From positions 123,554 to 187,553 of the forward strand of contig JAPOVQ010000006.1 of NCBI GenBank assembly GCA_026708035.1: a stretch of 64,000 bases of DNA, in the 5' to 3' direction. Each line of letters starts with the position of its first letter. The stretch's first letter is position 1. Positions 1 to 64,000 of the stretch are shown one piece after another. The stretch comes from Chloroflexota bacterium (GTDB taxonomy: Bacteria; Chloroflexota; UBA11872). A program made the translations under genes and the position numbers. The notes beneath the pieces were generated by a model. The model was not told where the DNA came from. It saw only the letters and a list, made by a program, of their open reading frames with translations, and searched no databases.

Positions 1-677
1 ATCTGCGCCACAACGGCACGGACCTTTACCCCACGCTCAAGGCCGCCCAGCGCCCGCCCGCGAGCGAGCGGCTGGACGTGAGCTGGGACCTGATGGAGCT
101 GTACGGCTTCTTCCCCTCACCCGGCGATCGCCATGTCAGCGAGTTCTTCCCCTGGTATTCGCGCCCAGGCGACGACGGCAAGCTGCCGCGCGGGCTGTTC
201 AGCTTCGACATGGACGAGTACTTCGATCGCGGGGCCGAGGTTCAGCAGCGGTTCACGGAGATTGCCGGCGGATCGGCGCCGCTGCCCGACTCGCTGTTCA
301 AGGCCACCAGCGAAAAGGCCGTCAAGCTGATCGCGGCCTTGGCGGCCGGCCGCGGCGGCAGCTACCACGTCAACATTCCCAACGAGGGCGCCGTCAGCAA
401 TCTCGCACCGTGGGCCAACGTCGAGGTGCCGGCCTGGTTCGACGCGAGCGGCATGGCCCGCGAGCCGGTGGGCGCGCTCCCTGAAGCCGTCGCCGGGACG
501 CTGCGTCCCTGGATCGACCAACTGGAACTCCTCGCCGACGCCATCATCCAGCGCGACCGCGAGCTCGCCCTGCTGGCGCTCCTCGCCGACCGCACAATCG
601 TGGACGTTGACGTCGGCCTCGCCATGGGCCGCGAGCTGCTGGACGCCCACGCCGACTACCTGCGCGAGTACCGCTAG
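1..677 (+). CDS. glycoside hydrolase family 4-like protein (NAD/Mn-dependent glucosidase type), C-terminal part; 5' end lies outside window
   Basis: Frame 3 is open from base 3 to the stop at 677. Conserved GH4-like C-terminal segment (HVNIPNEGAVSNL, PWIDQLELLADAII). GC3-rich codon usage. Confidence 0.6.
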   Translation, partial: LRHNGTDLYPTLKAAQRPPASERLDVSWDLMELYGFFPSPGDRHVSEFFPWYSRPGDDGKLPRGLFSFDMDEYFDRGAEVQQRFTEIAGGSAPLPDSLFKATSEKAVKLIAALAAGRGGSYHVNIPNEGAVSNLAPWANVEVPAWFDASGMAREPVGALPEAVAGTLRPWIDQLELLADAIIQRDRELALLALLADRTIVDVDVGLAMGRELLDAHADYLREYR

Positions 678-704
678 GCTTCTAGGAGAGGAGTCCTTCG
701 TCAA

Positions 705-737
705 CTACCGTCATTCCGGCGGAAGTCGGAATCCAGT
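705..737. repeat. short palindromic repeat, family E (CGTCATTCCGGCGGAAGTCGGAATCCAG-like)
   Basis: Inverted repeat TCCGGCGGA/.../CGGAATCC. Reverse-complement copy at 63333-63361; related pieces at 21396-21412, 61760-61775, 63226-63250. Confidence 0.6.
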
Positions 738-768
738 CCGGGCGAACCTGGGGCGCGCTGAGGACTAG

Positions 769-798
769 ATGTAGGGGCGGGTCTCAGACCCGCCCGTC
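769..798. repeat. short palindromic repeat, family C (GTAGGGGCGGGT-loop-ACCCGCCC)
   Basis: Hairpin GGGCGGGTCTCAGACCCGCCC. Further copies at 54912-54936, 55058-55086, 60287-60310, 60338-60363. Confidence 0.65.
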
Positions 799-836
799 AG
801 TGGTGCTGGCAGAATTCTCGACAAGGAGATCACCCA

Positions 837-1211
837 ATGCCATTCGTCGACCCAACAACCGCCAATAACCTGACGCACGACGCCATCGCCGCCATCAAGC
901 AGCGCAACGGCTCGGGCACCTGGCGCGAACGCATCAGCGCCACTACCGAGCACCGCAGCGTGCTGCTGCACTGGCCGCCGGGAACCGCCCAGGCCGCGCA
1001 CTACCACCCCGACTGCGAAGAGGTCTTCGTCGTGCACGAGGGCTGCGCCGAGTTCACCTTCGACGACGAGCCGCCGCTCGAGGCGAGCCCCGGTTCGGTG
1101 CTCTACGCCCCCCGCGGCTACCGGCATTCGCTCCGCGTCGTCGGCGACGCCCCGCTGCTGATGATGTGCTTCCTCGCGCCCAACCTCCCGGACGACGAGG
1201 TTTCGGCCTGA
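837..1211 (+). CDS. cupin domain protein
   Basis: 124 aa with a cupin-type two-His/Glu motif region (HYHPDCEEVFVVHEG ... YAPRGYRHS). Hairpin-containing repeat just upstream; plausible RBS GGAG before ATG. Confidence 0.65.
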   Translation: MPFVDPTTANNLTHDAIAAIKQRNGSGTWRERISATTEHRSVLLHWPPGTAQAAHYHPDCEEVFVVHEGCAEFTFDDEPPLEASPGSVLYAPRGYRHSLRVVGDAPLLMMCFLAPNLPDDEVSA

Positions 1212-1244
1212 GTCGACCAGCCGGCGGAACCTAGTCGTCCGCCC

Positions 1245-2276
1245 TCAGCGAGCCAACTCCAAACGCGGGTCGCGGTGGGCGTCGGGGCGCAGCTCGGATA
1301 GGCGGATCAGGCCGCGGTGCCAGGGGTATCCGCGCGGCACGCGCTCGGCGTTGATCGCCGGGCTCGTCCAGAAGTACTGGACCACCGCGTCTTCCGGCGC
1401 CGTATAGGTCTTGATGTGGTTGCCGGCCAGGTCTTCAAGCACGCCCACCCGCTGGCCCTTGCTCACCTTCTGACCGATGCTGACTTCCGACTGCCAATAG
1501 CCGCTCTCCAGCGATTCCATGCTCCACCGCCGAGGACCGAGGATCGCCTGCGGCGGAACCTCCACGGGCTCGCCGTCGATCATGTCGAAGCGCTTCAGGG
1601 CATTCGCTAGCGACTGGTACTGAAGCTCGATCTCCGCCGGATCCTGGACGCCGTTCTGACCGATCTCCGTCCAGACGTTCGCGACGCCCTCGCGCAGCAG
1701 CGTGAACGGCAACCCCTGGTCCAATTCGGAGAACTTGTCCTGGATGTCGGCCTGGCGCGGGTCCAGGTAGGGCACCGGCATGGAACCGGCCAGCCGCCAG
1801 GTGTCCCGCCGCAGGCGCTCGTTCGTCGTCGGGTCGGCGAACGCCACCCACGGGTCCAGCGCCTGCACGTATTCGCCCGCGTGCATGTCGACGTGAAAAT
1901 CGAGGTCGCGCAGCAGATTGAAGACGCAGTCGATCTGGAATTCGGAGTAGTTCCCCTCGGGCCGGCCCGCCGGCTGGAAATGCAGCTCGCGCTCGTCGAC
2001 CGGGGATAGCTGCGTCGACCGGGCGAAGAACGCCCGCGTGCTCATGATGGGGATGATGCGGACCTCGCCGCGCAGCGTCGCCGGATCGAGCTCGCGCCAG
2101 AGACGAATCGCGGCGCGCATGCCCGCAAACTCGCCCGAGTGCATGCCGGATGAGATGCCGAACTTGGGGCCCGACCGCGCCCCGACGACCGTGCCTACGG
2201 GGATCTCCAACTCCTCGCCCGAATGGTGGACATACCGCTCGACCCGAGCAGTCTTGGACCCGCCGCGAGCGCTCAT
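1245..2276 (-). CDS. succinylglutamate desuccinylase/aspartoacylase (AstE/AspA) family zinc amidohydrolase
   Basis: M14-like HxxE motif (GMHSGEFAG) and downstream His (FHVDMHAGEY). Start ATG at 2276 overlaps the upstream gene's stop in an ATGA junction. Confidence 0.75.
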   Translation of the reverse strand: MSARGGSKTARVERYVHHSGEELEIPVGTVVGARSGPKFGISSGMHSGEFAGMRAAIRLWRELDPATLRGEVRIIPIMSTRAFFARSTQLSPVDERELHFQPAGRPEGNYSEFQIDCVFNLLRDLDFHVDMHAGEYVQALDPWVAFADPTTNERLRRDTWRLAGSMPVPYLDPRQADIQDKFSELDQGLPFTLLREGVANVWTEIGQNGVQDPAEIELQYQSLANALKRFDMIDGEPVEVPPQAILGPRRWSMESLESGYWQSEVSIGQKVSKGQRVGVLEDLAGNHIKTYTAPEDAVVQYFWTSPAINAERVPRGYPWHRGLIRLSELRPDAHRDPRLELAR

Positions 2277-3562
2277 GCCGCCTCCCACCCGCACCAGTCG
2301 AGGACGAAGGCAATCGCCGTCTTCGTCACCGGGGCCAGATCGTTCAAGTCGAAGAACTCATCCACCGAGTGCGCCCCGCCGCCGCTGCCGGGACCAAAGA
2401 GGCAGCCCGGCGTTGGCCGTCGCAGGCTGTGCTGGTGCAGGTCGCAGAAGCCGGTGATCGCCACCGGCCCGAGCGGCTGCCCCGTGGTGATCTGATGCGC
2501 CTCGGCCAGATGCTTCACCACGGCGTTGTCGTCCCCCATGTCCAGCGGCTCCAACGCCAGACCTTGGAACGTGACCTGCGGCGGATGATCCCGCAGCCAT
2601 TCGTCCTGCGCGGCGGCCTGGGCCACGGTCGCCTCGATCTCCGCCCGCGCGTCGGCCACGGTCTCGGGCGGCATGAAGCCCAACGCCGCGTCCAGCACGC
2701 AGCGAGCGGCAACCGTGCCGACCCACTCACCGCCGGCGATGCCGTAGACGTTGAAGTGAATTGGTTGGTCGGTGCCGGCCCAGCGCGGCGGGATGCTCTC
2801 GTTCTTCTTCGCCTCGAGCTCGCGCAGCGCCCGGATCACCACCCACGCTTTCTCGATGGCGTTCACACCGTGGGTGGCCGAGATGTACGGCACCGGCTTG
2901 CCGTGGATCGTGACGCGGAAGGCCACGTGACCGGGGTGGGCCACGATCGCTCGACCCAGTCCGGTGCCGTCCAGCATCAGCACGCCGTCGGCCTCGTATC
3001 CCGCCGCGACCAGCGCCAGCGAACCGTTGCCGGAACACTCCTCGTCGATGGTGGTCTCGAGAATGAGGTCGCCCTTCAGACGCAGGCCCGCGTCCTGCAG
3101 CGCCTGCACCACGAACAACATCTCGCAGCAGCCGGCCTTGTCGTCCTGGGCGCCGCGCGCATAGAGGCGATTGCCGTCGATTTCGCCGCCCCAGGGGTCG
3201 CGGCTCCACAGCTCCACCGGCTCCGGGGAGGTGGTGTCCACGTGCGCGTTGAGGATCAGCGACCGCCCGCCGCCGGCACCGGGCCAGCGGCCCGCCACGT
3301 TCGGCCGGTTCTCATAGGACCAGTCGGTGGAGCTCCAGGTGGGATAGCGGGCCAGCGCGTCGGGGTCGCATTCGATCATCTCCACGTCCAGCCCGAGGTC
3401 TCGCATGCGGCGCGCCATCCACTGCTGCGCCGCCAGCTCCTCCCCGCGCGGGCTGGGAATGCGCACAAACTGCTGGAGGCTGGCGACGTGTTCGTCATGG
3501 CGCCGGTCGAAGGCCTCCCAGGCCGCCGCCCGCGCGGCGACGAGGTCAAGCGTCGCGGTCAT
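2273..3562 (-). CDS. M20 family metallopeptidase/amidohydrolase (ArgE/DapE/ACY1-like)
   Basis: M20 signatures in translation (NAHVDT, GAQDDK, ETTIDEECSGNGS, dimerisation-domain region). Start chosen at ATG 3562 (MTATLDL...), preceded by GGAGG. An in-frame upstream ATG at 3631 is also possible. Confidence 0.8.
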   Translation of the reverse strand: MTATLDLVAARAAAWEAFDRRHDEHVASLQQFVRIPSPRGEELAAQQWMARRMRDLGLDVEMIECDPDALARYPTWSSTDWSYENRPNVAGRWPGAGGGRSLILNAHVDTTSPEPVELWSRDPWGGEIDGNRLYARGAQDDKAGCCEMLFVVQALQDAGLRLKGDLILETTIDEECSGNGSLALVAAGYEADGVLMLDGTGLGRAIVAHPGHVAFRVTIHGKPVPYISATHGVNAIEKAWVVIRALRELEAKKNESIPPRWAGTDQPIHFNVYGIAGGEWVGTVAARCVLDAALGFMPPETVADARAEIEATVAQAAAQDEWLRDHPPQVTFQGLALEPLDMGDDNAVVKHLAEAHQITTGQPLGPVAITGFCDLHQHSLRRPTPGCLFGPGSGGGAHSVDEFFDLNDLAPVTKTAIAFVLDWCGWEAA

Positions 3563-4532
3563 CTCGACCTGCCTCCGCCACCGTGACCGTGCGCGCGAAC
3601 CATGGATCGCCGTCAGGGTCGGGCTCGACATTGACGGCCATGCTGGTGGTAACCGCTAGGACCGCGCCGTCGAATGGCGCGGTCACCTCTTGGACTGGCT
3701 CGCCGAAGTAATCCCAGATTTGACCAAGCGTTTCACCGGCGGCTACTTTCGCCCCCGGACTGGTTGCCGGCACCCATAGCCCCGGGGAGTCGACCACGTG
3801 GCTCCAGATCTCCGGACCGACGACACGCAGCGGCACCGCGCGGTCCGTCACGACTCCGTCGATCACATCCAGGGCATCCAGCACGCGCAGCAGGTCGTCC
3901 AATAGGACCTGGGCGTCGCCGACGACGTCGCTTACGCCGCCGCCGCCCGTAACGATGAGCGCCGCGCGGCCTCGAGTCGCCATGTGACCGGCGGCACCCA
4001 ATTCGATTGCCGTCGGGTCATTCGGATCCACGGCAACGCGCATCTCGACTCCGGAAGCCACGGCCAGGGCCAGGGACTCGAACTGCGAAGCCGCTGGCGG
4101 AACGGCGGCCCAGTGGGCGTGCAGCTCGGTCAGCTCGCCGCCGCGAACGTCGATGTGAACGTCGGCGTCCGCCAGGGCTTCGGTCACGGCCTGGGCGATA
4201 CGGTCGCTCGCCGACGGCTTCCCCGCTCTCTCGGCGGCGGCGAAAGCCCCGGCCACTGCGCGGCCATCCAGCGGGCAGAAACGGGCGGCCCGTCCATAGA
4301 ACCCCGTCACATCCACAACCGGCACGATGCGCACGCGTCCCCTGGTCAGAAGCCCAGGCAAGCGCTTGGCCAACATGCGGCACGCCGAGATGCCCGGATA
4401 CGCCGTGCCGGCAAGGCCGCCGACGATGTTGATCAACGGCCCCGGCGTCGCGGCGGAGATTTCGGTCAGCGGGATTTCGGCCGAGGGATGCCCAGGCACG
4501 ACAATCGCCCGAACTTCTCGCTCAGCCGTCAT
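3546..4532 (-). CDS. AstE/AspA family paralog, probably lacking canonical zinc ligands
   Basis: Collinear with the 1245-2276 product, but the HxxE position reads GLAGTAYPG and the second His region reads DVRGG. Coding-like GC3 bias. First gene of the three-gene minus-strand unit. Confidence 0.6.
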   Translation of the reverse strand: MTAEREVRAIVVPGHPSAEIPLTEISAATPGPLINIVGGLAGTAYPGISACRMLAKRLPGLLTRGRVRIVPVVDVTGFYGRAARFCPLDGRAVAGAFAAAERAGKPSASDRIAQAVTEALADADVHIDVRGGELTELHAHWAAVPPAASQFESLALAVASGVEMRVAVDPNDPTAIELGAAGHMATRGRAALIVTGGGGVSDVVGDAQVLLDDLLRVLDALDVIDGVVTDRAVPLRVVGPEIWSHVVDSPGLWVPATSPGAKVAAGETLGQIWDYFGEPVQEVTAPFDGAVLAVTTSMAVNVEPDPDGDPWFARTVTVAEAGRDDRDA

Positions 4533-4864
4533 GCGTCAACCACCTGGCGCTGGCCCTTGCGATCAGACGATTTTGAGCGGCACGCATCGCATGCGTTGTC
4601 CGGTCGGCAATGCCGGAGCATGAAGATCCCAACAGGATTGCAGCGCCGGAGTTTAGCATTCTGACAATATGGGTGATTGTGATCTACGGACCGGAGACCG
4701 ATAGAGTCGCCAATCAATTCCGGACTGCTTCCAATCACTTCACACGAATCTAAATTGTGCTTTATAAGTATATTCACCCCAACGTTTCTCTTGATATTCA
4801 AGCCGAATCTGACCACATGCTATCATTTACACCACCATTGCATTGATGCGTATCGGATCATTAC
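4533..4864. promoter_or_regulatory. AT-rich divergent intergenic region (putative bidirectional promoter region)
   Basis: Sharp local GC drop between divergently oriented genes (4532 minus, 4865 plus). Several TTGaca/TAtaaT-like hexamers are present, but none can be assigned confidently. Confidence 0.35.
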
Positions 4865-5635
4865 ATGGTCACCCCACGGCTTGCGGGCAAGATAGCCATC
4901 GTCACCGGCGCGGCGTCCGGCATCGGACGCGCCAGCGCCATTCGCTTCGCCCGCGAAGGCGCCAACGTAGTGATCGCCGATATCAACACAGCCGGAGGCG
5001 AGCGGACCGTCGAATTGATCGATCAAGAAGGCGGCGAAGCGTCGTTCATCCATTGCGACGTTTCCGACACCGAAAACGTGCAGGCACTCGTCGAGGAGAC
5101 TCTCGCCACCCACGGCCGCATCGACATCCTCTTCGCCAACGCCGCCTACCTGGACGAGCTCTTCGGCGTGGCCGAGACCTCGGAGGAGGTCTGGGACCGG
5201 CACATCGGCGTCACCCTCACCGGCGTCTACCTGTGCTGCAAGTACGTCATTCCACACATGATTCAAGCCGGCGGCGGATCGATCCTCGCAACCTCATCGG
5301 TCGGCGGCTCGGTCGCCTTCGATCGTCAGTCGGCCTACTGCACCGCCAAGGCGGGCGTTGAGATGCTGATGAAGACCATCGCGCGGGACTACGGCCGCGC
5401 CGGCATCCGGGCCAACGCCCTCGCGCCCGGCGCCGTATATACGCCGGTGATGGAGGACGTAAAGCGCCGCAATCCCGACGGCTGGGACCAGGTGCTGCGC
5501 GACATGAGCCTGATGGAGCGCCTCTGGGCCGAGCCCGAGGACATCGCGGCCGCCGCCGCCTACCTCGTCAGCGACGAAGCGGCCTTCGTCACGGGCACCG
5601 TGCTCACCGTCGACGGCGGCTGGACGGCCCACTAG
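4865..5635 (+). CDS. SDR family NAD(P)-dependent oxidoreductase
   Basis: [10 protein letters not shown] Rossmann motif, NAA, and catalytic YCTAK (YxxxK) in a 256-aa translation. Confidence 0.9.
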
Positions 5636-5658
5636 CCCTGGATCCGTCCGGTCGACCA

Positions 5659-6621
5659 CTACGCCCGCTCGAGGAACACCTGGATAACCCGTCCATCGGT
5701 GCGAATCATGACGGCGCCGGCAAGGTCGGTGCGAAAGACCTCCGCGCCACGCGCACGGAGTCGACGCAGAGCGCCATCCCGCGGGTGGTCGAAGGCGTTG
5801 TAGCGTCCGGCTGACACCACCGCGATCTGAGGGCCGACGGCCTCCAGGAATGCAGCGGTGGACGAGCTATTGGAGCCGTGGTGCGGCACTTTGAGCACGT
5901 CGGCAGGCTGCAGGAGCCCGGACTCCAGGAGTTCCTGCTCCGCAGACGCTTCGATGTCGCCCGTCAAGAGCATCGCCGATGTCCGATAGGCCAGATGCAG
6001 CACGACCGACCGGTCGTTGTCGGCGTCCGGACCCGGTTCCGGCGGGTTGAGCACCGACAGGTCCACCCGTGGGTGCCATGCCAGCGCGTCGCCCCGCTTC
6101 ACCGGCTGAACCACCACGCCGGCGTCACGGGCCAGGTCGATCACCTCGCGCATCACCGGATGGCTCAGATCATCATCGGCGTGCACCACGGTCCCGACGG
6201 CGAACTCGCGCATGACCGTCGGCGCGCCGCCAATATGGTCTCCGTCGGCATGCGTCAGTATTAGGTAGTCGAGGCGCTCCACGCCCAGTCGCCGCAGCCG
6301 CGGCACGATCGCCGCGCCGGCGGTCCGCGCATCGGGTCCCGCGTCGACCAGCATGGTCGCGTCGTCCAGCCGCATGAGTAGGGCGTCGCCCTGACCGACA
6401 TCCAGTGCGCGCAGCTCGAGCTCGCCGCCCACGAGCGGCGGCAGCGCGCCCGAGTCCGGACGCGCCCGGATCACGCTGGCGACCACGATGAGCAGCGCCG
6501 CCAGCAATAGGAGCGCCGCCAGGCGGGGTCTCACCGCCGGACCGACGGGCGGCAATCCTGCCTGTCGCAGGCGCCGACCAATGGCGTCAATCCAGGCGGC
6601 GAAGAGCGCGATCAGTGGCAC
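5659..6621 (-). CDS. MBL-fold metallo-hydrolase, ComEC/Rec2-type beta-lactamase domain with N-terminal TM segment
   Basis: LDVGQGDA, THADGDHIGG and VPHHGS motifs typical of the ComEC C-terminal MBL domain. Single hydrophobic helix near the N-terminus. Confidence 0.7.
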   Translation of the reverse strand: MPLIALFAAWIDAIGRRLRQAGLPPVGPAVRPRLAALLLLAALLIVVASVIRARPDSGALPPLVGGELELRALDVGQGDALLMRLDDATMLVDAGPDARTAGAAIVPRLRRLGVERLDYLILTHADGDHIGGAPTVMREFAVGTVVHADDDLSHPVMREVIDLARDAGVVVQPVKRGDALAWHPRVDLSVLNPPEPGPDADNDRSVVLHLAYRTSAMLLTGDIEASAEQELLESGLLQPADVLKVPHHGSNSSSTAAFLEAVGPQIAVVSAGRYNAFDHPRDGALRRLRARGAEVFRTDLAGAVMIRTDGRVIQVFLERA

Positions 6622-6742
6622 GAGCGAAGGCGTTGCGGGCCCGGTCCCGCTGCTACCGGATCAGGACGCGCTATTTGTGAGGCCGCGCCGCCGCGCAGGA
6701 CGCCGCCGGCCACGTGCCGGGACAGAGATCGGCGGCAGACGG

Positions 6743-8022
6743 TCAGAGCGGGCGGACGTGCCCATCGCCGCGCACGACCCATTTGTACGTGGTCAGCTCG
6801 CGCAGGCCCATCGGCCCCCGGGCGTGCAGCTTCTGGGTGCTGATGCCCACCTCGGCGCCGAGTCCGAACTCGCCGCCGTCCGTGAACTGGGTGGACGCGT
6901 TCACGTACACCGCCGCCGCGTCGACCTCGTCGAGGAAGCGCTCGGCATTGGTGAGCGAGCGGGTCACGATCGCCTCCGAGTGGCCCGATCCGTGCGTCTG
7001 GATGTGGTCCAGCGCCTCATCGATGCCGTCCACGACGACCACCGACATGCGCAGGTCTTGCCATTCGGTGTCCAGGTCATCGCCCGTTAGGTTCACAACC
7101 CGGGCAAGGCCGTCCAGGAGCGGCAGCGCCTCGGCGTCAGCGTGCATCTCCACGTCCTTGTCCGCCAGGGCCTGCCCCACGGTCGGCACGAACTCCGACG
7201 CCACCGATCGATCGACCAGCAGGGTGTCGAGGGCGTTGCAGATCGACGGCCGCCGGGTCTTGGCGTTCACCACGATGCGCTCGGCCGCCGCCAGATCGGC
7301 GCCTGCGTCCACATAGGTGTGGCACACGCCCCAGCCGGTTTCGATCACCGGCACCGAAGCCGTCTTGGTCACGAATTCGATCAGCCCTTGGCCGCCGCGA
7401 GGCACCACGACATCCACGCCATGGCGCGCCTGCAACAGCTCGCGCACCAGGTCCCGGTCGGGATTGGTGATGGCCTGAATCGCGTCGGCCGGCACGCCGG
7501 CCGCCTGCAGCGCCTCGCGCGCCAGCCGAACCAGCGCGCCGGTGCTGTGCTGGGACTCGCTGCCGCCGCGCAGAATCACCGCGTTGCCGGACTTGAGGCC
7601 CAAGGCCGAGATATCGATGGCCACGTTGGGGCGCGACTCGAAGACTGCCCCGATCACCCCCAGCGGCACGCGACGTCGGGCCACCTCCAGGCCGTTGGGC
7701 AACCGACGCGCGTCGACCGACTCGCCCACCGGGTCGGGGAGACCGATCACCGTGCCGAGCGCGTCCGCGATCCCGTCGATCCGCGCCGGTGTAAGCGTGA
7801 GACGGTCGATATAGGCGTCCTCACGACCCGCGGCACGCGCTTGCGCCACGTCCCGCGCGTTTGCCGCCAGCACATCGGTCTGCTCGGCTCGGAGCGCCGC
7901 GGCCATCGCCTCGAGCGCCTGGTTCTTGGCGTCGGCGTCCAGCTTGGCGACTTCACGCGCGGCGCGGCGCGCCGCCGCGACCAGATCGGGAACGCTCGGC
8001 CGAACGGCGGTTGGCGCGTCAA
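6743..8022 (-). CDS. proA: gamma-glutamyl phosphate reductase
   Basis: Strong ProA-like translation throughout. First ATG is at 7906, but the ProA-like reading frame (…EEVVINAAIDAP…) stays open upstream to a TAA. The true start is probably a non-ATG codon between 7906 and 8022. Confidence 0.8.
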
Positions 8023-8049
8023 TTGCGGCGTTGATGACGACCTCCTCGG

Positions 8050-9162
8050 TCAGGCGTGGGCACTGTCGAGCAAGACCAGGTTATTGCGATGCACGGCTTC
8101 CGCCCCGTGGTCGTAATCGAGGATCGACGCAATCAAGTGTGACGGCCGACCCAAGATCCGCACCAAGTCGTGCGAGGCATAGTTTACGAGTCCGCGGGCG
8201 AAGACTCGTTCATCGGGCCCGGCCACCGCCACCACGTCACCCCGGATGAAGTCGCCATCCACGGCGCAGATGCCGGCGGGAAGCAGGCTCCGCCCAGCAT
8301 CGGTGAGCGCTTCCTTGGCGCCTCCGTCGACGCGCAGGGTGCCGCGCTCGGTGGCCGCGGAGCTGAGCCAGCGGGCTCGGCTGGTGCGGGTCACTGGTCG
8401 CGGCGCAAATCGCGTGCCGATGCGCTCGCCGGCAGCGATGCGCGAAAGGACGTCGGGCTCGTTGCCGCTGGCGACGACGACCTCGATACCGTCGAAGCTA
8501 GCGCTGCGAGCCGCCTCGACCTTCGATCGGACGCCTCCCGAGCCGCCGGCGCCGGCCGCTCCCGCGGCGCTGGCCAACAACTCGTCCGTTATCGCATGTC
8601 CGTCCCGAATCAGCTCCGCGTCCGGATGGCGACGAGGATCCCCGGTATAGAGACCGTCGGTTGCCGTGAGCAGGATCAGCAGATCGGCGTCAACCAGCTG
8701 CGCAATCAGGGCCGACAGCGGGTCGTTGTCGCCAAACCGCAGCTCCTCCGTCGCAACCACGTCGTTCTCGTTGGCGATCGGCAACACGCCCTGATCCAGC
8801 AAGCCGGTGAGGGCGTTGCGCGCGTTGAGAAACCCGTCGCGCGTGGTCAGGTCGGCGCGGGACATCAACGTCTGCGCCACGGTGATGTCGTGCGCCGCGA
8901 ACACCGTGCCGTAGCGGGCGATGAGCGGCGCCTGTCCCACGGCGGCCAGGACCTGGCGCGTGGTGAGCTGATTGCCTTGCAGGTGGAGCCTGGCGCGTCC
9001 TGCCGCCACCGCCCCTGAGGACACGAGCACCACCTCGGCGCCACCCCGCATGAGCGAGGAAATCTGCGCCGCGATCTGCTCGATGTAGGGCTCGTTGAGG
9101 CCGGCAGGCGTCGTGAGCAGCTGCGTGCCGCACTTGACGACGATGCGCTTTCGACCAGACAT
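8050..9162 (-). CDS. proB: glutamate 5-kinase with C-terminal PUA domain
   Basis: MSGRKRIVVKCGT... amino-acid kinase fold followed by a PUA-like C-terminus. ATG at 9162. ORF-track start at 9336 is an upstream in-frame extension. Confidence 0.85.
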   Translation of the reverse strand: MSGRKRIVVKCGTQLLTTPAGLNEPYIEQIAAQISSLMRGGAEVVLVSSGAVAAGRARLHLQGNQLTTRQVLAAVGQAPLIARYGTVFAAHDITVAQTLMSRADLTTRDGFLNARNALTGLLDQGVLPIANENDVVATEELRFGDNDPLSALIAQLVDADLLILLTATDGLYTGDPRRHPDAELIRDGHAITDELLASAAGAAGAGGSGGVRSKVEAARSASFDGIEVVVASGNEPDVLSRIAAGERIGTRFAPRPVTRTSRARWLSSAATERGTLRVDGGAKEALTDAGRSLLPAGICAVDGDFIRGDVVAVAGPDERVFARGLVNYASHDLVRILGRPSHLIASILDYDHGAEAVHRNNLVLLDSAHA

Positions 9163-9285
9163 GGTGACCGGGGCTCCAGATCCGCCGTGCCGCTCGGGTG
9201 CGTGATTGTAGGGACTCGCCGATATAATGGCGCTCCCCCGCGCCGCGCGCCTTGTGGCGTGCCCAGCCCGAAGGAACTCACGGCC

Positions 9286-11349
9286 ATGGATCGGGACAAC
9301 AGCGACACGATCCGGAACGTGGTGTTCGTGGCGCACAGCGGCGCCGGCAAGACCTCGCTCACCGAGGCCATGGCCTTCGTGACCGGGCAGACTTCGCGTC
9401 TTGGTCGGGTGGAAGACGGCAACACCATCTCCGACTTCGACCCGGACGAGGTGGAACGGGGCATGTCGATCAACCTTTCGGTCGTGCCCTGCCCCTGGCG
9501 CGGCGCCACGGTCAACGTCATCGATACGCCGGGATATCCGGACTTCATCGGCGACGTGGTCTCGGGTCTGCGGGCGGCGGATGCGGCGATCGTGGTGATC
9601 GACGCCACCGCTGGCATTCAGGTCGGCACCGAAATCGTGTGGCGGCTCGTCGACCGACGGGACCGCCCGCGACTCGTGGTCGTGAATCGCATGGACCGCG
9701 AAAACGTGAACTGGGAAAACGTCGTCCAGGAGCTGCGCGACAAGTTTGGCGCGGCCATCGCCCCCATCCAGATCCCGCTGGGCGACGCGCCGGCGTTCGA
9801 CGGCGTGGTCGATCTACTTGACGGCACGGCCCGCGCGTTCACCGACAGCGGCAGCGAGCCGATCCCGGTGCCTGACGAGTTGGCCGAGACGGTCGAGATC
9901 GCGCGCGAGCAACTCACCGACGCGGTGGCCGCCACCGACGACGACCTGCTTGAAAAGTATCTGGAGGGCGAAGAGCTCGAGCGCAGCGATCTCGAGCGGG
10001 CGCTGCGGGAAGGCGTGCGCGCCGGAGAGGTCTACCCCGTCGTGTTTACCGCCGCCACGGCGACCCACGGCGCGCGCGAATTGCTCGACGCCATCACCGC
10101 CGTGTTGCCGGCGCCGTCGGACCTGCCCGTCGCGCCCACCGCAAACGGCGCGACCATTGACTTCGCAAGCGACGGGCCGGTCGTCGCCCAGGTGTTCAAG
10201 ACCCTCGCCGACCCGTTCGTGGGCAAGGTGTCCCTGCTGCGCCTCTACACCGGGACGATCTCGGGGGACGTCGAGTTGCGCAACCAGACCAGCGGCCGGA
10301 ACGAGCGGCTCTCGGGCTTCCAATACCCCGTCGGCAAGGGCGGCGAGCAAGCGCGAGTCGTCGTGGCCGGCGACATCGCGTTCGTCACCAAGCTGGAGAA
10401 CGTCGCCACCGGTGACACGCTGGTGTCGGACGGCTCCGCGGACAAGATGGGCGCGCTGGACATGCCCACGCCGCTGTTCGAGGCCGCCATCACGCCGGCG
10501 ACCCAGGCCGACCTGGACAAGATGGGCCAGGTGCTCGCGCGAATCGCGGAGGAGGACCCGTCGCTGCGCGTGGGGCGCGACGAGCAGACCGGAGAGACCA
10601 TCCTGGCCGGTCTGGGCGAGTCGCACGTGCATATCAGCCTCGAGCGCATCCGGCGCAAGTTCGGCGTGAACCTGTTGTCCGACGTGCCGCGGGTGCCCTA
10701 TCTCGAGACCATTCGCAAGACTGTGAACGCGCATGGGCGGCACAAGCGGCAATCCGGCGGTCGCGGGCAGTTCGGGGACGTGCACATCGAGTTCTCCCCG
10801 CGGGAGCGAGGCGCGGGCTTCGAGTTCGCGGACCGCATCAAGGGCGGCGCGATTCCCAGGCAATACCTGCCCGCCGTGGAGAAGGGGCTCGTCGAGTGCT
10901 TTGCCAGTGGCTCGCTGGCGGGATACCCCGTGGTGGACATCAAGGCGGCGGCGTTCGACGGGCAATACCACGACGTCGACTCGTCCGACGAGTCCTTCCG
11001 CAACGCCGCCCGGCTGGCGGTGGAGGACGGCTACCACCAAGCCAGCCCCGTGATCCTGGAGCCGATTGTCAAGCTCGCCATCGAAATCCCGGACCTGAAC
11101 ACGGGTGACGTGATCGGCGACATCAGCGCGCGGCGCGGGCACGTGCTGGGCATGAATCCCGCCGATTACGACGGCGCCACGATCGTCGAAGTCGAGGTAC
11201 CAAAGGCGGAGGTGCAGCGCTACGCCACCGACCTGCGCTCGATCACGCAGGGACGGGGACAGTTCACCAGCGCCTTCGTTCGCTACCAGGAAGTGCCGCC
11301 GCACGTGCAGGATCGCCTCGTCGCCGAGGCGGCCGCCGAGAACGGCTAG
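9286..11349 (+). CDS. elongation factor G-like translational GTPase (EF-G paralog)
   Basis: G1 AHSGAGKTS, G3 DTPGYPDF, G4 NRMD, EF-G domains II-V. ATG 9286 preceded by GAAGGA. Confidence 0.85.
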   Translation: MDRDNSDTIRNVVFVAHSGAGKTSLTEAMAFVTGQTSRLGRVEDGNTISDFDPDEVERGMSINLSVVPCPWRGATVNVIDTPGYPDFIGDVVSGLRAADAAIVVIDATAGIQVGTEIVWRLVDRRDRPRLVVVNRMDRENVNWENVVQELRDKFGAAIAPIQIPLGDAPAFDGVVDLLDGTARAFTDSGSEPIPVPDELAETVEIAREQLTDAVAATDDDLLEKYLEGEELERSDLERALREGVRAGEVYPVVFTAATATHGARELLDAITAVLPAPSDLPVAPTANGATIDFASDGPVVAQVFKTLADPFVGKVSLLRLYTGTISGDVELRNQTSGRNERLSGFQYPVGKGGEQARVVVAGDIAFVTKLENVATGDTLVSDGSADKMGALDMPTPLFEAAITPATQADLDKMGQVLARIAEEDPSLRVGRDEQTGETILAGLGESHVHISLERIRRKFGVNLLSDVPRVPYLETIRKTVNAHGRHKRQSGGRGQFGDVHIEFSPRERGAGFEFADRIKGGAIPRQYLPAVEKGLVECFASGSLAGYPVVDIKAAAFDGQYHDVDSSDESFRNAARLAVEDGYHQASPVILEPIVKLAIEIPDLNTGDVIGDISARRGHVLGMNPADYDGATIVEVEVPKAEVQRYATDLRSITQGRGQFTSAFVRYQEVPPHVQDRLVAEAAAENG

Positions 11350-11357
11350 CGCGCCGG

Positions 11358-12416
11358 ATGGACGACGCGGGCCGGGAGTTCCTGCAGCGGCTGATCGACG
11401 CGCCAAGCCCGTCCGGCTACGAGCAGGCGGTGCGCCGGGTCTGGCACGACACTGTCGCCGAGTTCGCCGACGAGGTGCGCGGCGACGTCCACGGCAACGT
11501 CATTGCGACACGAAATCCGGGCGGCAGCCCCAGGCTGATGTTCGCCGGGCACTGCGACGAGCTGGGCCTGCAAGTCAACTACATCTCGGACCAGGGGTTT
11601 CTGTACTTCAACACCATCGGCGGTCACGACCCGAGCCTGATCTCGGGGCGGCGCGTGATCGTCCACACCCAGGACGGCCCGGTGCGCGGAGTGACCGGAA
11701 GACTGGCCGTTCACCTGACGCCGCGAGACAAGCGCGGCGCGGCGCAAAAGGTCGAGGACATCTGGATCGACGTCGGCGTGAAGGGCAAGGCCGAGGCCGA
11801 GTCGTTGGTGCGCGTGGGCGACGCGGTGACCTATGAGCTCGGCATGCAACCGCTGCGCAACGGGCTGGGCGTGGCGCGGGCCTTCGACAACAAGATTGGC
11901 GCCTGGGTGGTGGCCGAGGCCCTGCGCCGCATCGACGCCGCCAACTGCTCGGCGGAGGTGGTATCCGTGGCCACGGTGCAGGAAGAGATTGGCCTGCGCG
12001 GCGCTATGACGAGCGCGTTTGGCATCGACCCGTTGGTCGGCGTGGCGGTCGACGTGACCCACGCCACCGACCATCCCAACGTGAGCAAGATCACCGCCGG
12101 CGACATCAGCCTGGACGGCGGTCCGGTCATCACCCGCGGCGCCAACGTGAACCCCGTGGTGGAGCGGCTGCTCATGGAGAGCGCCGAGGCGCTCGGGATG
12201 GAAGTCCAGATCGAGGCTGAGCCCCGCGGAACAGGCACGGACGCCAACGCCATGCAACTCTCACGCGCGGGCGTGGCGACGGGTCTGGTGAGCGTGCCGC
12301 TGCGCTACATGCACACGCCGTCGGAAATCATCTCGCTCGACGTGGCCAACCAGGCCGCGAATCTCCTGGCGGCTTTCGCCCAACGACTGACGCCGGAGAT
12401 GGACTTTTCGCCATAG
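11358..12416 (+). CDS. M42 family aminopeptidase (FrvX/CelM-like)
   Basis: M42-like translation with metal-binding His/Asp/Glu positions (HCDELG, DNKIG, EEIG, MHTP). Confidence 0.85.
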   Translation: MDDAGREFLQRLIDAPSPSGYEQAVRRVWHDTVAEFADEVRGDVHGNVIATRNPGGSPRLMFAGHCDELGLQVNYISDQGFLYFNTIGGHDPSLISGRRVIVHTQDGPVRGVTGRLAVHLTPRDKRGAAQKVEDIWIDVGVKGKAEAESLVRVGDAVTYELGMQPLRNGLGVARAFDNKIGAWVVAEALRRIDAANCSAEVVSVATVQEEIGLRGAMTSAFGIDPLVGVAVDVTHATDHPNVSKITAGDISLDGGPVITRGANVNPVVERLLMESAEALGMEVQIEAEPRGTGTDANAMQLSRAGVATGLVSVPLRYMHTPSEIISLDVANQAANLLAAFAQRLTPEMDFSP

Positions 12417-12799
12417 AGCGGGTCGGTCACAGTTCCGCTTGTCGTTGCTCGCGCTTTACCACCAATCGACGCGCCCGAACCGGCCACCGTGTCACTCCGA
12501 GCGCAGCAAGGTGTCTAAGGGGCGGCGAGAAATCCCAACGTCCTTAGATTCCTCACTGCGTTCGGAATGTCGAACTCGGCGCCAGGGCGTATGTCACCGC
12601 ATCGGCAGCCCAGCACGACAGGCGGCCCTCTTTCGCCGGATTCGTCACACTGGCGTGCCTGGGACGAGGCTATGCTCGAAGCGTGGCTTTCACGCCGGTG
12701 AACGGCTCCATGCACTTTGCCGACATTTCTAGCGGCTGGCGGTCCCGGATACGTCTGCGAGGCGGACGAGGCCGGGCGCAGCCTGGCCGCGCGGCCTGG

Positions 12800-14506
12800 A
12801 TGGCAGCGCTGATGGTCGGAATCGCAGTCATGCTGCTGGCTGTAGCGGCCTGCGGTGAGGACGAGCCGCCGCCGGAGCCGGCCACGCCGACCGTCGCGGC
12901 CGCGGCGCCTTCGCCCGCGCCGCAGCCGCCCACGCCCACCGCACCCGTGACAGCGGCACTCACCGCCGCGCCAACGGCCACTCCCACCCCGACGATCACG
13001 CCCACGGAGACTCCAACCCCAACGCCGACTCCAAGCCCAAGCCCCACGGCCACGCCTTCGCCGACTCCCACGCCGGAGCCGACTGCCGAGGCTCTCGACG
13101 CGTCCGACTTCGACCGAGATCGGCTGCACGAGGCCGTCGCGAACAACACGCCGGAGACGGTTCGCATGACGACCCAGGCTCGCCTGATTCCCATGGTCGA
13201 GGGCGAGATCGCGGTGACGCTCGAGCTCGTGCTCGCCGACGAGGCCATCCGAATGCTGATGGTGCTTGGGGCGGATGACCAGCAACTGAGCCTCGAGCTG
13301 ATCGTGATCGGCGACACCCAGTACTTCCGCACCGTGGATCCGGACGGAACCGAGAGCCCGTGGCTGGCGTCGTCGATCAACCCCGGTGAACCGGCGCTTA
13401 TCGACGCGCTGGGCGCCGGTGACCTGCTGGACGACATGATTCCCGACGACGACCAGGCGCCCATCGAAGCGGTCGGCGTGGAGGCCTGCGGCGACGGCCG
13501 GCAGTGCTTTGTGCTCACAAGTCCCGAGGAAGCCTGGGTGCAGCTGCTGGTGGATGCCGAGACCTATCTGCCCGTCGCATTTCGCGGCCCCGCGCTCGGC
13601 GAGGGCTTCGGAACGGACGTTGAGATGCGCTTGGAATGGAACGCCGATATCTCGATCAGCGCGCCGGAAGACTCGCAGCGCGTGTCCCCCGACGAATTCG
13701 GCCTCGCCCTGATCGGATTCTTCTTTGGCTCGGCGGGCATTACGCAGGGACCGACCCTGCCGCCCAGTACCGGGGGACAGCCCGGAACCGCCGTTGAAAT
13801 CGTGGCCCCCGACGAGCGCGCCGCCTTGTGGCTGGAGCTCGGCGCGTCGCCCTATGGAGAGGCGCTCGACGAGACCGGCGATCTGTTCCACGGCGACCCC
13901 GGCGTCTCGCCGGTGCGCTACGACCCCACGGTGGACATCTGGAACTGGGGCGCAGGGAGCATTGAGCTGGCGGAGGCCACGGCGGATGAGCTGTTCGGGC
14001 CGGACGGCGCATTCCCCTGCGGCTCGCTGGATCCGGTGGTCGCCTGCGGCGCGGATGGCGTAGGTCCCGGGACCTACCTGCTGATCTGGAGCGAAATGCT
14101 AGACCCGGTCCCGCTGGATGACGCCGCCTACGTTCGCACCTTCTGGGCCCTGTTCCAGGACGGCGACCCGGCAAACGATTGGGAGGCGCTGCCGCAGTTC
14201 GCCAACGACGTGCTGGACGGCAGCGACTCGCACTACTGGATTGCGGCAATACCGGACGGCTGGGAGTTGCGCCGCACCTTCGGCCCACAGTTGGAGCCGC
14301 GGCCGACCGATGGCGCGGCCATGATCCTGGCGAACGTCGTGGTCTTCTGGGTGCCGGTGTCGGAGCTTGGCGATCTGGACGCCCTCAGCCTGGGCGTGGC
14401 CAGTTTCAGCGGCCCCGTGGAAGACCCCTACGGCGTGAACGGAACCCTCGACCGGTCACCCGAGCCGCAGCAGCCGCTGACGCCGCTCGACGAGGTGGGG
14501 TTCTAG
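12800..14506 (+). CDS. secreted lipoprotein with Pro/Thr-rich linker, unknown function (paralog 1 of 3)
   Basis: Signal peptide with lipobox (LAVAAC at the signal-peptide end), then a PT-rich linker of about 90 aa. Two conserved domains follow, each with a Cys pair (ACGDGRQC; [11 protein letters not shown]). Start uncertain; ORF is open from GTG 12683. Confidence 0.6.
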   Translation: MAALMVGIAVMLLAVAACGEDEPPPEPATPTVAAAAPSPAPQPPTPTAPVTAALTAAPTATPTPTITPTETPTPTPTPSPSPTATPSPTPTPEPTAEALDASDFDRDRLHEAVANNTPETVRMTTQARLIPMVEGEIAVTLELVLADEAIRMLMVLGADDQQLSLELIVIGDTQYFRTVDPDGTESPWLASSINPGEPALIDALGAGDLLDDMIPDDDQAPIEAVGVEACGDGRQCFVLTSPEEAWVQLLVDAETYLPVAFRGPALGEGFGTDVEMRLEWNADISISAPEDSQRVSPDEFGLALIGFFFGSAGITQGPTLPPSTGGQPGTAVEIVAPDERAALWLELGASPYGEALDETGDLFHGDPGVSPVRYDPTVDIWNWGAGSIELAEATADELFGPDGAFPCGSLDPVVACGADGVGPGTYLLIWSEMLDPVPLDDAAYVRTFWALFQDGDPANDWEALPQFANDVLDGSDSHYWIAAIPDGWELRRTFGPQLEPRPTDGAAMILANVVVFWVPVSELGDLDALSLGVASFSGPVEDPYGVNGTLDRSPEPQQPLTPLDEVGF

Positions 14507-14525
14507 GGAGCGCACTTCCCGCAAC
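13921..14525 (+). repeat. roughly 600-bp near-identical direct repeat (copy 1), inside lipoprotein paralog 1 3' end
   Basis: Reads almost base-for-base like 15981-16585, including the first bases after the stop (TAGGGAGCGCA.TTCCCGC). Confidence 0.75.
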
Positions 14526-14684
14526 CGGTCCCACGCTGCACGCAGCGCGAGCTGCCGCGGGCGAGATTCGTCGCGGTGTTGCTGATTTGACCGTGTGACT
14601 ATGCTTAGGATCTGCCGTTCGCCCTGGGTAATGAGACGCTGCACGGCGCAGGCAATCTCGACTCAATGCCAGGGATGCGGTCGC

Positions 14685-16574
14685 ATGGATAAGTCGATGC
14701 CGCAATCTCGTGTCGCGGCGTGGGCGGGAATGCTGGCGATAGGGACGCTCCTGACGCTGGCCGTCGTTGGGTGCGGCGAGGACGAGCCTCCGCCGGAGCC
14801 GGCCACTCCGACCCCGACCGTCGAGGCTGCGGCGCCTTCGCCAACGCCCCAGACGCCCGCAGCCGTGACGGCAGCGCCAACCGCCACGGCCTCTCCTACG
14901 CCGACGGCCGCGCCAACGGCGACGCCGAGCCCAAGCCCAACCGCCACGGCCACTCCCACCCCGACGATCGCGCCAACGGCGACGCCGACGCCCACGCCGA
15001 CCCCGAGCCCGAGTCCCACGGCCACGCCTTCGCCAACTCCGACGCCCGAGCCGACTGCCGCGGCCCTCGACGCGTCCGACTTCGATCGCAGCCGACTGCA
15101 CCAAGCCATTGCGAGCAATCCGCTCGAGTCGCTGCGACTCTCCACCGAGGCCGGCCTGCTGCCGATGGTCGAGGGCGACATCGCGGTGACACTCGAGGTC
15201 GTGCCGGGGGACGATGCGGCGCGAATGCTGATGTCATTCGGTGCGGACGACCAAGAAGTGAGCCTCGAGCTGATCGTGATCGGCGACACGCAGTACCTGC
15301 GCGGAGTAGATCTGACGGGCATCGAGAGCCCGTGGGTAGCGACCAGGATCACTGCGAGCGCGCCGGCGCTGGTCGACGCCATCGGATCAGGCGACCTTGT
15401 TGACGACATAATCCCCGGCGACGACCAGGCGCCCATCGTGGCAGTCGGCGTGGAGGCCTGCGGCGACGGCCGGCAGTGCTTCGTGCTCACCAGTCCTGAG
15501 GACACCTCGGTGCGGCTGCTGGTCGATACCGAGACCTATTTGCCCGTGATGTCTCGCCGCCCGGCCGTCGGCGAGGATCTCGACACGGACGTCGAGTCGC
15601 TGATCGAGTGGAACGCCGAGGTTTCGATCAGCGCGCCGGCTGACGCGCGGCTTGTCTCCCACGATGAGTTCGCCCTCACCTATGCCAGCTTCTTCTTTAG
15701 CATGATGGGCCTCGCACAAGGGTCGCCCCCGCCGACCGCCACCATCGTCGGCCAAGAGACCATCAGAGAAGTGCCGGCGGAGACTGTCGTCACCAAGGAA
15801 ATCGTCAAGGAAGTGCCAGTCGAGACAATCGTCACTCGGGAGGTAGTCAGAGAATTACCGGTCGAGGCAGTCGTCGACACCCAGCGATCGGCGTTGTGGC
15901 TGGCGTTGGGTGCATCGCTCTATGGAGAGGCTCTCGACGACAGGGGAGATCTTTTCCACGGCGACCCAGGCATTTCGCCGGTGCGCTTCGACCCCACGGT
16001 GGACATCTGGAACTGGGGCGCGGGACGGATTGAGCTGGCCGAGGCCACGGCGCGCGAGCTGTTCGGGCCGGACGGCGAATTCCCCTGCGGCTCGCTGGAT
16101 CCGGTGGTCGCCTGCGGCGCGGATGGCGTCGCCCCGGGGGACTACCTGCTGATCTGGAGCGAGATGCTCGAACCGGTGCCGCTCGACGACGCCGCTTTCA
16201 TTCGCACCTTCTGGGCCCTGTTCCAGGACGGCGATCCGGCGAACGACTGGGAGGCGCTGCCACAGTTCGCCAATGATGTGCTGGACGGTAGCGACACGCA
16301 CTACTGGATTGCGGCAATTCCGGGCGGCTGGGAGCTACGCCGCACCTTCGGCCCGCAGCTGCAGCCCATGCCGACCGATGGCGCGGCCATGATCCTGACG
16401 AACGTCGTGGTCTTCTGGGTGCCGGTGTCGGAGCTTGGCGATCTGGACGCCTTGAGCCTGGGCGTGGCCAGCTTCAGCGGTCCCGTCGAAGATCCATCTG
16501 GCGTGGACGGAACCCTCGACCGGTCACCCGAGCCACAGCAGCCGCTGACGCCGCTGGACGAGGTGGGGTTCTAG
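14685..16574 (+). CDS. secreted lipoprotein with Pro/Thr-rich linker, unknown function (paralog 2 of 3)
   Basis: Lipobox VVGC, longer PT linker, same two Cys-pair domains. C-terminal about 200 aa nearly identical to paralog 1. Start uncertain; ORF open from 14595. Confidence 0.6.
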
Positions 16575-16585
16575 GGAGCGCATTC
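15981..16585 (+). repeat. roughly 600-bp near-identical direct repeat (copy 2), inside lipoprotein paralog 2 3' end
   Basis: See copy 1. Differences are scattered single bases. Confidence 0.75.
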
Positions 16586-16703
16586 CCGCCGCCGTTCCCA
16601 CATGGCACGCGGGTCGCGGCGTGGCGTTCGAGACTCGCCAGGCTGGGGCTGCTCGGGCAGCGGCTATGCTCACGCCGTGCAATTGGCGTCGTAGTTCGGC
16701 TTC

Positions 16704-18455
16704 ATGCGCTACACGAAGAGACTCCGCCCAATGATTGATACGTTGGTGCCAGGGAAGGCGCCGGGCATCCGCCGCACGGTCAGCGTCGTCACCCTGGCCC
16801 TTGGAACCGTGGTCATGCTCGCCGTTGCGGCCTGCGGCGAGGACGCCCCTCCACCCGAGGCGGCCACGCCGGCGCCCACGGCGGAGGCGGCGCTTTCCCC
16901 GACACCGCAGCCGGACACGACCACGCCAACTCCCACCGCAACCCCAACGGCAACACCCCAACCGACCGCCACTCCGGCGTCAACGCCGCAGCCCTCGCCG
17001 GCGGCGCCCGCCGATGCCTCGCTCGGCCGCGCCCAAGCCGTGGGCTTCGATGCCAGCCGGTTCGAGGACGCCCTCCAGAACGTCGCCGGAAACGCCACCC
17101 GGGTATCGATTGATATGGGCCCGCCGCTCTTCAAACCAGGGGAGCTCACGCTGATGGTCGAGACCGGGCCGGCGGGCGACACGATGCGCACGCTGATTAC
17201 CAGCGCGTCTTCAGGCCGCCCGCTGAGCATCGAGATGCTTCGAGTTGAAACCACGGCATTTGCCCGTGGCCAAGACGCCGACGGCAACTGGACTCCGTGG
17301 GTGGGGTCGATCGTCGCCGACGACCTCGGCTTGCCTTCCGCCGCCATGGGGACGGCGATTGAAGATCTCGAGGCCCTCGGCGTCTCGGGCGACGATCCCG
17401 GCTACAGCGTCATCGGCACGGTCGGGTGCCCGGACGGCGGAACGTGCTTTCTCCTCCAACTCCCCGACTTTGGAGAAGGGCAATTCGCGGAGCTGCTGGT
17501 TGACACGGAGACATATCTGCCGGTGGTGATGCGCCTGCGACCCGAGGGATTCCCCGGCTTCTACGACATGCTCATCGACTGGAACGCCGACGTCGCCATC
17601 ACGGCGCCGCAGGATGCGCAGTTGCTCACTCCGGAGGAGTTCGCAACGGCGGTCTCGAGGCTGATCGCCGTACAGACGGGCGCCAACGTAGATGCCAACC
17701 TGCCCGACCCGGCAACCGCGAGCGGCCAGGAGGGGGCCCTCCGGGAGTTGGTTCGGCTGCTTCCCGAGCTCGGCGCGTTGCCGGGCACCGAGGCGCGCGA
17801 CGGCAGCGGCGACTTGTTCCACCCCGATCTAGACAGCGCGAACGTGCGCAGCGATTCCACGATTGATATCGACACCTGGGGCGCCGGAGTGGTCGACCTG
17901 AGCGACTCAGGGGCGCGCGAGCTGTTCGGACCGGACGGGACGCTGTCCTGCGGCCCGGCGAATCCCGGTGTGGTCTGCGGCGCCACCGAAGTCGCTCCCG
18001 GACAGTATCTCGTGGTCTGGATGGCGCTCGTCGACGAGCTTCGCCCGGACGACGACAGTCACTTCCACACCTTCTGGGCCGTGTTCGACGACGGCGACCC
18101 GGCAAACGACCCTCCGCAGCTGCCTATGATCTCCCGCGATGTGCTGGAGAGCGCCGACCAGAACTATCGGATCGAGGAAACGCGTAGCGGCTGGCGGCTT
18201 GTTCGCACCTTCGGGCCGGAGTTTGAACGCACGCCGACCGGCGGCGCGGCGATCCTCGCCGAGGCCGTCGTGCTCTTTTGGTTGCCCGTGTCGGAGCTCG
18301 GCGATCCGGAGGCGCTGAGTCTGGGCGTGGCCAGCTCGAGCGGCTCACGCTTGAATCCGTTCGGCCCGGATGGGGCCTTCGACCGGTCGCCGGACCCCGG
18401 GCAGCCGCTGACGCCGCTCGAGGAAGTCCTGCCGCCAGCTCCCGTGAAGCGCTAA
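16704..18455 (+). CDS. secreted lipoprotein with Pro/Thr-rich linker, unknown function (paralog 3 of 3, more diverged)
   Basis: Lipobox VAAC, PT linker, same domain order with conserved motifs (ETYLPV, DLFHPD, DTWGAG, Cys pairs GCPDGGTC and SCGPANPGVVC). Confidence 0.6.
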   Translation: MRYTKRLRPMIDTLVPGKAPGIRRTVSVVTLALGTVVMLAVAACGEDAPPPEAATPAPTAEAALSPTPQPDTTTPTPTATPTATPQPTATPASTPQPSPAAPADASLGRAQAVGFDASRFEDALQNVAGNATRVSIDMGPPLFKPGELTLMVETGPAGDTMRTLITSASSGRPLSIEMLRVETTAFARGQDADGNWTPWVGSIVADDLGLPSAAMGTAIEDLEALGVSGDDPGYSVIGTVGCPDGGTCFLLQLPDFGEGQFAELLVDTETYLPVVMRLRPEGFPGFYDMLIDWNADVAITAPQDAQLLTPEEFATAVSRLIAVQTGANVDANLPDPATASGQEGALRELVRLLPELGALPGTEARDGSGDLFHPDLDSANVRSDSTIDIDTWGAGVVDLSDSGARELFGPDGTLSCGPANPGVVCGATEVAPGQYLVVWMALVDELRPDDDSHFHTFWAVFDDGDPANDPPQLPMISRDVLESADQNYRIEETRSGWRLVRTFGPEFERTPTGGAAILAEAVVLFWLPVSELGDPEALSLGVASSSGSRLNPFGPDGAFDRSPDPGQPLTPLEEVLPPAPVKR

Positions 18456-20080
18456 CCCTGATCGGCGCCGTAAAGCGTCGTGGCGGGGTGGAAGGACGAC
18501 CAGCCGAGCCAGTAGGCCAGGTGGCCCGGTAGGCGGGCGAGCTGAGCGCCGTCGGGGCGCACCAGCGCCTCTTCGGTGACCTGCCAAACCGTTCCTTGCT
18601 CGTCGACGACCGTGCGCGGTTCGCTGCCCGGCGCGAATTCCCGCTCGGCGCGCTCGAATGCGCGCACCGCCGCCCCGGCGCTCCAGGAGACATTGCCCCG
18701 CCGCCGGTCGATGCCGTCGATCGTCAGTTCCTCCCCGAGCGCGACGAGCACCACCGGCTGGTCGGCGACGGTGTCGTTGAGCACCCGGGCCTGGACCACG
18801 TCGGCCACCGCATAGGCGCGGGCGGAGTCCCCCAGCACGAGCGCGAATACGCGGTCCTTGGGGGCCAGGCCATCCGCCGTCGGCGCCGGGAACATCAGGT
18901 CGGGGCCGGCGAAGTAGCCGCCGTAGGCCGCGCCGGGCGAATAGTCGCGCCGGTGGCCCGTGTTGATGCTGAGAACCGCGGTCGTGGGGTTGGCCGTGCG
19001 CCAGGCGTCCCAGGTGGTCGTGACGATGGGGATGACATCCAGCCGGCCCGGATCGGCCGCCAGCGGCCCAAGCACGGGCTCACCGGTCAACTGATTCCAG
19101 AGCGTGAACGTGCCGCGGTCGTACATCAGCTTGTTGCTGCGCATCAGGAAACCCGACGTGCCGATGCTGAGCACGTCGCCGCGGTAGCGCCGGCTGAACA
19201 GCACGCCCGCGCCGCAGAGGGTGCAGTAGGCCAGCGCCACGGGCTCGCCGCCCACAACGTCGTTGGCCATCTCGTGCCAGTCCAGGATACGGAGCGGATA
19301 GGCGCGATAGTCGCCGTTGATCGCGACGCCGAAGACCACGTCGTCGGGTTCCAGGTAGGCCGCACTCTCGGCCGCGACCATCGGGGCCGACTCCAGCGGT
19401 GGGATGCCGTCCAGGCGCACGCCGCCCCAGACGATCTCCTCGAAGCGGATGCTGCGGGGCGCGCGCTCGTCGAAGAATCGGGCGAACTGGGGATCGATGC
19501 GGCTGTAGATGCGGCCTTTCCAGGCGCCGAATCCCGGCACGGCGGTCAGGTCGGTCCTGGCGTACCACTCGGCCCACTCCGCCCACGATTCGTGTTGTTC
19601 GCCGGTGAGTTGGAACAGACCCTGCCGAGCGTTGTCCCACGCGTCGGGATGAAACGCCCCAAGCTGCGCCGCCCGCAGGACCTCGATGAGCACCGAAATC
19701 AGCCGCTCGTCGCCGGTCGTGCCCATGTATGCGACCAGCTCCACCTGCGCCTCCGGATAGGTCGGGTCGAGCAGCAGGCCGTCAAGCAGCGATTGCGCCT
19801 GCTCGTCCGATAGCCGGCGGTCGTCCGGCACCGGGGTGCCGGCAAGCGCCGGCCGCGGCGTGGCCTCGGCGGTCGGTGTGGGCGTGGGCGCGGCGGTTGG
19901 CGTCGGCGCGGGTGTGGCCGTGGGGCTGGGTGTTGGCGATGGAGGCGCGGTGACGATCACTCTGGCGGCAGCGGCGGGCCTGGTCGGCGAGGCTGTCGAC
20001 GGGGTGTCGTCGCAAGCCGCCAGCGCGGCCGCCGCGCCCGCGGTCGCCAGCAGCCCAAGCGCACGGCGGCGCGACACCAC
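18452..20080 (-). CDS. DUF3179 family lipoprotein (Tat-type signal, PT-rich linker)
   Basis: Translation contains the DUF3179-like core (ILDWHEMANDVVGGEPVALAYCTLCG). SRRRALGLL...LAAC reads as a Tat signal plus lipobox. Start placed at GTG 20080/20077, downstream of an intergenic-type repeat that sits inside the longer ORF (ATG 20191). Confidence 0.6.
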   Translation of the reverse strand: MVSRRRALGLLATAGAAAALAACDDTPSTASPTRPAAAARVIVTAPPSPTPSPTATPAPTPTAAPTPTPTAEATPRPALAGTPVPDDRRLSDEQAQSLLDGLLLDPTYPEAQVELVAYMGTTGDERLISVLIEVLRAAQLGAFHPDAWDNARQGLFQLTGEQHESWAEWAEWYARTDLTAVPGFGAWKGRIYSRIDPQFARFFDERAPRSIRFEEIVWGGVRLDGIPPLESAPMVAAESAAYLEPDDVVFGVAINGDYRAYPLRILDWHEMANDVVGGEPVALAYCTLCGAGVLFSRRYRGDVLSIGTSGFLMRSNKLMYDRGTFTLWNQLTGEPVLGPLAADPGRLDVIPIVTTTWDAWRTANPTTAVLSINTGHRRDYSPGAAYGGYFAGPDLMFPAPTADGLAPKDRVFALVLGDSARAYAVADVVQARVLNDTVADQPVVLVALGEELTIDGIDRRRGNVSWSAGAAVRAFERAEREFAPGSEPRTVVDEQGTVWQVTEEALVRPDGAQLARLPGHLAYWLGWSSFHPATTLYGADQG

Positions 20081-20119
20081 CGCGCGTCGCGGGGCGGCTT
20101 GCTGTCTCCGCGCGCGCCC

Positions 20120-20164
20120 GGCTCCCTCTCCCCTGGAGAGAGAGGGCTGGGGTGAGGGGGATCC
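20120..20164. repeat. palindromic repeat family B (GGTCCCCTCTCCC-n4-GGGAGAGGG-TAGGGTGAGGGG) copy
   Basis: GGCTCCCTCTCCCCTGGAGAGAGAGGGCTGGGGTGAGGGGGATCC. Lies inside the longest ORF of the DUF3179 gene. Confidence 0.65.
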
Positions 20165-20500
20165 GAGACTCGGGCGTGGAAGATCGGCCATTTATGCAAG
20201 GGTCTCTTTCAAGGGGGACGGGACCGTACTTCGGCGGCGGTGGCGGGGTGTCTCACCCTGACCACAATGACCGGCTCCATCTTGAGCAGCCATGCGCGCC
20301 CTTGAGCTATCATCGCCGCTACTGTCAGTGGCCCCATTGTCAGGCCGCCGTATTTCACATGCGCTATTGACGTCCATTGCCAAGACTCCGGTGGGGGGCC
20401 TTCATCAAGCCATACGTATTCGGCCGCGATGCCGTTTGGCCTACCGTGGCAAAGCCACCGTTCGGGCACATGATGCCGACCATCTTGCCGAGCGGCTGAC

Positions 20501-21376
20501 GTGACTGTCGACGCCAAGGACCTTCCCTCGCCCGAGGACCTGCACTTTGGGCACTTCGCGGCGGTGCCCGAGTATCGCCAAGTCAACCGCGAGCTCGTGC
20601 AAGAGCTGTTTCGCCACATGCCGAATCCCTTCGTGCACGTCGACCTGGCCACGGGCACGGGACTCGTGCCGCAGCTCCTGATCGAGGAGGCCGAGAAGCA
20701 GGGATTCCGGGGCACGATCATCGGCATCGACCGCAGCCCCAAGGCGCTGGAAATCGCCGAGGCCACCACGCCCCGACCGTCAAACATCGACCTGCGCTTC
20801 GTGGAAGCCGACGCGCGCTATCTCGAGCGGCTGCAAGGCGATGAGCTACCCGCCGACGGCGCCGACAGCCTGAGCATTCACGACGCCATCCACGAGATCA
20901 CCGACCAGGAGGGGCAGCGCCAGGTCTACAGCGGCATGGCGGCCATCGCGCGCGAGGGCGCCCTGCTGTCGTCGAACAGCACGTTCACGACCGTCTCGAT
21001 GGCAGTGGCGAACTCGATGCGGGGACACGGCGAGTGGAAGCTGCACTTCATGCGACTCACCGGCGCCCGCCGCAACGACAAGGGCGGCTCGCTGCCCTAT
21101 CGCCGGCCCGAGGACTACCGCAAGATGATCGAGGAGGCGGGATTCAAGGTCGTGCACGAGCTGGAGCGGGCAATCCACCTCACGCGCGAAGCCCTCAAGG
21201 CCATCGCCCGCTATCCCGCGTTCGTGGAAGGCGTGGCAGGCGACCTGGACTTTCCGCGCAAATTCAGCCTGGCGGAGCAGAGCCACTACCTGAGCCTGGC
21301 CGTCGACAAAGTGCGCTACGACGGCCTGCCGCGCATCTGGCACGAGATCATCGGGCGGAGACGCGCGAAGCCGTAG
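20501..21376 (+). CDS. class I SAM-dependent methyltransferase
   Basis: SAM-binding motif VDLATGTG and motif-II/III-like regions in a 291-aa translation. Confidence 0.75.
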   Translation: MTVDAKDLPSPEDLHFGHFAAVPEYRQVNRELVQELFRHMPNPFVHVDLATGTGLVPQLLIEEAEKQGFRGTIIGIDRSPKALEIAEATTPRPSNIDLRFVEADARYLERLQGDELPADGADSLSIHDAIHEITDQEGQRQVYSGMAAIAREGALLSSNSTFTTVSMAVANSMRGHGEWKLHFMRLTGARRNDKGGSLPYRRPEDYRKMIEEAGFKVVHELERAIHLTREALKAIARYPAFVEGVAGDLDFPRKFSLAEQSHYLSLAVDKVRYDGLPRIWHEIIGRRRAKP

Positions 21377-21475
21377 GCGCGACTGTTCGTCGGCGCGCGA
21401 GTCCGTCATTCCCGCGAAAAGCCTGTCCCGAAGGTGGCTACTGGTGCGGGGGCAACATGCACTTCGGCGATGACG

Positions 21476-21624
21476 TCCCCTCATCCCACCCTTCTCCCCA
21501 GGGGAGAAGGAGCCGAACGAACCGCCCGATTAGCGACGCATCCGCCAAAAGACTCCCGCCCCACCCGCGGGCCGGGACCGCCGGTCCGGTCCCCTCTCCC
21601 ACAGGGAGAGGGCTAGGGTGAGGG
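21476..21624. repeat. two family-B palindromic repeats (opposite orientations) in the MTase-lhr spacer
   Basis: CCCCTCATCCCACCCTTCTCCCCAGGGGAGAAGG (21476-21510) and GGTCCCCTCTCCCACAGGGAGAGGGCTAGGGTGAGGGG (21587-21624). Confidence 0.65.
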
Positions 21625-21649
21625 GCTCCGGCGCGGCTACCATGCCCCC

Positions 21650-25900
<4,251 letters not shown>

Positions 25901-26081
25901 CAAGCCCGACGCGGCGCTGCACAATCCACCCAAGGGCCCAATGCGTACTGATTCAAGGAGACGGAGCGCCCACTGAAGCCCGCCCGACACGGTGGGCCGC
26001 TACAGACGCCATTGGCCACTTGGGGCGCGCGCAACCGCCCAGCGTCGGACGCGCGCCACCGCCGGGCAGCGGAGATTGAGC

Positions 26082-27278
26082 ATGACGGATCGAATGCGTT
26101 GGCTAGGTCTGGCGGGGGCCCTCGCCGCCATCGTGGCGATCATCGCCGTCATCCTTGTCGTGGTGCAGCCGCCGCAGGCCGTCAGCGTGGTTCCCGGACC
26201 GGACGAACCGACCGCGCCCGAGACCGCGCCCACGGTGGCGCAGGCCGTACCGGCAACGCCGCAAGTCGCAGCCCCGGCGTCGTGGGCGGCGCCGGCCACA
26301 TCGCAGGCGACGGCGCCGCCCACGCCCCAGGCAGCGGCAACGCCCGAGCCTTCGGGGCCGCTGGCGCCCGAGTTCGTGCGCGTCACCCAGTGGCTAAACA
26401 GCCCGGCGCTGAGCCTGGCCGAGCTGCGCGGCCGGGTGGTGCTGATCGATGTGTGGACCTTTGGCTGCTACAACTGCCGCAACACCCTGCCCTACCTCCG
26501 CGACTGGCACGCGAAGTACGCCTCCGAGGGCTTGCAGATCGTCGGGGTGCACACGCCCGAGTTTGAGTTCGAGCAGGTCGAGGCCAACGTGCGCGAGGCC
26601 ATGATCCGGCTGAACGTGACCTGGCCGGTAGCCATGGACAACAACTGGGGCACCTGGCGCGCCTACCAGAATCGCTATTGGCCGCGTAAATACCTGGTGG
26701 ATCAGCAGGGCCGAATCCGGTTCGACGTGATCGGTGAAGGGTCCTACGCGGAGATGGAACGCCGCATTCGCGAGCTGCTCACCGAGGGCGGGGCCTCGCT
26801 CGACCACATCCCCGTGGGCGGCGTGGACGAAGGCGCCGCGCCTGCGCAGACGGCGCTGTTCACGGGTGACTCGTGGGACGAAGGTCGGTTCCTGGCCGTC
26901 GAGGGCACGGGAGAAGCGGCCAGACTCGGGCTGCGCGGTGGCTGGACCGTGGAGTCCGACCGCGTGCAGCCGGACCCGGACGTGGGATCGACCGCTTGGG
27001 ACGCGACCGTCGTCGTGACATCGGGCATGGCGAACCTTTCCGCGGCGGCGACCTCGGAAGTGCCGGTGCTCGTGAAGGTGACGCTGGACGGGATGCCTGT
27101 TCCGGAACCGCTGCGCGGTGCTCACGTCTTCGCGGGGTACGACGGCGCGACGTTTGTCGAGATAGGTGCCTTCGGCACCTATGGACTGCTGCGCAACGGC
27201 GACGCCGGACCGCGTGAGCTGCGGCTGCACACCTCCGACGCCGGCCTGTCGCTCTATACCTTCGTTTTCGGTGCGTAG
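26082..27278 (+). CDS. membrane-anchored thioredoxin-like thiol:disulfide oxidoreductase (TlpA/ResA-like)
   Basis: N-terminal TM helix, Pro/Ala-rich linker, then a thioredoxin fold with CYNC active site (WTFGCYNC). Extra C-terminal domain of about 170 aa. ATG 26082 preceded by GGAG. Confidence 0.75.
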   Translation: MTDRMRWLGLAGALAAIVAIIAVILVVVQPPQAVSVVPGPDEPTAPETAPTVAQAVPATPQVAAPASWAAPATSQATAPPTPQAAATPEPSGPLAPEFVRVTQWLNSPALSLAELRGRVVLIDVWTFGCYNCRNTLPYLRDWHAKYASEGLQIVGVHTPEFEFEQVEANVREAMIRLNVTWPVAMDNNWGTWRAYQNRYWPRKYLVDQQGRIRFDVIGEGSYAEMERRIRELLTEGGASLDHIPVGGVDEGAAPAQTALFTGDSWDEGRFLAVEGTGEAARLGLRGGWTVESDRVQPDPDVGSTAWDATVVVTSGMANLSAAATSEVPVLVKVTLDGMPVPEPLRGAHVFAGYDGATFVEIGAFGTYGLLRNGDAGPRELRLHTSDAGLSLYTFVFGA

Positions 27279-27289
27279 CGCCTCCCGCC

Positions 27290-28006
27290 GTGGACCAATC
27301 GGTCAACCTGGCGGTGGCGTTCGGAGCGGGGGTGGCCTCGTTCATCGCGCCGTGCACGCTCGCGCTGGTGCCGGCCTACGTGCTCTATCTCGGCGGCCTC
27401 ACCTTGAGCGACGGAGACGCGGCGGGCGCCCGCGCGACCCGCGGCGCGACGCTGCGAAGCGTCTTGGCCTTCACGGTTGGTTTCACGTCGGTATTCGTGA
27501 TTCTCGGGGCTTCGCTCGGAGCGCTCACGCAGACCCTGGCCGACCATTCGGTGTGGCTGAACCGGGTGGGCGGCACGCTGATCATCCTGCTGGGGCTGAT
27601 GGCCCTGGGGCTGCTGCGGGTTCCGCTGGCGCAGCGCGGCTTTGCGTTCCGCCCGCAGGTGTCCTCCCAGCTGCACGTGGCGGGCGCATTCCTGGTCGGC
27701 GGCACGTTCGCGGTCAGCTGGGTTCCCTGCGTGGGACCCATCCTCGGAGCGATCCTGGTGCTGGCGGCCACCACGGCATCCGTGGGCGAAGGTGCGCTGC
27801 TGCTGCTGGCCTACTCGCTGGGCATGATGCTGCCGTTCGCGGCCGCCGGGGCATTCTCCGGGTGGACGCGCGCGCTGCTCCAGCGCCACGGCCAGGCGCT
27901 CGGCTACGCGACCCACGCGGGGGGCATCCTGCTCATCGCGCTGGGGATCGTGGTTTTCACCAATCTCATGCCCGTTATCGCGAGATATATCCCAATTGGC
28001 GTATGA
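27290..28006 (+). CDS. ccdA: cytochrome c-type biogenesis / disulfide-reductant transfer protein CcdA
   Basis: Six-TM DsbD-core protein with a Cys in TM1 (FIAPCTLALVP) and a second conserved Cys (VPCVGP). GTG start. Confidence 0.8.
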   Translation: MDQSVNLAVAFGAGVASFIAPCTLALVPAYVLYLGGLTLSDGDAAGARATRGATLRSVLAFTVGFTSVFVILGASLGALTQTLADHSVWLNRVGGTLIILLGLMALGLLRVPLAQRGFAFRPQVSSQLHVAGAFLVGGTFAVSWVPCVGPILGAILVLAATTASVGEGALLLLAYSLGMMLPFAAAGAFSGWTRALLQRHGQALGYATHAGGILLIALGIVVFTNLMPVIARYIPIGV

Positions 28007-28110
28007 CGGGCGCGACGAACGGAATAGAATGGAGCAGGGTCACGGATGTGCGGCGACGCGCGACGGGCGCGGCCGGCGCAGGGCCTGGACCCTAGGACGG
28101 AGCGAGGAAC

Positions 28111-29583
28111 ATGAACAGCACGCCGGACAGCCAGGCCGCGGCGCGGCTCGCCGCCGCCGTTGGGCAGATCCTTCCCGTGGATGGCGAGCGCTCGCTGATG
28201 GCGGTTGCCGCCAAGTACGACCTCGAAGTCGCGCCCGCCGATGACGGGGAGACATTCGCCGGCCAATTGATCGTCGCGGCCGGCGAGGCCGACCGCCTCG
28301 ATGACGTGGTGCGGGACCTGGTCACCGAGAGCGTCCTGTACCGACGGGAAGCGCGTGAGCCGGTCGACTCCGTCGAATACGGCGAGCTGTCGGCGGCGGC
28401 GCAGGCACTTGGAGTTGCGGCGCCGCTATTGGAGGAGATCGACGGCGCAACCGCGGATGTCGACGGCGCCGAGCGGCGCACCCGGCTCTTGGGCGCCATG
28501 TTTGCGCTCTACTCCGACATGATGAGCGGTCCGGAAGAGGATCGGCCCCTGAAGCTGGCGAATGTCCTCGGCGGGCTGCTGCGGGCCAACGAAATCGACA
28601 TCTTGCGTCTGCCCCAAGCCCGCGCCGACGATGTGCGCGGCGTCGTGCGCATGGGCGGCATCGAGCACCTCCTCACGGCCGTGTGGGAAGCCGGTGACGA
28701 CCCGCTGACGGTCGACACGTCGGAAGAATCCATCCAGGCGCAGGATCGGCGCACGCTGATCGTGGCGCTCCAAGGGTTCCCGCGCGAAATGCGGCTGCAT
28801 CCGGAACGTGACCGCCGCAAGATCCTGCTCGACGGCCGCGATCTGACCCTGCTGCTGGAAGGCCGTTGGACCGTGCCGCACGCCGTGCGCTGGAAGGCCC
28901 GCGAGCAGCGCGAAACGGGAGTGTTTGCGCGCCTGCCAATGGCCCCGCCCGAAAACGATCCGACGGCGCTGGCGCTGTCGTCGGACACCGCCGAGATCGT
29001 CGAGGTTGAGGCCGACCAGAAGACGCTGGCGGCCAACGTCGCCGAATTCGACCAGACGATCTCGGAGGAGATCGAGGCGTCGGAAGCGGAAGCCAAGCGC
29101 CTCCGCGTCGTCGGATTCATTCTGGCCGGAATCGCCGCGGTCGTGATCGCGGGTCTGTTCATCAATTCCAAGGTCCAAGAGTCGATCGCGGCCGGGAACC
29201 TCGACGCCGCCAGCGTCACGGCCATGCGCGCCGCCCAGGCGCAAGAAGATGCCCTGGAACGGCTTGAGATCACCGGCCTGAACCGGTACTTCTCTGACGA
29301 CGTCATTGCCAGCATTCGGCAGCAAATCGAAAGTTTGCGCGCGAACAACGTTTACATCACCGCCCGCATCGACCGCGAGGTCTTGCGCGAAAACTCAGGC
29401 GTACAAGACGAGTTGGCGTTCATCGCCTTTCGCGAGACGGGGGAAACCGAGCTGCGCGGCCAGGGCGACGGGCGCATTATCAGCAGTGATCCGGCGTACC
29501 GCGCCGTTCTGGGCTTCATCATGTCTCGGAGCGAGGCCGGCCAATGGATGGTCACGGACCGGCGCGTGTTCGACAGCAGCTAA
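28111..29583 (+). CDS. hypothetical protein with one predicted TM helix (function unknown)
   Basis: 490-aa ORF with coding-like GC3. Single hydrophobic segment near residue 350. No motif recognised. Confidence 0.55.
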   Translation: MNSTPDSQAAARLAAAVGQILPVDGERSLMAVAAKYDLEVAPADDGETFAGQLIVAAGEADRLDDVVRDLVTESVLYRREAREPVDSVEYGELSAAAQALGVAAPLLEEIDGATADVDGAERRTRLLGAMFALYSDMMSGPEEDRPLKLANVLGGLLRANEIDILRLPQARADDVRGVVRMGGIEHLLTAVWEAGDDPLTVDTSEESIQAQDRRTLIVALQGFPREMRLHPERDRRKILLDGRDLTLLLEGRWTVPHAVRWKAREQRETGVFARLPMAPPENDPTALALSSDTAEIVEVEADQKTLAANVAEFDQTISEEIEASEAEAKRLRVVGFILAGIAAVVIAGLFINSKVQESIAAGNLDAASVTAMRAAQAQEDALERLEITGLNRYFSDDVIASIRQQIESLRANNVYITARIDREVLRENSGVQDELAFIAFRETGETELRGQGDGRIISSDPAYRAVLGFIMSRSEAGQWMVTDRRVFDSS

Positions 29584-29650
29584 CGCCGCGACGGGCTGAA
29601 CCGGCCCGAATCGCCGTTAGGTATTCTGGCGCGCGGTTCGGGGCCGCCAG

Positions 29651-29725
29651 GGCGACGTAGCCAAGTGGTAAGGCGGGGGTCTGCAAAACCCCTATTCCTC
29701 GGTTCGATTCCGAGCGTCGCCTCCA
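29651..29725 (+). tRNA. tRNA-Cys (anticodon GCA), CCA encoded
   Basis: Cloverleaf readable by eye. Acceptor GGCGACG/CGTCGCC; anticodon stem GGGGT/ACCCC with loop CTGCAAA; T-arm CTCGG-TTCGATT-CCGAG; 3' TCCA. Confidence 0.85.
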
Positions 29726-29774
29726 ATTGAGGTCCTGATCGGACCGACCGCGACTCTCCCACCGGTCGGCGCGC

Positions 29775-31565
29775 CTAACCGTGCGCCGCGCGCCGCACGC
29801 GCTCCCACACCTGCTCGACGAGTTCTCGATCTAGGCCACCCGGAGGCGCCGGCAGAAACTCGTCCCGCCCGGCGCGGGCGTGCAGCCACGAAATGACGAT
29901 ATTGCGATGGTCGTCCGACACGGACTCATTGGACTGGCGGGGCTTTAGGAGGTCCTGCAGCGCGCGGCGAATCCCACCGCGGCGCGGGCGCGTCAAAACC
30001 ACGTGCCGCGCGATCTGGCCGTCGGCGATGAGCGCAATCTCCGCGTCGCCCGGCCGCCGACCGCTGTCCACGACGATCACGCGCTCGCCCCCGAGACCAC
30101 CGGCGAGTGGCAGACGCTCGGCGCGCGAACGTCGCAGCCGCCGCACGATCGACTCCCGCTCCTCGGCCGGTGCATCGGCATCGGTCACGACGGCGATCGC
30201 CGCCTCTCGGCCACCGCGCAGATAGTCCAACGCCGCGGCACGCCGCCAGGGTTCGACGGAGCACGCGCCCCGAGCCGGCAAGTCCAGGAGCCGGCGCGCG
30301 GCCTGTGCGGCCAGCCGCGCGTCCCGGGCCGTAGGGAACGGCCCCACGTAGTCGCCGGACTCACCCCGCATCGTCGCTGCGGTGTTGACCACCGCCGCCA
30401 CCGCCGGACCGACGTGGACCAATAGCCGCGAGGCGCGGCGTTGGCGCTGCACGTTGTAGATCGGCGCTAGCTCCGCGATGAGCTCCGCCTCGCGCAGGAG
30501 CGCGCGCAGCTCCGATCCCGTGACCTCCCAATCTATGTGATCGATTCGCGGCAGCATGTCGGCCCGTTGGCGCACGAAGCTGTGCGACGTGGTGAAGTGG
30601 GCCCGAACGCGGCGCTGGAGCGAGACGGTCTTGCCCACGTAGAGCGCTCGACCGGAGGGATCACGAAACACATAGGCGCCGGGAGACGGTGGCAAGTTTC
30701 GCGAGGCCCAACGCGCCAGCTCCTTGGCCCGCTGGGGCATCTGTCCCTCGGGACCGCCCTCCGCGCCCAGCGCGCGCAGCGCCTCGACGGTGGTGACGTC
30801 GCGGGCGCGCGCCCGGTCCACCAGCGCGGCGAATAGCCGATGCGTGGCGCGAGCGTCCGGCAGCGCCCGGTGGCGGGGCGACTCCTGCTCGCCAAGCAGC
30901 TCCAGCGCATCCGCCAGGCCGGAGACTTCGGCCTCCGGCATCAGCACCTGCATCAGCTCCATGGTGTCCAGGCCGTCGCCGGGAAAGAGCGGGCGCTGGG
31001 CCCACACGGCCTCCCGGTTGAGGTAGCCGAGATCGGTGGGCAGGTTGTGCGCGACGAGCACCGCGCCCGATTGAAATTCGCGGAAATCGTCCAGCACTCG
31101 CTCGATCGGCGGTGCGTCAATCAGCATCTCGTCGGTGACGCCGGTGTAGCGCGTGATGAACTTTGAGACGCGACCGGGAATGCGGACCAGGGTTTCGAAC
31201 GTGCCGACGACCGTTCCGCCGCGCACGCGCTCGGCGCCGACTTCGAGGACACGATGCCGCCCTCCACGTCCGCCATTCGTCTCGATGTCGAAGATCACGA
31301 ACTCCGCGTCGTTCAGGTCTTCAGCGCGGTGCCGCCACGCGGCCAGCTCCCACTGCCCTGCCGGCGCCTGCCGCAGTCGCTCGTCCTCCAGCAAAAGCGG
31401 CTCGAGCGCCCGAGTCGCCACGGCCGCGGCCTTCGACTCCACGTGGAGCACCGCCCGAGCCAGATGTTGCAGCGACAGCGGCCGGTCGGCGTCGGTGAGC
31501 TCGCCGATGGCGGCCTCAACGAGCGCGCTGCGCCGCGGACGGGCCGGTCCGTCCGCCACGGTCAC
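29775..31565 (-). CDS. DnaQ-like 3'-5' exonuclease fused to GIY-YIG nuclease domain (Cho/UvrC-like)
   Basis: Exo motif I FDIETNGG, exo III HRALPDARATH, then GIY-YIG (GAYVFRDPSGRALYVGKT...R). 596 aa. Confidence 0.75.
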   Translation of the reverse strand: MTVADGPARPRRSALVEAAIGELTDADRPLSLQHLARAVLHVESKAAAVATRALEPLLLEDERLRQAPAGQWELAAWRHRAEDLNDAEFVIFDIETNGGRGGRHRVLEVGAERVRGGTVVGTFETLVRIPGRVSKFITRYTGVTDEMLIDAPPIERVLDDFREFQSGAVLVAHNLPTDLGYLNREAVWAQRPLFPGDGLDTMELMQVLMPEAEVSGLADALELLGEQESPRHRALPDARATHRLFAALVDRARARDVTTVEALRALGAEGGPEGQMPQRAKELARWASRNLPPSPGAYVFRDPSGRALYVGKTVSLQRRVRAHFTTSHSFVRQRADMLPRIDHIDWEVTGSELRALLREAELIAELAPIYNVQRQRRASRLLVHVGPAVAAVVNTAATMRGESGDYVGPFPTARDARLAAQAARRLLDLPARGACSVEPWRRAAALDYLRGGREAAIAVVTDADAPAEERESIVRRLRRSRAERLPLAGGLGGERVIVVDSGRRPGDAEIALIADGQIARHVVLTRPRRGGIRRALQDLLKPRQSNESVSDDHRNIVISWLHARAGRDEFLPAPPGGLDRELVEQVWERVRRAAHG

Positions 31566-31584
31566 GCGGCGTGAGCGCGGCGCG

Positions 31585-31980
31585 TCATTCCTTGCGACCG
31601 CCGAGCAAAACGGACCCGACCATGTTGATCACGCCGACAATGATCGAACCGATCACCGCGCCGACCACGGTGCGAATCTCGATGGCCTCCACCGCTTGCG
31701 CCGCCAGCCAAAAGACCCCCGCGCTGACCAGCACGTGCGATAGCCCGAGGGTGAGGACGCCTAGCACGCAGGTGACTGGCTTGAGCAGCACATCCACCAC
31801 CGGTCGCACGTACGCATTTACCAGCGCCAGCACGGCGGCAAACGCCGCGATCGTGGTCCAGAAGTCGCGCGTGCCCTGCGGCGGAAACACGATGCCGTCG
31901 GGCACAAAGGCCGCCACGGCCATCGCCGCGAAGAAGCAGGTGACGAAACGCGCGAGGAGATAGCGCAGCTCGCGGGTCAT
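31585..31980 (-). CDS. phage holin family (4-TMS) membrane protein
   Basis: 131 aa with four hydrophobic helices. Resembles the widely distributed holin-4 family. No other phage genes nearby. Confidence 0.55.
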   Translation of the reverse strand: MTRELRYLLARFVTCFFAAMAVAAFVPDGIVFPPQGTRDFWTTIAAFAAVLALVNAYVRPVVDVLLKPVTCVLGVLTLGLSHVLVSAGVFWLAAQAVEAIEIRTVVGAVIGSIIVGVINMVGSVLLGGRKE

Positions 31981-32019
31981 GCACGACCCGTCGCAACACC
32001 GGCGGCAGCGGCCGCATGG

Positions 32020-32919
32020 CTACGCGGAGTCGCCGGAGCGAACCTCCACACCCGCAAGCTCCTCGAGCGGCTTGATCAGCGCCGCCGCATCCAGGTCGCC
32101 CAGCCCCTTGTGGCGCACCTCTTGATAGAGCTGGTCGGCCAGCGTCGTCGCCAGCAGGCGCACGTTGCTGCGCCGTCCCAACTCCAGCGCGAGGCCCAGG
32201 TCCTTGAGCAACAGCTCGACGCCGAATCGGGCCTCGAAATCGCCCGGAAACACGAGATTCGGCATGTCCACTTCCATGCAGCGGCTGGCGGCGTAGGCCC
32301 CCATGAGCGTGTCGAAGAGCTGCTGGGGGTTGATGCCGTTCTTGACCGCCAGCACGTAAGCCTCCGCGTTGGCGGCGCGAACCCCGGCAATGATCATTTG
32401 GTTGGCCAGCTTGGCCACGCAGCCCGCGCCCACCGGGCCGAAGTGCTGCACGTTGCCGCCCACGATGTCGAGCAGCTCCTGGCCGGCTTGCCAGTCCTCG
32501 GCCGTGCCGCCGACGAATACGGCAAGCGTGCCCGCCGTTGCGCCGGCCGGACCGCCGCTCACGGGAGCATCCAGGTAGCCAACGCCCTTGCCCGCGGCCT
32601 CGGCGGCGCAATGCTGCGCGGTGTCGGGACCGTTGGTGCCGAAGTCGATCCAAAGCTGGCCGTCTCGGGCCGTCTCGATGGCCCCGTTCTCGCCCAGCAG
32701 GATCTCCAAAGAGTCCTGCGGCAGCGGCACGTTGAGGCACACCACGTCCGACTGTGCGGCGACTTCCGCCGGCGTGTCGGCGGCCGTGCCGCCGTCCGCG
32801 ACAAAGTCGTCCACCTTGCCGCGGCTGCGGTTGTGCACGATCAGGTCGTGCCCGGCCGCTCGCAGGTTCGTCGCCATGGGGAGGCCCATCTTGCCGAGGC
32901 CGATATATCCAATTCGCAT
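32020..32919 (-). CDS. NAD(P)-dependent oxidoreductase, 3-hydroxyisobutyrate/2-hydroxy-3-oxopropionate reductase family
   Basis: N-terminal GLGKMG Rossmann motif and conserved catalytic Lys region (GAGCVAKLANQ). Confidence 0.8.
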   Translation of the reverse strand: MRIGYIGLGKMGLPMATNLRAAGHDLIVHNRSRGKVDDFVADGGTAADTPAEVAAQSDVVCLNVPLPQDSLEILLGENGAIETARDGQLWIDFGTNGPDTAQHCAAEAAGKGVGYLDAPVSGGPAGATAGTLAVFVGGTAEDWQAGQELLDIVGGNVQHFGPVGAGCVAKLANQMIIAGVRAANAEAYVLAVKNGINPQQLFDTLMGAYAASRCMEVDMPNLVFPGDFEARFGVELLLKDLGLALELGRRSNVRLLATTLADQLYQEVRHKGLGDLDAAALIKPLEELAGVEVRSGDSA

Positions 32920-33053
32920 GCGCGGCTAGCTCCTTAAGTCACTCAGTCAATTCGGCGGCGCGCCGCAGCCCTGATCCCGCCCGCGGGTGTGACCGTTCGG
33001 CGTCCGCGCCGCCGCTGGGGCATTCCCAGCCTCCGCAAACCATACCAACGGAC

Positions 33054-33983
33054 TCAGACGCGCGCCCACGCCGCGGCAAAGGTGCGCTTGGCGTTGCCGA
33101 TGATTTCGGCGGTCGTCTGGTAGGGCGCCGGCTTCATCTCGAAGCTGACCAGCGGCATGGGCGTCGGCAGGTCCTTGTCGAAATAGCCGATCTCGAACAG
33201 CGCGCGCAGGAACGCAGTCAACTCGGGCACGTCGTTCACCCCGCCCGGCTCACCGAACACCGGATGCTGGTCGCCCCATTGCGGGTGGGAGCGGTCGCTG
33301 ATGAGGCAATTGCCGATGTGGGCCTGGATGATGTGATCCGCCGCCTTTCGCACCGAGGTCGGCGGGTCCTCGCCCAGCAGCGGCAGATGGCTGAGGTCCA
33401 GGCAGAGCCCGAAGTTGGGCGTCTCGGCCCGAACCATCTCGCTCACGCGAATACACAGCTCGACCGGACCGAGCAGCGAGCACTTTTCGATGTCGCGGTC
33501 GAACTGCTCCAGCGCGATCCATATGCCCAAGCGGGCGGCGTGGTGGCAGATCTGCTTGAGCGAGTCGGCCAGGCGGACCAGCGCCGGTTCAACGTCGTCG
33601 TCGGTCGCCGGGGCCGAGTTGGGACCGTCGAGCACGCCGACCAGCGTGGCGTCCAGCTCGTGCGCCTCATCGACTCCGCGCAGCATCGCCTCGATGCCCC
33701 GCTCGCGCACGTCGGGATCGGCCGATGAGAGATCGAGCTTCTCCAGCAGCAGCGCCGGGTGCGCCCCGTAGCCAAGCGCCAGCCGGGCCGTGCGCGCGCG
33801 GCGGGCCAGCTCCGCGCGCGTCGCGTCGTCATTGACGTGCGTGACCTCGAGCGCGTGAAAGAAGCCGTCGGTGGCCAACGCCTCGACCGATTCGAGAATC
33901 GGCCCGTCGCCGCTTTGCAGCTCCGGATGCAGCATGAAGTGCACGATGCCCACGTGCATGTAGGCCTCGGGTGGTCGGTCCAT
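33054..33983 (-). CDS. sugar phosphate isomerase/epimerase (xylose isomerase-like TIM barrel)
   Basis: TIM-barrel AP-endonuclease-2/xylose-isomerase-like translation. Start ambiguous among ATGs at 34001, 33983 and 33959. Confidence 0.65.
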   Translation of the reverse strand: MDRPPEAYMHVGIVHFMLHPELQSGDGPILESVEALATDGFFHALEVTHVNDDATRAELARRARTARLALGYGAHPALLLEKLDLSSADPDVRERGIEAMLRGVDEAHELDATLVGVLDGPNSAPATDDDVEPALVRLADSLKQICHHAARLGIWIALEQFDRDIEKCSLLGPVELCIRVSEMVRAETPNFGLCLDLSHLPLLGEDPPTSVRKAADHIIQAHIGNCLISDRSHPQWGDQHPVFGEPGGVNDVPELTAFLRALFEIGYFDKDLPTPMPLVSFEMKPAPYQTTAEIIGNAKRTFAAAWARV

Positions 33984-34061
33984 CGCACGGTCCTCCGTCA
34001 CACGGCATTGCGCGCATCTTGGCCCGAGAGGCTGCGCCTGTCGAGATTCCGGGCGGTGGGG

Positions 34062-37000
34062 CTAGTTGGATTCGGCCGGCGCCCGCTCCACCACCACGTT
34101 GTCGGGTTCGTACTCCCGGGCCACTTGCGCCACCAGCTCGGGGCTGGCGCTCACGGCCTTGGGCCAGCGCAAGCGCGTCACGTCGCCGTCGGGCGCCTCG
34201 ACGTGCAGGTCGAGCGGAACCTCGCCGGGATGGGCGGCGGCCGCTTCGTCCAGCCGGCGCAGCAGGTCGATGTCATGCCCCAGGTCCGGGCTGCGGCGCA
34301 GCACCACGACGACGCGTCGCGGCGCGCCGCCGTTCGTCGCGCCGTTCGATTCCCCGGATACCGCGCACGCATCGTCGCCATTCGCGGAACCGTGCGGCGC
34401 GTCGTCATCGCTCGGCGGCACGTATTCGCTGCCCGCGGCTTGGACCTCCAGGCTGCCGGCCACGGGCGTCGACTCGACCGGAGCATCGGCATCTGCCGCC
34501 GGGGCGGCTGCCTCGGCGCCCATCGCGTCGCCGTTGACCGCGGGTTCAACGTCCACCACCGGATCGTCGCCGATGTCCGAAGCGCTTGGCATCGCCACGG
34601 CCCCGACGTCGGCCGCAGGGACCTGGCCGATACGGGCGTCGGGTTCTAATTCGCTTACGGGCATCGCCGCATCCTGCGAATCATCTGCGGTGGGTTGTGG
34701 CGGGAATAGGTTCTCCGCGACCAGCTGCAGCGATCCCCGCCGGTCCTCGAGCCTGCCCCGGGCCACGATCACGCGGTCGATCTCCAGACTGTCGCCAATC
34801 TGCGCCCATATTCGCGGGAACACGACGACTTCAATCGTTCCCGGCGCATCCTCGAGGGTGACGATGGCCATGGTGTCACCCTTTTGCGTGATGAGTTGCC
34901 GCACGTCCGCCACCAGACCTCCAACGCTGAGGTTCTGGCCGACGTGCGACGGGTCCAGATCGAATATCTGGGTGTCGACGCTGGCGCGCAGGGCCTCGCG
35001 TATGCCCGGGTTCGACAGGGGACTGGGCGAGACATGCAGCCCGAGCAGATCCTTCTCCCAGCGCCGTCGATCGGCGTTGTCAGCCGGTTCGACATCCGGC
35101 AATGCGTCGTCGCTGGTCTCACTGGCGGGCAGCGCACCCATTTCGAACATGGTGGTCTGCCCCGCCACGCGGTCGCTCCGCGCCTGCTGGCCGCGCTTGA
35201 ACGCGGCTTCCAGTCCGGCAAGCAGCCCATTTCGCTCGCCCAGGCCGTCGAGGGCGCCGACTTTGATCAGCGCTTCGATGGTTCGGCGCGTCACGACCCG
35301 TCCGTCGATCCTGGCGCACACGTCGGCCAGCGACTCGAACGGCCCACCGTCCTCGCGCGCGTCCAAGATCGCGACGACCGCCTGCTCCCCGACGGTCTTC
35401 ACGGTCCCGAGGCCAAAGACGATCTGGCGTCCGCGGTGCACGAAGGAGGCGCCGCTCCGGTTGACGTCGGGCGCCAGCACGTCCAGATCGAGCACCTCGG
35501 CCTCGGACTTGGCCCGGGCCACCTTGGCCAGATCGCCGCTGTCGGTGTCCAGCAAGGCGGTGAGGAATTGCACCGGATAGACCGCCTTCAGCCAGGCCGT
35601 CCAGTAGGCGATGACGGCATAGGACACCGCGTGCGCCTTGTTGAATCCGTACCCCGCGAACGGCTCGATCAACCCGAACACGTCCTCGGCGACGGCCGGC
35701 GTAAGCCCGTTGGCCGTCGCCCGTTCGATGAACTCCGTGCGCTCCTTCTCCAGCGCCGCGCGAATCTTCTTGCCGACGGCCTTGCGGAAGCGATCGGCTT
35801 CGTCCCAGTCATAGCCCGCCAGTTCGCGCACCACCCGCAGCACCTGGTCGGCGTAGACGAGCACCCCGTGCGTCTCGCGCAGGATCGGCTCGAGCTTCTC
35901 GTGGGGGTACGTGGGCTGCACGCGCCCGTGCATCGTGTCGATGTAGCGGTCGATGTGCTGCATGGGACCGGGGCGATAGAGGGCGATGATCGCCGCCAGA
36001 TCGTCAATCGTCCTGGGTTGCAGGCGGCGCAGGGTGGAGGTCATGCCGCTGCTCTCGAGTTGGAACATGCCCACCGTGCGCCCGGCCCGCAGCATGGCGA
36101 AGGCCCGGTCGTCGTCCAGCGGGATTTCCTGCGGCGCAATCTCGTCTCCGGTGTCCTCGCGGACCAGCTCGAGCGCGTGCGTGATCGTCCGGAAGTTGGA
36201 CAGCCCCAGGATGTCGAGCTTGAGGATGCCGATGCGATCAATGGTCTGCCCCGTGAACTGCGCCACGGGCTGACCATCGGCCGAGCGCATCAGCGGCACG
36301 TGCTCGATGAGGGGCTCCCGCGACACCACCAGCCCCGCGGCGTGCGTCGAGGCGTGTCGGGACACCCCCTCCACCTCGCGCGCCCGGTCGAGCAATCGCC
36401 GGATCTCGTCGTTGGCGTGGTAGAGCTGCTGCAGCTCCGTCACGGTTTCCAGCGACCGCTCGATGGTGAAGGGATTCACCGGATTCACCGGAATCAGCTT
36501 GGCCACGCGGTCCACGTCGGGCAGCGGCAGGTCCATCACGCGGCCCACGTCGCGCACGGCCGCCCGCGCCGCCAGGGTGCCGAACGTCGCGATCTGCGCC
36601 ACGTGATCCGACCCGTAGGTGTCGGAGATGTAGTTGATGACCTCGTCCCGCCGGTCGCTGGGAAAGTCGAGGTCCACGTCGGGCATGGACCCCTTGCGCC
36701 CGACGGTGAGGAAGCGCTCGAACATGATGTCGTGCTTGATCGGGTCGATGTCCGACATGCCCATCGCAAAGGCGACCAGGCTGCCGTTTACGGAGCCGCG
36801 CGGGGCCGTGAGCATCCCGCCGTCGCGGGCGAAGCGAACAATGTCGCCGACGAGCACCAGGTACGACGCGAACTCGGTCTGCTCAATCACATCCAGCTCG
36901 TACGCCAAGCGCTCCGCATAGACGGGCGACGGGTCGGCGGCCAGCCGCGTTCGCAAGCCCCGCTGCGCCTGGTCGCGCAGGTAGTCGATGGCGCTGCCTC

Positions 37001-37865
37001 CGCCGGGCAGAGCGATTTCGGGCATCGCAATGCGTCCGAACGGCAGGTCGATGTCGCACCGATCCGCGATCGTCACCGTGTTCGCCAGGGCGTCCGGAAC
37101 GTCGGTGAACACCCCCGCCATTTCCTCGGGCGCGCGAAGGTGGAAGTCGCCCTCCATCCGCAGGCGTGACGTGTCCGAGAGCGTGCGCCCGGTCTGAATG
37201 CAGAGCAGCGTGTCGTGGGCGTCGCGGTCCTCCCGGCGCACGTAGTGCACGTCATTCGTCGCCACCAGCGGCAGACCCAGGCCGTCGGCCAACTCCATCA
37301 GCCGTTGGTAGTTCGACTCCAGCTCCGGCTGCGAGCGCTGGACTTCGATGTAGTAGTTCCCCTCGCCGTACACCTCGGCGTGCCAGCGCGCCACGGACTC
37401 CGCGTGCGCCATGTCGCCCGCCTCGATGGCGCGCATCAGCTCACCCGAGGGGCACCCGCTCAGACAGATCAGCCCCTCGCTGTGCTCGCGCAGCAGTTCG
37501 CGATCTACCCGTGGGCGGTAGTAGAAGCCCTCCAGGTGCGCGCGCGAGGTGAGCTTGACGAGGCTGCGATAGCCCTCGTGGTTGCGCGCCAGCAGCGTGA
37601 GATGAAACGCGCGCCGGTCGAGGGTGGCATCGCGGTCGGTGCGGGACCGCGGGGCGACGTAGACCTCGCAGCCGATGATCGGGCGCACGCCGGCGTCCTT
37701 GGCCGCCAGGTAGAAGTCGGCAGCGCCGTACATGACCCCGTGATCGGTGAGGGCGACGGCGTCCATCTCGAGCTCGCGGGTGCGGTCGAGGATGTCGGGA
37801 ATGCGGCAGAAGCCGTCGAGCAGGCTGAATTCGCTGTGAACATGCAGATGGGCGAAATCAGCCAC
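34062..37865 (-). CDS. dnaE: DNA polymerase III alpha subunit
   Basis: PHP domain (HLHVHSEFSLLDG), polymerase core and OB fold. Long acidic low-complexity C-terminal region, then a short conserved tail. Confidence 0.9.
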   Translation of the reverse strand: MADFAHLHVHSEFSLLDGFCRIPDILDRTRELEMDAVALTDHGVMYGAADFYLAAKDAGVRPIIGCEVYVAPRSRTDRDATLDRRAFHLTLLARNHEGYRSLVKLTSRAHLEGFYYRPRVDRELLREHSEGLICLSGCPSGELMRAIEAGDMAHAESVARWHAEVYGEGNYYIEVQRSQPELESNYQRLMELADGLGLPLVATNDVHYVRREDRDAHDTLLCIQTGRTLSDTSRLRMEGDFHLRAPEEMAGVFTDVPDALANTVTIADRCDIDLPFGRIAMPEIALPGGGSAIDYLRDQAQRGLRTRLAADPSPVYAERLAYELDVIEQTEFASYLVLVGDIVRFARDGGMLTAPRGSVNGSLVAFAMGMSDIDPIKHDIMFERFLTVGRKGSMPDVDLDFPSDRRDEVINYISDTYGSDHVAQIATFGTLAARAAVRDVGRVMDLPLPDVDRVAKLIPVNPVNPFTIERSLETVTELQQLYHANDEIRRLLDRAREVEGVSRHASTHAAGLVVSREPLIEHVPLMRSADGQPVAQFTGQTIDRIGILKLDILGLSNFRTITHALELVREDTGDEIAPQEIPLDDDRAFAMLRAGRTVGMFQLESSGMTSTLRRLQPRTIDDLAAIIALYRPGPMQHIDRYIDTMHGRVQPTYPHEKLEPILRETHGVLVYADQVLRVVRELAGYDWDEADRFRKAVGKKIRAALEKERTEFIERATANGLTPAVAEDVFGLIEPFAGYGFNKAHAVSYAVIAYWTAWLKAVYPVQFLTALLDTDSGDLAKVARAKSEAEVLDLDVLAPDVNRSGASFVHRGRQIVFGLGTVKTVGEQAVVAILDAREDGGPFESLADVCARIDGRVVTRRTIEALIKVGALDGLGERNGLLAGLEAAFKRGQQARSDRVAGQTTMFEMGALPASETSDDALPDVEPADNADRRRWEKDLLGLHVSPSPLSNPGIREALRASVDTQIFDLDPSHVGQNLSVGGLVADVRQLITQKGDTMAIVTLEDAPGTIEVVVFPRIWAQIGDSLEIDRVIVARGRLEDRRGSLQLVAENLFPPQPTADDSQDAAMPVSELEPDARIGQVPAADVGAVAMPSASDIGDDPVVDVEPAVNGDAMGAEAAAPAADADAPVESTPVAGSLEVQAAGSEYVPPSDDDAPHGSANGDDACAVSGESNGATNGGAPRRVVVVLRRSPDLGHDIDLLRRLDEAAAAHPGEVPLDLHVEAPDGDVTRLRWPKAVSASPELVAQVAREYEPDNVVVERAPAESN

Positions 37866-37942
37866 GCCGCGCCTCCCCGGTCAGCCGGCGGCATTGTAGG
37901 CACCGAACATATTGCGGACAAACGGGGGGCGCCGACGGCCCT

Positions 37943-38165
37943 GTAGGGGCGCCCCTGGTGGGCGCCCGAATCTCGGCGCCGGTGGGACCGCCGGCGGGCA
38001 GCCACAAGGGCTGCCCCTACAGCCGGAAGGCCCAGGCCGCCCGGTGGACCCATCTCGGCTCGAGTCCGGTCCCCTCTCCCCGCAGGAGAGGGTTAGGGTG
38101 AGGGGAACGGCCGATCCCACGCTGCACGCAGCGCGGGCCACCGGACGCGCAGCGCGGCCTACCAG
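37943..38165. repeat. composite repeat cluster: family A (reverse orientation), family B, family D
   Basis: Family A at 37943-38020 (GTAGGGGCGCCCC...GGGCAGCCACAAGGGCTGCCCCTAC), family B at 38068-38104, family D (CCCACGCTGCACGCAGCGCGGGCCACCGG) at 38110-38140. Between dnaE and the MFS gene. Confidence 0.7.
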
Positions 38166-38210
38166 GTGCGCCCGTAGAATGGCCGCGCCGTTCATCCCGG
38201 GGGTCTCTGC

Positions 38211-39389
38211 GTGCTGCGTGCGCCTCGCATGGCCCCGTTCGGCTGGCTCGCGGCCGCCAACTTTGCGTTCGGTTTGGCCATGGGCATCTACCAGACGATC
38301 TTCTTCAACTTTATCGGCCAGGACCTCGGCATCAGTCCCAATGAACTGGGGCTGCTGGAGACGGTTCGTGAGATTCCGGGGCTGCTCACGGCCGGCATCG
38401 CGGCGCTGGTGATGACGGTGGCGGAACCGGTGGTGGGAGCCGTGGCGCTGCTGATGCTTGGCGTGGGATTCGTCAACTACTTCCACATCGACGGCATCCC
38501 GAGCCTGATCCTCTTCTCGCTCGTGGCCAGCGTGGGCTTCCACATGTGGATGCCGATATCCAGCACCCTGGCCCTGCGCCTGAGCCGCGTCACCGAGCAG
38601 GGCAGCCGGCTGGGCCGGCTCCGCGCCGTGGCGGCGGTGGCCAACCTCGCCGGCATCGGGCTCGTGGCGCTGGTGGCGGGAGCGAGTGGGCTGCGGCCGC
38701 TCTTCGTCGTGGCCGGCGTGCTGGCGATCGCCGGCGCGCTACTGGTCCTGCGCGTGCGCGGGGTGCCGCGCACCAAGCGTCCGCCGCGCATCCTGGTTCG
38801 GCGGGCATATGGGCTCTACTACGCGCTGACCTTTCTCGACGGCGCCCGCCGCCACATCTTCATGACCTTCGCCCTGTTCCTGCTGGTGCGAGATTACGAA
38901 TCGCCCGTGCAGACCATCGCGATCCTCAGCCTCATCAATGGCGTCGTCAGCATCGCGGCCGTGTACCAATTCGGCCGCCTGATCGACCGGTTCGGCGAGC
39001 GCCGCATCCTCATGGTCGCCTACGGCGCGCTGGCCCTGATCTTCGTCGGCTATGCCGCCATCCCCGTGCTCGCCGTGCTCTTCGTGCTGTACGTGCTGGA
39101 CAACCTGTTCTTCAGCGCCGACACGGGCGTCACGACCTATCTCGGCAAGATCGCGGTCGACCCCGCCGACATCAGGCCAAGCCTGGTGACCGGCATGACG
39201 GTCAACCACATCGCCGCGGTCATCATCCCCATCACCGGCGGGATCCTCTGGGAAGCCTATGGCCACTGGGTCCCGTTTATTGCCGGCGCAATCCTGGCCG
39301 TTGCCTCGCTGGCGTTGAGCTCACGCATTCGCGTGCACGTGAAAGAAACCGCTCCGTCGCCGGTGGCCAAAGCCATGGATTCGCCCTAA
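38211..39389 (+). CDS. MFS transporter
   Basis: Twelve predicted hydrophobic helices and MFS-like loop motifs. Start uncertain (ATG 38211 or 38229). Confidence 0.75.
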   Translation: MLRAPRMAPFGWLAAANFAFGLAMGIYQTIFFNFIGQDLGISPNELGLLETVREIPGLLTAGIAALVMTVAEPVVGAVALLMLGVGFVNYFHIDGIPSLILFSLVASVGFHMWMPISSTLALRLSRVTEQGSRLGRLRAVAAVANLAGIGLVALVAGASGLRPLFVVAGVLAIAGALLVLRVRGVPRTKRPPRILVRRAYGLYYALTFLDGARRHIFMTFALFLLVRDYESPVQTIAILSLINGVVSIAAVYQFGRLIDRFGERRILMVAYGALALIFVGYAAIPVLAVLFVLYVLDNLFFSADTGVTTYLGKIAVDPADIRPSLVTGMTVNHIAAVIIPITGGILWEAYGHWVPFIAGAILAVASLALSSRIRVHVKETAPSPVAKAMDSP

Positions 39390-39401
39390 TCAGACACCCG
39401 A

Positions 39402-40523
39402 TTACGGCAGAGAGTTCCGTTCCGTCCAGTCGATGATTTCGGTGGTGAGCATGTATTCGATGGGCTGTTCCTCGGTGCGCTCGGCCAGCCAGGCATCGAG
39501 CTTCCGCGCTCGCAGCGTTCGAGCGTGCTCCGCGCTCAGCGGACGCTCGTCCACGCGGTCGGTCACGCGGAGCAGATACCAGCCCAGGTTGCCTTCAAAG
39601 GGACCGACGAGCTCGCCGATCGGTGAGGTAAAGGCCACAGCGTCCCAGGCCTCCGGGCGGATGCCGCTGGGCGTCCAATCGACCTCCCCGCCGGCGGTGC
39701 GCGAGACGCTATCGACCGATACCTCGCGCGCCACGTCCTCCATCGACTCGCCGTCCTCGATGCGCTGGATCACCTCGGCGGCGTCCTCCTCGCGGGCGAG
39801 CACGATTTCCACGGCCTTGACGTGGGCGGGCATGGGGTCCGTTTCGGCAAATAGCTCATCGGCGAGCCGCTGCCGGCGGAAGCTGTCCGCCGCGAATCGC
39901 TCGATGGTCGCGGCGTCGAGACCGGTAGCCTCCCGGATGGCCTCGACGGCCGCTGCCTGGGCGTCCTCCCGTTCCGGCGCCACGCCGGCCAGCGCCACCA
40001 GCTGCGCGCGGAGCTCGTCCGGAGCGACCTCACGGCCTTCCGCCGTCCAGGCATCGCGGATCAGGACCGCATGCGCCAGATGGGACACGCCGTTGAACAC
40101 CACGCCCCCGAGCTGCGCGCGCAGGTCGCCCGCCCGCGCCTCGTAGTCCGCGACCGTCTCGTCCGCGTCCAGGGCCGCAAGCTCTTGCTGCAACTGGTAG
40201 CGGCGGAACGACAAGAAGTCCCGGTACTCGGTTGCCGTGACCGGTTCGGACCCAACCGTGGCCACGGCCGAGTTCGGCAGCGCGCCATACTCCGAGTAGA
40301 AGGCGCTCCCGACGAGGCTGAGCACCACGGCGGCGGCCAGGCCGGCCACGAGCGTCATCCATTTCGCCGCCGCGGCGGTGCGCTGGGGACGGCTGAGCAT
40401 GCGCCAGTCCCGCACGGCGACCATGAGGTCGCGCCAGCCGATCGTCGCGGTGCGGGGGCGGCGCTGCTCCCGCCGGCGGTCGCGCTCGGCACGGCGCCGC
40501 TGGGCATGGGTGCGCGGGGCCAT
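39402..40523 (-). CDS. PpiC-type peptidyl-prolyl cis-trans isomerase with SurA-like N-domain, membrane anchored
   Basis: N-terminal TM helix, SurA-N-like region and a parvulin domain near the C-terminus (VDWTPSGIRPEAWDAVAFTSPIGELVGPFEGNLGWYLLRV). Confidence 0.7.
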   Translation of the reverse strand: MAPRTHAQRRRAERDRRREQRRPRTATIGWRDLMVAVRDWRMLSRPQRTAAAAKWMTLVAGLAAAVVLSLVGSAFYSEYGALPNSAVATVGSEPVTATEYRDFLSFRRYQLQQELAALDADETVADYEARAGDLRAQLGGVVFNGVSHLAHAVLIRDAWTAEGREVAPDELRAQLVALAGVAPEREDAQAAAVEAIREATGLDAATIERFAADSFRRQRLADELFAETDPMPAHVKAVEIVLAREEDAAEVIQRIEDGESMEDVAREVSVDSVSRTAGGEVDWTPSGIRPEAWDAVAFTSPIGELVGPFEGNLGWYLLRVTDRVDERPLSAEHARTLRARKLDAWLAERTEEQPIEYMLTTEIIDWTERNSLP

Positions 40524-40543
40524 GCGGCGCCTGCGACTAGGCG

Positions 40544-40924
40544 CTACGCGTGCAGGCGGCGACGCACGACGTACGGCAGCAGGGCGAGGTAGCGCGCGCG
40601 CTTGATGGCGCGGGCCAACTCACGCTGGTGACGCGCGCACGTCGACGTCTTGCGGCGTGTCTCGATTCGACCCGAATCGGCGATGAATCGGCGCAGGAGT
40701 TGGGCGTTCTTGAAGTCGATCGGCTCCCGCGTCTCGCAGAAGTAGCACGCGCGACGGCGAAAGCCGCGCCCGCCCCGCCGCGACCGCCCGCCGCGTCCGC
40801 CGCCGCCACCGCCAGCGCCGCCACCCGAGCGTGTGTCGGGCGTCGTCGGTCGGGCGTCCTCGCGGATCTGCCGCGCCGAAGCCGGGGCGCCCTCACTCGG
40901 AGCGCCGGAACCTTGGTCAGTCAT
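40544..40924 (-). CDS. rpsR: 30S ribosomal protein S18 with Gly/Arg-rich N-terminal extension
   Basis: CYFCE...IDFKN...LRRFI...TCARHQRELA.AIKRARYLALLPY core, preceded by about 45 aa of G/R-rich sequence. Confidence 0.85.
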   Translation of the reverse strand: MTDQGSGAPSEGAPASARQIREDARPTTPDTRSGGGAGGGGGGRGGRSRRGGRGFRRRACYFCETREPIDFKNAQLLRRFIADSGRIETRRKTSTCARHQRELARAIKRARYLALLPYVVRRRLHA

Positions 40925-40951
40925 GCAACCTCACGGTGAAACACGGAGACC

Positions 40952-41446
40952 TCAAAAGGGGAGGTCGTCGGCGGTGATCGAGTCGTCATCGTTGGCGCGG
41001 CCGCCCTGGGGCTGCTGACCGCGAGGTTCGCGCCGGTCCCCGCCGCCGCCGTCGTCGTCGCGCGGCGGCCCATCGGCGTCGTCGCGCCCGCCGAGCATGA
41101 TCAGGTCGCGCACGACAAGCTCGGTGCTCGTGCGGTCGTTGCCCTCGCGGTCTTGCCATTCGCGCGTCTGAAGGCGACCTTCCAGATACACCCTGGCGCC
41201 GCGCCGGAGATACTGATTCGCAACCTCGGCCAACTGGCTCCAGACGACAACGCGGAACCATTCGGTGCGCTCGCGCTGCTCGCCGCCGCGGCTGCGCCAA
41301 GTCTCGTTGACCGCCACGGTGAAATTGGCGACCGGCGTGCCGTCCTGCGTGAAGCGCAGCTCGGGATCACGGCCAAGATTGCCGATGATCTGCACCTTGT
41401 TGAGCCCACGGGACCGACCGCGGCGACGGCCGCCGTCGTCGTTCAT
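40952..41446 (-). CDS. ssb: single-stranded DNA-binding protein
   Basis: [19 protein letters not shown] fold, Gly/Asp/Arg-rich tail, C-terminal DDLPF tip. Confidence 0.85.
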
Positions 41447-41793
41447 CGCCGGCCTTCGCTCTCGACCGCCAGCGCGGGCGACATATCGAACTCTTGACGT
41501 GCAATCAGGAAACGCATCACGTCCTCGTTGATGCGCAGCGACTGCTCGAGATTCCAGATGCGAGACGGATCGGCGGAGAACTCCAGCAGCACATAGTGCC
41601 CTTCGCGCTCGTCTTGAATGGAGTAGGCGAGCTTGCGCTTGCCCCAGCTGTTCACGCTGTTGACCTCGCCGCCCGCGCCGCTGATGTGGTCCGCCACGGT
41701 GTCAATGTGACTCGAGGTCAGGGTGGGGATGCGCTCGACGCCATAGATCACCACGAGCGCGTAGTCGCGTACCAAACGGCCCTTCCCACTGGG
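41443..41793 (-). CDS. rpsF: 30S ribosomal protein S6
   Basis: S6-like core ([10 protein letters not shown]...). ORF is open to ATG 41895, but the conserved S6 N-terminus begins near a TTG at about 41793 preceded by GGGAAGGG. Start uncertain. Confidence 0.7.
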
Positions 41794-41877
41794 TTTGCAC
41801 GGCTCGAAAAACGGCCGCGCCGAAAGGGTTCTTGCGTTCGTTGCCATACTAGCACGGGGTATCTCCGAGGCTGACGC

Positions 41878-42846
41878 ATGGCGTCCTGGTCCCAACTGCT
41901 ATGGCTGGCTGCGCTGGCGGGCGGCGCCTGGGCGGCGACGCGCGGGCGACCGCAGCCGTTTGACGTGGAAGCCCACCTGGACGGGGGAACGCTGCGGCCG
42001 GTGTCGGAAGGACGGCTCTACCACCGGGCGGTAGGCGCCGGACCCGACCTGGTGATGCTTCCGGGCTTCGGCGGCAATGTCAGCACCTGGGAATTCATCA
42101 CCCCGCCGCTGGCGGAGACCCATCGCGTGCACTGGGTGGACCTGCTGGGGCACGGGCTCTCGGACAAGCCGGCCGCAGCGAACTATGGCGCTCCCGCGCA
42201 GGCCGAGCGGCTGGGCCAGCTGCTCCGCGCCGAGGGGCTTGAGCGCGTGGTCATCGTGGGCAGCTCGGCCGCCGGTCAGCCCGCCGTCGCCCTGGCCGCG
42301 CGGCATCCAGACCGGGTGGCGGGGCTGGTGCTGGTCGATCCCTTCCTGGTCGCCGGGCCCGGGGTTCGCCTGGGCATCTGGCTCACCCGGCAGCTGCCGG
42401 GCACGTCGGGAATCGTGCTGCGCACGCTGAGCTCGCAGCGATGGTACGTGCGCCTGAGCAACATGATCGGCCGGCGGCATCCGCTGACCGTGGACCGGGC
42501 GACGGTGGACCGGCAGTACCTGCCCTATGGCGCGCCCGGGTTCCTGGACGCTCTGCCCGCACTCCTTGCCGGCGTCGATCCCGCCCCGGCGCAAGCATCG
42601 ATCGGCCAGGTGCGGTGCCCGGTGCTGTTGATCTGGGGCGCGGCGGATCGACTGGCGGGCCGCGGTCAAGCCCTGGCCCTGGCGGCAAGTTTCCAGGACG
42701 CCGAACCCGTGATCCTGGAAGACGCCGGCCACGTGCCCCAGGAGGAAGTGCCCGAACAGGTGGTCGCCTGCATGCGACCGTTCCTGGAGCGCGTACACCG
42801 TCAGAGCCTCTCTCAGAATGGTCGGGGAGTCGCGCCGCCGGGATGA
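41878..42846 (+). CDS. alpha/beta fold hydrolase
   Basis: HG oxyanion region (LPGFGG), nucleophile-elbow-like IVGSSAAG with one residue inserted relative to GxSxG, C-terminal Asp/His region (DAGHVPQEE). Confidence 0.7.
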
Positions 42847-43543
42847 AGCGCGGGGCGCCGCGCTCACCGAGCTCCAACAGCGGATCGCCGACTGCCGGCG
42901 CTGCCCGCGATTGGTGGCATGGCGGGAGCGGACCGCGCGTGAGAAGCGCGCCGCCTATCGCTCCGAGACCTATTGGGGGCGTCCGGTGCCCGGATTCGGC
43001 GACCCGACGGCTCGGATTCTCATCGTCGGTCTCGCGCCCGCCGCGCACGGCGGCAACCGCACCGGACGGGTGTTCACCGGCGACCGCTCCGGCAACTTCC
43101 TGTTCGGCGCCCTGCACCGGGCGGGTCTGGCCAACCAGTCCACGAGCACCCACCGGGGCGACGGCCTACGGCTGCGCAACGCGTTCGTCACCGCCACGGT
43201 GCGCTGCGCGCCGCCCGCCAACAAGCCGACCACCGAGGAGCGCGAGAACTGCCGCGCCTACCTGGAGACCGAGCTCGACCTGCTCGCCGACGTCCGCGTG
43301 ATGATCGCCCTGGGCGGCTACGCCTGGTCGCAAGTCGTGCGCATTTGCCGCGCTCGGGGGGACGTGCCGTCGCCCACGCCGGCGCGCTTCGGCCACGGCG
43401 CCGAGGTCACGCTGGGCGACCGGACGCTGCTCGGCTCCTATCACCCCAGCCAGCAGAACACATTCACCGGCCGCCTCACGCCGGACATGCTGGACCACGT
43501 GCTCGAACGGGCGGTGGGGCTGGCGGGCGAGAACGCTCGTTAG
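42818..43543 (+). CDS. uracil-DNA glycosylase, family 4/5 type (UdgB-like)
   Basis: CRRCPRL Fe-S cysteines, GLAPAAHGG motif (family-5-like variant of GEAPG) and HPS near the C-terminus. Overlaps the upstream gene by 29 nt if ATG 42818 is used. Confidence 0.75.
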
Positions 43544-43544
43544 C

Positions 43545-43877
43545 CTACGCGTCGTCCGCGGCTCCGGTGGCCACTGAGTCCTCCGACTTGATCGCGCGGA
43601 ACACCGCCAGCAGGTTCCGCCGCCGCGCCACGGCGTAGGCCACGAACGCCACGAACATCAGCACCACCAGCGCACCGAACAGAGCGAACGCGGCGGCCAG
43701 TGCGTACCAGAGCACCGACCAGAACACCACCAGCAGCACCAGGCCGATCACCAGCAGCAGCGCCGGGCCCAGCACGGCGAACCGCACCCAGCCCTTGACG
43801 GTGTGCGGACGCAACCGGTCGAGCAGGCGGCGACGCCAGCCTGGCGACTGCGCGGAGTCCGGGAATGCGGTCGTCAC
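43545..43877 (-). CDS. small membrane protein (two TM helices), hypothetical
   Basis: 110-aa ORF abutting mnmG. Strongly hydrophobic core. No homolog recognised. Confidence 0.4.
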   Translation of the reverse strand: MTTAFPDSAQSPGWRRRLLDRLRPHTVKGWVRFAVLGPALLLVIGLVLLVVFWSVLWYALAAAFALFGALVVLMFVAFVAYAVARRRNLLAVFRAIKSEDSVATGAADDA

Positions 43878-43878
43878 G

Positions 43879-45936
43879 TCAGGTCGCCACTTCGACAGGG
43901 GCTCGCCGCGGCTTGGGCGTTCTCATGGACTCTATCCGTCGAGTCGCCGGTTGGGTCGCTCTGGTCGACCCGCCGTCGCCCGACTCCACGTCCGCGCACC
44001 GCTTGAGATGCACCAGCAGCACGGCAATGTCCGACGGTGTAACGCCCTCGACGCGCGCCGCCTGGCCCACCGTGGCCGGCTGGAACTTCTCGAGCCGCAG
44101 CCGCGCCTCCGTGCGCATGCCGTGGATGTCCGGATAGCCGATCGTCGCCGGGATGCGCGCCTGCTCCATCTCGCGCGCCCGCGCGACCTGCGCGGTCTGT
44201 TGCCGCACGTAGCCGGCATAGCCGATGTCGAACTCCACCGCCGCGGCGGCGGCCGGCGAGACCGACGGACCGCCGCCCGCCAGCTCGACGCTGAGGTCCA
44301 GGGTGACGCCGGGACGGCGGAGGAACTCGGCGGCGGGCAGCGTTTGGGTCACCGGCGGCAGGCCGAGCTGCCGCAGCCGCTCCGCGACGGCCGGCGTCGC
44401 GGGAACGCGGGCGTCCGCGATCCAGGCCTTGGCCCGCTCAATCTCGTCCCGCGTCCGACGCAGCCGGCGGACCCGAGCCTCGCCGGCCAGGCCGACGCGA
44501 TGGCCAATCTCGGTGAGCCGCATGTCGGCGCTGTCGTGGCGCAGCAACAGGCGGTACTCGGCGCGCGAGGTGTGCAGGCGGTACGGCTCGGTGAGGTCTC
44601 GGCTCACGAGATCGTCAATCATCACGCCGATATAGGCCTGGTCGCGGCCCAGGACCAGCGGCTCGGCGTCTTGGATGCTCCGCACGGCATTGATCCCCGC
44701 CATGAGGCCCTGGGCCGCCGCCTCCTCATAGCCCGTCGTGCCGTTGATCTGCCCGGCGAGGAAGAGACCGGCGGCGCGCTGGGTCTCCAATGTGCGCGTG
44801 AGTTGGAAGGGGCGGACGAAGTCGTACTCCACCGCGTAGCCCAGGCGGATCACCCCGGCGTCGCGCATCGCCGGCACGCTGCGAATCATCTCGATCTGGA
44901 TTTCGGCGGGAAGGCTCGTGTTCGCGCCCTGCACGTAGACCTCGGGCGTGGCGAAGCCTTCCGGCTCGAGAAACAGGGTGTGCGCGGGCTTGTCCGCGAA
45001 GCGCACGACCTTGTCCTCGATGGAAGGGCAGTAGCGCGGACCGGGGACCGTGATCGCGCCGTTGAACATGGGCGCGCGGTGCAGGTTCGCGCGGATCACC
45101 GCGTGCGTGCGCTCGTTGGTGGCGACCCGATAGCAGGGCATCTGCACCCGCCATCCTTGTTCCGGCACGTGGGGGTAGGCGGCGTGCCGCGGCTCCGCGA
45201 GCCGCTCGTCGACGGGTACGGGATCGAAGCTGAAGTGCAGCGGGTCGGTGGATCCCTGCTGGACCTCGGCGCGTGAGAAGTCGATCGTGCGTGCGTCCAC
45301 GCGCGGCGGCGTGCCGGTCTTGAGTCGACCCAGATCGAACCCATGGCGCGCCAGATCGTCCGCCAGGGCCGTTGCCGGCGCCTCGTCCGCGCGACCGCCG
45401 GGCGTCGACTCGTCGCCCCGGATCAGCCGCCCTTTGAGGAACGTGCCCGTGGTGACAACCACCGCTCGGGCCGTGTAGGCGCGGCCGTCCGCGGTGCGAA
45501 CGCCGACGACCCGCCGGCGTCGCTCGCCACTCCCCGAGACCTCGCGCCAGATTAGGCGCTCCACTTCGCCCTCGACCAGGTCGAGACCGGGTTGGCGCTC
45601 GACCACCTGCCGCATGGCGATGCCATAGAGCCGCTTGTCGGATTGCGCCCGCAGCGCGCGCACCGCCGGTCCCTTGCCGGTGTTCAGCTCCCGGATCTGG
45701 ATGAGGGTGCGGTCGGTGTTGCGGCCCATCTCGCCGCCCAGCGCGTCGATCTCGCGCACCAGGTTGCCCTTGGCGGGACCGCCAATGGATGGATTGCACG
45801 GCATCAGCGCCACGCTGGACGTGCCCAGGGTGAGCATCAGGGTGCGGGCGCCCATGCGGGCGGCGGCCAGCGCGGCCTCACAGCCCGCATGGCCCGCGCC
45901 GACCACGATGACGTCGTAGTTCGCGGCGGATGCCAT
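43879..45936 (-). CDS. mnmG: tRNA uridine-5-carboxymethylaminomethyl(34) synthesis enzyme MnmG (GidA)
   Basis: FAD motif DVIVVGAGHAGCEAA and a MnmG-like sequence along its whole length. Confidence 0.9.
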   Translation of the reverse strand: MASAANYDVIVVGAGHAGCEAALAAARMGARTLMLTLGTSSVALMPCNPSIGGPAKGNLVREIDALGGEMGRNTDRTLIQIRELNTGKGPAVRALRAQSDKRLYGIAMRQVVERQPGLDLVEGEVERLIWREVSGSGERRRRVVGVRTADGRAYTARAVVVTTGTFLKGRLIRGDESTPGGRADEAPATALADDLARHGFDLGRLKTGTPPRVDARTIDFSRAEVQQGSTDPLHFSFDPVPVDERLAEPRHAAYPHVPEQGWRVQMPCYRVATNERTHAVIRANLHRAPMFNGAITVPGPRYCPSIEDKVVRFADKPAHTLFLEPEGFATPEVYVQGANTSLPAEIQIEMIRSVPAMRDAGVIRLGYAVEYDFVRPFQLTRTLETQRAAGLFLAGQINGTTGYEEAAAQGLMAGINAVRSIQDAEPLVLGRDQAYIGVMIDDLVSRDLTEPYRLHTSRAEYRLLLRHDSADMRLTEIGHRVGLAGEARVRRLRRTRDEIERAKAWIADARVPATPAVAERLRQLGLPPVTQTLPAAEFLRRPGVTLDLSVELAGGGPSVSPAAAAAVEFDIGYAGYVRQQTAQVARAREMEQARIPATIGYPDIHGMRTEARLRLEKFQPATVGQAARVEGVTPSDIAVLLVHLKRCADVESGDGGSTRATQPATRRIESMRTPKPRRAPVEVAT

Positions 45937-46790
45937 GGTCAGGGGCGGCGCGAGACGGCGCCAGTCCGTCCCGGTCCGAGACGAGGGTCGCGGGCTATAA
46001 TTGGCGTCAACGTTGGCCGGCCGATCGTTCCGTTGGTCGCGCTCCGGAGCCCATTATCGTTACCAGCGGGCCTGACTTCACCACCCAGGTCGTCGATGCG
46101 TTCGTCGTGCCCACCGAAACCGGGGCCGCGTTCTTCGTCGATGCGGACTACGCGGAGTTGGACGCCGCCAACGGGCCGGTGCAATTGGCCATCTACAGCC
46201 CCTATGAGGTGTCGCCGGGCGAGGTCGCGGTGGTTCGCGGGCGTCTGGAGGCAGACCTTTTCAGCTATGCGGCATCGGCGGCCGGCCTGGGACGGTCGTG
46301 GATGCGCCACGCGCTGCTGGCAATCCTCGAGCTCACGATCCTCGGGGTGCTCGTAGCGTTTCTGATTGCCAATCCATCGCGCGTCGCATTCATCGTGGGC
46401 TGGGCGCTGCCCTTTGGGTTCTTCATCGCCACTCGCTCGGCGCTGCACGCGTTCGCGCAGCGTGGCTACGGCGCGCGCGCGCGCCGTCTGATGGAATCCG
46501 GGGCAGTGCTCGCCGAGCCGGCCATTTCGCAGTTTGGCGGCAGCTTGGCCCACGTGCGCGACATTTGGCGCGGGCTGGAGGAAGGCGCGTTTGCCCGCGA
46601 CACGGTGGCGCTTGAGCTCGCCTCCGAGCGGCTGCTGCGCTGGCCCGGAGCCGTCGCGTTCTATCGCTCGCAGCGACATGCGGACGAGCCCTCGCAGCCG
46701 CGGCCGCTGCGAAGTCGGCTGGCGCGCCTGCTCCTCCCCAAACGACCCGTCGCCCCGCTGACGACGCTGGTCGCTCGACCCCGCCCATGA
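45930..46790 (+). CDS. hypothetical membrane protein (soluble beta-rich N-domain plus two TM helices); first gene of four-gene unit
   Basis: Coding-like frame, but the start is doubtful. ATG 45930 overlaps the divergent mnmG start, and a perfect TATAAT lies inside the ORF at 45996-46001. Confidence 0.45.
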   Translation: MPWSGAARDGASPSRSETRVAGYNWRQRWPADRSVGRAPEPIIVTSGPDFTTQVVDAFVVPTETGAAFFVDADYAELDAANGPVQLAIYSPYEVSPGEVAVVRGRLEADLFSYAASAAGLGRSWMRHALLAILELTILGVLVAFLIANPSRVAFIVGWALPFGFFIATRSALHAFAQRGYGARARRLMESGAVLAEPAISQFGGSLAHVRDIWRGLEEGAFARDTVALELASERLLRWPGAVAFYRSQRHADEPSQPRPLRSRLARLLLPKRPVAPLTTLVARPRP

Positions 46791-47566
46791 TGCAACTGGT
46801 GTGCTGGGCAGTCCCTGTGCGCGGCGGTTATGTGCTGCGCGCCGATCAGGCGGCGCGGGCCGCCGTTCTGGCCGCGGATGGGCGCCGTCCCCAATTCGTT
46901 GACTGGGCCGTGGCCATCGTGCATCCCGGGTCTTCGGGCTTCTCCGCCGCGCGCGTCCACCGGCCAACCGTCCTGGCGATCGAATCGGCAATGCGCCGCG
47001 GCGCGCAGACGCGCCCCAACCCCGCCGGACGTTTAGAGCGCCTGCGCCGCTCGTGGACCTCGCTGGCGCTGGGCGCGGCGCTGCTGGTGCTTTCCGGAAC
47101 GCACTGGGTGCTCGCGCTGGCGGGCGCGTGGCTGCTCGCCGGGCGCCCCTGGATGGCGGCGCTGCTGGGCATCGGACCGTCGGATTCACCCGCCACCGCT
47201 TGGACCGCCGCGGACGTGCAGGTCACCGCCGCGCCGCACGCGGGTCTCGGCCAGGTCGCCGACGCGCTCGAGCGCGCGCCTGACGACGCCGGAGGCTACG
47301 GCGAGGCGCTCGCGGCAGCCCAAACGCTGGGGCTCGACGAGGCCGCCGAGGTCTACTCGGCATTGATCAAGCACCCAAACCCAATGGCGCTGCCGGTCGA
47401 GGTCGGCATGTGGACGCCCGCGGCGTCGGTCGAAGATCGAGCGCCGGGCGGCGCACTGCCCGATGTCGCCGAGGCGTCGGACCCGCCGAACGAAGGCACC
47501 GACGCCGTCGCGGAAATCGAGCCCGGTGACGAGGCGTCCGACGATCCAATGGACCGCCTCCCATGA
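46787..47566 (+). CDS. hypothetical membrane protein (two TM helices, acidic C-terminus)
   Basis: ATGA overlap with the upstream stop. GC3-rich frame. Confidence 0.5.
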   Translation: MMQLVCWAVPVRGGYVLRADQAARAAVLAADGRRPQFVDWAVAIVHPGSSGFSAARVHRPTVLAIESAMRRGAQTRPNPAGRLERLRRSWTSLALGAALLVLSGTHWVLALAGAWLLAGRPWMAALLGIGPSDSPATAWTAADVQVTAAPHAGLGQVADALERAPDDAGGYGEALAAAQTLGLDEAAEVYSALIKHPNPMALPVEVGMWTPAASVEDRAPGGALPDVAEASDPPNEGTDAVAEIEPGDEASDDPMDRLP

Positions 47567-48465
47567 TTACGACAGGGGCGCGGAGCCTCGAGATCCCCAT
47601 GGACATCGACCGATTCACGGACAGTCTGCGGGGCAGCAAGTGGCGCGAGATTCGGCAGACGCTGGGCGACACCTACGAGGTGCGCACGCTGTACGAGGGA
47701 CCGCTGCCGGGCCTTCCGCGGGCGCAGGTCGTCCGACTGTCGTCGGGCGATCCCGACAGCCCCATTCGAATCCTGTTCGACGCCGTGCCCCTGAGCCTGT
47801 CGCGGCCGGTGCTGGTCGCCGGGCGCGCGGTGACCCGGGTCTTCACCTCGCGGGCACGCGAACGCGCCGAATTGCTCGATCGCATTGCCGTGCGCATCCA
47901 CGTGATCGAGGTCGACGGCGATGCCGCCGATATCCCGCCGTTGCCGCTGGCGAAAGGACTCGATGGCGGATTGCGTCTGGCGCACAGCGTCGCCAACGAG
48001 CAGGCGTGGAGCGCGTTGCGCGAGTCGGTGCAACGGTTCCGGCCGACCCTCGCCATGGACCTGCGCGATGCCGGGGCCGCGGTCCCCGACGCGAACCTGG
48101 CCCTCGTGGTGCATAGCCTCACGCACGCGGCCGGGGCAACCGACGCCGAGGCGCTCCCGGGAACGACCGAGGGCAGGGCCATTGCCCGAGACGTCAGCAG
48201 GCGCGGTATCTCGCCCTACCGGGGAACGCCGCGCGAGCGCGCGGCGGCCGGATTGCGGCAGTTCGGCCACGGCGCCCTCACGCGCATGAGCCCGCGCGAC
48301 CCTTCGCGATCCGTGGCCAGCCTCGCGACCGATCTCGTCGCAGCCGTCGGGATCACGGCGCTGTCGTTGGGGCTGCGGGAGCTTGACCGAGCGATCGCGT
48401 TGACCGAGGCCGCGGGCGCGGGCGTCGACGAGTCCATCCGCGAGTTTCGCCGCATGGGGGCTTAG
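47563..48465 (+). CDS. hypothetical soluble protein
   Basis: ATGA overlap with the upstream stop. 300 aa. No motif recognised. Confidence 0.5.
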   Translation: MITTGARSLEIPMDIDRFTDSLRGSKWREIRQTLGDTYEVRTLYEGPLPGLPRAQVVRLSSGDPDSPIRILFDAVPLSLSRPVLVAGRAVTRVFTSRARERAELLDRIAVRIHVIEVDGDAADIPPLPLAKGLDGGLRLAHSVANEQAWSALRESVQRFRPTLAMDLRDAGAAVPDANLALVVHSLTHAAGATDAEALPGTTEGRAIARDVSRRGISPYRGTPRERAAAGLRQFGHGALTRMSPRDPSRSVASLATDLVAAVGITALSLGLRELDRAIALTEAAGAGVDESIREFRRMGA

Positions 48466-49980
48466 GTGGCCGGGGAAGGGCGACCAACGCAGACCGCCGG
48501 CCTCGATCCCGTGCGCCACGCCCCCAGCATCCCCGTGGAGTACGCGCCCATTCCGGTGGGTCCCGACGAAACCGAACTGGTGGCGCACGACCGGCACCGC
48601 TTGAACGACGCCCTGGTGCGAGGAATCCCCGTCGCCCGCACCCTTCGGATTGATGAGCTTCCCGACGACGTGGCCACCGTTGCCCGGATCGAGGTCGGCG
48701 CGATTCGCCGCCTGCGGCAGGCGGCGCGGGCGGCCCAGGCGCGCCGCTGGCGAGTCTATGTGGCGGCGGCCGCGCTGCCATTCCTGACCGCCACGCTGCT
48801 GGGCCTCCTGGGCGTGTGGCTGGGCACGGTTCCGATCATCGGCGAGCCGGTCGGCGAATTCGTGGCCACTGCCGGCGGCAACGTGGGAGGGCTGCCGCTC
48901 GCGGCGGTCATTGCGGCGCTGCCGTCGGTGTGGTGGATCCGGCGCGTTCGCCGCGCGGCGCGGGCGGCGCCACAGCCCAACCTGCGCCAGGAGTCGATGG
49001 CAACGAGCGAACTCACCGTCAACGACGACCTGGGACCATTCCTCGCTGACGCGCGCGAGACGATGCGCGACATCGGCGGCATTCTGAGCGGCAACCCGCG
49101 ACCGGGCGGCGAACAGGCGCACCGACTGGCCATCCGATTCGGGGCACTGGCCCGCATCGCGGCGCGGCACGACGTGCCGTCCGTGGTTGCCCTTGCCGCC
49201 GACGCCGGCGAGCAGTTTCGCATCGCGTCACAGCCACCCGCCCGGCTCATCCCCGGCCTGCGCTTGCGGCGCCGTCCGGCCAGCGTCGTCAAGATCCTCG
49301 CCCCTTACATGCAGCGGCGGACATCGCGGGTGCAAGCACGGGCATCGCGCCTCCTGGGAATCGCCAGCGGGCTGGTCGTCGCGGCGGCCGCGTTCTTCGT
49401 CGCCGGTGTGTTCGGCATCCGAGGCGACGAAGCCCTGCTGCTGCGAACCAACGAAGCCATCGTCTTCCCGTCGTCGGGCACCGTGCTCGCGCTCCGGCAT
49501 GGCTTCGACGGTCCCGCGGACTCCGGCACGAGCACGCTCACCGTGGTGCAAGGCCCCGGCATCTTTTGGAGCTGGCCGCGGCCGATCACCGAGCGCCGAC
49601 TGGTGCCGCTCACCAACCGCGCGCTAGAAATCTCAGTGCCCTTCCCCGGCGACCCTCCCGACCAGCATCTGAATGTTGAGTTCCGCTACGAGATCGACGA
49701 CCTGAAGTCATTCGTCGCGACCATGGAGTCCCTCGACGAGATCGACTCGGCGCTGGCCCGGGTGGTATCCGCCGAACTGGCCAGAGGCTTTGCCGAGCGC
49801 TACGAGACGGAGCTGGCGACGCCGAACGCGCTGCCGGCGCCGTTCATCGTGGCCGGCCTCCAAGAGGGCGCCGGCGAATTGCTCGGAAACTTCGTCGAGT
49901 TCACGGAGTTCAGCGACGCCTTCGCGGCGTTTGGCGTAACCCTGCGGCCCGAGCCGTCCCACAGCTTCTCGCGCGACTAG
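48466..49980 (+). CDS. membrane protein with C-terminal SPFH/band-7-like domain (tentative)
   Basis: Start directly follows the upstream stop. Three predicted TM helices, then a region with SPFH-like topology (FGIRGDEALLLRTNEAIVFPSSGTV...TVVQGPGIFWSWP...LARVVSAELARGFAE). Confidence 0.5.
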   Translation: MAGEGRPTQTAGLDPVRHAPSIPVEYAPIPVGPDETELVAHDRHRLNDALVRGIPVARTLRIDELPDDVATVARIEVGAIRRLRQAARAAQARRWRVYVAAAALPFLTATLLGLLGVWLGTVPIIGEPVGEFVATAGGNVGGLPLAAVIAALPSVWWIRRVRRAARAAPQPNLRQESMATSELTVNDDLGPFLADARETMRDIGGILSGNPRPGGEQAHRLAIRFGALARIAARHDVPSVVALAADAGEQFRIASQPPARLIPGLRLRRRPASVVKILAPYMQRRTSRVQARASRLLGIASGLVVAAAAFFVAGVFGIRGDEALLLRTNEAIVFPSSGTVLALRHGFDGPADSGTSTLTVVQGPGIFWSWPRPITERRLVPLTNRALEISVPFPGDPPDQHLNVEFRYEIDDLKSFVATMESLDEIDSALARVVSAELARGFAERYETELATPNALPAPFIVAGLQEGAGELLGNFVEFTEFSDAFAAFGVTLRPEPSHSFSRD

Positions 49981-50031
49981 GCGGCGGCAGCGTGGCCGTC
50001 TCACGGCTCGGCGGCGGGTAATAATTCCCGC

Positions 50032-50739
50032 ATGGCTTCGCTTGGCGAACAGCTTCGGACGGCACGGGAAGCCGCCGCGCTCACCATCGAGGAAGCCGCC
50101 GTCGTCACGCACATCCCGCGCGAGCACTTGGCGGCGCTGGAGTCGGACAACCTGGCGGTGCTCCCCGGACCGCCCTTCAACGCCGGATTCATTCGCATCT
50201 ACGCCGAAGCATTGCAACTGCCGGTCCAGCCGCTGCTCGACCTCTACTTCGCGCAAGCGGGCGAGGTCCCGTCGATCGTCGGCGCCGGTCCGATTCCCGC
50301 CATGCGGCGCGGGCGTCAGCGGCTGCTGGCGTCACTGTTGCTCGTCGTGGCGCTGGGGATCGTCCTGGCCGTTCTGCTGATCACCAACTTTGGCGGACTG
50401 GCCGACGATGGCGGGGCGACGAACGGCCGCGATGCCGTTACGCCGTCGATTGTCGACCGGGGCGCTGTGTTCGAACTGGTCGTGCTAAGCGACACTCAGG
50501 TACGCATCGAGGTCGACGGACGCGCGCTCGTGGACGAGATCCTCGCGACCGGTGAGTCGCGCCAATGGAGCATGGAGCGGGAAACGGTGCTCGACGTCGG
50601 CGCCGGCGACGCGGTGACCATCACCATCAACGGACAGCCGCTCCCGCCGCTCGCCGACCCGGGCGAGCCGGCCCGGCACACCTGGCGAGTGGACATTCCG
50701 GCAGCGCCCACCGCCGCGCCGCGACCCACGAGCAACTGA
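50032..50739 (+). CDS. rodZ: RodZ-like cytoskeleton protein (HTH-XRE, TM, DUF4115)
   Basis: N-terminal HTH (LGEQLRTAREAAALTIEEAAVVTHIP), one TM helix, C-terminal DUF4115-like beta domain. Confidence 0.7.
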   Translation: MASLGEQLRTAREAAALTIEEAAVVTHIPREHLAALESDNLAVLPGPPFNAGFIRIYAEALQLPVQPLLDLYFAQAGEVPSIVGAGPIPAMRRGRQRLLASLLLVVALGIVLAVLLITNFGGLADDGGATNGRDAVTPSIVDRGAVFELVVLSDTQVRIEVDGRALVDEILATGESRQWSMERETVLDVGAGDAVTITINGQPLPPLADPGEPARHTWRVDIPAAPTAAPRPTSN

Positions 50740-50742
50740 CCC

Positions 50743-51336
50743 GTGGCATCCGCTCCCGAGGACGCCCGCGCCGCGCCCAAGCAGTGGCAGACCTATCTGC
50801 CCAACGCCCTCACGATCGCCCGTGTCGCGTCGATCCCGATCATCGTCTGGCTGCTGTTCTGGGACTGGTGGTTCTCGAACCAGATGGCCGGATTCGTGTT
50901 CGCCGCCGCCGGCGCGAGCGACGTCTTCGACGGCACGCTGGCGCGGCGCTATGGCACAGGCTCGCAGCTGGGTATCTTTCTGGATCTGGTTGGCGATAAG
51001 CTGCTGGTCGCCGCCGTGCTCTTCACCATGGTCGAGCTGGGCTGGATGCCGGGCTGGCTGGGCGCCAGCTTCATCGCGCGCGAGTTCGCGGTCATGGGCC
51101 TGCGGGCCTATGCCGGCGCCCAGGGCGTGACCGTCGCCGCCGGCCGCCTGGGCAAGGCCAAGATGATGTGGCAGTACATCGCCTTCAATGCGCTGATGTG
51201 GGAACGCACCGCCCTGCCGTGGTTCCTGGTCGGCGTGGCCCTGCTGCTGACGCTGGCCTCGGGCATTCACTACGCCGTGGGCGTCTGGCGGGGCCTGCGG
51301 GCCCGACCGGCGCCCGATATTCCGGAAGTAATCTAA
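50743..51336 (+). CDS. pgsA: CDP-diacylglycerol--glycerol-3-phosphate 3-phosphatidyltransferase
   Basis: CDP-alcohol phosphatidyltransferase motif DVFDGTLARRYGTGSQLGIFLDLVGD. Four TM helices. Confidence 0.8.
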   Translation: MASAPEDARAAPKQWQTYLPNALTIARVASIPIIVWLLFWDWWFSNQMAGFVFAAAGASDVFDGTLARRYGTGSQLGIFLDLVGDKLLVAAVLFTMVELGWMPGWLGASFIAREFAVMGLRAYAGAQGVTVAAGRLGKAKMMWQYIAFNALMWERTALPWFLVGVALLLTLASGIHYAVGVWRGLRARPAPDIPEVI

Positions 51337-51437
51337 GCCGCAACCCTCAGGTGCGTGGACCGCGGGAGAGCCGTCGCGCCCCGAATCCGGCCGGTTTACC
51401 ATTGGGACCGTCGCGTTTGGAGCACGGATTGGCGCAG

Positions 51438-52418
51438 ATGACGCGCTTGGCGTTGGTCGGCCACGGGCCGGACGACGAGTCCTATGTCCGCATCGCGCCG
51501 CGCGCCGGCGCCGCCGGCATCGCCGCCGTCACCGACGGCGCGCAGGGCGACTCTCACAACGTCGTCGCGGCAGCGATGCTTGCCGAGCTGCTGGACGTGC
51601 ACTCAGACGCGATCGACGCCGTGATTATCCAGACGCCCACCGACGAGCGGGCGAGCCACATCGAGGCGGCGGTGACGGCCGGCAAACATGTGCTGGTTAG
51701 TGGTCCGCTGGGGCGCTCGGCCAGCGAAGCGCGCGAAACGGCCAAAGCCTGCGCCGGCGCCAACGTGGTGCTCATGGCCGGGCAGATCGATCGCTACCGA
51801 CCGGACGTCGGGGCCGTGCGCGCGAGCATGGACGCGGGCCAGATGGGCCGACCCGGTCTCGTGCGGAGCCACCGCTGGCAGCCGCCCACGGACGGCCCCA
51901 CGGCCTGGCGGCTGGACCCAAACCGCAGCGGCGGAATCTTCATCCATGAGCTCACGCGGGATATCGACGTGGCGGCTTGGCTGTTCGACGCCCCGCCCAA
52001 CACCGTCTTCGCAGTCGCGCGTGGTGCAGACCCCGACCGACCGGATGCGGCGGTGGTGCATCTCGGGTTTCCCGACGGCGGGATGGCCGTGCTGGACGTG
52101 ACGACCGGTCTGCCCGAGGGCGAGGGCTATTGGTCGCTGCAACTGATCGGCGCGGACGGCGCCGTGTACGCCGACGACCAGCACAACATGCAGCTGCTCT
52201 ACGCGGGCGGGTCGCCCGCCGCGCGGCTCACCAGCACCGGCGACGCCACGGTCCTCGCCCAGCTTGAGGCATTCGTGGATGCGATCGACAACGGCTTGGA
52301 CCCCGCGGCGAGCATTGAGGACGCAGTCCTCGCCCTCGAAGTCGCCGAAGCCGCCATGGCGTCGGCGGCGTCCGGCCGCGCCGCCACGCGCACTGAGGAC
52401 GGCTATGTCCTCGTCTAG
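51438..52418 (+). CDS. Gfo/Idh/MocA family oxidoreductase
   Basis: N-terminal Rossmann LALVGHG and a GFO_IDH_MocA C-terminal alpha/beta domain. ATG 51438; ORF track start 51168 is an upstream extension. Confidence 0.75.
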   Translation: MTRLALVGHGPDDESYVRIAPRAGAAGIAAVTDGAQGDSHNVVAAAMLAELLDVHSDAIDAVIIQTPTDERASHIEAAVTAGKHVLVSGPLGRSASEARETAKACAGANVVLMAGQIDRYRPDVGAVRASMDAGQMGRPGLVRSHRWQPPTDGPTAWRLDPNRSGGIFIHELTRDIDVAAWLFDAPPNTVFAVARGADPDRPDAAVVHLGFPDGGMAVLDVTTGLPEGEGYWSLQLIGADGAVYADDQHNMQLLYAGGSPAARLTSTGDATVLAQLEAFVDAIDNGLDPAASIEDAVLALEVAEAAMASAASGRAATRTEDGYVLV

Positions 52419-53517
52419 CGCCAACTCGATCTTCCGCGTGGCGGTGCTGAGCGTCGTCAAGCACGACTACGTGCCCCTGGGCCTCATCACGCACCCGCGG
52501 TTCGATCCGGTCGTGGTGGCGGACGACGCCGCGCAGCCGGAATGGGTCCACGAGCGCAACCAGAAGCTGGCCGACGAGCTGAACATTCCCTACGTGCGCG
52601 ACGTGGAGGCGGCGATGCGTGACTACGACGTCCAGGTCGCCTGCGTGAGCCCCGAGGCCGAGCGCCACGCGGACCTCAGCGTGCGGGCCGCCGACGCCGG
52701 GCTGCACGTGGTGCAGGACAAGCCCATGTCGACCCTGGTCTCCGAGTGCGACCGCATCGTGGAGGCCGTGGAGCGCAACGGCGTGAAGTTCCTGATGTGG
52801 AACCGCGACATGCTGCCGGCGATGCTGCTCGCCCGACAGGAGCTGCAAAGCGGCGCCATCGGTGACGTGCGCGCCGTGCACGTCGACTTCTACTTCGCCA
52901 AGGACGCCGGTCCGCGCCGCGGAGAGAGCCCGGCCGGCTCACCCAAGATCGACTGGCTGGAAGCGCTCAAGGCCGCCCACGTGGACGGCTCGGACGGCGG
53001 TGTGGGCCACGCTCCGATGGGCGAGTTGCAAATCGAGGGCATCTATCCGCTGTCGCACATCGGGCTGCTCACGGGCGCGCGCGTCGAGCGCGTGTTCGCC
53101 CGCACGGCGGCCCACTTCCACCAGCGCAACGTGGACCACGGCATCGACGACCTCGCGTCGGTGACGCTGGAGATGGACAACGGGATCGTGGGCACGCTGT
53201 GCATCGGGCGCATCGGACGCGCCAAGCACGACAACGATGGCGAGATCAAGGTCCGCATCCTGGGCACCGCCGGCGCGATGGTCATCGACGAGCCGCGGCC
53301 CGCGGTGCGGGTCTTCTACCGGGGACGGACCGCCGGCGATTCGCCCGCGGCGCGCGTGGGCGGTGACGCCGACTGGCTCCTGATGGAGAATTTCGCCCAA
53401 GCCATCGACACCGACGGCGACACGATTCTCAACGCACGCGTTGGGCGCAACATCGCGGCCACGGTGCAGGCCGCCATCGACTCGGGCCGCACGGGCCGCC
53501 CGGTCGAGGTGACTTAG
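52405..53517 (+). CDS. Gfo/Idh/MocA family oxidoreductase
   Basis: RVAVLSVVKHD...EKP-like motif region (VVQDKPMS). Overlaps the upstream gene by 14 nt. Confidence 0.75.
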   Translation: MSSSSANSIFRVAVLSVVKHDYVPLGLITHPRFDPVVVADDAAQPEWVHERNQKLADELNIPYVRDVEAAMRDYDVQVACVSPEAERHADLSVRAADAGLHVVQDKPMSTLVSECDRIVEAVERNGVKFLMWNRDMLPAMLLARQELQSGAIGDVRAVHVDFYFAKDAGPRRGESPAGSPKIDWLEALKAAHVDGSDGGVGHAPMGELQIEGIYPLSHIGLLTGARVERVFARTAAHFHQRNVDHGIDDLASVTLEMDNGIVGTLCIGRIGRAKHDNDGEIKVRILGTAGAMVIDEPRPAVRVFYRGRTAGDSPAARVGGDADWLLMENFAQAIDTDGDTILNARVGRNIAATVQAAIDSGRTGRPVEVT

Positions 53518-53534
53518 GAGGCTCCTGCCTGAAC

Positions 53535-53559
53535 CCCTTCCCCCTGACAGGGGGAAGGT
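53535..53559 (+). terminator. GC-rich hairpin downstream of 52405-53517 gene (possible intrinsic terminator, no clear U-tract)
   Basis: CCCCTTCCCCCTG-ACA-GGGGGAAGG perfect stem 18 nt after the stop. A second inverted repeat, AATCCGTTCG...CGAACGGATT, lies at about 53589-53632. Confidence 0.35.
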
Positions 53560-53679
53560 TGGGATGGGAGTCAGAAGCCACCGCCCCGCCCAATCCGTTC
53601 GCCCTGAGCTTGTCGAAGGGGTTACCGAACGGATTGGATACCCGGCGTGCCCCGGGGGCTTCACTCGTTTAGAGGTTCA

Positions 53680-54804
53680 CTAGGCCTCGTACGGGGCGTC
53701 GAACTCCGCCGTCTCCACCCACGCCCCACGCTCGGCGGAGGCCACGGCGGCGTCCGTGAAGATCTGCACCCGCCAGCCGCCGTGCAATTCCGGCATCTCC
53801 GTGGGCTCGCCGGCCATCGTCGCCAGCAGCGCGGGATGGACCATGTCCCTGAAGTTGTTGAGGGCATCGGGCGGCGGCACGTTCTCGAGGTGCTCCGAAT
53901 CCCACGGCTTGCGCGAGATGCGCAGATCGCCGGTCCAGCGGTCGACGGCAAGGGAGGCCTCTTCGCCGTGCAACTCGATATCCGGCGCCAGCCCCGTTCG
54001 CAGATACGGCGCGTGCGAAACCAGGAGCACGCCGACGGCGCCGTTGTTCATCTCGAACGTGAGATTGCCGTAGTCGAACGCCGTGCCCTTGCGCCGCGAC
54101 TCCGCGGCCGTGGCGTCGTGCGCTTCGCTCCAGGCAAGCGCCTCCTCGAGATTGGGCTCGCCCAGGTCGGGCTTGGGCGGCGCCAGCACGCCGGCCTGCG
54201 CGAACACGCGCCGCGCCTCGAGGCCGGTGAGCCAGCGCAGGGTGTCGTAGGCGTGGGAACCGCCATCGGCGACGCTGCCGGCGGCCGACTGCTCGGCGTC
54301 GTCACGCCAGGTGAAGGGTATGGATGTCAACCGCGGGTTGTGCCAGCGATAGACGACGCCTCGGACCTCGCCGATCAGGCCCTCGGCCAGCAGCTGCCGC
54401 ACACGCGCGATTACCGGCACGCCGCGGATCCAAAACGGCACCATATGCCCCAACCCGCCATCGCGGTAGGCGGACCAGACGTCATGGGCTTCGCGCGCAT
54501 TCATGGCCACCGGCTTCTCGCACACGATGTGCTTGCCCTGCGCGGCGCATTCCAGGGCAATCTCGTAGTGCATGACGTCAGGAACCACCACCACGACGAC
54601 GTCGACATCGGGATGGGCCACCACTTCACGCCAGTCGGTGGTGACGAGCGCGGCGCCGTCCTCGCGCCCGGCCGCCTCCAGCAGATCGCGGCGACGCGCG
54701 CAGACCGCGACGATGTCGAATTGCTCCGGGACCTCCCGCATCTCGCGCCGATAGGGCACGCCGATGAACCCCGACGCGCCGATGACGCCAACTCTGAATC
54801 GCAT
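53680..54804 (-). CDS. Gfo/Idh/MocA family oxidoreductase
   Basis: MRFRVGVIGASGFIG Rossmann start at ATG 54804 preceded by GAGGTAGAG. Motif region HIVCEKPVA. Confidence 0.75.
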   Translation of the reverse strand: MRFRVGVIGASGFIGVPYRREMREVPEQFDIVAVCARRRDLLEAAGREDGAALVTTDWREVVAHPDVDVVVVVVPDVMHYEIALECAAQGKHIVCEKPVAMNAREAHDVWSAYRDGGLGHMVPFWIRGVPVIARVRQLLAEGLIGEVRGVVYRWHNPRLTSIPFTWRDDAEQSAAGSVADGGSHAYDTLRWLTGLEARRVFAQAGVLAPPKPDLGEPNLEEALAWSEAHDATAAESRRKGTAFDYGNLTFEMNNGAVGVLLVSHAPYLRTGLAPDIELHGEEASLAVDRWTGDLRISRKPWDSEHLENVPPPDALNNFRDMVHPALLATMAGEPTEMPELHGGWRVQIFTDAAVASAERGAWVETAEFDAPYEA

Positions 54805-54911
54805 GGCTCTACCTCGCGGATGCCGCGCCGCATCATCAAACCGCGCGCGCTGGGCTTTGTCCACTTGGGCCGGCGCCTGGCTCGGGGGTTTCGGGAAATT
54901 CACCCATGCAC

Positions 54912-55151
54912 GGGCGGGTCAGAGACCCGCCCCTACGTCAGGTGAGATGCCAGGGTTCATTCCCCCTCACCCCAACCCTCTCCCACGGTGGGGAGAGGGG
55001 GCATGGGCGCCGCTCATCCCAAGCCCCCCGCGAGTGCCACATTGACGGACGCGGGTAGCGGCGGGTTTCAAACCCGCCCGTTCGGTGTAGGGGCAGCCCT
55101 CGTGGCTGCCCTGGTCATCGGCGGCGCGGGCGCCCGCGAGGGACGCCCCTA
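54912..55151. repeat. composite repeat cluster: families C, B (reverse), C, A
   Basis: C at 54912-54936; B at 54962-55000; C at 55058-55086; A at 55087-55151 (GTAGGGGCAGCCCTCGTGGCTGCCC...GGGCGCCCGCGAGGGACGCCCCTAG). Confidence 0.7.
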
Positions 55152-55218
55152 GATGCCCGTGCAAGGGTCGCGCCGGGATAGCGGGGGATCGCTTGGTCCC
55201 CCACCATCCCCGGAGCAC

Positions 55219-56469
55219 TCAGCCCGAGGGACTCCGCGCCCTGGCCGCCCTCAGCCGGCGTTCGATCCGCGCCAGCCGGTGCTCCAACGCGGGTCGCGCG
55301 AGCGGCTGGGGTAGGGCGTCCAAGAGACGATCGGCGTGCGCCAGGGCTTCCACCGTGCACTCCCGCGCCGAATCGAACGCGCCCGCCCGATGCTCGTGGT
55401 ACTTGGCCAGCTCGACCAGCGCCCACACGGCGCCGCGTCCCTGGCGTCGCCGCATGCCCTCCCACACCTCCAGCGCCGGCGGCCAGGCGCCGCGACGCTT
55501 GTGGGCCAGGCTCAACGGCGCCTGCGCCAGCGGTTGCAACGCCTCGTCCAAGCCAAGCTCCAGCGCCCGGGTGTAAGCCGCCAGCGCCGCCTCCAAGTCA
55601 CCGGCCAACTCGAACGACCGCGCCGCACCCAGCACCTGGGCTGGCTGCGCCGTGGGGCTTCGCCAGCCGCCAAATGCATCGCAGGCCCTCACCAGCAACG
55701 CGGCCATGGACACCATGTCCGTCCGGTTGTGGGCCACCACCGGCACGAGCTCCTGAGCGTCGCCGGTGCGCAGATAGCGAAAGTAGATGTCGGGAATCTC
55801 ATGGCTCGGCACGTCGAGCTCCCGCTCGACACCCAGTATTTCCCGCTCCAGCGTTCCCAGGTCGCGGCGCGAGAGCTGGTAGCGCCACAGGCGCCGCGCG
55901 ACGTGCAGCAGGTCAAGCGCGCCCAGCGCCTCGAGAGACGTGCGTCGTCGGTTCATGATGAAGCGCGTTCGCAGCAGCGGCAGATCGAAGCTCTTGCCGT
56001 TGAAGCTCACCGTCCAGTCGAATCTCGAGATCAGGTTCGCCAGGTGCGCCATCATGGCCGGCTCGTCGGCGTGATCGCGCATGAAGTACTGCTCGACCCG
56101 CAGCGCGCCATCCTCCACCCAACCGCATCCCACCAGGAAGGCGTACGTGCCCGTCCCGCCGGCCAGCCCGGTGGTCTCCGTGTCGACGAACAGCGCCCGT
56201 TCAAGCTCGAAGTCCGCGAGCTCCGGATCGCCGCTGAGCGTGGTCAACGCGCGCCGGTCGGCCTCTCCGGGCCAGACCTGCGACAGCCCGCGCGGCAACG
56301 GGTGGGTCTCACTGATGACGACGAACGACCCGGCGTCGCTGGATTCGAGCACGCCGCCGACGACATCCTCGACCGGCACGCCCGGTGCAACCGTTCGAGT
56401 CGCAACCGCAGGCGCCGGCTCCACCGGCTCCCACGGCCGGTTCCAAGCCATCGTCCGTCCGCTTGTCAT
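55219..56469 (-). CDS. YprB/MrfB-like RNase-H-fold (DEDDh) exonuclease with C-terminal TPR-like region
   Basis: Exo I LFVDTETTG, exo II SFNGKSFD, exo III VVAHNRTD. Located immediately downstream of the YprA-like helicase gene. Confidence 0.7.
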   Translation of the reverse strand: MTSGRTMAWNRPWEPVEPAPAVATRTVAPGVPVEDVVGGVLESSDAGSFVVISETHPLPRGLSQVWPGEADRRALTTLSGDPELADFELERALFVDTETTGLAGGTGTYAFLVGCGWVEDGALRVEQYFMRDHADEPAMMAHLANLISRFDWTVSFNGKSFDLPLLRTRFIMNRRRTSLEALGALDLLHVARRLWRYQLSRRDLGTLEREILGVERELDVPSHEIPDIYFRYLRTGDAQELVPVVAHNRTDMVSMAALLVRACDAFGGWRSPTAQPAQVLGAARSFELAGDLEAALAAYTRALELGLDEALQPLAQAPLSLAHKRRGAWPPALEVWEGMRRRQGRGAVWALVELAKYHEHRAGAFDSARECTVEALAHADRLLDALPQPLARPALEHRLARIERRLRAARARSPSG

Positions 56470-56487
56470 GAGTGAGCGTCAATCACC

Positions 56488-56711
56488 GTAGGGGCAGCCG
56501 TTGGGGCAGCCCTTGTGGCTGCCCGGATCCACCCGGACCAGCGCCCACCAGGGACGCCCCTACTAGGGCACGCAACGGTCCGACATTCCCGTGAAGGGAG
56601 GCGCCTGAGCAACCCCTCAAGCAGAGATTGGAGAGCGGGTCCGGTCCCCTCTCCCTTGATGGGAGAGGGTTAGAGCCTGCCCCGGACTCGATCCGGGGGT
56701 GAGGGTGATCC
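56488..56711. repeat. composite repeat cluster between YprB-like and YprA-like genes: family A then family B (with internal extra hairpin)
   Basis: A at 56488-56573; B at 56643-56711 containing the inserted hairpin CCCCGGACTCGATCCGGGG. Confidence 0.7.
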
Positions 56712-56738
56712 GAAGCTCGGGCGCCGGTCGTCGACCGT

Positions 56739-59054
56739 TTACGCAACGGTCTCGTCCACGGACAAGGCACCGGCGCGAGGCGCGGCGGCTAACGCCGCTA
56801 CGGCCACGCCCGCGCGCGCCCGGAGCACCCGCAGCGTGGCCTGCTTGGCGCTGATGCCCGATGCCACCGGCGGCCCCACGCAGGCCGGGCAGCCCTCGGT
56901 GCAGTCGCAGCCGGCGGCCAGCTCCGCCGCGGACTGCATCACCTGGTCGAACGTCGCGTACAACCGCTCGCTCAGCCCCACGCCGCCCGGATAGCGGTCG
57001 TAGAGATACAGCGTCGGCGCCTGGGTGAAGGGCGACTTGATCTCGCTGACGACGCCCAGGTCGTGCGGGTCGCACATCAGATGGACCGCCGCCACGTTGG
57101 GCAGCAGGTGCCGCGCGCCCCAGAGGCCGGATTCGATCTCGGCGCGGGAGAGCGCCTCGGTCAATTCGGGGCGCATCCAGGCCCAGCAGGCCTGGGTGTG
57201 CATCTCCTGCTCGGGGAGATCGATGGTCCCCCAGCCCACGTTGTCGTCGTCGCTGATGCGCAGCTTCTTGAAAATCGTGGGCCGCGCGGTCACACGCACC
57301 TCGCCCCACGAACGACCCAGCGGCGCGTCGGCCTGCCGCTCGAAGTCGTCGAGCACGGCGACGTTCACGTTCATGCTGGCGACGGTGTAGTGCTCCACCG
57401 ACACCTCTTCGACATACGCCTTGCCCTGCTCCCAGTCGAGGCGATTGACGTGGTACTGGCGCCCGTCGTGGAGATAGATCGCGTCCTCGTGCACGCGCGT
57501 GGGCGCGGAGAAGCGGTCCACCTGGCCGATCACCTCGGGACGGCTCTCGTCGGTGACGATGACGATGTTGTCCAACGTGCCGGTGCGCAGGCTCACGAAC
57601 TGCGCGGGGTAGTCGTCGGCGTTCCAGTGATAGGTGCCGCCCGCCGGGTGCAAGATGCCCTCGTCGACGAGCATCCGCACCCCGCCGTCCGTAGTGGGTA
57701 CGCCAAAGGTCTCGTCCTCGACCAGCGGCAGCTCGAACGCGGCGCACTTGAGGTGGCTGGTGTAGACGTAGACATTGTCGGGATTGATGAGCGCCGACTC
57801 GACCGACTCGCGCAGCACGAAGTCCGGATTGCGCGCCACGAACTGGTCCAGCGGGCTCGATCCGGCCACGTAGACGGCCACCGACGACTCGCGGCGGCGT
57901 CCCGCGCGGCCCACCTGCTGCCAGAAACTCGCCAGCGACCCCGGATAGCCGCACAGCACGGCCGCCTGGGCTTGCCCGATGTCCACGCCCAGCTCCAGGG
58001 CGTTGGTGGCGACGACCGCCCGCACCGTGCCGTCGCGCAGGCCCGCCTCGATCTCGCGGCGCTCGGCCGGCAGGTAGCCGCCGCGGTAGCCGCGCACCTC
58101 GCCGCGGCCCAGGTGCGGACCGCCGCGCAGCTTGCTCAGCAGCAGCTCGGTGGCCGTGCGGCTGCGGGCGAACGTGAGCGTCTGGATGTCATTGCCCAGC
58201 AGCACCCCGGCGATCTCCGCCGCCGCGTCGATCTCGGAGGCCCGAATCCCCAGCTGCGCGTTCACGACCCGCGGGTTGTAGAAGATCAGGTGCTTTTCGC
58301 CGCGCGGCGAGCCGTCGTCGTCCACCACGCCCAGGTCGCGCTCGGTGAGCCGGTCGGCCAGCTGCTTGGGATTGGCGATGGTGGCGGAGCAGGCCACGAT
58401 CTGCGGTCGCGAGCCGTAGAACTCGGCCACGCGCAGTAGGCGCCGCAGCACGTTGGCCAGGTGACTGCCGAAGATGCCGCGATAGACGTGCAGCTCGTCG
58501 AGCACGATGAAGCGCAGGTTCTCGAACAGCCGGGTCCACTGGGTGTGGTGCGGCAGGATGCCCTGGTGGAGCATGTCGGGATTCGTGATCACCACGTGCC
58601 CGGCCTGCCGCAGCTTGCGCCGCGCGGTCGTCGGGGTGTCGCCGTCGTAGGTGTAGGTCTTGATATCCGCCTCGGCGACCTGGATCAGCGAGTACAGCTC
58701 GTCCAGCTGGTCCTGCGCCAGGGCCTTGGTGGGAAAGAGATAAAGCGCCCGGGCCTGGGGATCGTCCAGGATGGCCTGCACGACCGGCACGTTGTAGCAG
58801 AGGGTCTTGCCCGAAGCCGTGCCAGTGACGATGCAGACGTCCTCGCCACCGAGCACGCGCGCGATGGCCTCGGACTGGTGGGTGTAGAGCTCGCGCACGC
58901 CCCGCTGCTCCAGCGCCCGCCGCAGCACCGCCGCGACGCCCTGAGGCCAGTCGCCATACCGCGCCTCGCGCGCGGGCCGCACCTTCCAGGCGGTAACGCC
59001 GCGGGCAAAAGTGGCATCGCCCGAGAGCCGGTCGGCAAGCTGCGCGGCGTTCAT
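56739..59054 (-). CDS. YprA/MrfA-like DEAD/DEAH-box helicase with C-terminal DUF1998 zinc-cysteine domain
   Basis: Walker A TGTASGKT, helicase C domain, C-terminal four-Cys cluster CDCTEGCPACV. Confidence 0.8.
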   Translation of the reverse strand: MNAAQLADRLSGDATFARGVTAWKVRPAREARYGDWPQGVAAVLRRALEQRGVRELYTHQSEAIARVLGGEDVCIVTGTASGKTLCYNVPVVQAILDDPQARALYLFPTKALAQDQLDELYSLIQVAEADIKTYTYDGDTPTTARRKLRQAGHVVITNPDMLHQGILPHHTQWTRLFENLRFIVLDELHVYRGIFGSHLANVLRRLLRVAEFYGSRPQIVACSATIANPKQLADRLTERDLGVVDDDGSPRGEKHLIFYNPRVVNAQLGIRASEIDAAAEIAGVLLGNDIQTLTFARSRTATELLLSKLRGGPHLGRGEVRGYRGGYLPAERREIEAGLRDGTVRAVVATNALELGVDIGQAQAAVLCGYPGSLASFWQQVGRAGRRRESSVAVYVAGSSPLDQFVARNPDFVLRESVESALINPDNVYVYTSHLKCAAFELPLVEDETFGVPTTDGGVRMLVDEGILHPAGGTYHWNADDYPAQFVSLRTGTLDNIVIVTDESRPEVIGQVDRFSAPTRVHEDAIYLHDGRQYHVNRLDWEQGKAYVEEVSVEHYTVASMNVNVAVLDDFERQADAPLGRSWGEVRVTARPTIFKKLRISDDDNVGWGTIDLPEQEMHTQACWAWMRPELTEALSRAEIESGLWGARHLLPNVAAVHLMCDPHDLGVVSEIKSPFTQAPTLYLYDRYPGGVGLSERLYATFDQVMQSAAELAAGCDCTEGCPACVGPPVASGISAKQATLRVLRARAGVAVAALAAAPRAGALSVDETVA

Positions 59055-59332
59055 GCTGGTATTGGGTAGCTATACAGGAGTACGCCCCGCGTCACGCCGA
59101 GCATCGCCCGCCCACCCTAACGCACCATTCCCCACCACACAAATACCGAACACTCCGCTGCCGCAAGCCCTTGCGAGCGGACGTGGCGTTGGTCTATTTG
59201 TCGCGAACTCTGCCCTTGCGACGGGTTGACCGGCCTTTTGCGACCGTGGGACATTGCTGGTTTCAAGCTGATCTGTTCGGAATACTCCAGGCGTTTGCCA
59301 TCCCTTGATGAAGTGGCTAGAGGAGGCTCAAC

Positions 59333-60217
59333 ATGTTGGTTAAAACACTTCCATTGGGAATGGTACGTGTCTTTGCACTGAAGCTGACATTGATCTTGCT
59401 AATCACCGTTTCTTTGCTGTTCACGGATTCGCGTCATGTGCGGGCATGTACATGCGAAGAACCGATACCACTACCTGAGATCCTCGACTACTTCCCCATG
59501 GTTTTCGCAGGAAGGGTCATTGATGAGCGTCTACTGTATAGCCCTTACGCAGGAATGTCTCCTTTTAGTTTCGAATTACCGGATGCAGCCGAAACTGTTT
59601 ACACCTTCCTCGTTAGCAAGATCTGGAAAGGCCCACTCTATGAGACGGTTTACATCCAAGAGTGGAAAGCTCAGTCATCATGTTCCGATCGATCGTTCGA
59701 GCTGGGCGAGGAGTATCTCATCTACGCCGAGCCGCCGAATATGACGGTGTCCTTTTGCAGTGCATCAAAACCCCTGGCATCTGCGCAGGAAGATCTTGGA
59801 TACTTAGGAGCCGGCCAAGCGCCCGAAGCAGGAAGGGTCGCTCCCAGGCCATTCGGCCTAGAATACTGGCATTCCAAGGAGGAATTGATCGCAACTGTCA
59901 GAAGACTTCTTGCCCGCTGGGGTCCAGAGCCCTTTCCAACTTTCCCTGCAACGAGGTCGACGGCCATGTCAACGCCTACGCCCGTGCCGGGAACCCCCAC
60001 CCCGCAACCGACACCTACGCCCGCATCGACGCCAGAAACGCCCGCGGTAGCAGCCACTCCAGAGCCACCGCCCATCCCCAGTCCACATCCTGCGGGAATC
60101 AGCCAGGACGCGAGCGATCCGGTATGGCTCATTCCCACCGTCGCGGGCGTATCGGGCGTCATCGTGGGCGTTCTCGCGACCACACTCCTTGTGCGACAGC
60201 GACGCGGCGGCACCTAG
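59333..60217 (+). CDS. secreted TIMP/NTR-like domain protein with PT-rich linker and C-terminal TM anchor
   Basis: AGGAGG 8 nt before ATG. Signal peptide ending VRA|CTC. Mature N-terminal CTCEEP...VFAGRVI, plus Cys at mature positions 1, 3, 79 and 104 in TIMP-like spacing (SSCS, FCS). 5' half clearly lower GC than surroundings. Confidence 0.7.
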   Translation: MLVKTLPLGMVRVFALKLTLILLITVSLLFTDSRHVRACTCEEPIPLPEILDYFPMVFAGRVIDERLLYSPYAGMSPFSFELPDAAETVYTFLVSKIWKGPLYETVYIQEWKAQSSCSDRSFELGEEYLIYAEPPNMTVSFCSASKPLASAQEDLGYLGAGQAPEAGRVAPRPFGLEYWHSKEELIATVRRLLARWGPEPFPTFPATRSTAMSTPTPVPGTPTPQPTPTPASTPETPAVAATPEPPPIPSPHPAGISQDASDPVWLIPTVAGVSGVIVGVLATTLLVRQRRGGT

Positions 60218-60286
60218 GCTTCGGGCGCCGCCCGGCCGGCGTTGACTACATACCTGGCGCAGAGCCTGCCCCGTAGTTGATACGGC

Positions 60287-60363
60287 GGGCAGGTTTGAAA
60301 CCTGCCCCTACCGGAGACGCGCGCCACGTCGGGCGTAGGGGCGGGTTTGAAACCCGCCCGTTC
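60287..60363. repeat. two family-C hairpin repeats (GGGC[A/G]GGTTTGAAACC[T/C]GCCC)
   Basis: GCGGGCAGGTTTGAAACCTGCCCCTAC and GTAGGGGCGGGTTTGAAACCCGCCCGTTCC. Downstream of the TIMP-like gene. Confidence 0.65.
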
Positions 60364-60398
60364 CGGCATATGCACGGGCTTCGCGCGTGGCGTCGAGG

Positions 60399-61553
60399 TC
60401 AGGCCGCCCAGCTTGCGACGAAATCGTCCACGGTCACCGGCTGCCGCGGCTCGGCGTGGAGGCGTTGCGCCAGCCAGTCGCAGCGGCGCCACAGCTCGTT
60501 AGTCTCGGCGTCGCTGAACCACTCGCCGAAGTCCGCTCCCCAGCCCAGCGTGAGCGGATGGAGAGACTTGGCCTCGCGCTGCAAGTCCTCCGGCAGCTCG
60601 TCGAAGTCCGGCTGCCTGAGCAGGTAAATGTGCCGCGCGGCCTCGGCCACGCATGCCGTAAGGGTCAGCTTGGACGCGGGGCCGGCGCCGGGGTGCAAAC
60701 GCTCGAGCGCCGTGCGAAAGGCCGCCGCGTCGCCGTCCAGGACGCCCTTCAGCGCCCGCGCCGTGAGGTCCCGCTGCTCCGCGGCGAGGCGATTCCAGCT
60801 CTGGAACGCGGCGGCGGACGAGGGCGAGAGGTGGCGCGTGAAGCCCGGATCACGCGGCATGGCGTGCACCGAAATGCCGCCGTGCACGGTGCGCCGCAGC
60901 TTCGTGCTGTAGTTGCTGCCCCAGTGCAACATGCTGTGGTAGTAGATCAAGCCGTCGCCGGCCTTGAGCTTCACGGGCATGCCGCCCGGCAGCGGCGACC
61001 GCGGATCATCCCTGAGCCGCCGGTCCTCCTCGGGCGTGTTCAGTCGGCGGTGGCTGCCCGGAACCACCCAGAACACGTCGTCGTCGTAGAGCGGCAGGTT
61101 CCACTGCAGGTAGCGCGGGCCGGTTTCCGCCAGCTCCTCTTGCAGCAGCCACAACGGCGCCACCCCGTTGTTTCCAATGTCGCGGTGCCACTTGGCGGGG
61201 CCGTGGTCGACGCGTGGGTTGCACATCATCATCATGTGCATGGGCACCGCCTCGGTTCCGCTGAGCAGCTCGCGGCTGGTGCCCATGACCGGCTCGCTGA
61301 GCCATAGCTCGACCGCCGGCGCGGTTTCCTCGTCCACCAGCGCGTGAAAGTCGGGCACGCGCGGCTGCATGTGTTTTTCCCACATGCCGCCGGGCGGATC
61401 GTCGGGTCCAGCCTCGCGGCGCCAGACCTCGCGCTGTCGTTCCAATAGACCCTCGCAGGCCTCGCGTACCGCGTCGATCCGGTCGGCCGGGATGACGTTG
61501 CGCACGAAGAGATAGCCGTCGCGACGGAGCAGGGACTTGTTCAGGCTGGGCAT
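60399..61553 (-). CDS. phytanoyl-CoA dioxygenase (PhyH) family Fe(II)/2-oxoglutarate oxygenase
   Basis: HxD (WHRDIG), distal His (HWGSNYS), Arg (RRTVHG). 384 aa. Confidence 0.75.
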   Translation of the reverse strand: MPSLNKSLLRRDGYLFVRNVIPADRIDAVREACEGLLERQREVWRREAGPDDPPGGMWEKHMQPRVPDFHALVDEETAPAVELWLSEPVMGTSRELLSGTEAVPMHMMMMCNPRVDHGPAKWHRDIGNNGVAPLWLLQEELAETGPRYLQWNLPLYDDDVFWVVPGSHRRLNTPEEDRRLRDDPRSPLPGGMPVKLKAGDGLIYYHSMLHWGSNYSTKLRRTVHGGISVHAMPRDPGFTRHLSPSSAAAFQSWNRLAAEQRDLTARALKGVLDGDAAAFRTALERLHPGAGPASKLTLTACVAEAARHIYLLRQPDFDELPEDLQREAKSLHPLTLGWGADFGEWFSDAETNELWRRCDWLAQRLHAEPRQPVTVDDFVASWAA

Positions 61554-61631
61554 GGGGTCTCCGATGTTGGGCGACGCGCGACGCCTCGGTTCAGACGAGG
61601 CGTTTCACGAAGTGTGCTTGAGCGCTGAGTT

Positions 61632-61850
61632 TCCCACGCTGCCCACAGCGCGGGCCACCGGACCGAGCCCGTTCGGTGTAGGGGCAGCCCTAGTGGCTGC
61701 CCGGATCGAATTGCACGGGCGCCCACCAGGGGCGCCCCTACGCGGACCTGGCCGTCGCCGGGTCTGGATTCCCGCCCCGTTCGGTGTAGGGGCAGCCCTA
61801 GTGGCTGCCCGGATCGAACCGGACGGGCGCCCACCAGGGGCGCCCCTACG
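61632..61850. repeat. repeat cluster between PhyH paralogs: family D, then two tandem family-A elements separated by a family-E-like piece
   Basis: D at 61632-61660; A at 61678-61742 and 61786-61850, each GTAGGGGCAGCCCTAGTGGCTGCCC-n-GGGCGCCCACCAGGGGCGCCCCTAC. Confidence 0.75.
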
Positions 61851-61871
61851 CGGGCAACGGGGTCGCTCGGC

Positions 61872-63026
61872 CTACGTGCCCCAGCTCGCGGCGAACTGGT
61901 CCAGCGTCACCCGCTGCCGGGGCTCGGCCTGGAGACGCTGCGCCAACCACTCGAAGCGACGCCACAGCTCGTCGGCCTCCGCGTCGCTGAACCGGTCGGC
62001 GAAGGCCGGACCCCAGCCCAACGTGAGCGGGTGGAGGTGCGTGGCCTGTCGCTGCATCGCCTCCGGCAGGTCGTCGAAGCCCGGCTGCTTGAGCAGGTGA
62101 ATGTGACGCGCGGCTTCGGCCAGGCATGCCGTGAGGGTCAGCTTGGACGCGGGACCGGCACCGGGATGCAAGCGCTCGAGCGCCGCTTCAAAACCCGGCG
62201 CGTCGCCGGCCAAGACTCCGCGCAGCGCCTGGTCGGTGAGGTCCCGCTGCTCCGCCGCGCGGCGATTCCACGTCTGGAACGCAGCGGCGGACGAGGGCGA
62301 GAGATGGCGCGTGAAGCCGGTGTCCCGCGGCATGGCGTGCACCGCCATGCCGCCGTGCACCGTGCGCCGGAGCTTCGGGCTGTAGTTGCTGCCCCAGTGC
62401 AGCATGCTGTGGAGATAGATCAAGCCGTCGCCGGCCTTGAGCTCCACGGGCATGCCGCCCGGCAGCGGCGACCGCGGATCGTCCGCCAGCTGCCGATCCT
62501 CCTCCGGGGTATTCAGCCGGCGGTGGCTGCCCGGAACCACCCAGAGCACGTCGTCGTCGTAGAGCGGCAGGTTCCACTGCAAGTAGCGGGGGCCGGTTTC
62601 CGCCAGCTCCTCTTGCAGGAGCCACAGCGGCGCCACCTCGAGCGGCCCGATGTCGCGGTGCCACTTGGCGGGACCGTGGTCGGTGCGCGGGTTGCACATC
62701 ATCATCATGCGCATGGGCACCGCCTCAGGCCCGCTGAGCAGCTCGCGGCTGATACTCATGACCGGCTCGCTGAGCCAGATCTCGACCGCCAGCGCGGTTT
62801 CCGCGTCCACCAGTGCGTGAAACTCGGGCACGCGCGGCTGAGGGCGCATGTCCCACACGCCGCCGGGGAGATCGTCGGGCCCAGCCTCCTGGCGCCAGAT
62901 CTCGCGCTGCCGGTCCAGCACGCCCTCGCAGGCTTCGCGCACTGCGTCGAGCCGCTCGGCCGGGATGACGTCGCGCACGATGACGTAGCCGTCGCGACGG
63001 AGCTGGGATTGGTTCAAGCTGGGCAT
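61872..63026 (-). CDS. PhyH family oxygenase, tandem paralog of 60399-61553
   Basis: Same length, collinear, highly similar translation (MPSLNQSQLRRDGYVIVRDVIPAERLDAVREACEG...). Confidence 0.75.
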   Translation of the reverse strand: MPSLNQSQLRRDGYVIVRDVIPAERLDAVREACEGVLDRQREIWRQEAGPDDLPGGVWDMRPQPRVPEFHALVDAETALAVEIWLSEPVMSISRELLSGPEAVPMRMMMMCNPRTDHGPAKWHRDIGPLEVAPLWLLQEELAETGPRYLQWNLPLYDDDVLWVVPGSHRRLNTPEEDRQLADDPRSPLPGGMPVELKAGDGLIYLHSMLHWGSNYSPKLRRTVHGGMAVHAMPRDTGFTRHLSPSSAAAFQTWNRRAAEQRDLTDQALRGVLAGDAPGFEAALERLHPGAGPASKLTLTACLAEAARHIHLLKQPGFDDLPEAMQRQATHLHPLTLGWGPAFADRFSDAEADELWRRFEWLAQRLQAEPRQRVTLDQFAASWGT

Positions 63027-63104
63027 GGGGAATCCTGTGCTGCGTATCGCAATGTGTAGCGGTTCATGTGGAACGTCTCACGAAATGCATTTGAGCCCTG
63101 AGCT

Positions 63105-63361
63105 TCCCACACTGCACGCAGCGCGGGCCACCGGGCAAGCGGTCGCTCCGGTCCCCTCTCCCGCGGGGAGAGGGATAGGGTGAGGGGACGGGCGCCCACT
63201 AGGGGCGCCCCTACGCGGACCTGGCCGTCGCCGGACCTGGATTCCCGGCCCGCTCGATGTAGGGGCAGCCCTTGTGGCTGCCCGGTTCGACCCGGACGGG
63301 CGCCCACTAGGGGCGCCCCTACAGGGATAGGGGCGTCTCCGGGCCTGGATTCCGGCCTCCG
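63105..63361. repeat. repeat cluster upstream of PhyH paralog 2: families D, B, partial A, full A, E (reverse)
   Basis: D at 63105-63135; B at 63149-63187; partial A at 63189-63226; full A at 63259-63323; E reverse at 63333-63361. Confidence 0.75.
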
Positions 63362-63388
63362 CCGGAATGACGAAGGACTGGACACGCC

Positions 63389-64000
63389 CTACGACCCGTC
63401 CACGCCGATGTATTTCATCACCTGGTCCACCCACACGTCGTCGTAGCCCCTGCCTTCCCAGAGGCGGATCAGCGGCGCGTCGGCATCGGTGGGATGCACG
63501 CCCGCGGGATCGTGATCCAGCACGCCGAGGAGCTGCCGCCGCACGGGGTCGGCGCGCGCGATCAGCTCCGGCGAGCTGGCCACGCGATCGCCCAGCCGCA
63601 TCCAGATCGGGGAGTAGACGTAGAAGAGGTTCTTGCGCCGCACGTTTGAGGTGTTACGCGACACCGAGTGCCAGAGCGCGTTGTGAAACAGCATCGCGTC
63701 ACCCGCGCGCAGCAGCAGCTGCTTGGCGCCCGGCACGCCGGCGTCGATCTCGTCGACCTCCTGGAAGCGGCTCGGCGAGGCGAGGGTTTCGGCGTCGGCG
63801 ACCTCGTGCGGAAAGTTGCCGCGGTGGCTGCCGGGAATCAGCAGGAAGTTGCCCATGTCGGGCGCGTCCACGTCGGTCAGGAACCAGCCGATCTTCAGGT
63901 GCAGCAAAGGCGTCAGCCCGCCGGCGCTCGGAAACGGATAGGGCTTGGGGCCGTCGTAGTGCCAGCGGCTGCCCGGATGCGGCGTCGGTGGGCGCACCAT
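63389..64000 (-). CDS. PhyH family oxygenase (C-terminal part; N-terminus beyond window end)
   Basis: PGSHRG, FHNALWHS, RRKNLFYVYS motifs of the PhyH fold. ORF runs off the window. Confidence 0.6.
   Translation of the reverse strand: MVRPPTPHPGSRWHYDGPKPYPFPSAGGLTPLLHLKIGWFLTDVDAPDMGNFLLIPGSHRGNFPHEVADAETLASPSRFQEVDEIDAGVPGAKQLLLRAGDAMLFHNALWHSVSRNTSNVRRKNLFYVYSPIWMRLGDRVASSPELIARADPVRRQLLGVLDHDPAGVHPTDADAPLIRLWEGRGYDDVWVDQVMKYIGVDGS

Follow-up and report, generated by a model that had tools for sequence, protein, structure and literature searches.

Palindromic repeats in the intergenic spacers of an uncultured Chloroflexota lineage: probable BIME-like mosaics of known repeat classes

The window analyzed here is a stretch of 64,000 nucleotides from a Chloroflexota contig. 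Within it, PhyH paralogs, Lhr and DEAD/HRQ1 helicase genes, and dnaE (Pfam) are flanked by short palindromic repeats, as a first-pass annotation of the sequence had proposed. The repeats are real: every cluster listed there is present, including those at 700-800, 20120, 21476-21624, 37943-38165, 54912-55151, 56488-56711, and 60287-60363, and each family occurs far above chance. Relative to dinucleotide-preserving shuffles of the window, the pattern GTAGGGGC-N13-GCCC, allowing at most one mismatch, has 18 matches where 0.66 are expected, the core of family B has 6 (0.00 expected), D has 4 (0.00 expected), and E has 2 (0.01 expected). The sequence outside called open reading frames (ORFs) makes up 13.9% of the window and contains 30 of the 31 elements, spread over 10 spacers; co-directional genes bound 7 of these 10, and the divergent promoter region of dnaE and an MFS gene holds one cluster. 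The sole element overlapping an ORF call is the B copy at 20122-20160, which covers the first ~20 codons of the longest call for 18452-20191, a call whose start is probably over-extended. The elements are listed below with the classes assigned to them from sequence; letters A to E are the families of the first-pass annotation, and R1 to R4 are stem variants of the GTAG REPs.

709-736, plus strand: CGTC-tagged REP (E); CGTC followed by a ATTCCGGC / GTCGGAAT stem with one G.T pair, a 4-nt loop, and a CCAG tail.
771-795, plus strand: GTAG REP variant R3 (C); GTAGGGGCGGGT-CTCAG-ACCCGCCC.
14530-14558, minus strand: degenerate GTGG-footed REP (D), with 3 mismatches to the window consensus.
20122-20160, plus strand: BoxC/PIT/TM triplex motif with type B linker; CTGGGGTGAGGGGG (compare Table 1 of PMC4666352).
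21404-21416, plus strand: start of a CGTC REP, truncated or degenerate; CGTCATTCCCGCG...
21477-21510, minus strand: BoxC-like variant; CCCCTCATCCCACCCTTCTCCCC-A-GGGGAGAAGG.
21591-21625, plus strand: BoxC motif, type A; CCCCTCTCCC-ACAG-GGAGAGGG-CTA-GGGTGAGGGG.
37943-38020: head-to-head REP heterodimer, R2 (plus, 37943-37967) and R1 (minus, 37996-38020), with a 28-nt spacer.
38071-38105, plus strand: BoxC motif, type A; TTAGGGTGAGGGG.
38116-38144, minus strand: GTGG-footed REP (D); on the minus strand GTGG-CCCGCGCTGC-GT-GCAGCGTGGG.
54912-54936, minus strand: GTAG REP R3; GTAGGGGCGGGT-CTCTG-ACCCGCCC.
54962-55001, minus strand: BoxC motif with type B linker; TTGGGGTGAGGGGG.
55055-55152: REP trimer of an R3 variant (plus, 55055-55079), R1 (plus, 55087-55111), and a CTAG-footed R2 variant (minus, 55128-55152).
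56488-56563: head-to-head doublet of R1 (plus, 56500-56524) and a degenerate R2 (minus, 56539-56563); a 12-nt duplication of the R1 foot and 5' arm lies just before R1, at 56488-56499.
56646-56711, plus strand: BoxC motif with a 24-nt hairpin inserted after TTAG; AGCCTGCCCCGGACTCGATCCGGG.
60287-60359: tail-to-tail REP pair of R4 (minus, 60287-60311; GTAGGGGCAGGT-TTCAA-ACCTGCCC) and R3 (plus, 60335-60359), between convergent genes, with the GTAG feet pointing inward.
61633-61661, minus strand: GTGG-footed REP (D), 1 mismatch.
61678-61741: family A doublet, R1 (plus, 61678-61702) and R2 (minus, 61717-61741).
61786-61849: family A doublet that repeats the one at 61678-61741 as a 108-nt tandem copy.
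63106-63134, minus strand: GTGG-footed REP (D), 1 mismatch.
63153-63187, plus strand: BoxC motif, type A, in the R1 slot of the paralogous spacer.
63190-63214, minus strand: lone R2 REP (right arm of A).
63259-63322: family A doublet, R1 (plus, 63259-63283) and R2 (minus, 63298-63322).
63345-63372, minus strand: CGTC-tagged REP (E), with a perfect 8-bp stem and a GGAG loop.

What kinds of repeat are these? Families A and C are best classed as one kind, built as GTAG + GGGC + 8-bp stem + 5-nt loop, i.e., the canonical long REP, and family A as a head-to-head heterodimer of two such GTAG REPs. All 18 GTAG REPs in the 64 kb are intergenic, and more occur in the 9 kb past the window end (L001). 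The GTAG REPs come in four stem variants, and many of the REPs are paired as R1/R2 heterodimers: the window has six head-to-head R1/R2 doublets and one tail-to-tail pair, plus mixed clusters. The stem follows directly after GTAG in 15 of the 18 pattern matches, and its bottom consists of three consecutive G-C pairs (GGG...CCC in R1 to R4), which is a criterion for the canonical long REP of subclass 2.4 (PMC6006769). Folding of the modules gave stable REP hairpins with an unpaired foot: as single-stranded DNA, each arm leaves GTAG unpaired and forms an 8-9 bp stem (z of -3.5 to -5.0), and the whole doublet at 61678-61741 folds at -23.5 kcal/mol (z of -4.1). The stems also covary. When pairing was not presupposed, the 67 non-R1 matches to GTAGGGGC-N4-N5-N4-GCCC in 120 unrelated loci used 11 different stems, with full complementarity at the four free positions in 49 matches and at three of the four in 15. 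At least 120 stretches, from genomes of about 15 phyla that span 33-73% GC, contain the exact 25-mer of the A arm, which occurs in both orientations.

The closest described system is TnpA_REP subclass 2.4 (RAYT group 4 of Bertels; Quentin et al. 2018, BMC Genomics 19:475), whose REPs resemble A and C in the GTAG foot at the hairpin base, the three G-C pairs at the stem bottom, the head-to-head dimers, and the patchy spread over many phyla; its "double foot" variants also occur in related loci (L014 and L016). There are differences. The subclass is reported to be abundant in Cyanobacteria and Bacteroidetes (Quentin et al. 2018), whereas the host here is a high-GC member of the Chloroflexota; the dimers in the window, unlike those described, are heterodimers of two specific stems, GGGCAGCC and GGGCGCCC. 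Also unlike subclass-2.4 systems, the window is without a gene for a REP-associated tyrosine transposase (RAYT). The 108-nt tandem copy at 61678/61786 and two doublets that lie inside a RAYT gene would fit the doublet as the copied unit, a likeness to the REPINs of Pseudomonas fluorescens. In those elements, which Bertels and Rainey described in 2011, two inverted REPs reportedly form a longer hairpin that is seemingly what is copied. REPINs differ from the doublets here, whose two arms carry distinct stems and whose associated RAYT is of group 4, not of group 2 or 3.

Family D is best read on the minus strand, opposite to the reading in the first-pass annotation, and there it is a GTGG-footed REP. 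Position 5 of its stem shows three compensatory variants (G:C, C:G, and T:A), and in four related loci (L016, L132, L136, and L154) it forms ~90-nt inverted pairs with a conserved 19-nt core. D shares its GT[AG]G-type foot, 10-bp stem, and inverted pairs with the REP/BIME elements of Escherichia coli and the REPtron that includes RayT (TnpA_REP, PDB 4ER8; subclass 2.2), and the window's mosaics mix REP subtypes with other motifs, as E. coli BIMEs do. In contrast to the bulged long hairpin of the E. coli Y and Z REPs, the D stem is perfect or has one wobble, with a 2-nt loop, and D is rare by comparison (the metagenome collection has it in 27 stretches, of which one project contributed 21).

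Family E can be identified, from its sequence and fold, as a CGTC-tagged REP. The element reads CGTC-ATTCCGGC-GGAG-GCCGGAAT-CCAGG, with a CGTC foot, an 8-bp stem starting with AT, a 4-nt loop, and a CCA tail; CGTC-1 is defined by a CGTC foot, an 8-9 bp stem starting with AT, a 4-5 nt loop, and a CCA tail (PMC3733652). Like CGTC-1 (Di Nocera et al. 2013), to which Neisseria dRS3 and Rickettsia RPE-6 belong, E has a CGTC foot, an 8-bp stem, a 4-nt loop, and an unpaired CCA tail, and neither has an associated transposase. The five phyla listed for CGTC repeats do not include Chloroflexi (Di Nocera et al. 2013). The window has only two full copies and one fragment, and some related copies of E carry a second hairpin nested in the loop (L077 and L130).

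Family B is the BoxC/PIT/TM intrastrand-triplex motif, as found in E. coli. Copies of E. coli BoxC/TM that match it at 88% over 42 nt are present in 5409 of 5426 genomes, at a median of 16 places in each, and its three consecutive 9-10 nt blocks (pyrimidine, purine, and G/T-rich), joined by short loops, agree with the TM(ECO) sequences in Table 1 of PMC4666352. B and TM(ECO) (Holder et al. 2015, NAR 43:10126) share three blocks, CCCTCTCCC - loop - GGGAGAGGG - TTA or CYG - GGGTGAGGG(G); the window has the type A as well as the type B linker of TM(ECO); and B and TM(ECO) alike are intergenic, occur in both orientations, and are linked with variable loci. As a hairpin B is unremarkable (z of -1.3 as DNA and -0.4 as RNA), in keeping with a non-hairpin structure such as the putative intrastrand triplex. 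B differs from TM(ECO) in its host, a member of the Chloroflexota with 69% GC; in this lineage BoxC has an additional conserved 3' extension, GAYCCGANNCTYGGGCG (20160, 56712, and L108). Unlike E. coli BoxC, B lies within clusters of REPs, and in two independent comparisons it takes the place of one member of a REP dimer: at 63153 it takes the position that R1 holds at 61678 in the paralogous spacer, with a D-to-R2 distance of 55 nt in both, and at 38071 it stands where the orthologous dnaE spacers of L132 and L133 have a D' hairpin. BoxC also adjoins the flanking REPs of a RayT-type gene (L164), and there is a resemblance between its linker, xTAGGG, and the REP foot GTAGGG. Could BoxC, a pan-bacterial motif, enter genomes via REP sites, or be handled by the RAYT machinery of the REPs? 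We consider this improbable. No mobilizing enzyme for CGTC REPs or BoxC is known in the literature, and no promoter or terminator activity has been reported for BoxC (PMC4666352).

In total, the first-pass annotation was right to see REP-type palindromes in BIME-like mosaics whose modules vary in orientation and combination, and wrong in reporting "at least five families" of "family-specific sequences": A and C form one GTAG class, D is a GTGG REP, E a CGTC REP, and B BoxC. The cluster at 63.1-63.4 kb, given as D-B-A-A-E, actually reads D, B, half of an A, A, and E. Of the nesting of repeats that was also claimed, the window offers one clear case, the hairpin-interrupted BoxC at 56646-56711.

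The window contains no RAYT gene; the search that the first-pass annotation had suggested did find, in related contigs, RAYT genes that carry these repeats or are flanked by them (L130, L014, L140, and L161). L130 is scaffold_25 of ROBB21-1_SAMN13943207, and the window comes from a sister sample of the same project, ROBB21-1_SAMN13943205. It is plausible that the L130 RAYT and the window come from one genome: L130 has 69.1% GC and a tetranucleotide correlation with the window of 0.994, a value that does not separate it from other high-GC Chloroflexota loci (0.988-0.992). The L130 protein (P0020, 252 aa) has the motifs NHIH, WQ (WQRRYYEH), and YVQDNP, close but not identical to the NH[IFV]H, WQ, and YIxNNP of subclass 2.4 (Y..DNP, not Y..NNP). 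Its gene contains two in-frame R2/R1 doublets (L130:10316-10509), a degenerate doublet abuts its start codon, and an R3, a D, and a CGTC REP lie nearby. The heterodimer at 37943-38020 has the architecture of these in-gene doublets and is 78% identical over 95 nt to L130:10423-10511. P0020 falls below the cut-off of NCBIfam NF047646 (50.8 bits versus 80) and, with the REP insert, below that of Pfam (20.6 versus 23); with the insert removed, it scores 28.7 bits against Pfam Y1_Tnp (cut-off 23), and its only match among solved structures is TnpA_REP (4ER8). In-frame REPs are a known trait of subclass 2.4 (PMC6006769). They are likewise found in two genes of L014, and REP-encoded peptides occupy the same position in at least 100 of the 111 listed homologs that allowed both catalytic motifs to be placed. 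Based on these features, we assign the L130 RAYT to subclass 2.4. In L140 and L161, in turn, RayT-type genes have D on their flanks in inverted orientation; such genes exceed the NCBIfam equivalog cut-off (110-114 bits against NF047646 for the L140 gene and an L153 homolog; cut-off 80) and have the motifs DHIH, WE, and YIDTNP.

Module content differs among close relatives, as a comparison of syntenic spacers, also suggested in the first-pass annotation, revealed; this and the finding of RAYT genes are what a REP reading predicts. In the window the orthologous MFS-dnaE spacer reads D-BoxC-R1/R2; in L132 it has D-D' and two CGTC REPs, and in L133 D-D'. All three keep the D at 38116-38144 in place upstream of the MFS gene; the dnaE-AP endonuclease spacer measures 60 nt in the window, 275 nt in L132, and 79 nt in L133, and a control spacer is 134 nt in each. 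Orthologous spacers thus differ in the modules they hold, which indicates that modules are gained and lost. An R2-like remnant adjoins dnaE in all three relatives, so that the differences partly reflect the decay of an old insertion rather than recent movement.

Are the hairpins instead host RNA elements under selection, such as terminators, attenuators, or insulators, and not mobile DNA? This is unlikely, even though most clusters are flanked by co-directional genes, the RNA hairpins are very stable (-17.6 to -18.5 kcal/mol), the G.T pairs of E (709-736) and of the GTGG strand of D would pair as G.U in RNA, and D keeps its position upstream of the MFS gene in three relatives. No REP hairpin is followed by a T tract, which contradicts the suggestion that the repeats act as intrinsic terminators, and a terminator scan found 3 sites against 3.8 expected, none of them in any REP cluster between 54 and 64 kb. 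Selection for local terminators leaves unexplained the presence of the same 25-mer, in both orientations, across so many phyla and base compositions; orthologous spacers differ in their modules, repeats lie within or beside RAYT genes, and one cluster occupies the divergent dnaE/MFS promoter region.

A role raised in the first-pass annotation, in which recombination between the repeats gave rise to the tandem gene amplifications of the window, is very unlikely to be their main one. Both spacers of the PhyH triplication do hold REP clusters, and a comparison of E. coli strains found more rearrangement at BoxC/TM loci than at control sites (PMC4666352). However, the 61.6-kb and 63.1-kb clusters are paralogs of each other within a 1473-bp tandem gene duplication, and are thus not independent of each other, and the repeats in the duplicated spacers are about as diverged (87% identity) as the genes (84%), which suggests that an old duplication carried them together with the genes; a junction cannot be located within any repeat. 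Between the three tandem paralogs at 12683-18455 lies a single degenerate D and neither a GTAG REP nor a BoxC, and most clusters (0.7, 21.5, 38, 55, 56.6, and 60.3 kb) flank single-copy genes. Least probable of all is that the elements are MITEs, i.e., internally deleted insertion-sequence derivatives mobilized via terminal inverted repeats, for although family A has GTAGGGG/CCCCTAC as inverted ends and can fold into a single long hairpin, and D often forms the ~90-nt inverted pairs described above, the units measure only 25-65 bp without a coding remnant, and single arms stand alone at 771, 54912, and 63190. What look like inverted ends in A are the GTAG feet of two hairpins that are independent and differ in their stems. 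In a search for Y1 transposases near the repeats, the only linked genes were HUH/Y1 RAYTs, with no DDE transposase or insertion-sequence remnant seen beside them.

We therefore favor, with a probability of roughly 0.8, the reading in which the spacers are BIME-like mosaics of four known repeat kinds, with the GTAG and GTGG REPs as substrates of RAYTs. By analogy, these REPs would be the cognate substrates of HUH/Y1 RAYTs (TnpA_REP). As proposed from E. coli TnpA_REP, the enzyme would recognize the hairpin and its unpaired GT[AG]G foot on single-stranded DNA and then cut and rejoin it, and over evolutionary time such action may copy, delete, and cluster REPs in tolerant intergenic DNA. The GTAG class would go with a subclass-2.4 RAYT, typically one with its own REPs in frame, and D with a RayT-type enzyme; CGTC REPs and BoxC accumulate in the same spacers as the GT[AG]G REPs. 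If transcribed, the hairpins in co-directional spacers would form stable RNA stem-loops and could protect upstream mRNA. An RNA role and mobility are compatible with each other.

The repeats belong to classes already described across bacteria and include no new kind of element, and they leave current understanding unchanged; the only lead beyond what is known is the pattern of BoxC in a REP slot, with two cases. For annotation, the spacers can be labeled as REP/BIME and BoxC repeats, spurious ORFs with peptides such as VGAALVAA or RAPTRGAPT are explained by them, and assemblies may break or collapse at these sites. For the biology of the lineage, four known classes of palindromic repeat coexist in one uncultured Chloroflexota lineage, among them REP types matching at least two RAYT classes, and its module content turns over between close relatives. 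That an exact 25-nt REP is common to about 15 phyla fits the published horizontal spread of subclass-2.4 RAYTs.

The palindromic repeats filling the intergenic spacers of this window (69% GC) are real, and all are of classes that have already been described. The modules and clusters listed in the first-pass annotation were all found in the window, and its reading of them as REP/BIME-like elements was right: they are GTAG, GTGG and CGTC REPs, accompanied by BoxC. Every family exceeds the expectation from dinucleotide-preserving shuffles of the window: the generic pattern GTAGGGGC-N13-GCCC (≤1 mismatch) has 18 matches for 0.66 expected, the core of family B has 6 for 0.00, D has 4 for 0.00, and E has 2 for 0.01. 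When coding and non-coding parts are separated by a gene call based on GC3, 30 of the 31 elements lie in the non-coding 13.9% of the window, where they occupy 10 spacers; the sole element outside, a B copy at 20122, falls within the opening ~20 codons of an ORF that has probably been called with too early a start. Seven of the occupied spacers have co-directional genes on both sides, the 60.3 kb spacer has convergent genes (gene call of the source assembly), and the dnaE/MFS spacer at 38 kb is divergent. The only Rfam (gathering thresholds, whole window) or ARAGORN match is a tRNA-Cys (GCA) at 29651-29725, in a repeat-free spacer. The interval originally flagged, 61560-63390, spans the two spacers separating three tandem genes:

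60399-61553, minus strand: PhyH-family gene
61872-63026, minus strand: PhyH-family gene
63389 onward, minus strand: PhyH-family gene

Families A and C, initially listed as separate, are one class. The A left arm, the A right arm and C have a common design (GTAG, GGGC, 4 variable bases, a 5-nt loop, the complement, and GCCC), which occurs with four stems:

R1 stem variant: GGGCAGCC
R2 stem variant: GGGCGCCC
R3 stem variant: GGGCGGGT
R4 stem variant: GGGCAGGT

Folded as single-stranded DNA, each of R1-R4 leaves GTAG unpaired and forms an 8-9 bp stem (z -3.5 to -5.0). Family A is a head-to-head heterodimer, with R1 on one strand, R2 on the other and the GTAG feet outward; this doublet also folds into a single long hairpin (-23.5 kcal/mol, z -4.1). 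A search of R1-bearing loci that imposed no pairing requirement returned 67 further matches to GTAGGGGC-N4-N5-N4-GCCC with eleven distinct stems, and the four free stem positions are fully complementary in 49 of the 67 and complementary at three of four in another 15. Complementarity across eleven stems argues that the hairpin is kept by compensatory change. Most REPs fall into GTAG- and CGTC-tagged super-families, and head-to-head dimers and clusters have been described (Di Nocera et al. 2013, PMC3733652). The A/C repeats have the same design as the REPs cognate to TnpA_REP subclass 2.4, which are either “canonical long”, with a stem whose bottom is three G-C pairs, or of the “double foot” type (Quentin et al. 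2018, PMC6006769). At 56488-56499, a 12-nt duplicate of the GTAG foot and 5' arm stands directly ahead of the R1 at 56500 (GTAGGGGCAGCC-GTTGGGGCAGCC...). The R1 3' arm and flank are 81-88% alike to PhyH coding stretches at 61050-61075, 62523-62548 and 63821-63847, a resemblance to which we attach no meaning: the stretch encodes a conserved VPGSH motif, and because PGSH is under coding constraint the likeness is probably chance.

Beyond the window, a search that took one genome per species and used the pattern GTAGGGGCAGCC-N5-GGCTGCCC located R1 in at least 120 stretches. Among the matches listed, the loci come from Chloroflexota (many), Acidobacteriota, Planctomycetota, Poribacteria, Gemmatimonadota, Myxococcota, Bdellovibrionota, Nitrospirota, Thermodesulfobacteriota, Chlorobiota, Bacteroidota, Bacillota, Cyanobacteria, Pseudomonadota and others; their GC content runs from 33% to 73%, and the loop is mostly CTTGT, CTCGT, CTAGT, CTGGT or CTTGC. 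In viral contigs, R1 was found in 5 stretches. In five loci of a Caldimicrobium MAG (L034, L032, L013, L024 and L075; 35-39% GC), GTAGGGGC REPs are densely packed, up to 11 of them within 400 nt, and have a wide variety of stems with 4-nt loops (CACG, CATG); this clustering, in a low-GC thermophile, is BIME-like to an extreme degree.

What enzyme might serve the GTAG REPs? No gene for a REP-associated tyrosine transposase (RAYT) was found among the six-frame ORFs of the window with E. coli RayT and a subclass-2.4 profile. R1 pairs ~1 kb apart in three retrieved loci (L076, L084, L008) were considered as REPtrons and rejected, the enclosed ORFs being ordinary-looking, without transposase motifs and without a RayT match. 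A Chloroflexota locus reached via R1 (L014) holds two Y1-transposase genes, each with an in-frame embedded GTAGGGGC REP or R1-containing doublet. A homologue search gave 780 matches; the catalytic motif pair could be located in 111 of the best 120, and in at least 100 of these 111 REP-encoded peptides lie between the motifs, in one to about ten copies (best 120 of 780). The peptides correspond to the stems as follows:

VGAPLVGA: R2-like stem
RAATRAAPT and VGAALVAA: R1
RAPTRGAPT: R2
VGAGLVPA and RAGTRPAPT: R3 stem

The search for a RAYT elsewhere, proposed in the first-pass annotation, did lead to a REP-carrying gene on locus L130, which is of the same lineage by composition. This gene, encoding homologue P0020, lies on scaffold_25 of ROBB21-1_SAMN13943207; the window's own source, ROBB21-1_SAMN13943205 scaffold_71, is from a sister sample. 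L130 has 69.1% GC and a tetranucleotide correlation with the window of 0.994, for 0.972-0.990 among the window's own 8-kb pieces; since related Chloroflexota loci reach 0.988-0.992, composition ties L130 to the same lineage, not to the same genome. The gene carries two R2/R1 doublets in frame and a degenerate doublet adjoining its start codon, and its surroundings hold an R3, a CGTC REP, a D copy and a double-foot REP. P0020 has the motifs NHIH, WQ and Y..NP, passes Pfam Y1_Tnp once its REP insert is removed, and has E. coli TnpA_REP (4ER8) as its sole match among solved structures. Another subclass-2.4 RAYT with embedded REPs (P0042, L129:3001-3615) sits inside a type I restriction-modification operon, with the specificity and restriction subunit genes one on each side.

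Family D is also a REP, with a variant foot. It makes a weak hairpin on the plus strand (z -1.15), a reading that we rejected in favor of the minus strand, where it runs G-GTGG-CCCGCGCTGC-GT-GCAGCGTGGG and its single mismatch becomes, in that orientation only, a G.T wobble (as RNA, -18.3 versus -13.0 kcal/mol). D is rare (27 metagenome-collection stretches, 21 of them from one project), shows three compensatory states at stem position 5, and is frequently found in inverted pairs 45 nt apart (L016, L132, L136, L154). On locus L140, two inverted D copies flank a gene whose score for the NCBIfam equivalog “REP-associated tyrosine transposase” is 110 bits (cut-off 80); its homologue on L153 (114 bits) lies between a D and a degenerate copy, and that on L161 has an exact window-type D ~100 nt upstream and another 30 nt downstream. 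These flanking copies identify D, at the level of sequence, as the REP of a RayT-type enzyme, whose motifs (DHIH, WE, YIDTNP) are close to subclass 2.2. Could D instead be a transcription-factor operator? All four copies (14530, 38116, 61633 and 63106) precede a start codon by 65-95 nt, and the MFS gene has D at the same upstream position in the window and in two relatives, L132 and L133. We set the operator aside because D, together with its non-palindromic tail, is also present in further genomes and lies beside RAYT genes on both flanks; its conserved position upstream of the MFS gene makes a local (regulatory) role possible besides that of a REP. Downstream of a RayT-type gene, L163:2020-2560 holds six copies in tandem of an 88-nt unit, each ended by a GTGG-type REP (CCCGACTT...AAGTCGGGCCACC).

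Family E, CGTC-ATTCCGGC-GGAG-GCCGGAAT-CCAGG, agrees throughout with CGTC-1 (foot, 8-bp AT-starting stem, 4-nt loop and CCA tail), and no dedicated transposase for CGTC REPs is reported in the literature (PMC3733652). Twenty related copies are present in 0.9 Mb of R1-bearing loci. Where an enzyme for the window's REPs is likely, it is of a known subclass.

The comparison of syntenic spacers that had been suggested was made at the dnaE loci of L132 (DnaE 91% identical) and L133 (83%), and module content does differ; those DnaE homologues that have source names carry the label Chloroflexi or Chloroflexota. D' denotes the hairpin that partners D in a REP dimer.

MFS-dnaE spacer: window, D-BoxC-R1/R2; L132, D-D'-two CGTC REPs; L133, D-D'
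dnaE-AP endonuclease spacer: window, 60 nt; L132, 275 nt; L133, 79 nt
Repeat-free control spacer: 134 nt in the window, L132 and L133

The 275-nt spacer of L132 holds a pair of CGTC REPs and a remnant resembling BoxC. An R2-like remnant beside dnaE is visible in all three, so the differences mix old insertion, differential decay and lineage-specific gains.

The functional suggestions fared less well. Intrinsic termination is not supported, as T tracts are absent from all the REP hairpins. Recombination between repeats as the cause of the tandem duplications is not shown by the data. The 61.6 and 63.1 kb clusters are paralogous copies within one 1473-bp tandem duplication, and thus not independent events, and the two spacers align collinearly with repeats 87% identical, for 84% in the duplicated genes. 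Such similar divergence indicates that the repeats were copied along with the genes. The other tandem array, at 12.7-18.5 kb, is nearly without these repeats; it comprises three paralogous genes at 12683-18455 (607, 659 and 583 aa, with spacings of 2068 and 1863 nt) whose N-termini have a segment in common, and the first, the one run against Pfam, has no match. The PhyH-family dioxygenase paralogues (60399-64000 and L001:8523-9638) are three in tandem, the first two 84% identical in DNA and the third more diverged, followed downstream by further oxidoreductase and HpcH/HpaI aldolase genes.

By its sequence, family B is BoxC, which also goes by the names PIT element and TM(ECO). Of 5426 E. coli genomes, 5409 have chromosomal matches to the window's B (88% across 42 nt), at a median of 16 places each. 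B also agrees with the TM(ECO) sequences that Holder et al. 2015 (PMC4666352) list in their Table 1, and both the type A linker (TTAGGG) and the type B linker (CYGGGG) are represented. Folding B as a simple hairpin gives nothing remarkable (z -1.3). The BoxC/TM triplex forms in vitro, BoxC/TM loci are more rearranged among E. coli strains, E. coli copies have no associated mobility genes nearby, and earlier work cited there found BoxC without promoter or terminator activity (PMC4666352). A conserved extension, GAYCCGANNCTYGGGCG, itself a small palindrome and absent from the E. coli motif, follows BoxC in this lineage (20160-20176, 56712-56728 and L108). At 56646-56711, a 24-nt hairpin (AGCCTGCCCCGGACTCGATCCGGG) breaks up a BoxC after the TTAG linker, the one clear nested insertion within the window.

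Does BoxC have a connection to REPs? Twice it stands where a REP dimer has one of its partners. In the paralogous PhyH spacers, the R1 segment 61662-61716 is swapped for an equal-length BoxC segment, 63135-63189, the D-to-R2 distance being 55 nt in both. In the orthologous dnaE spacers, BoxC (38071-38105) occupies the D' slot of L132 (2187-2232) and L133, and in L164 BoxC adjoins the REPs flanking a RayT-type gene. We speculate that BoxC may enter via REP sites or be handled by the RAYT machinery of REPs, an idea that two or three cases in repetitive, GC-rich DNA leave improbable. We put it on record as the sole lead of the analysis that reaches beyond what is already known.
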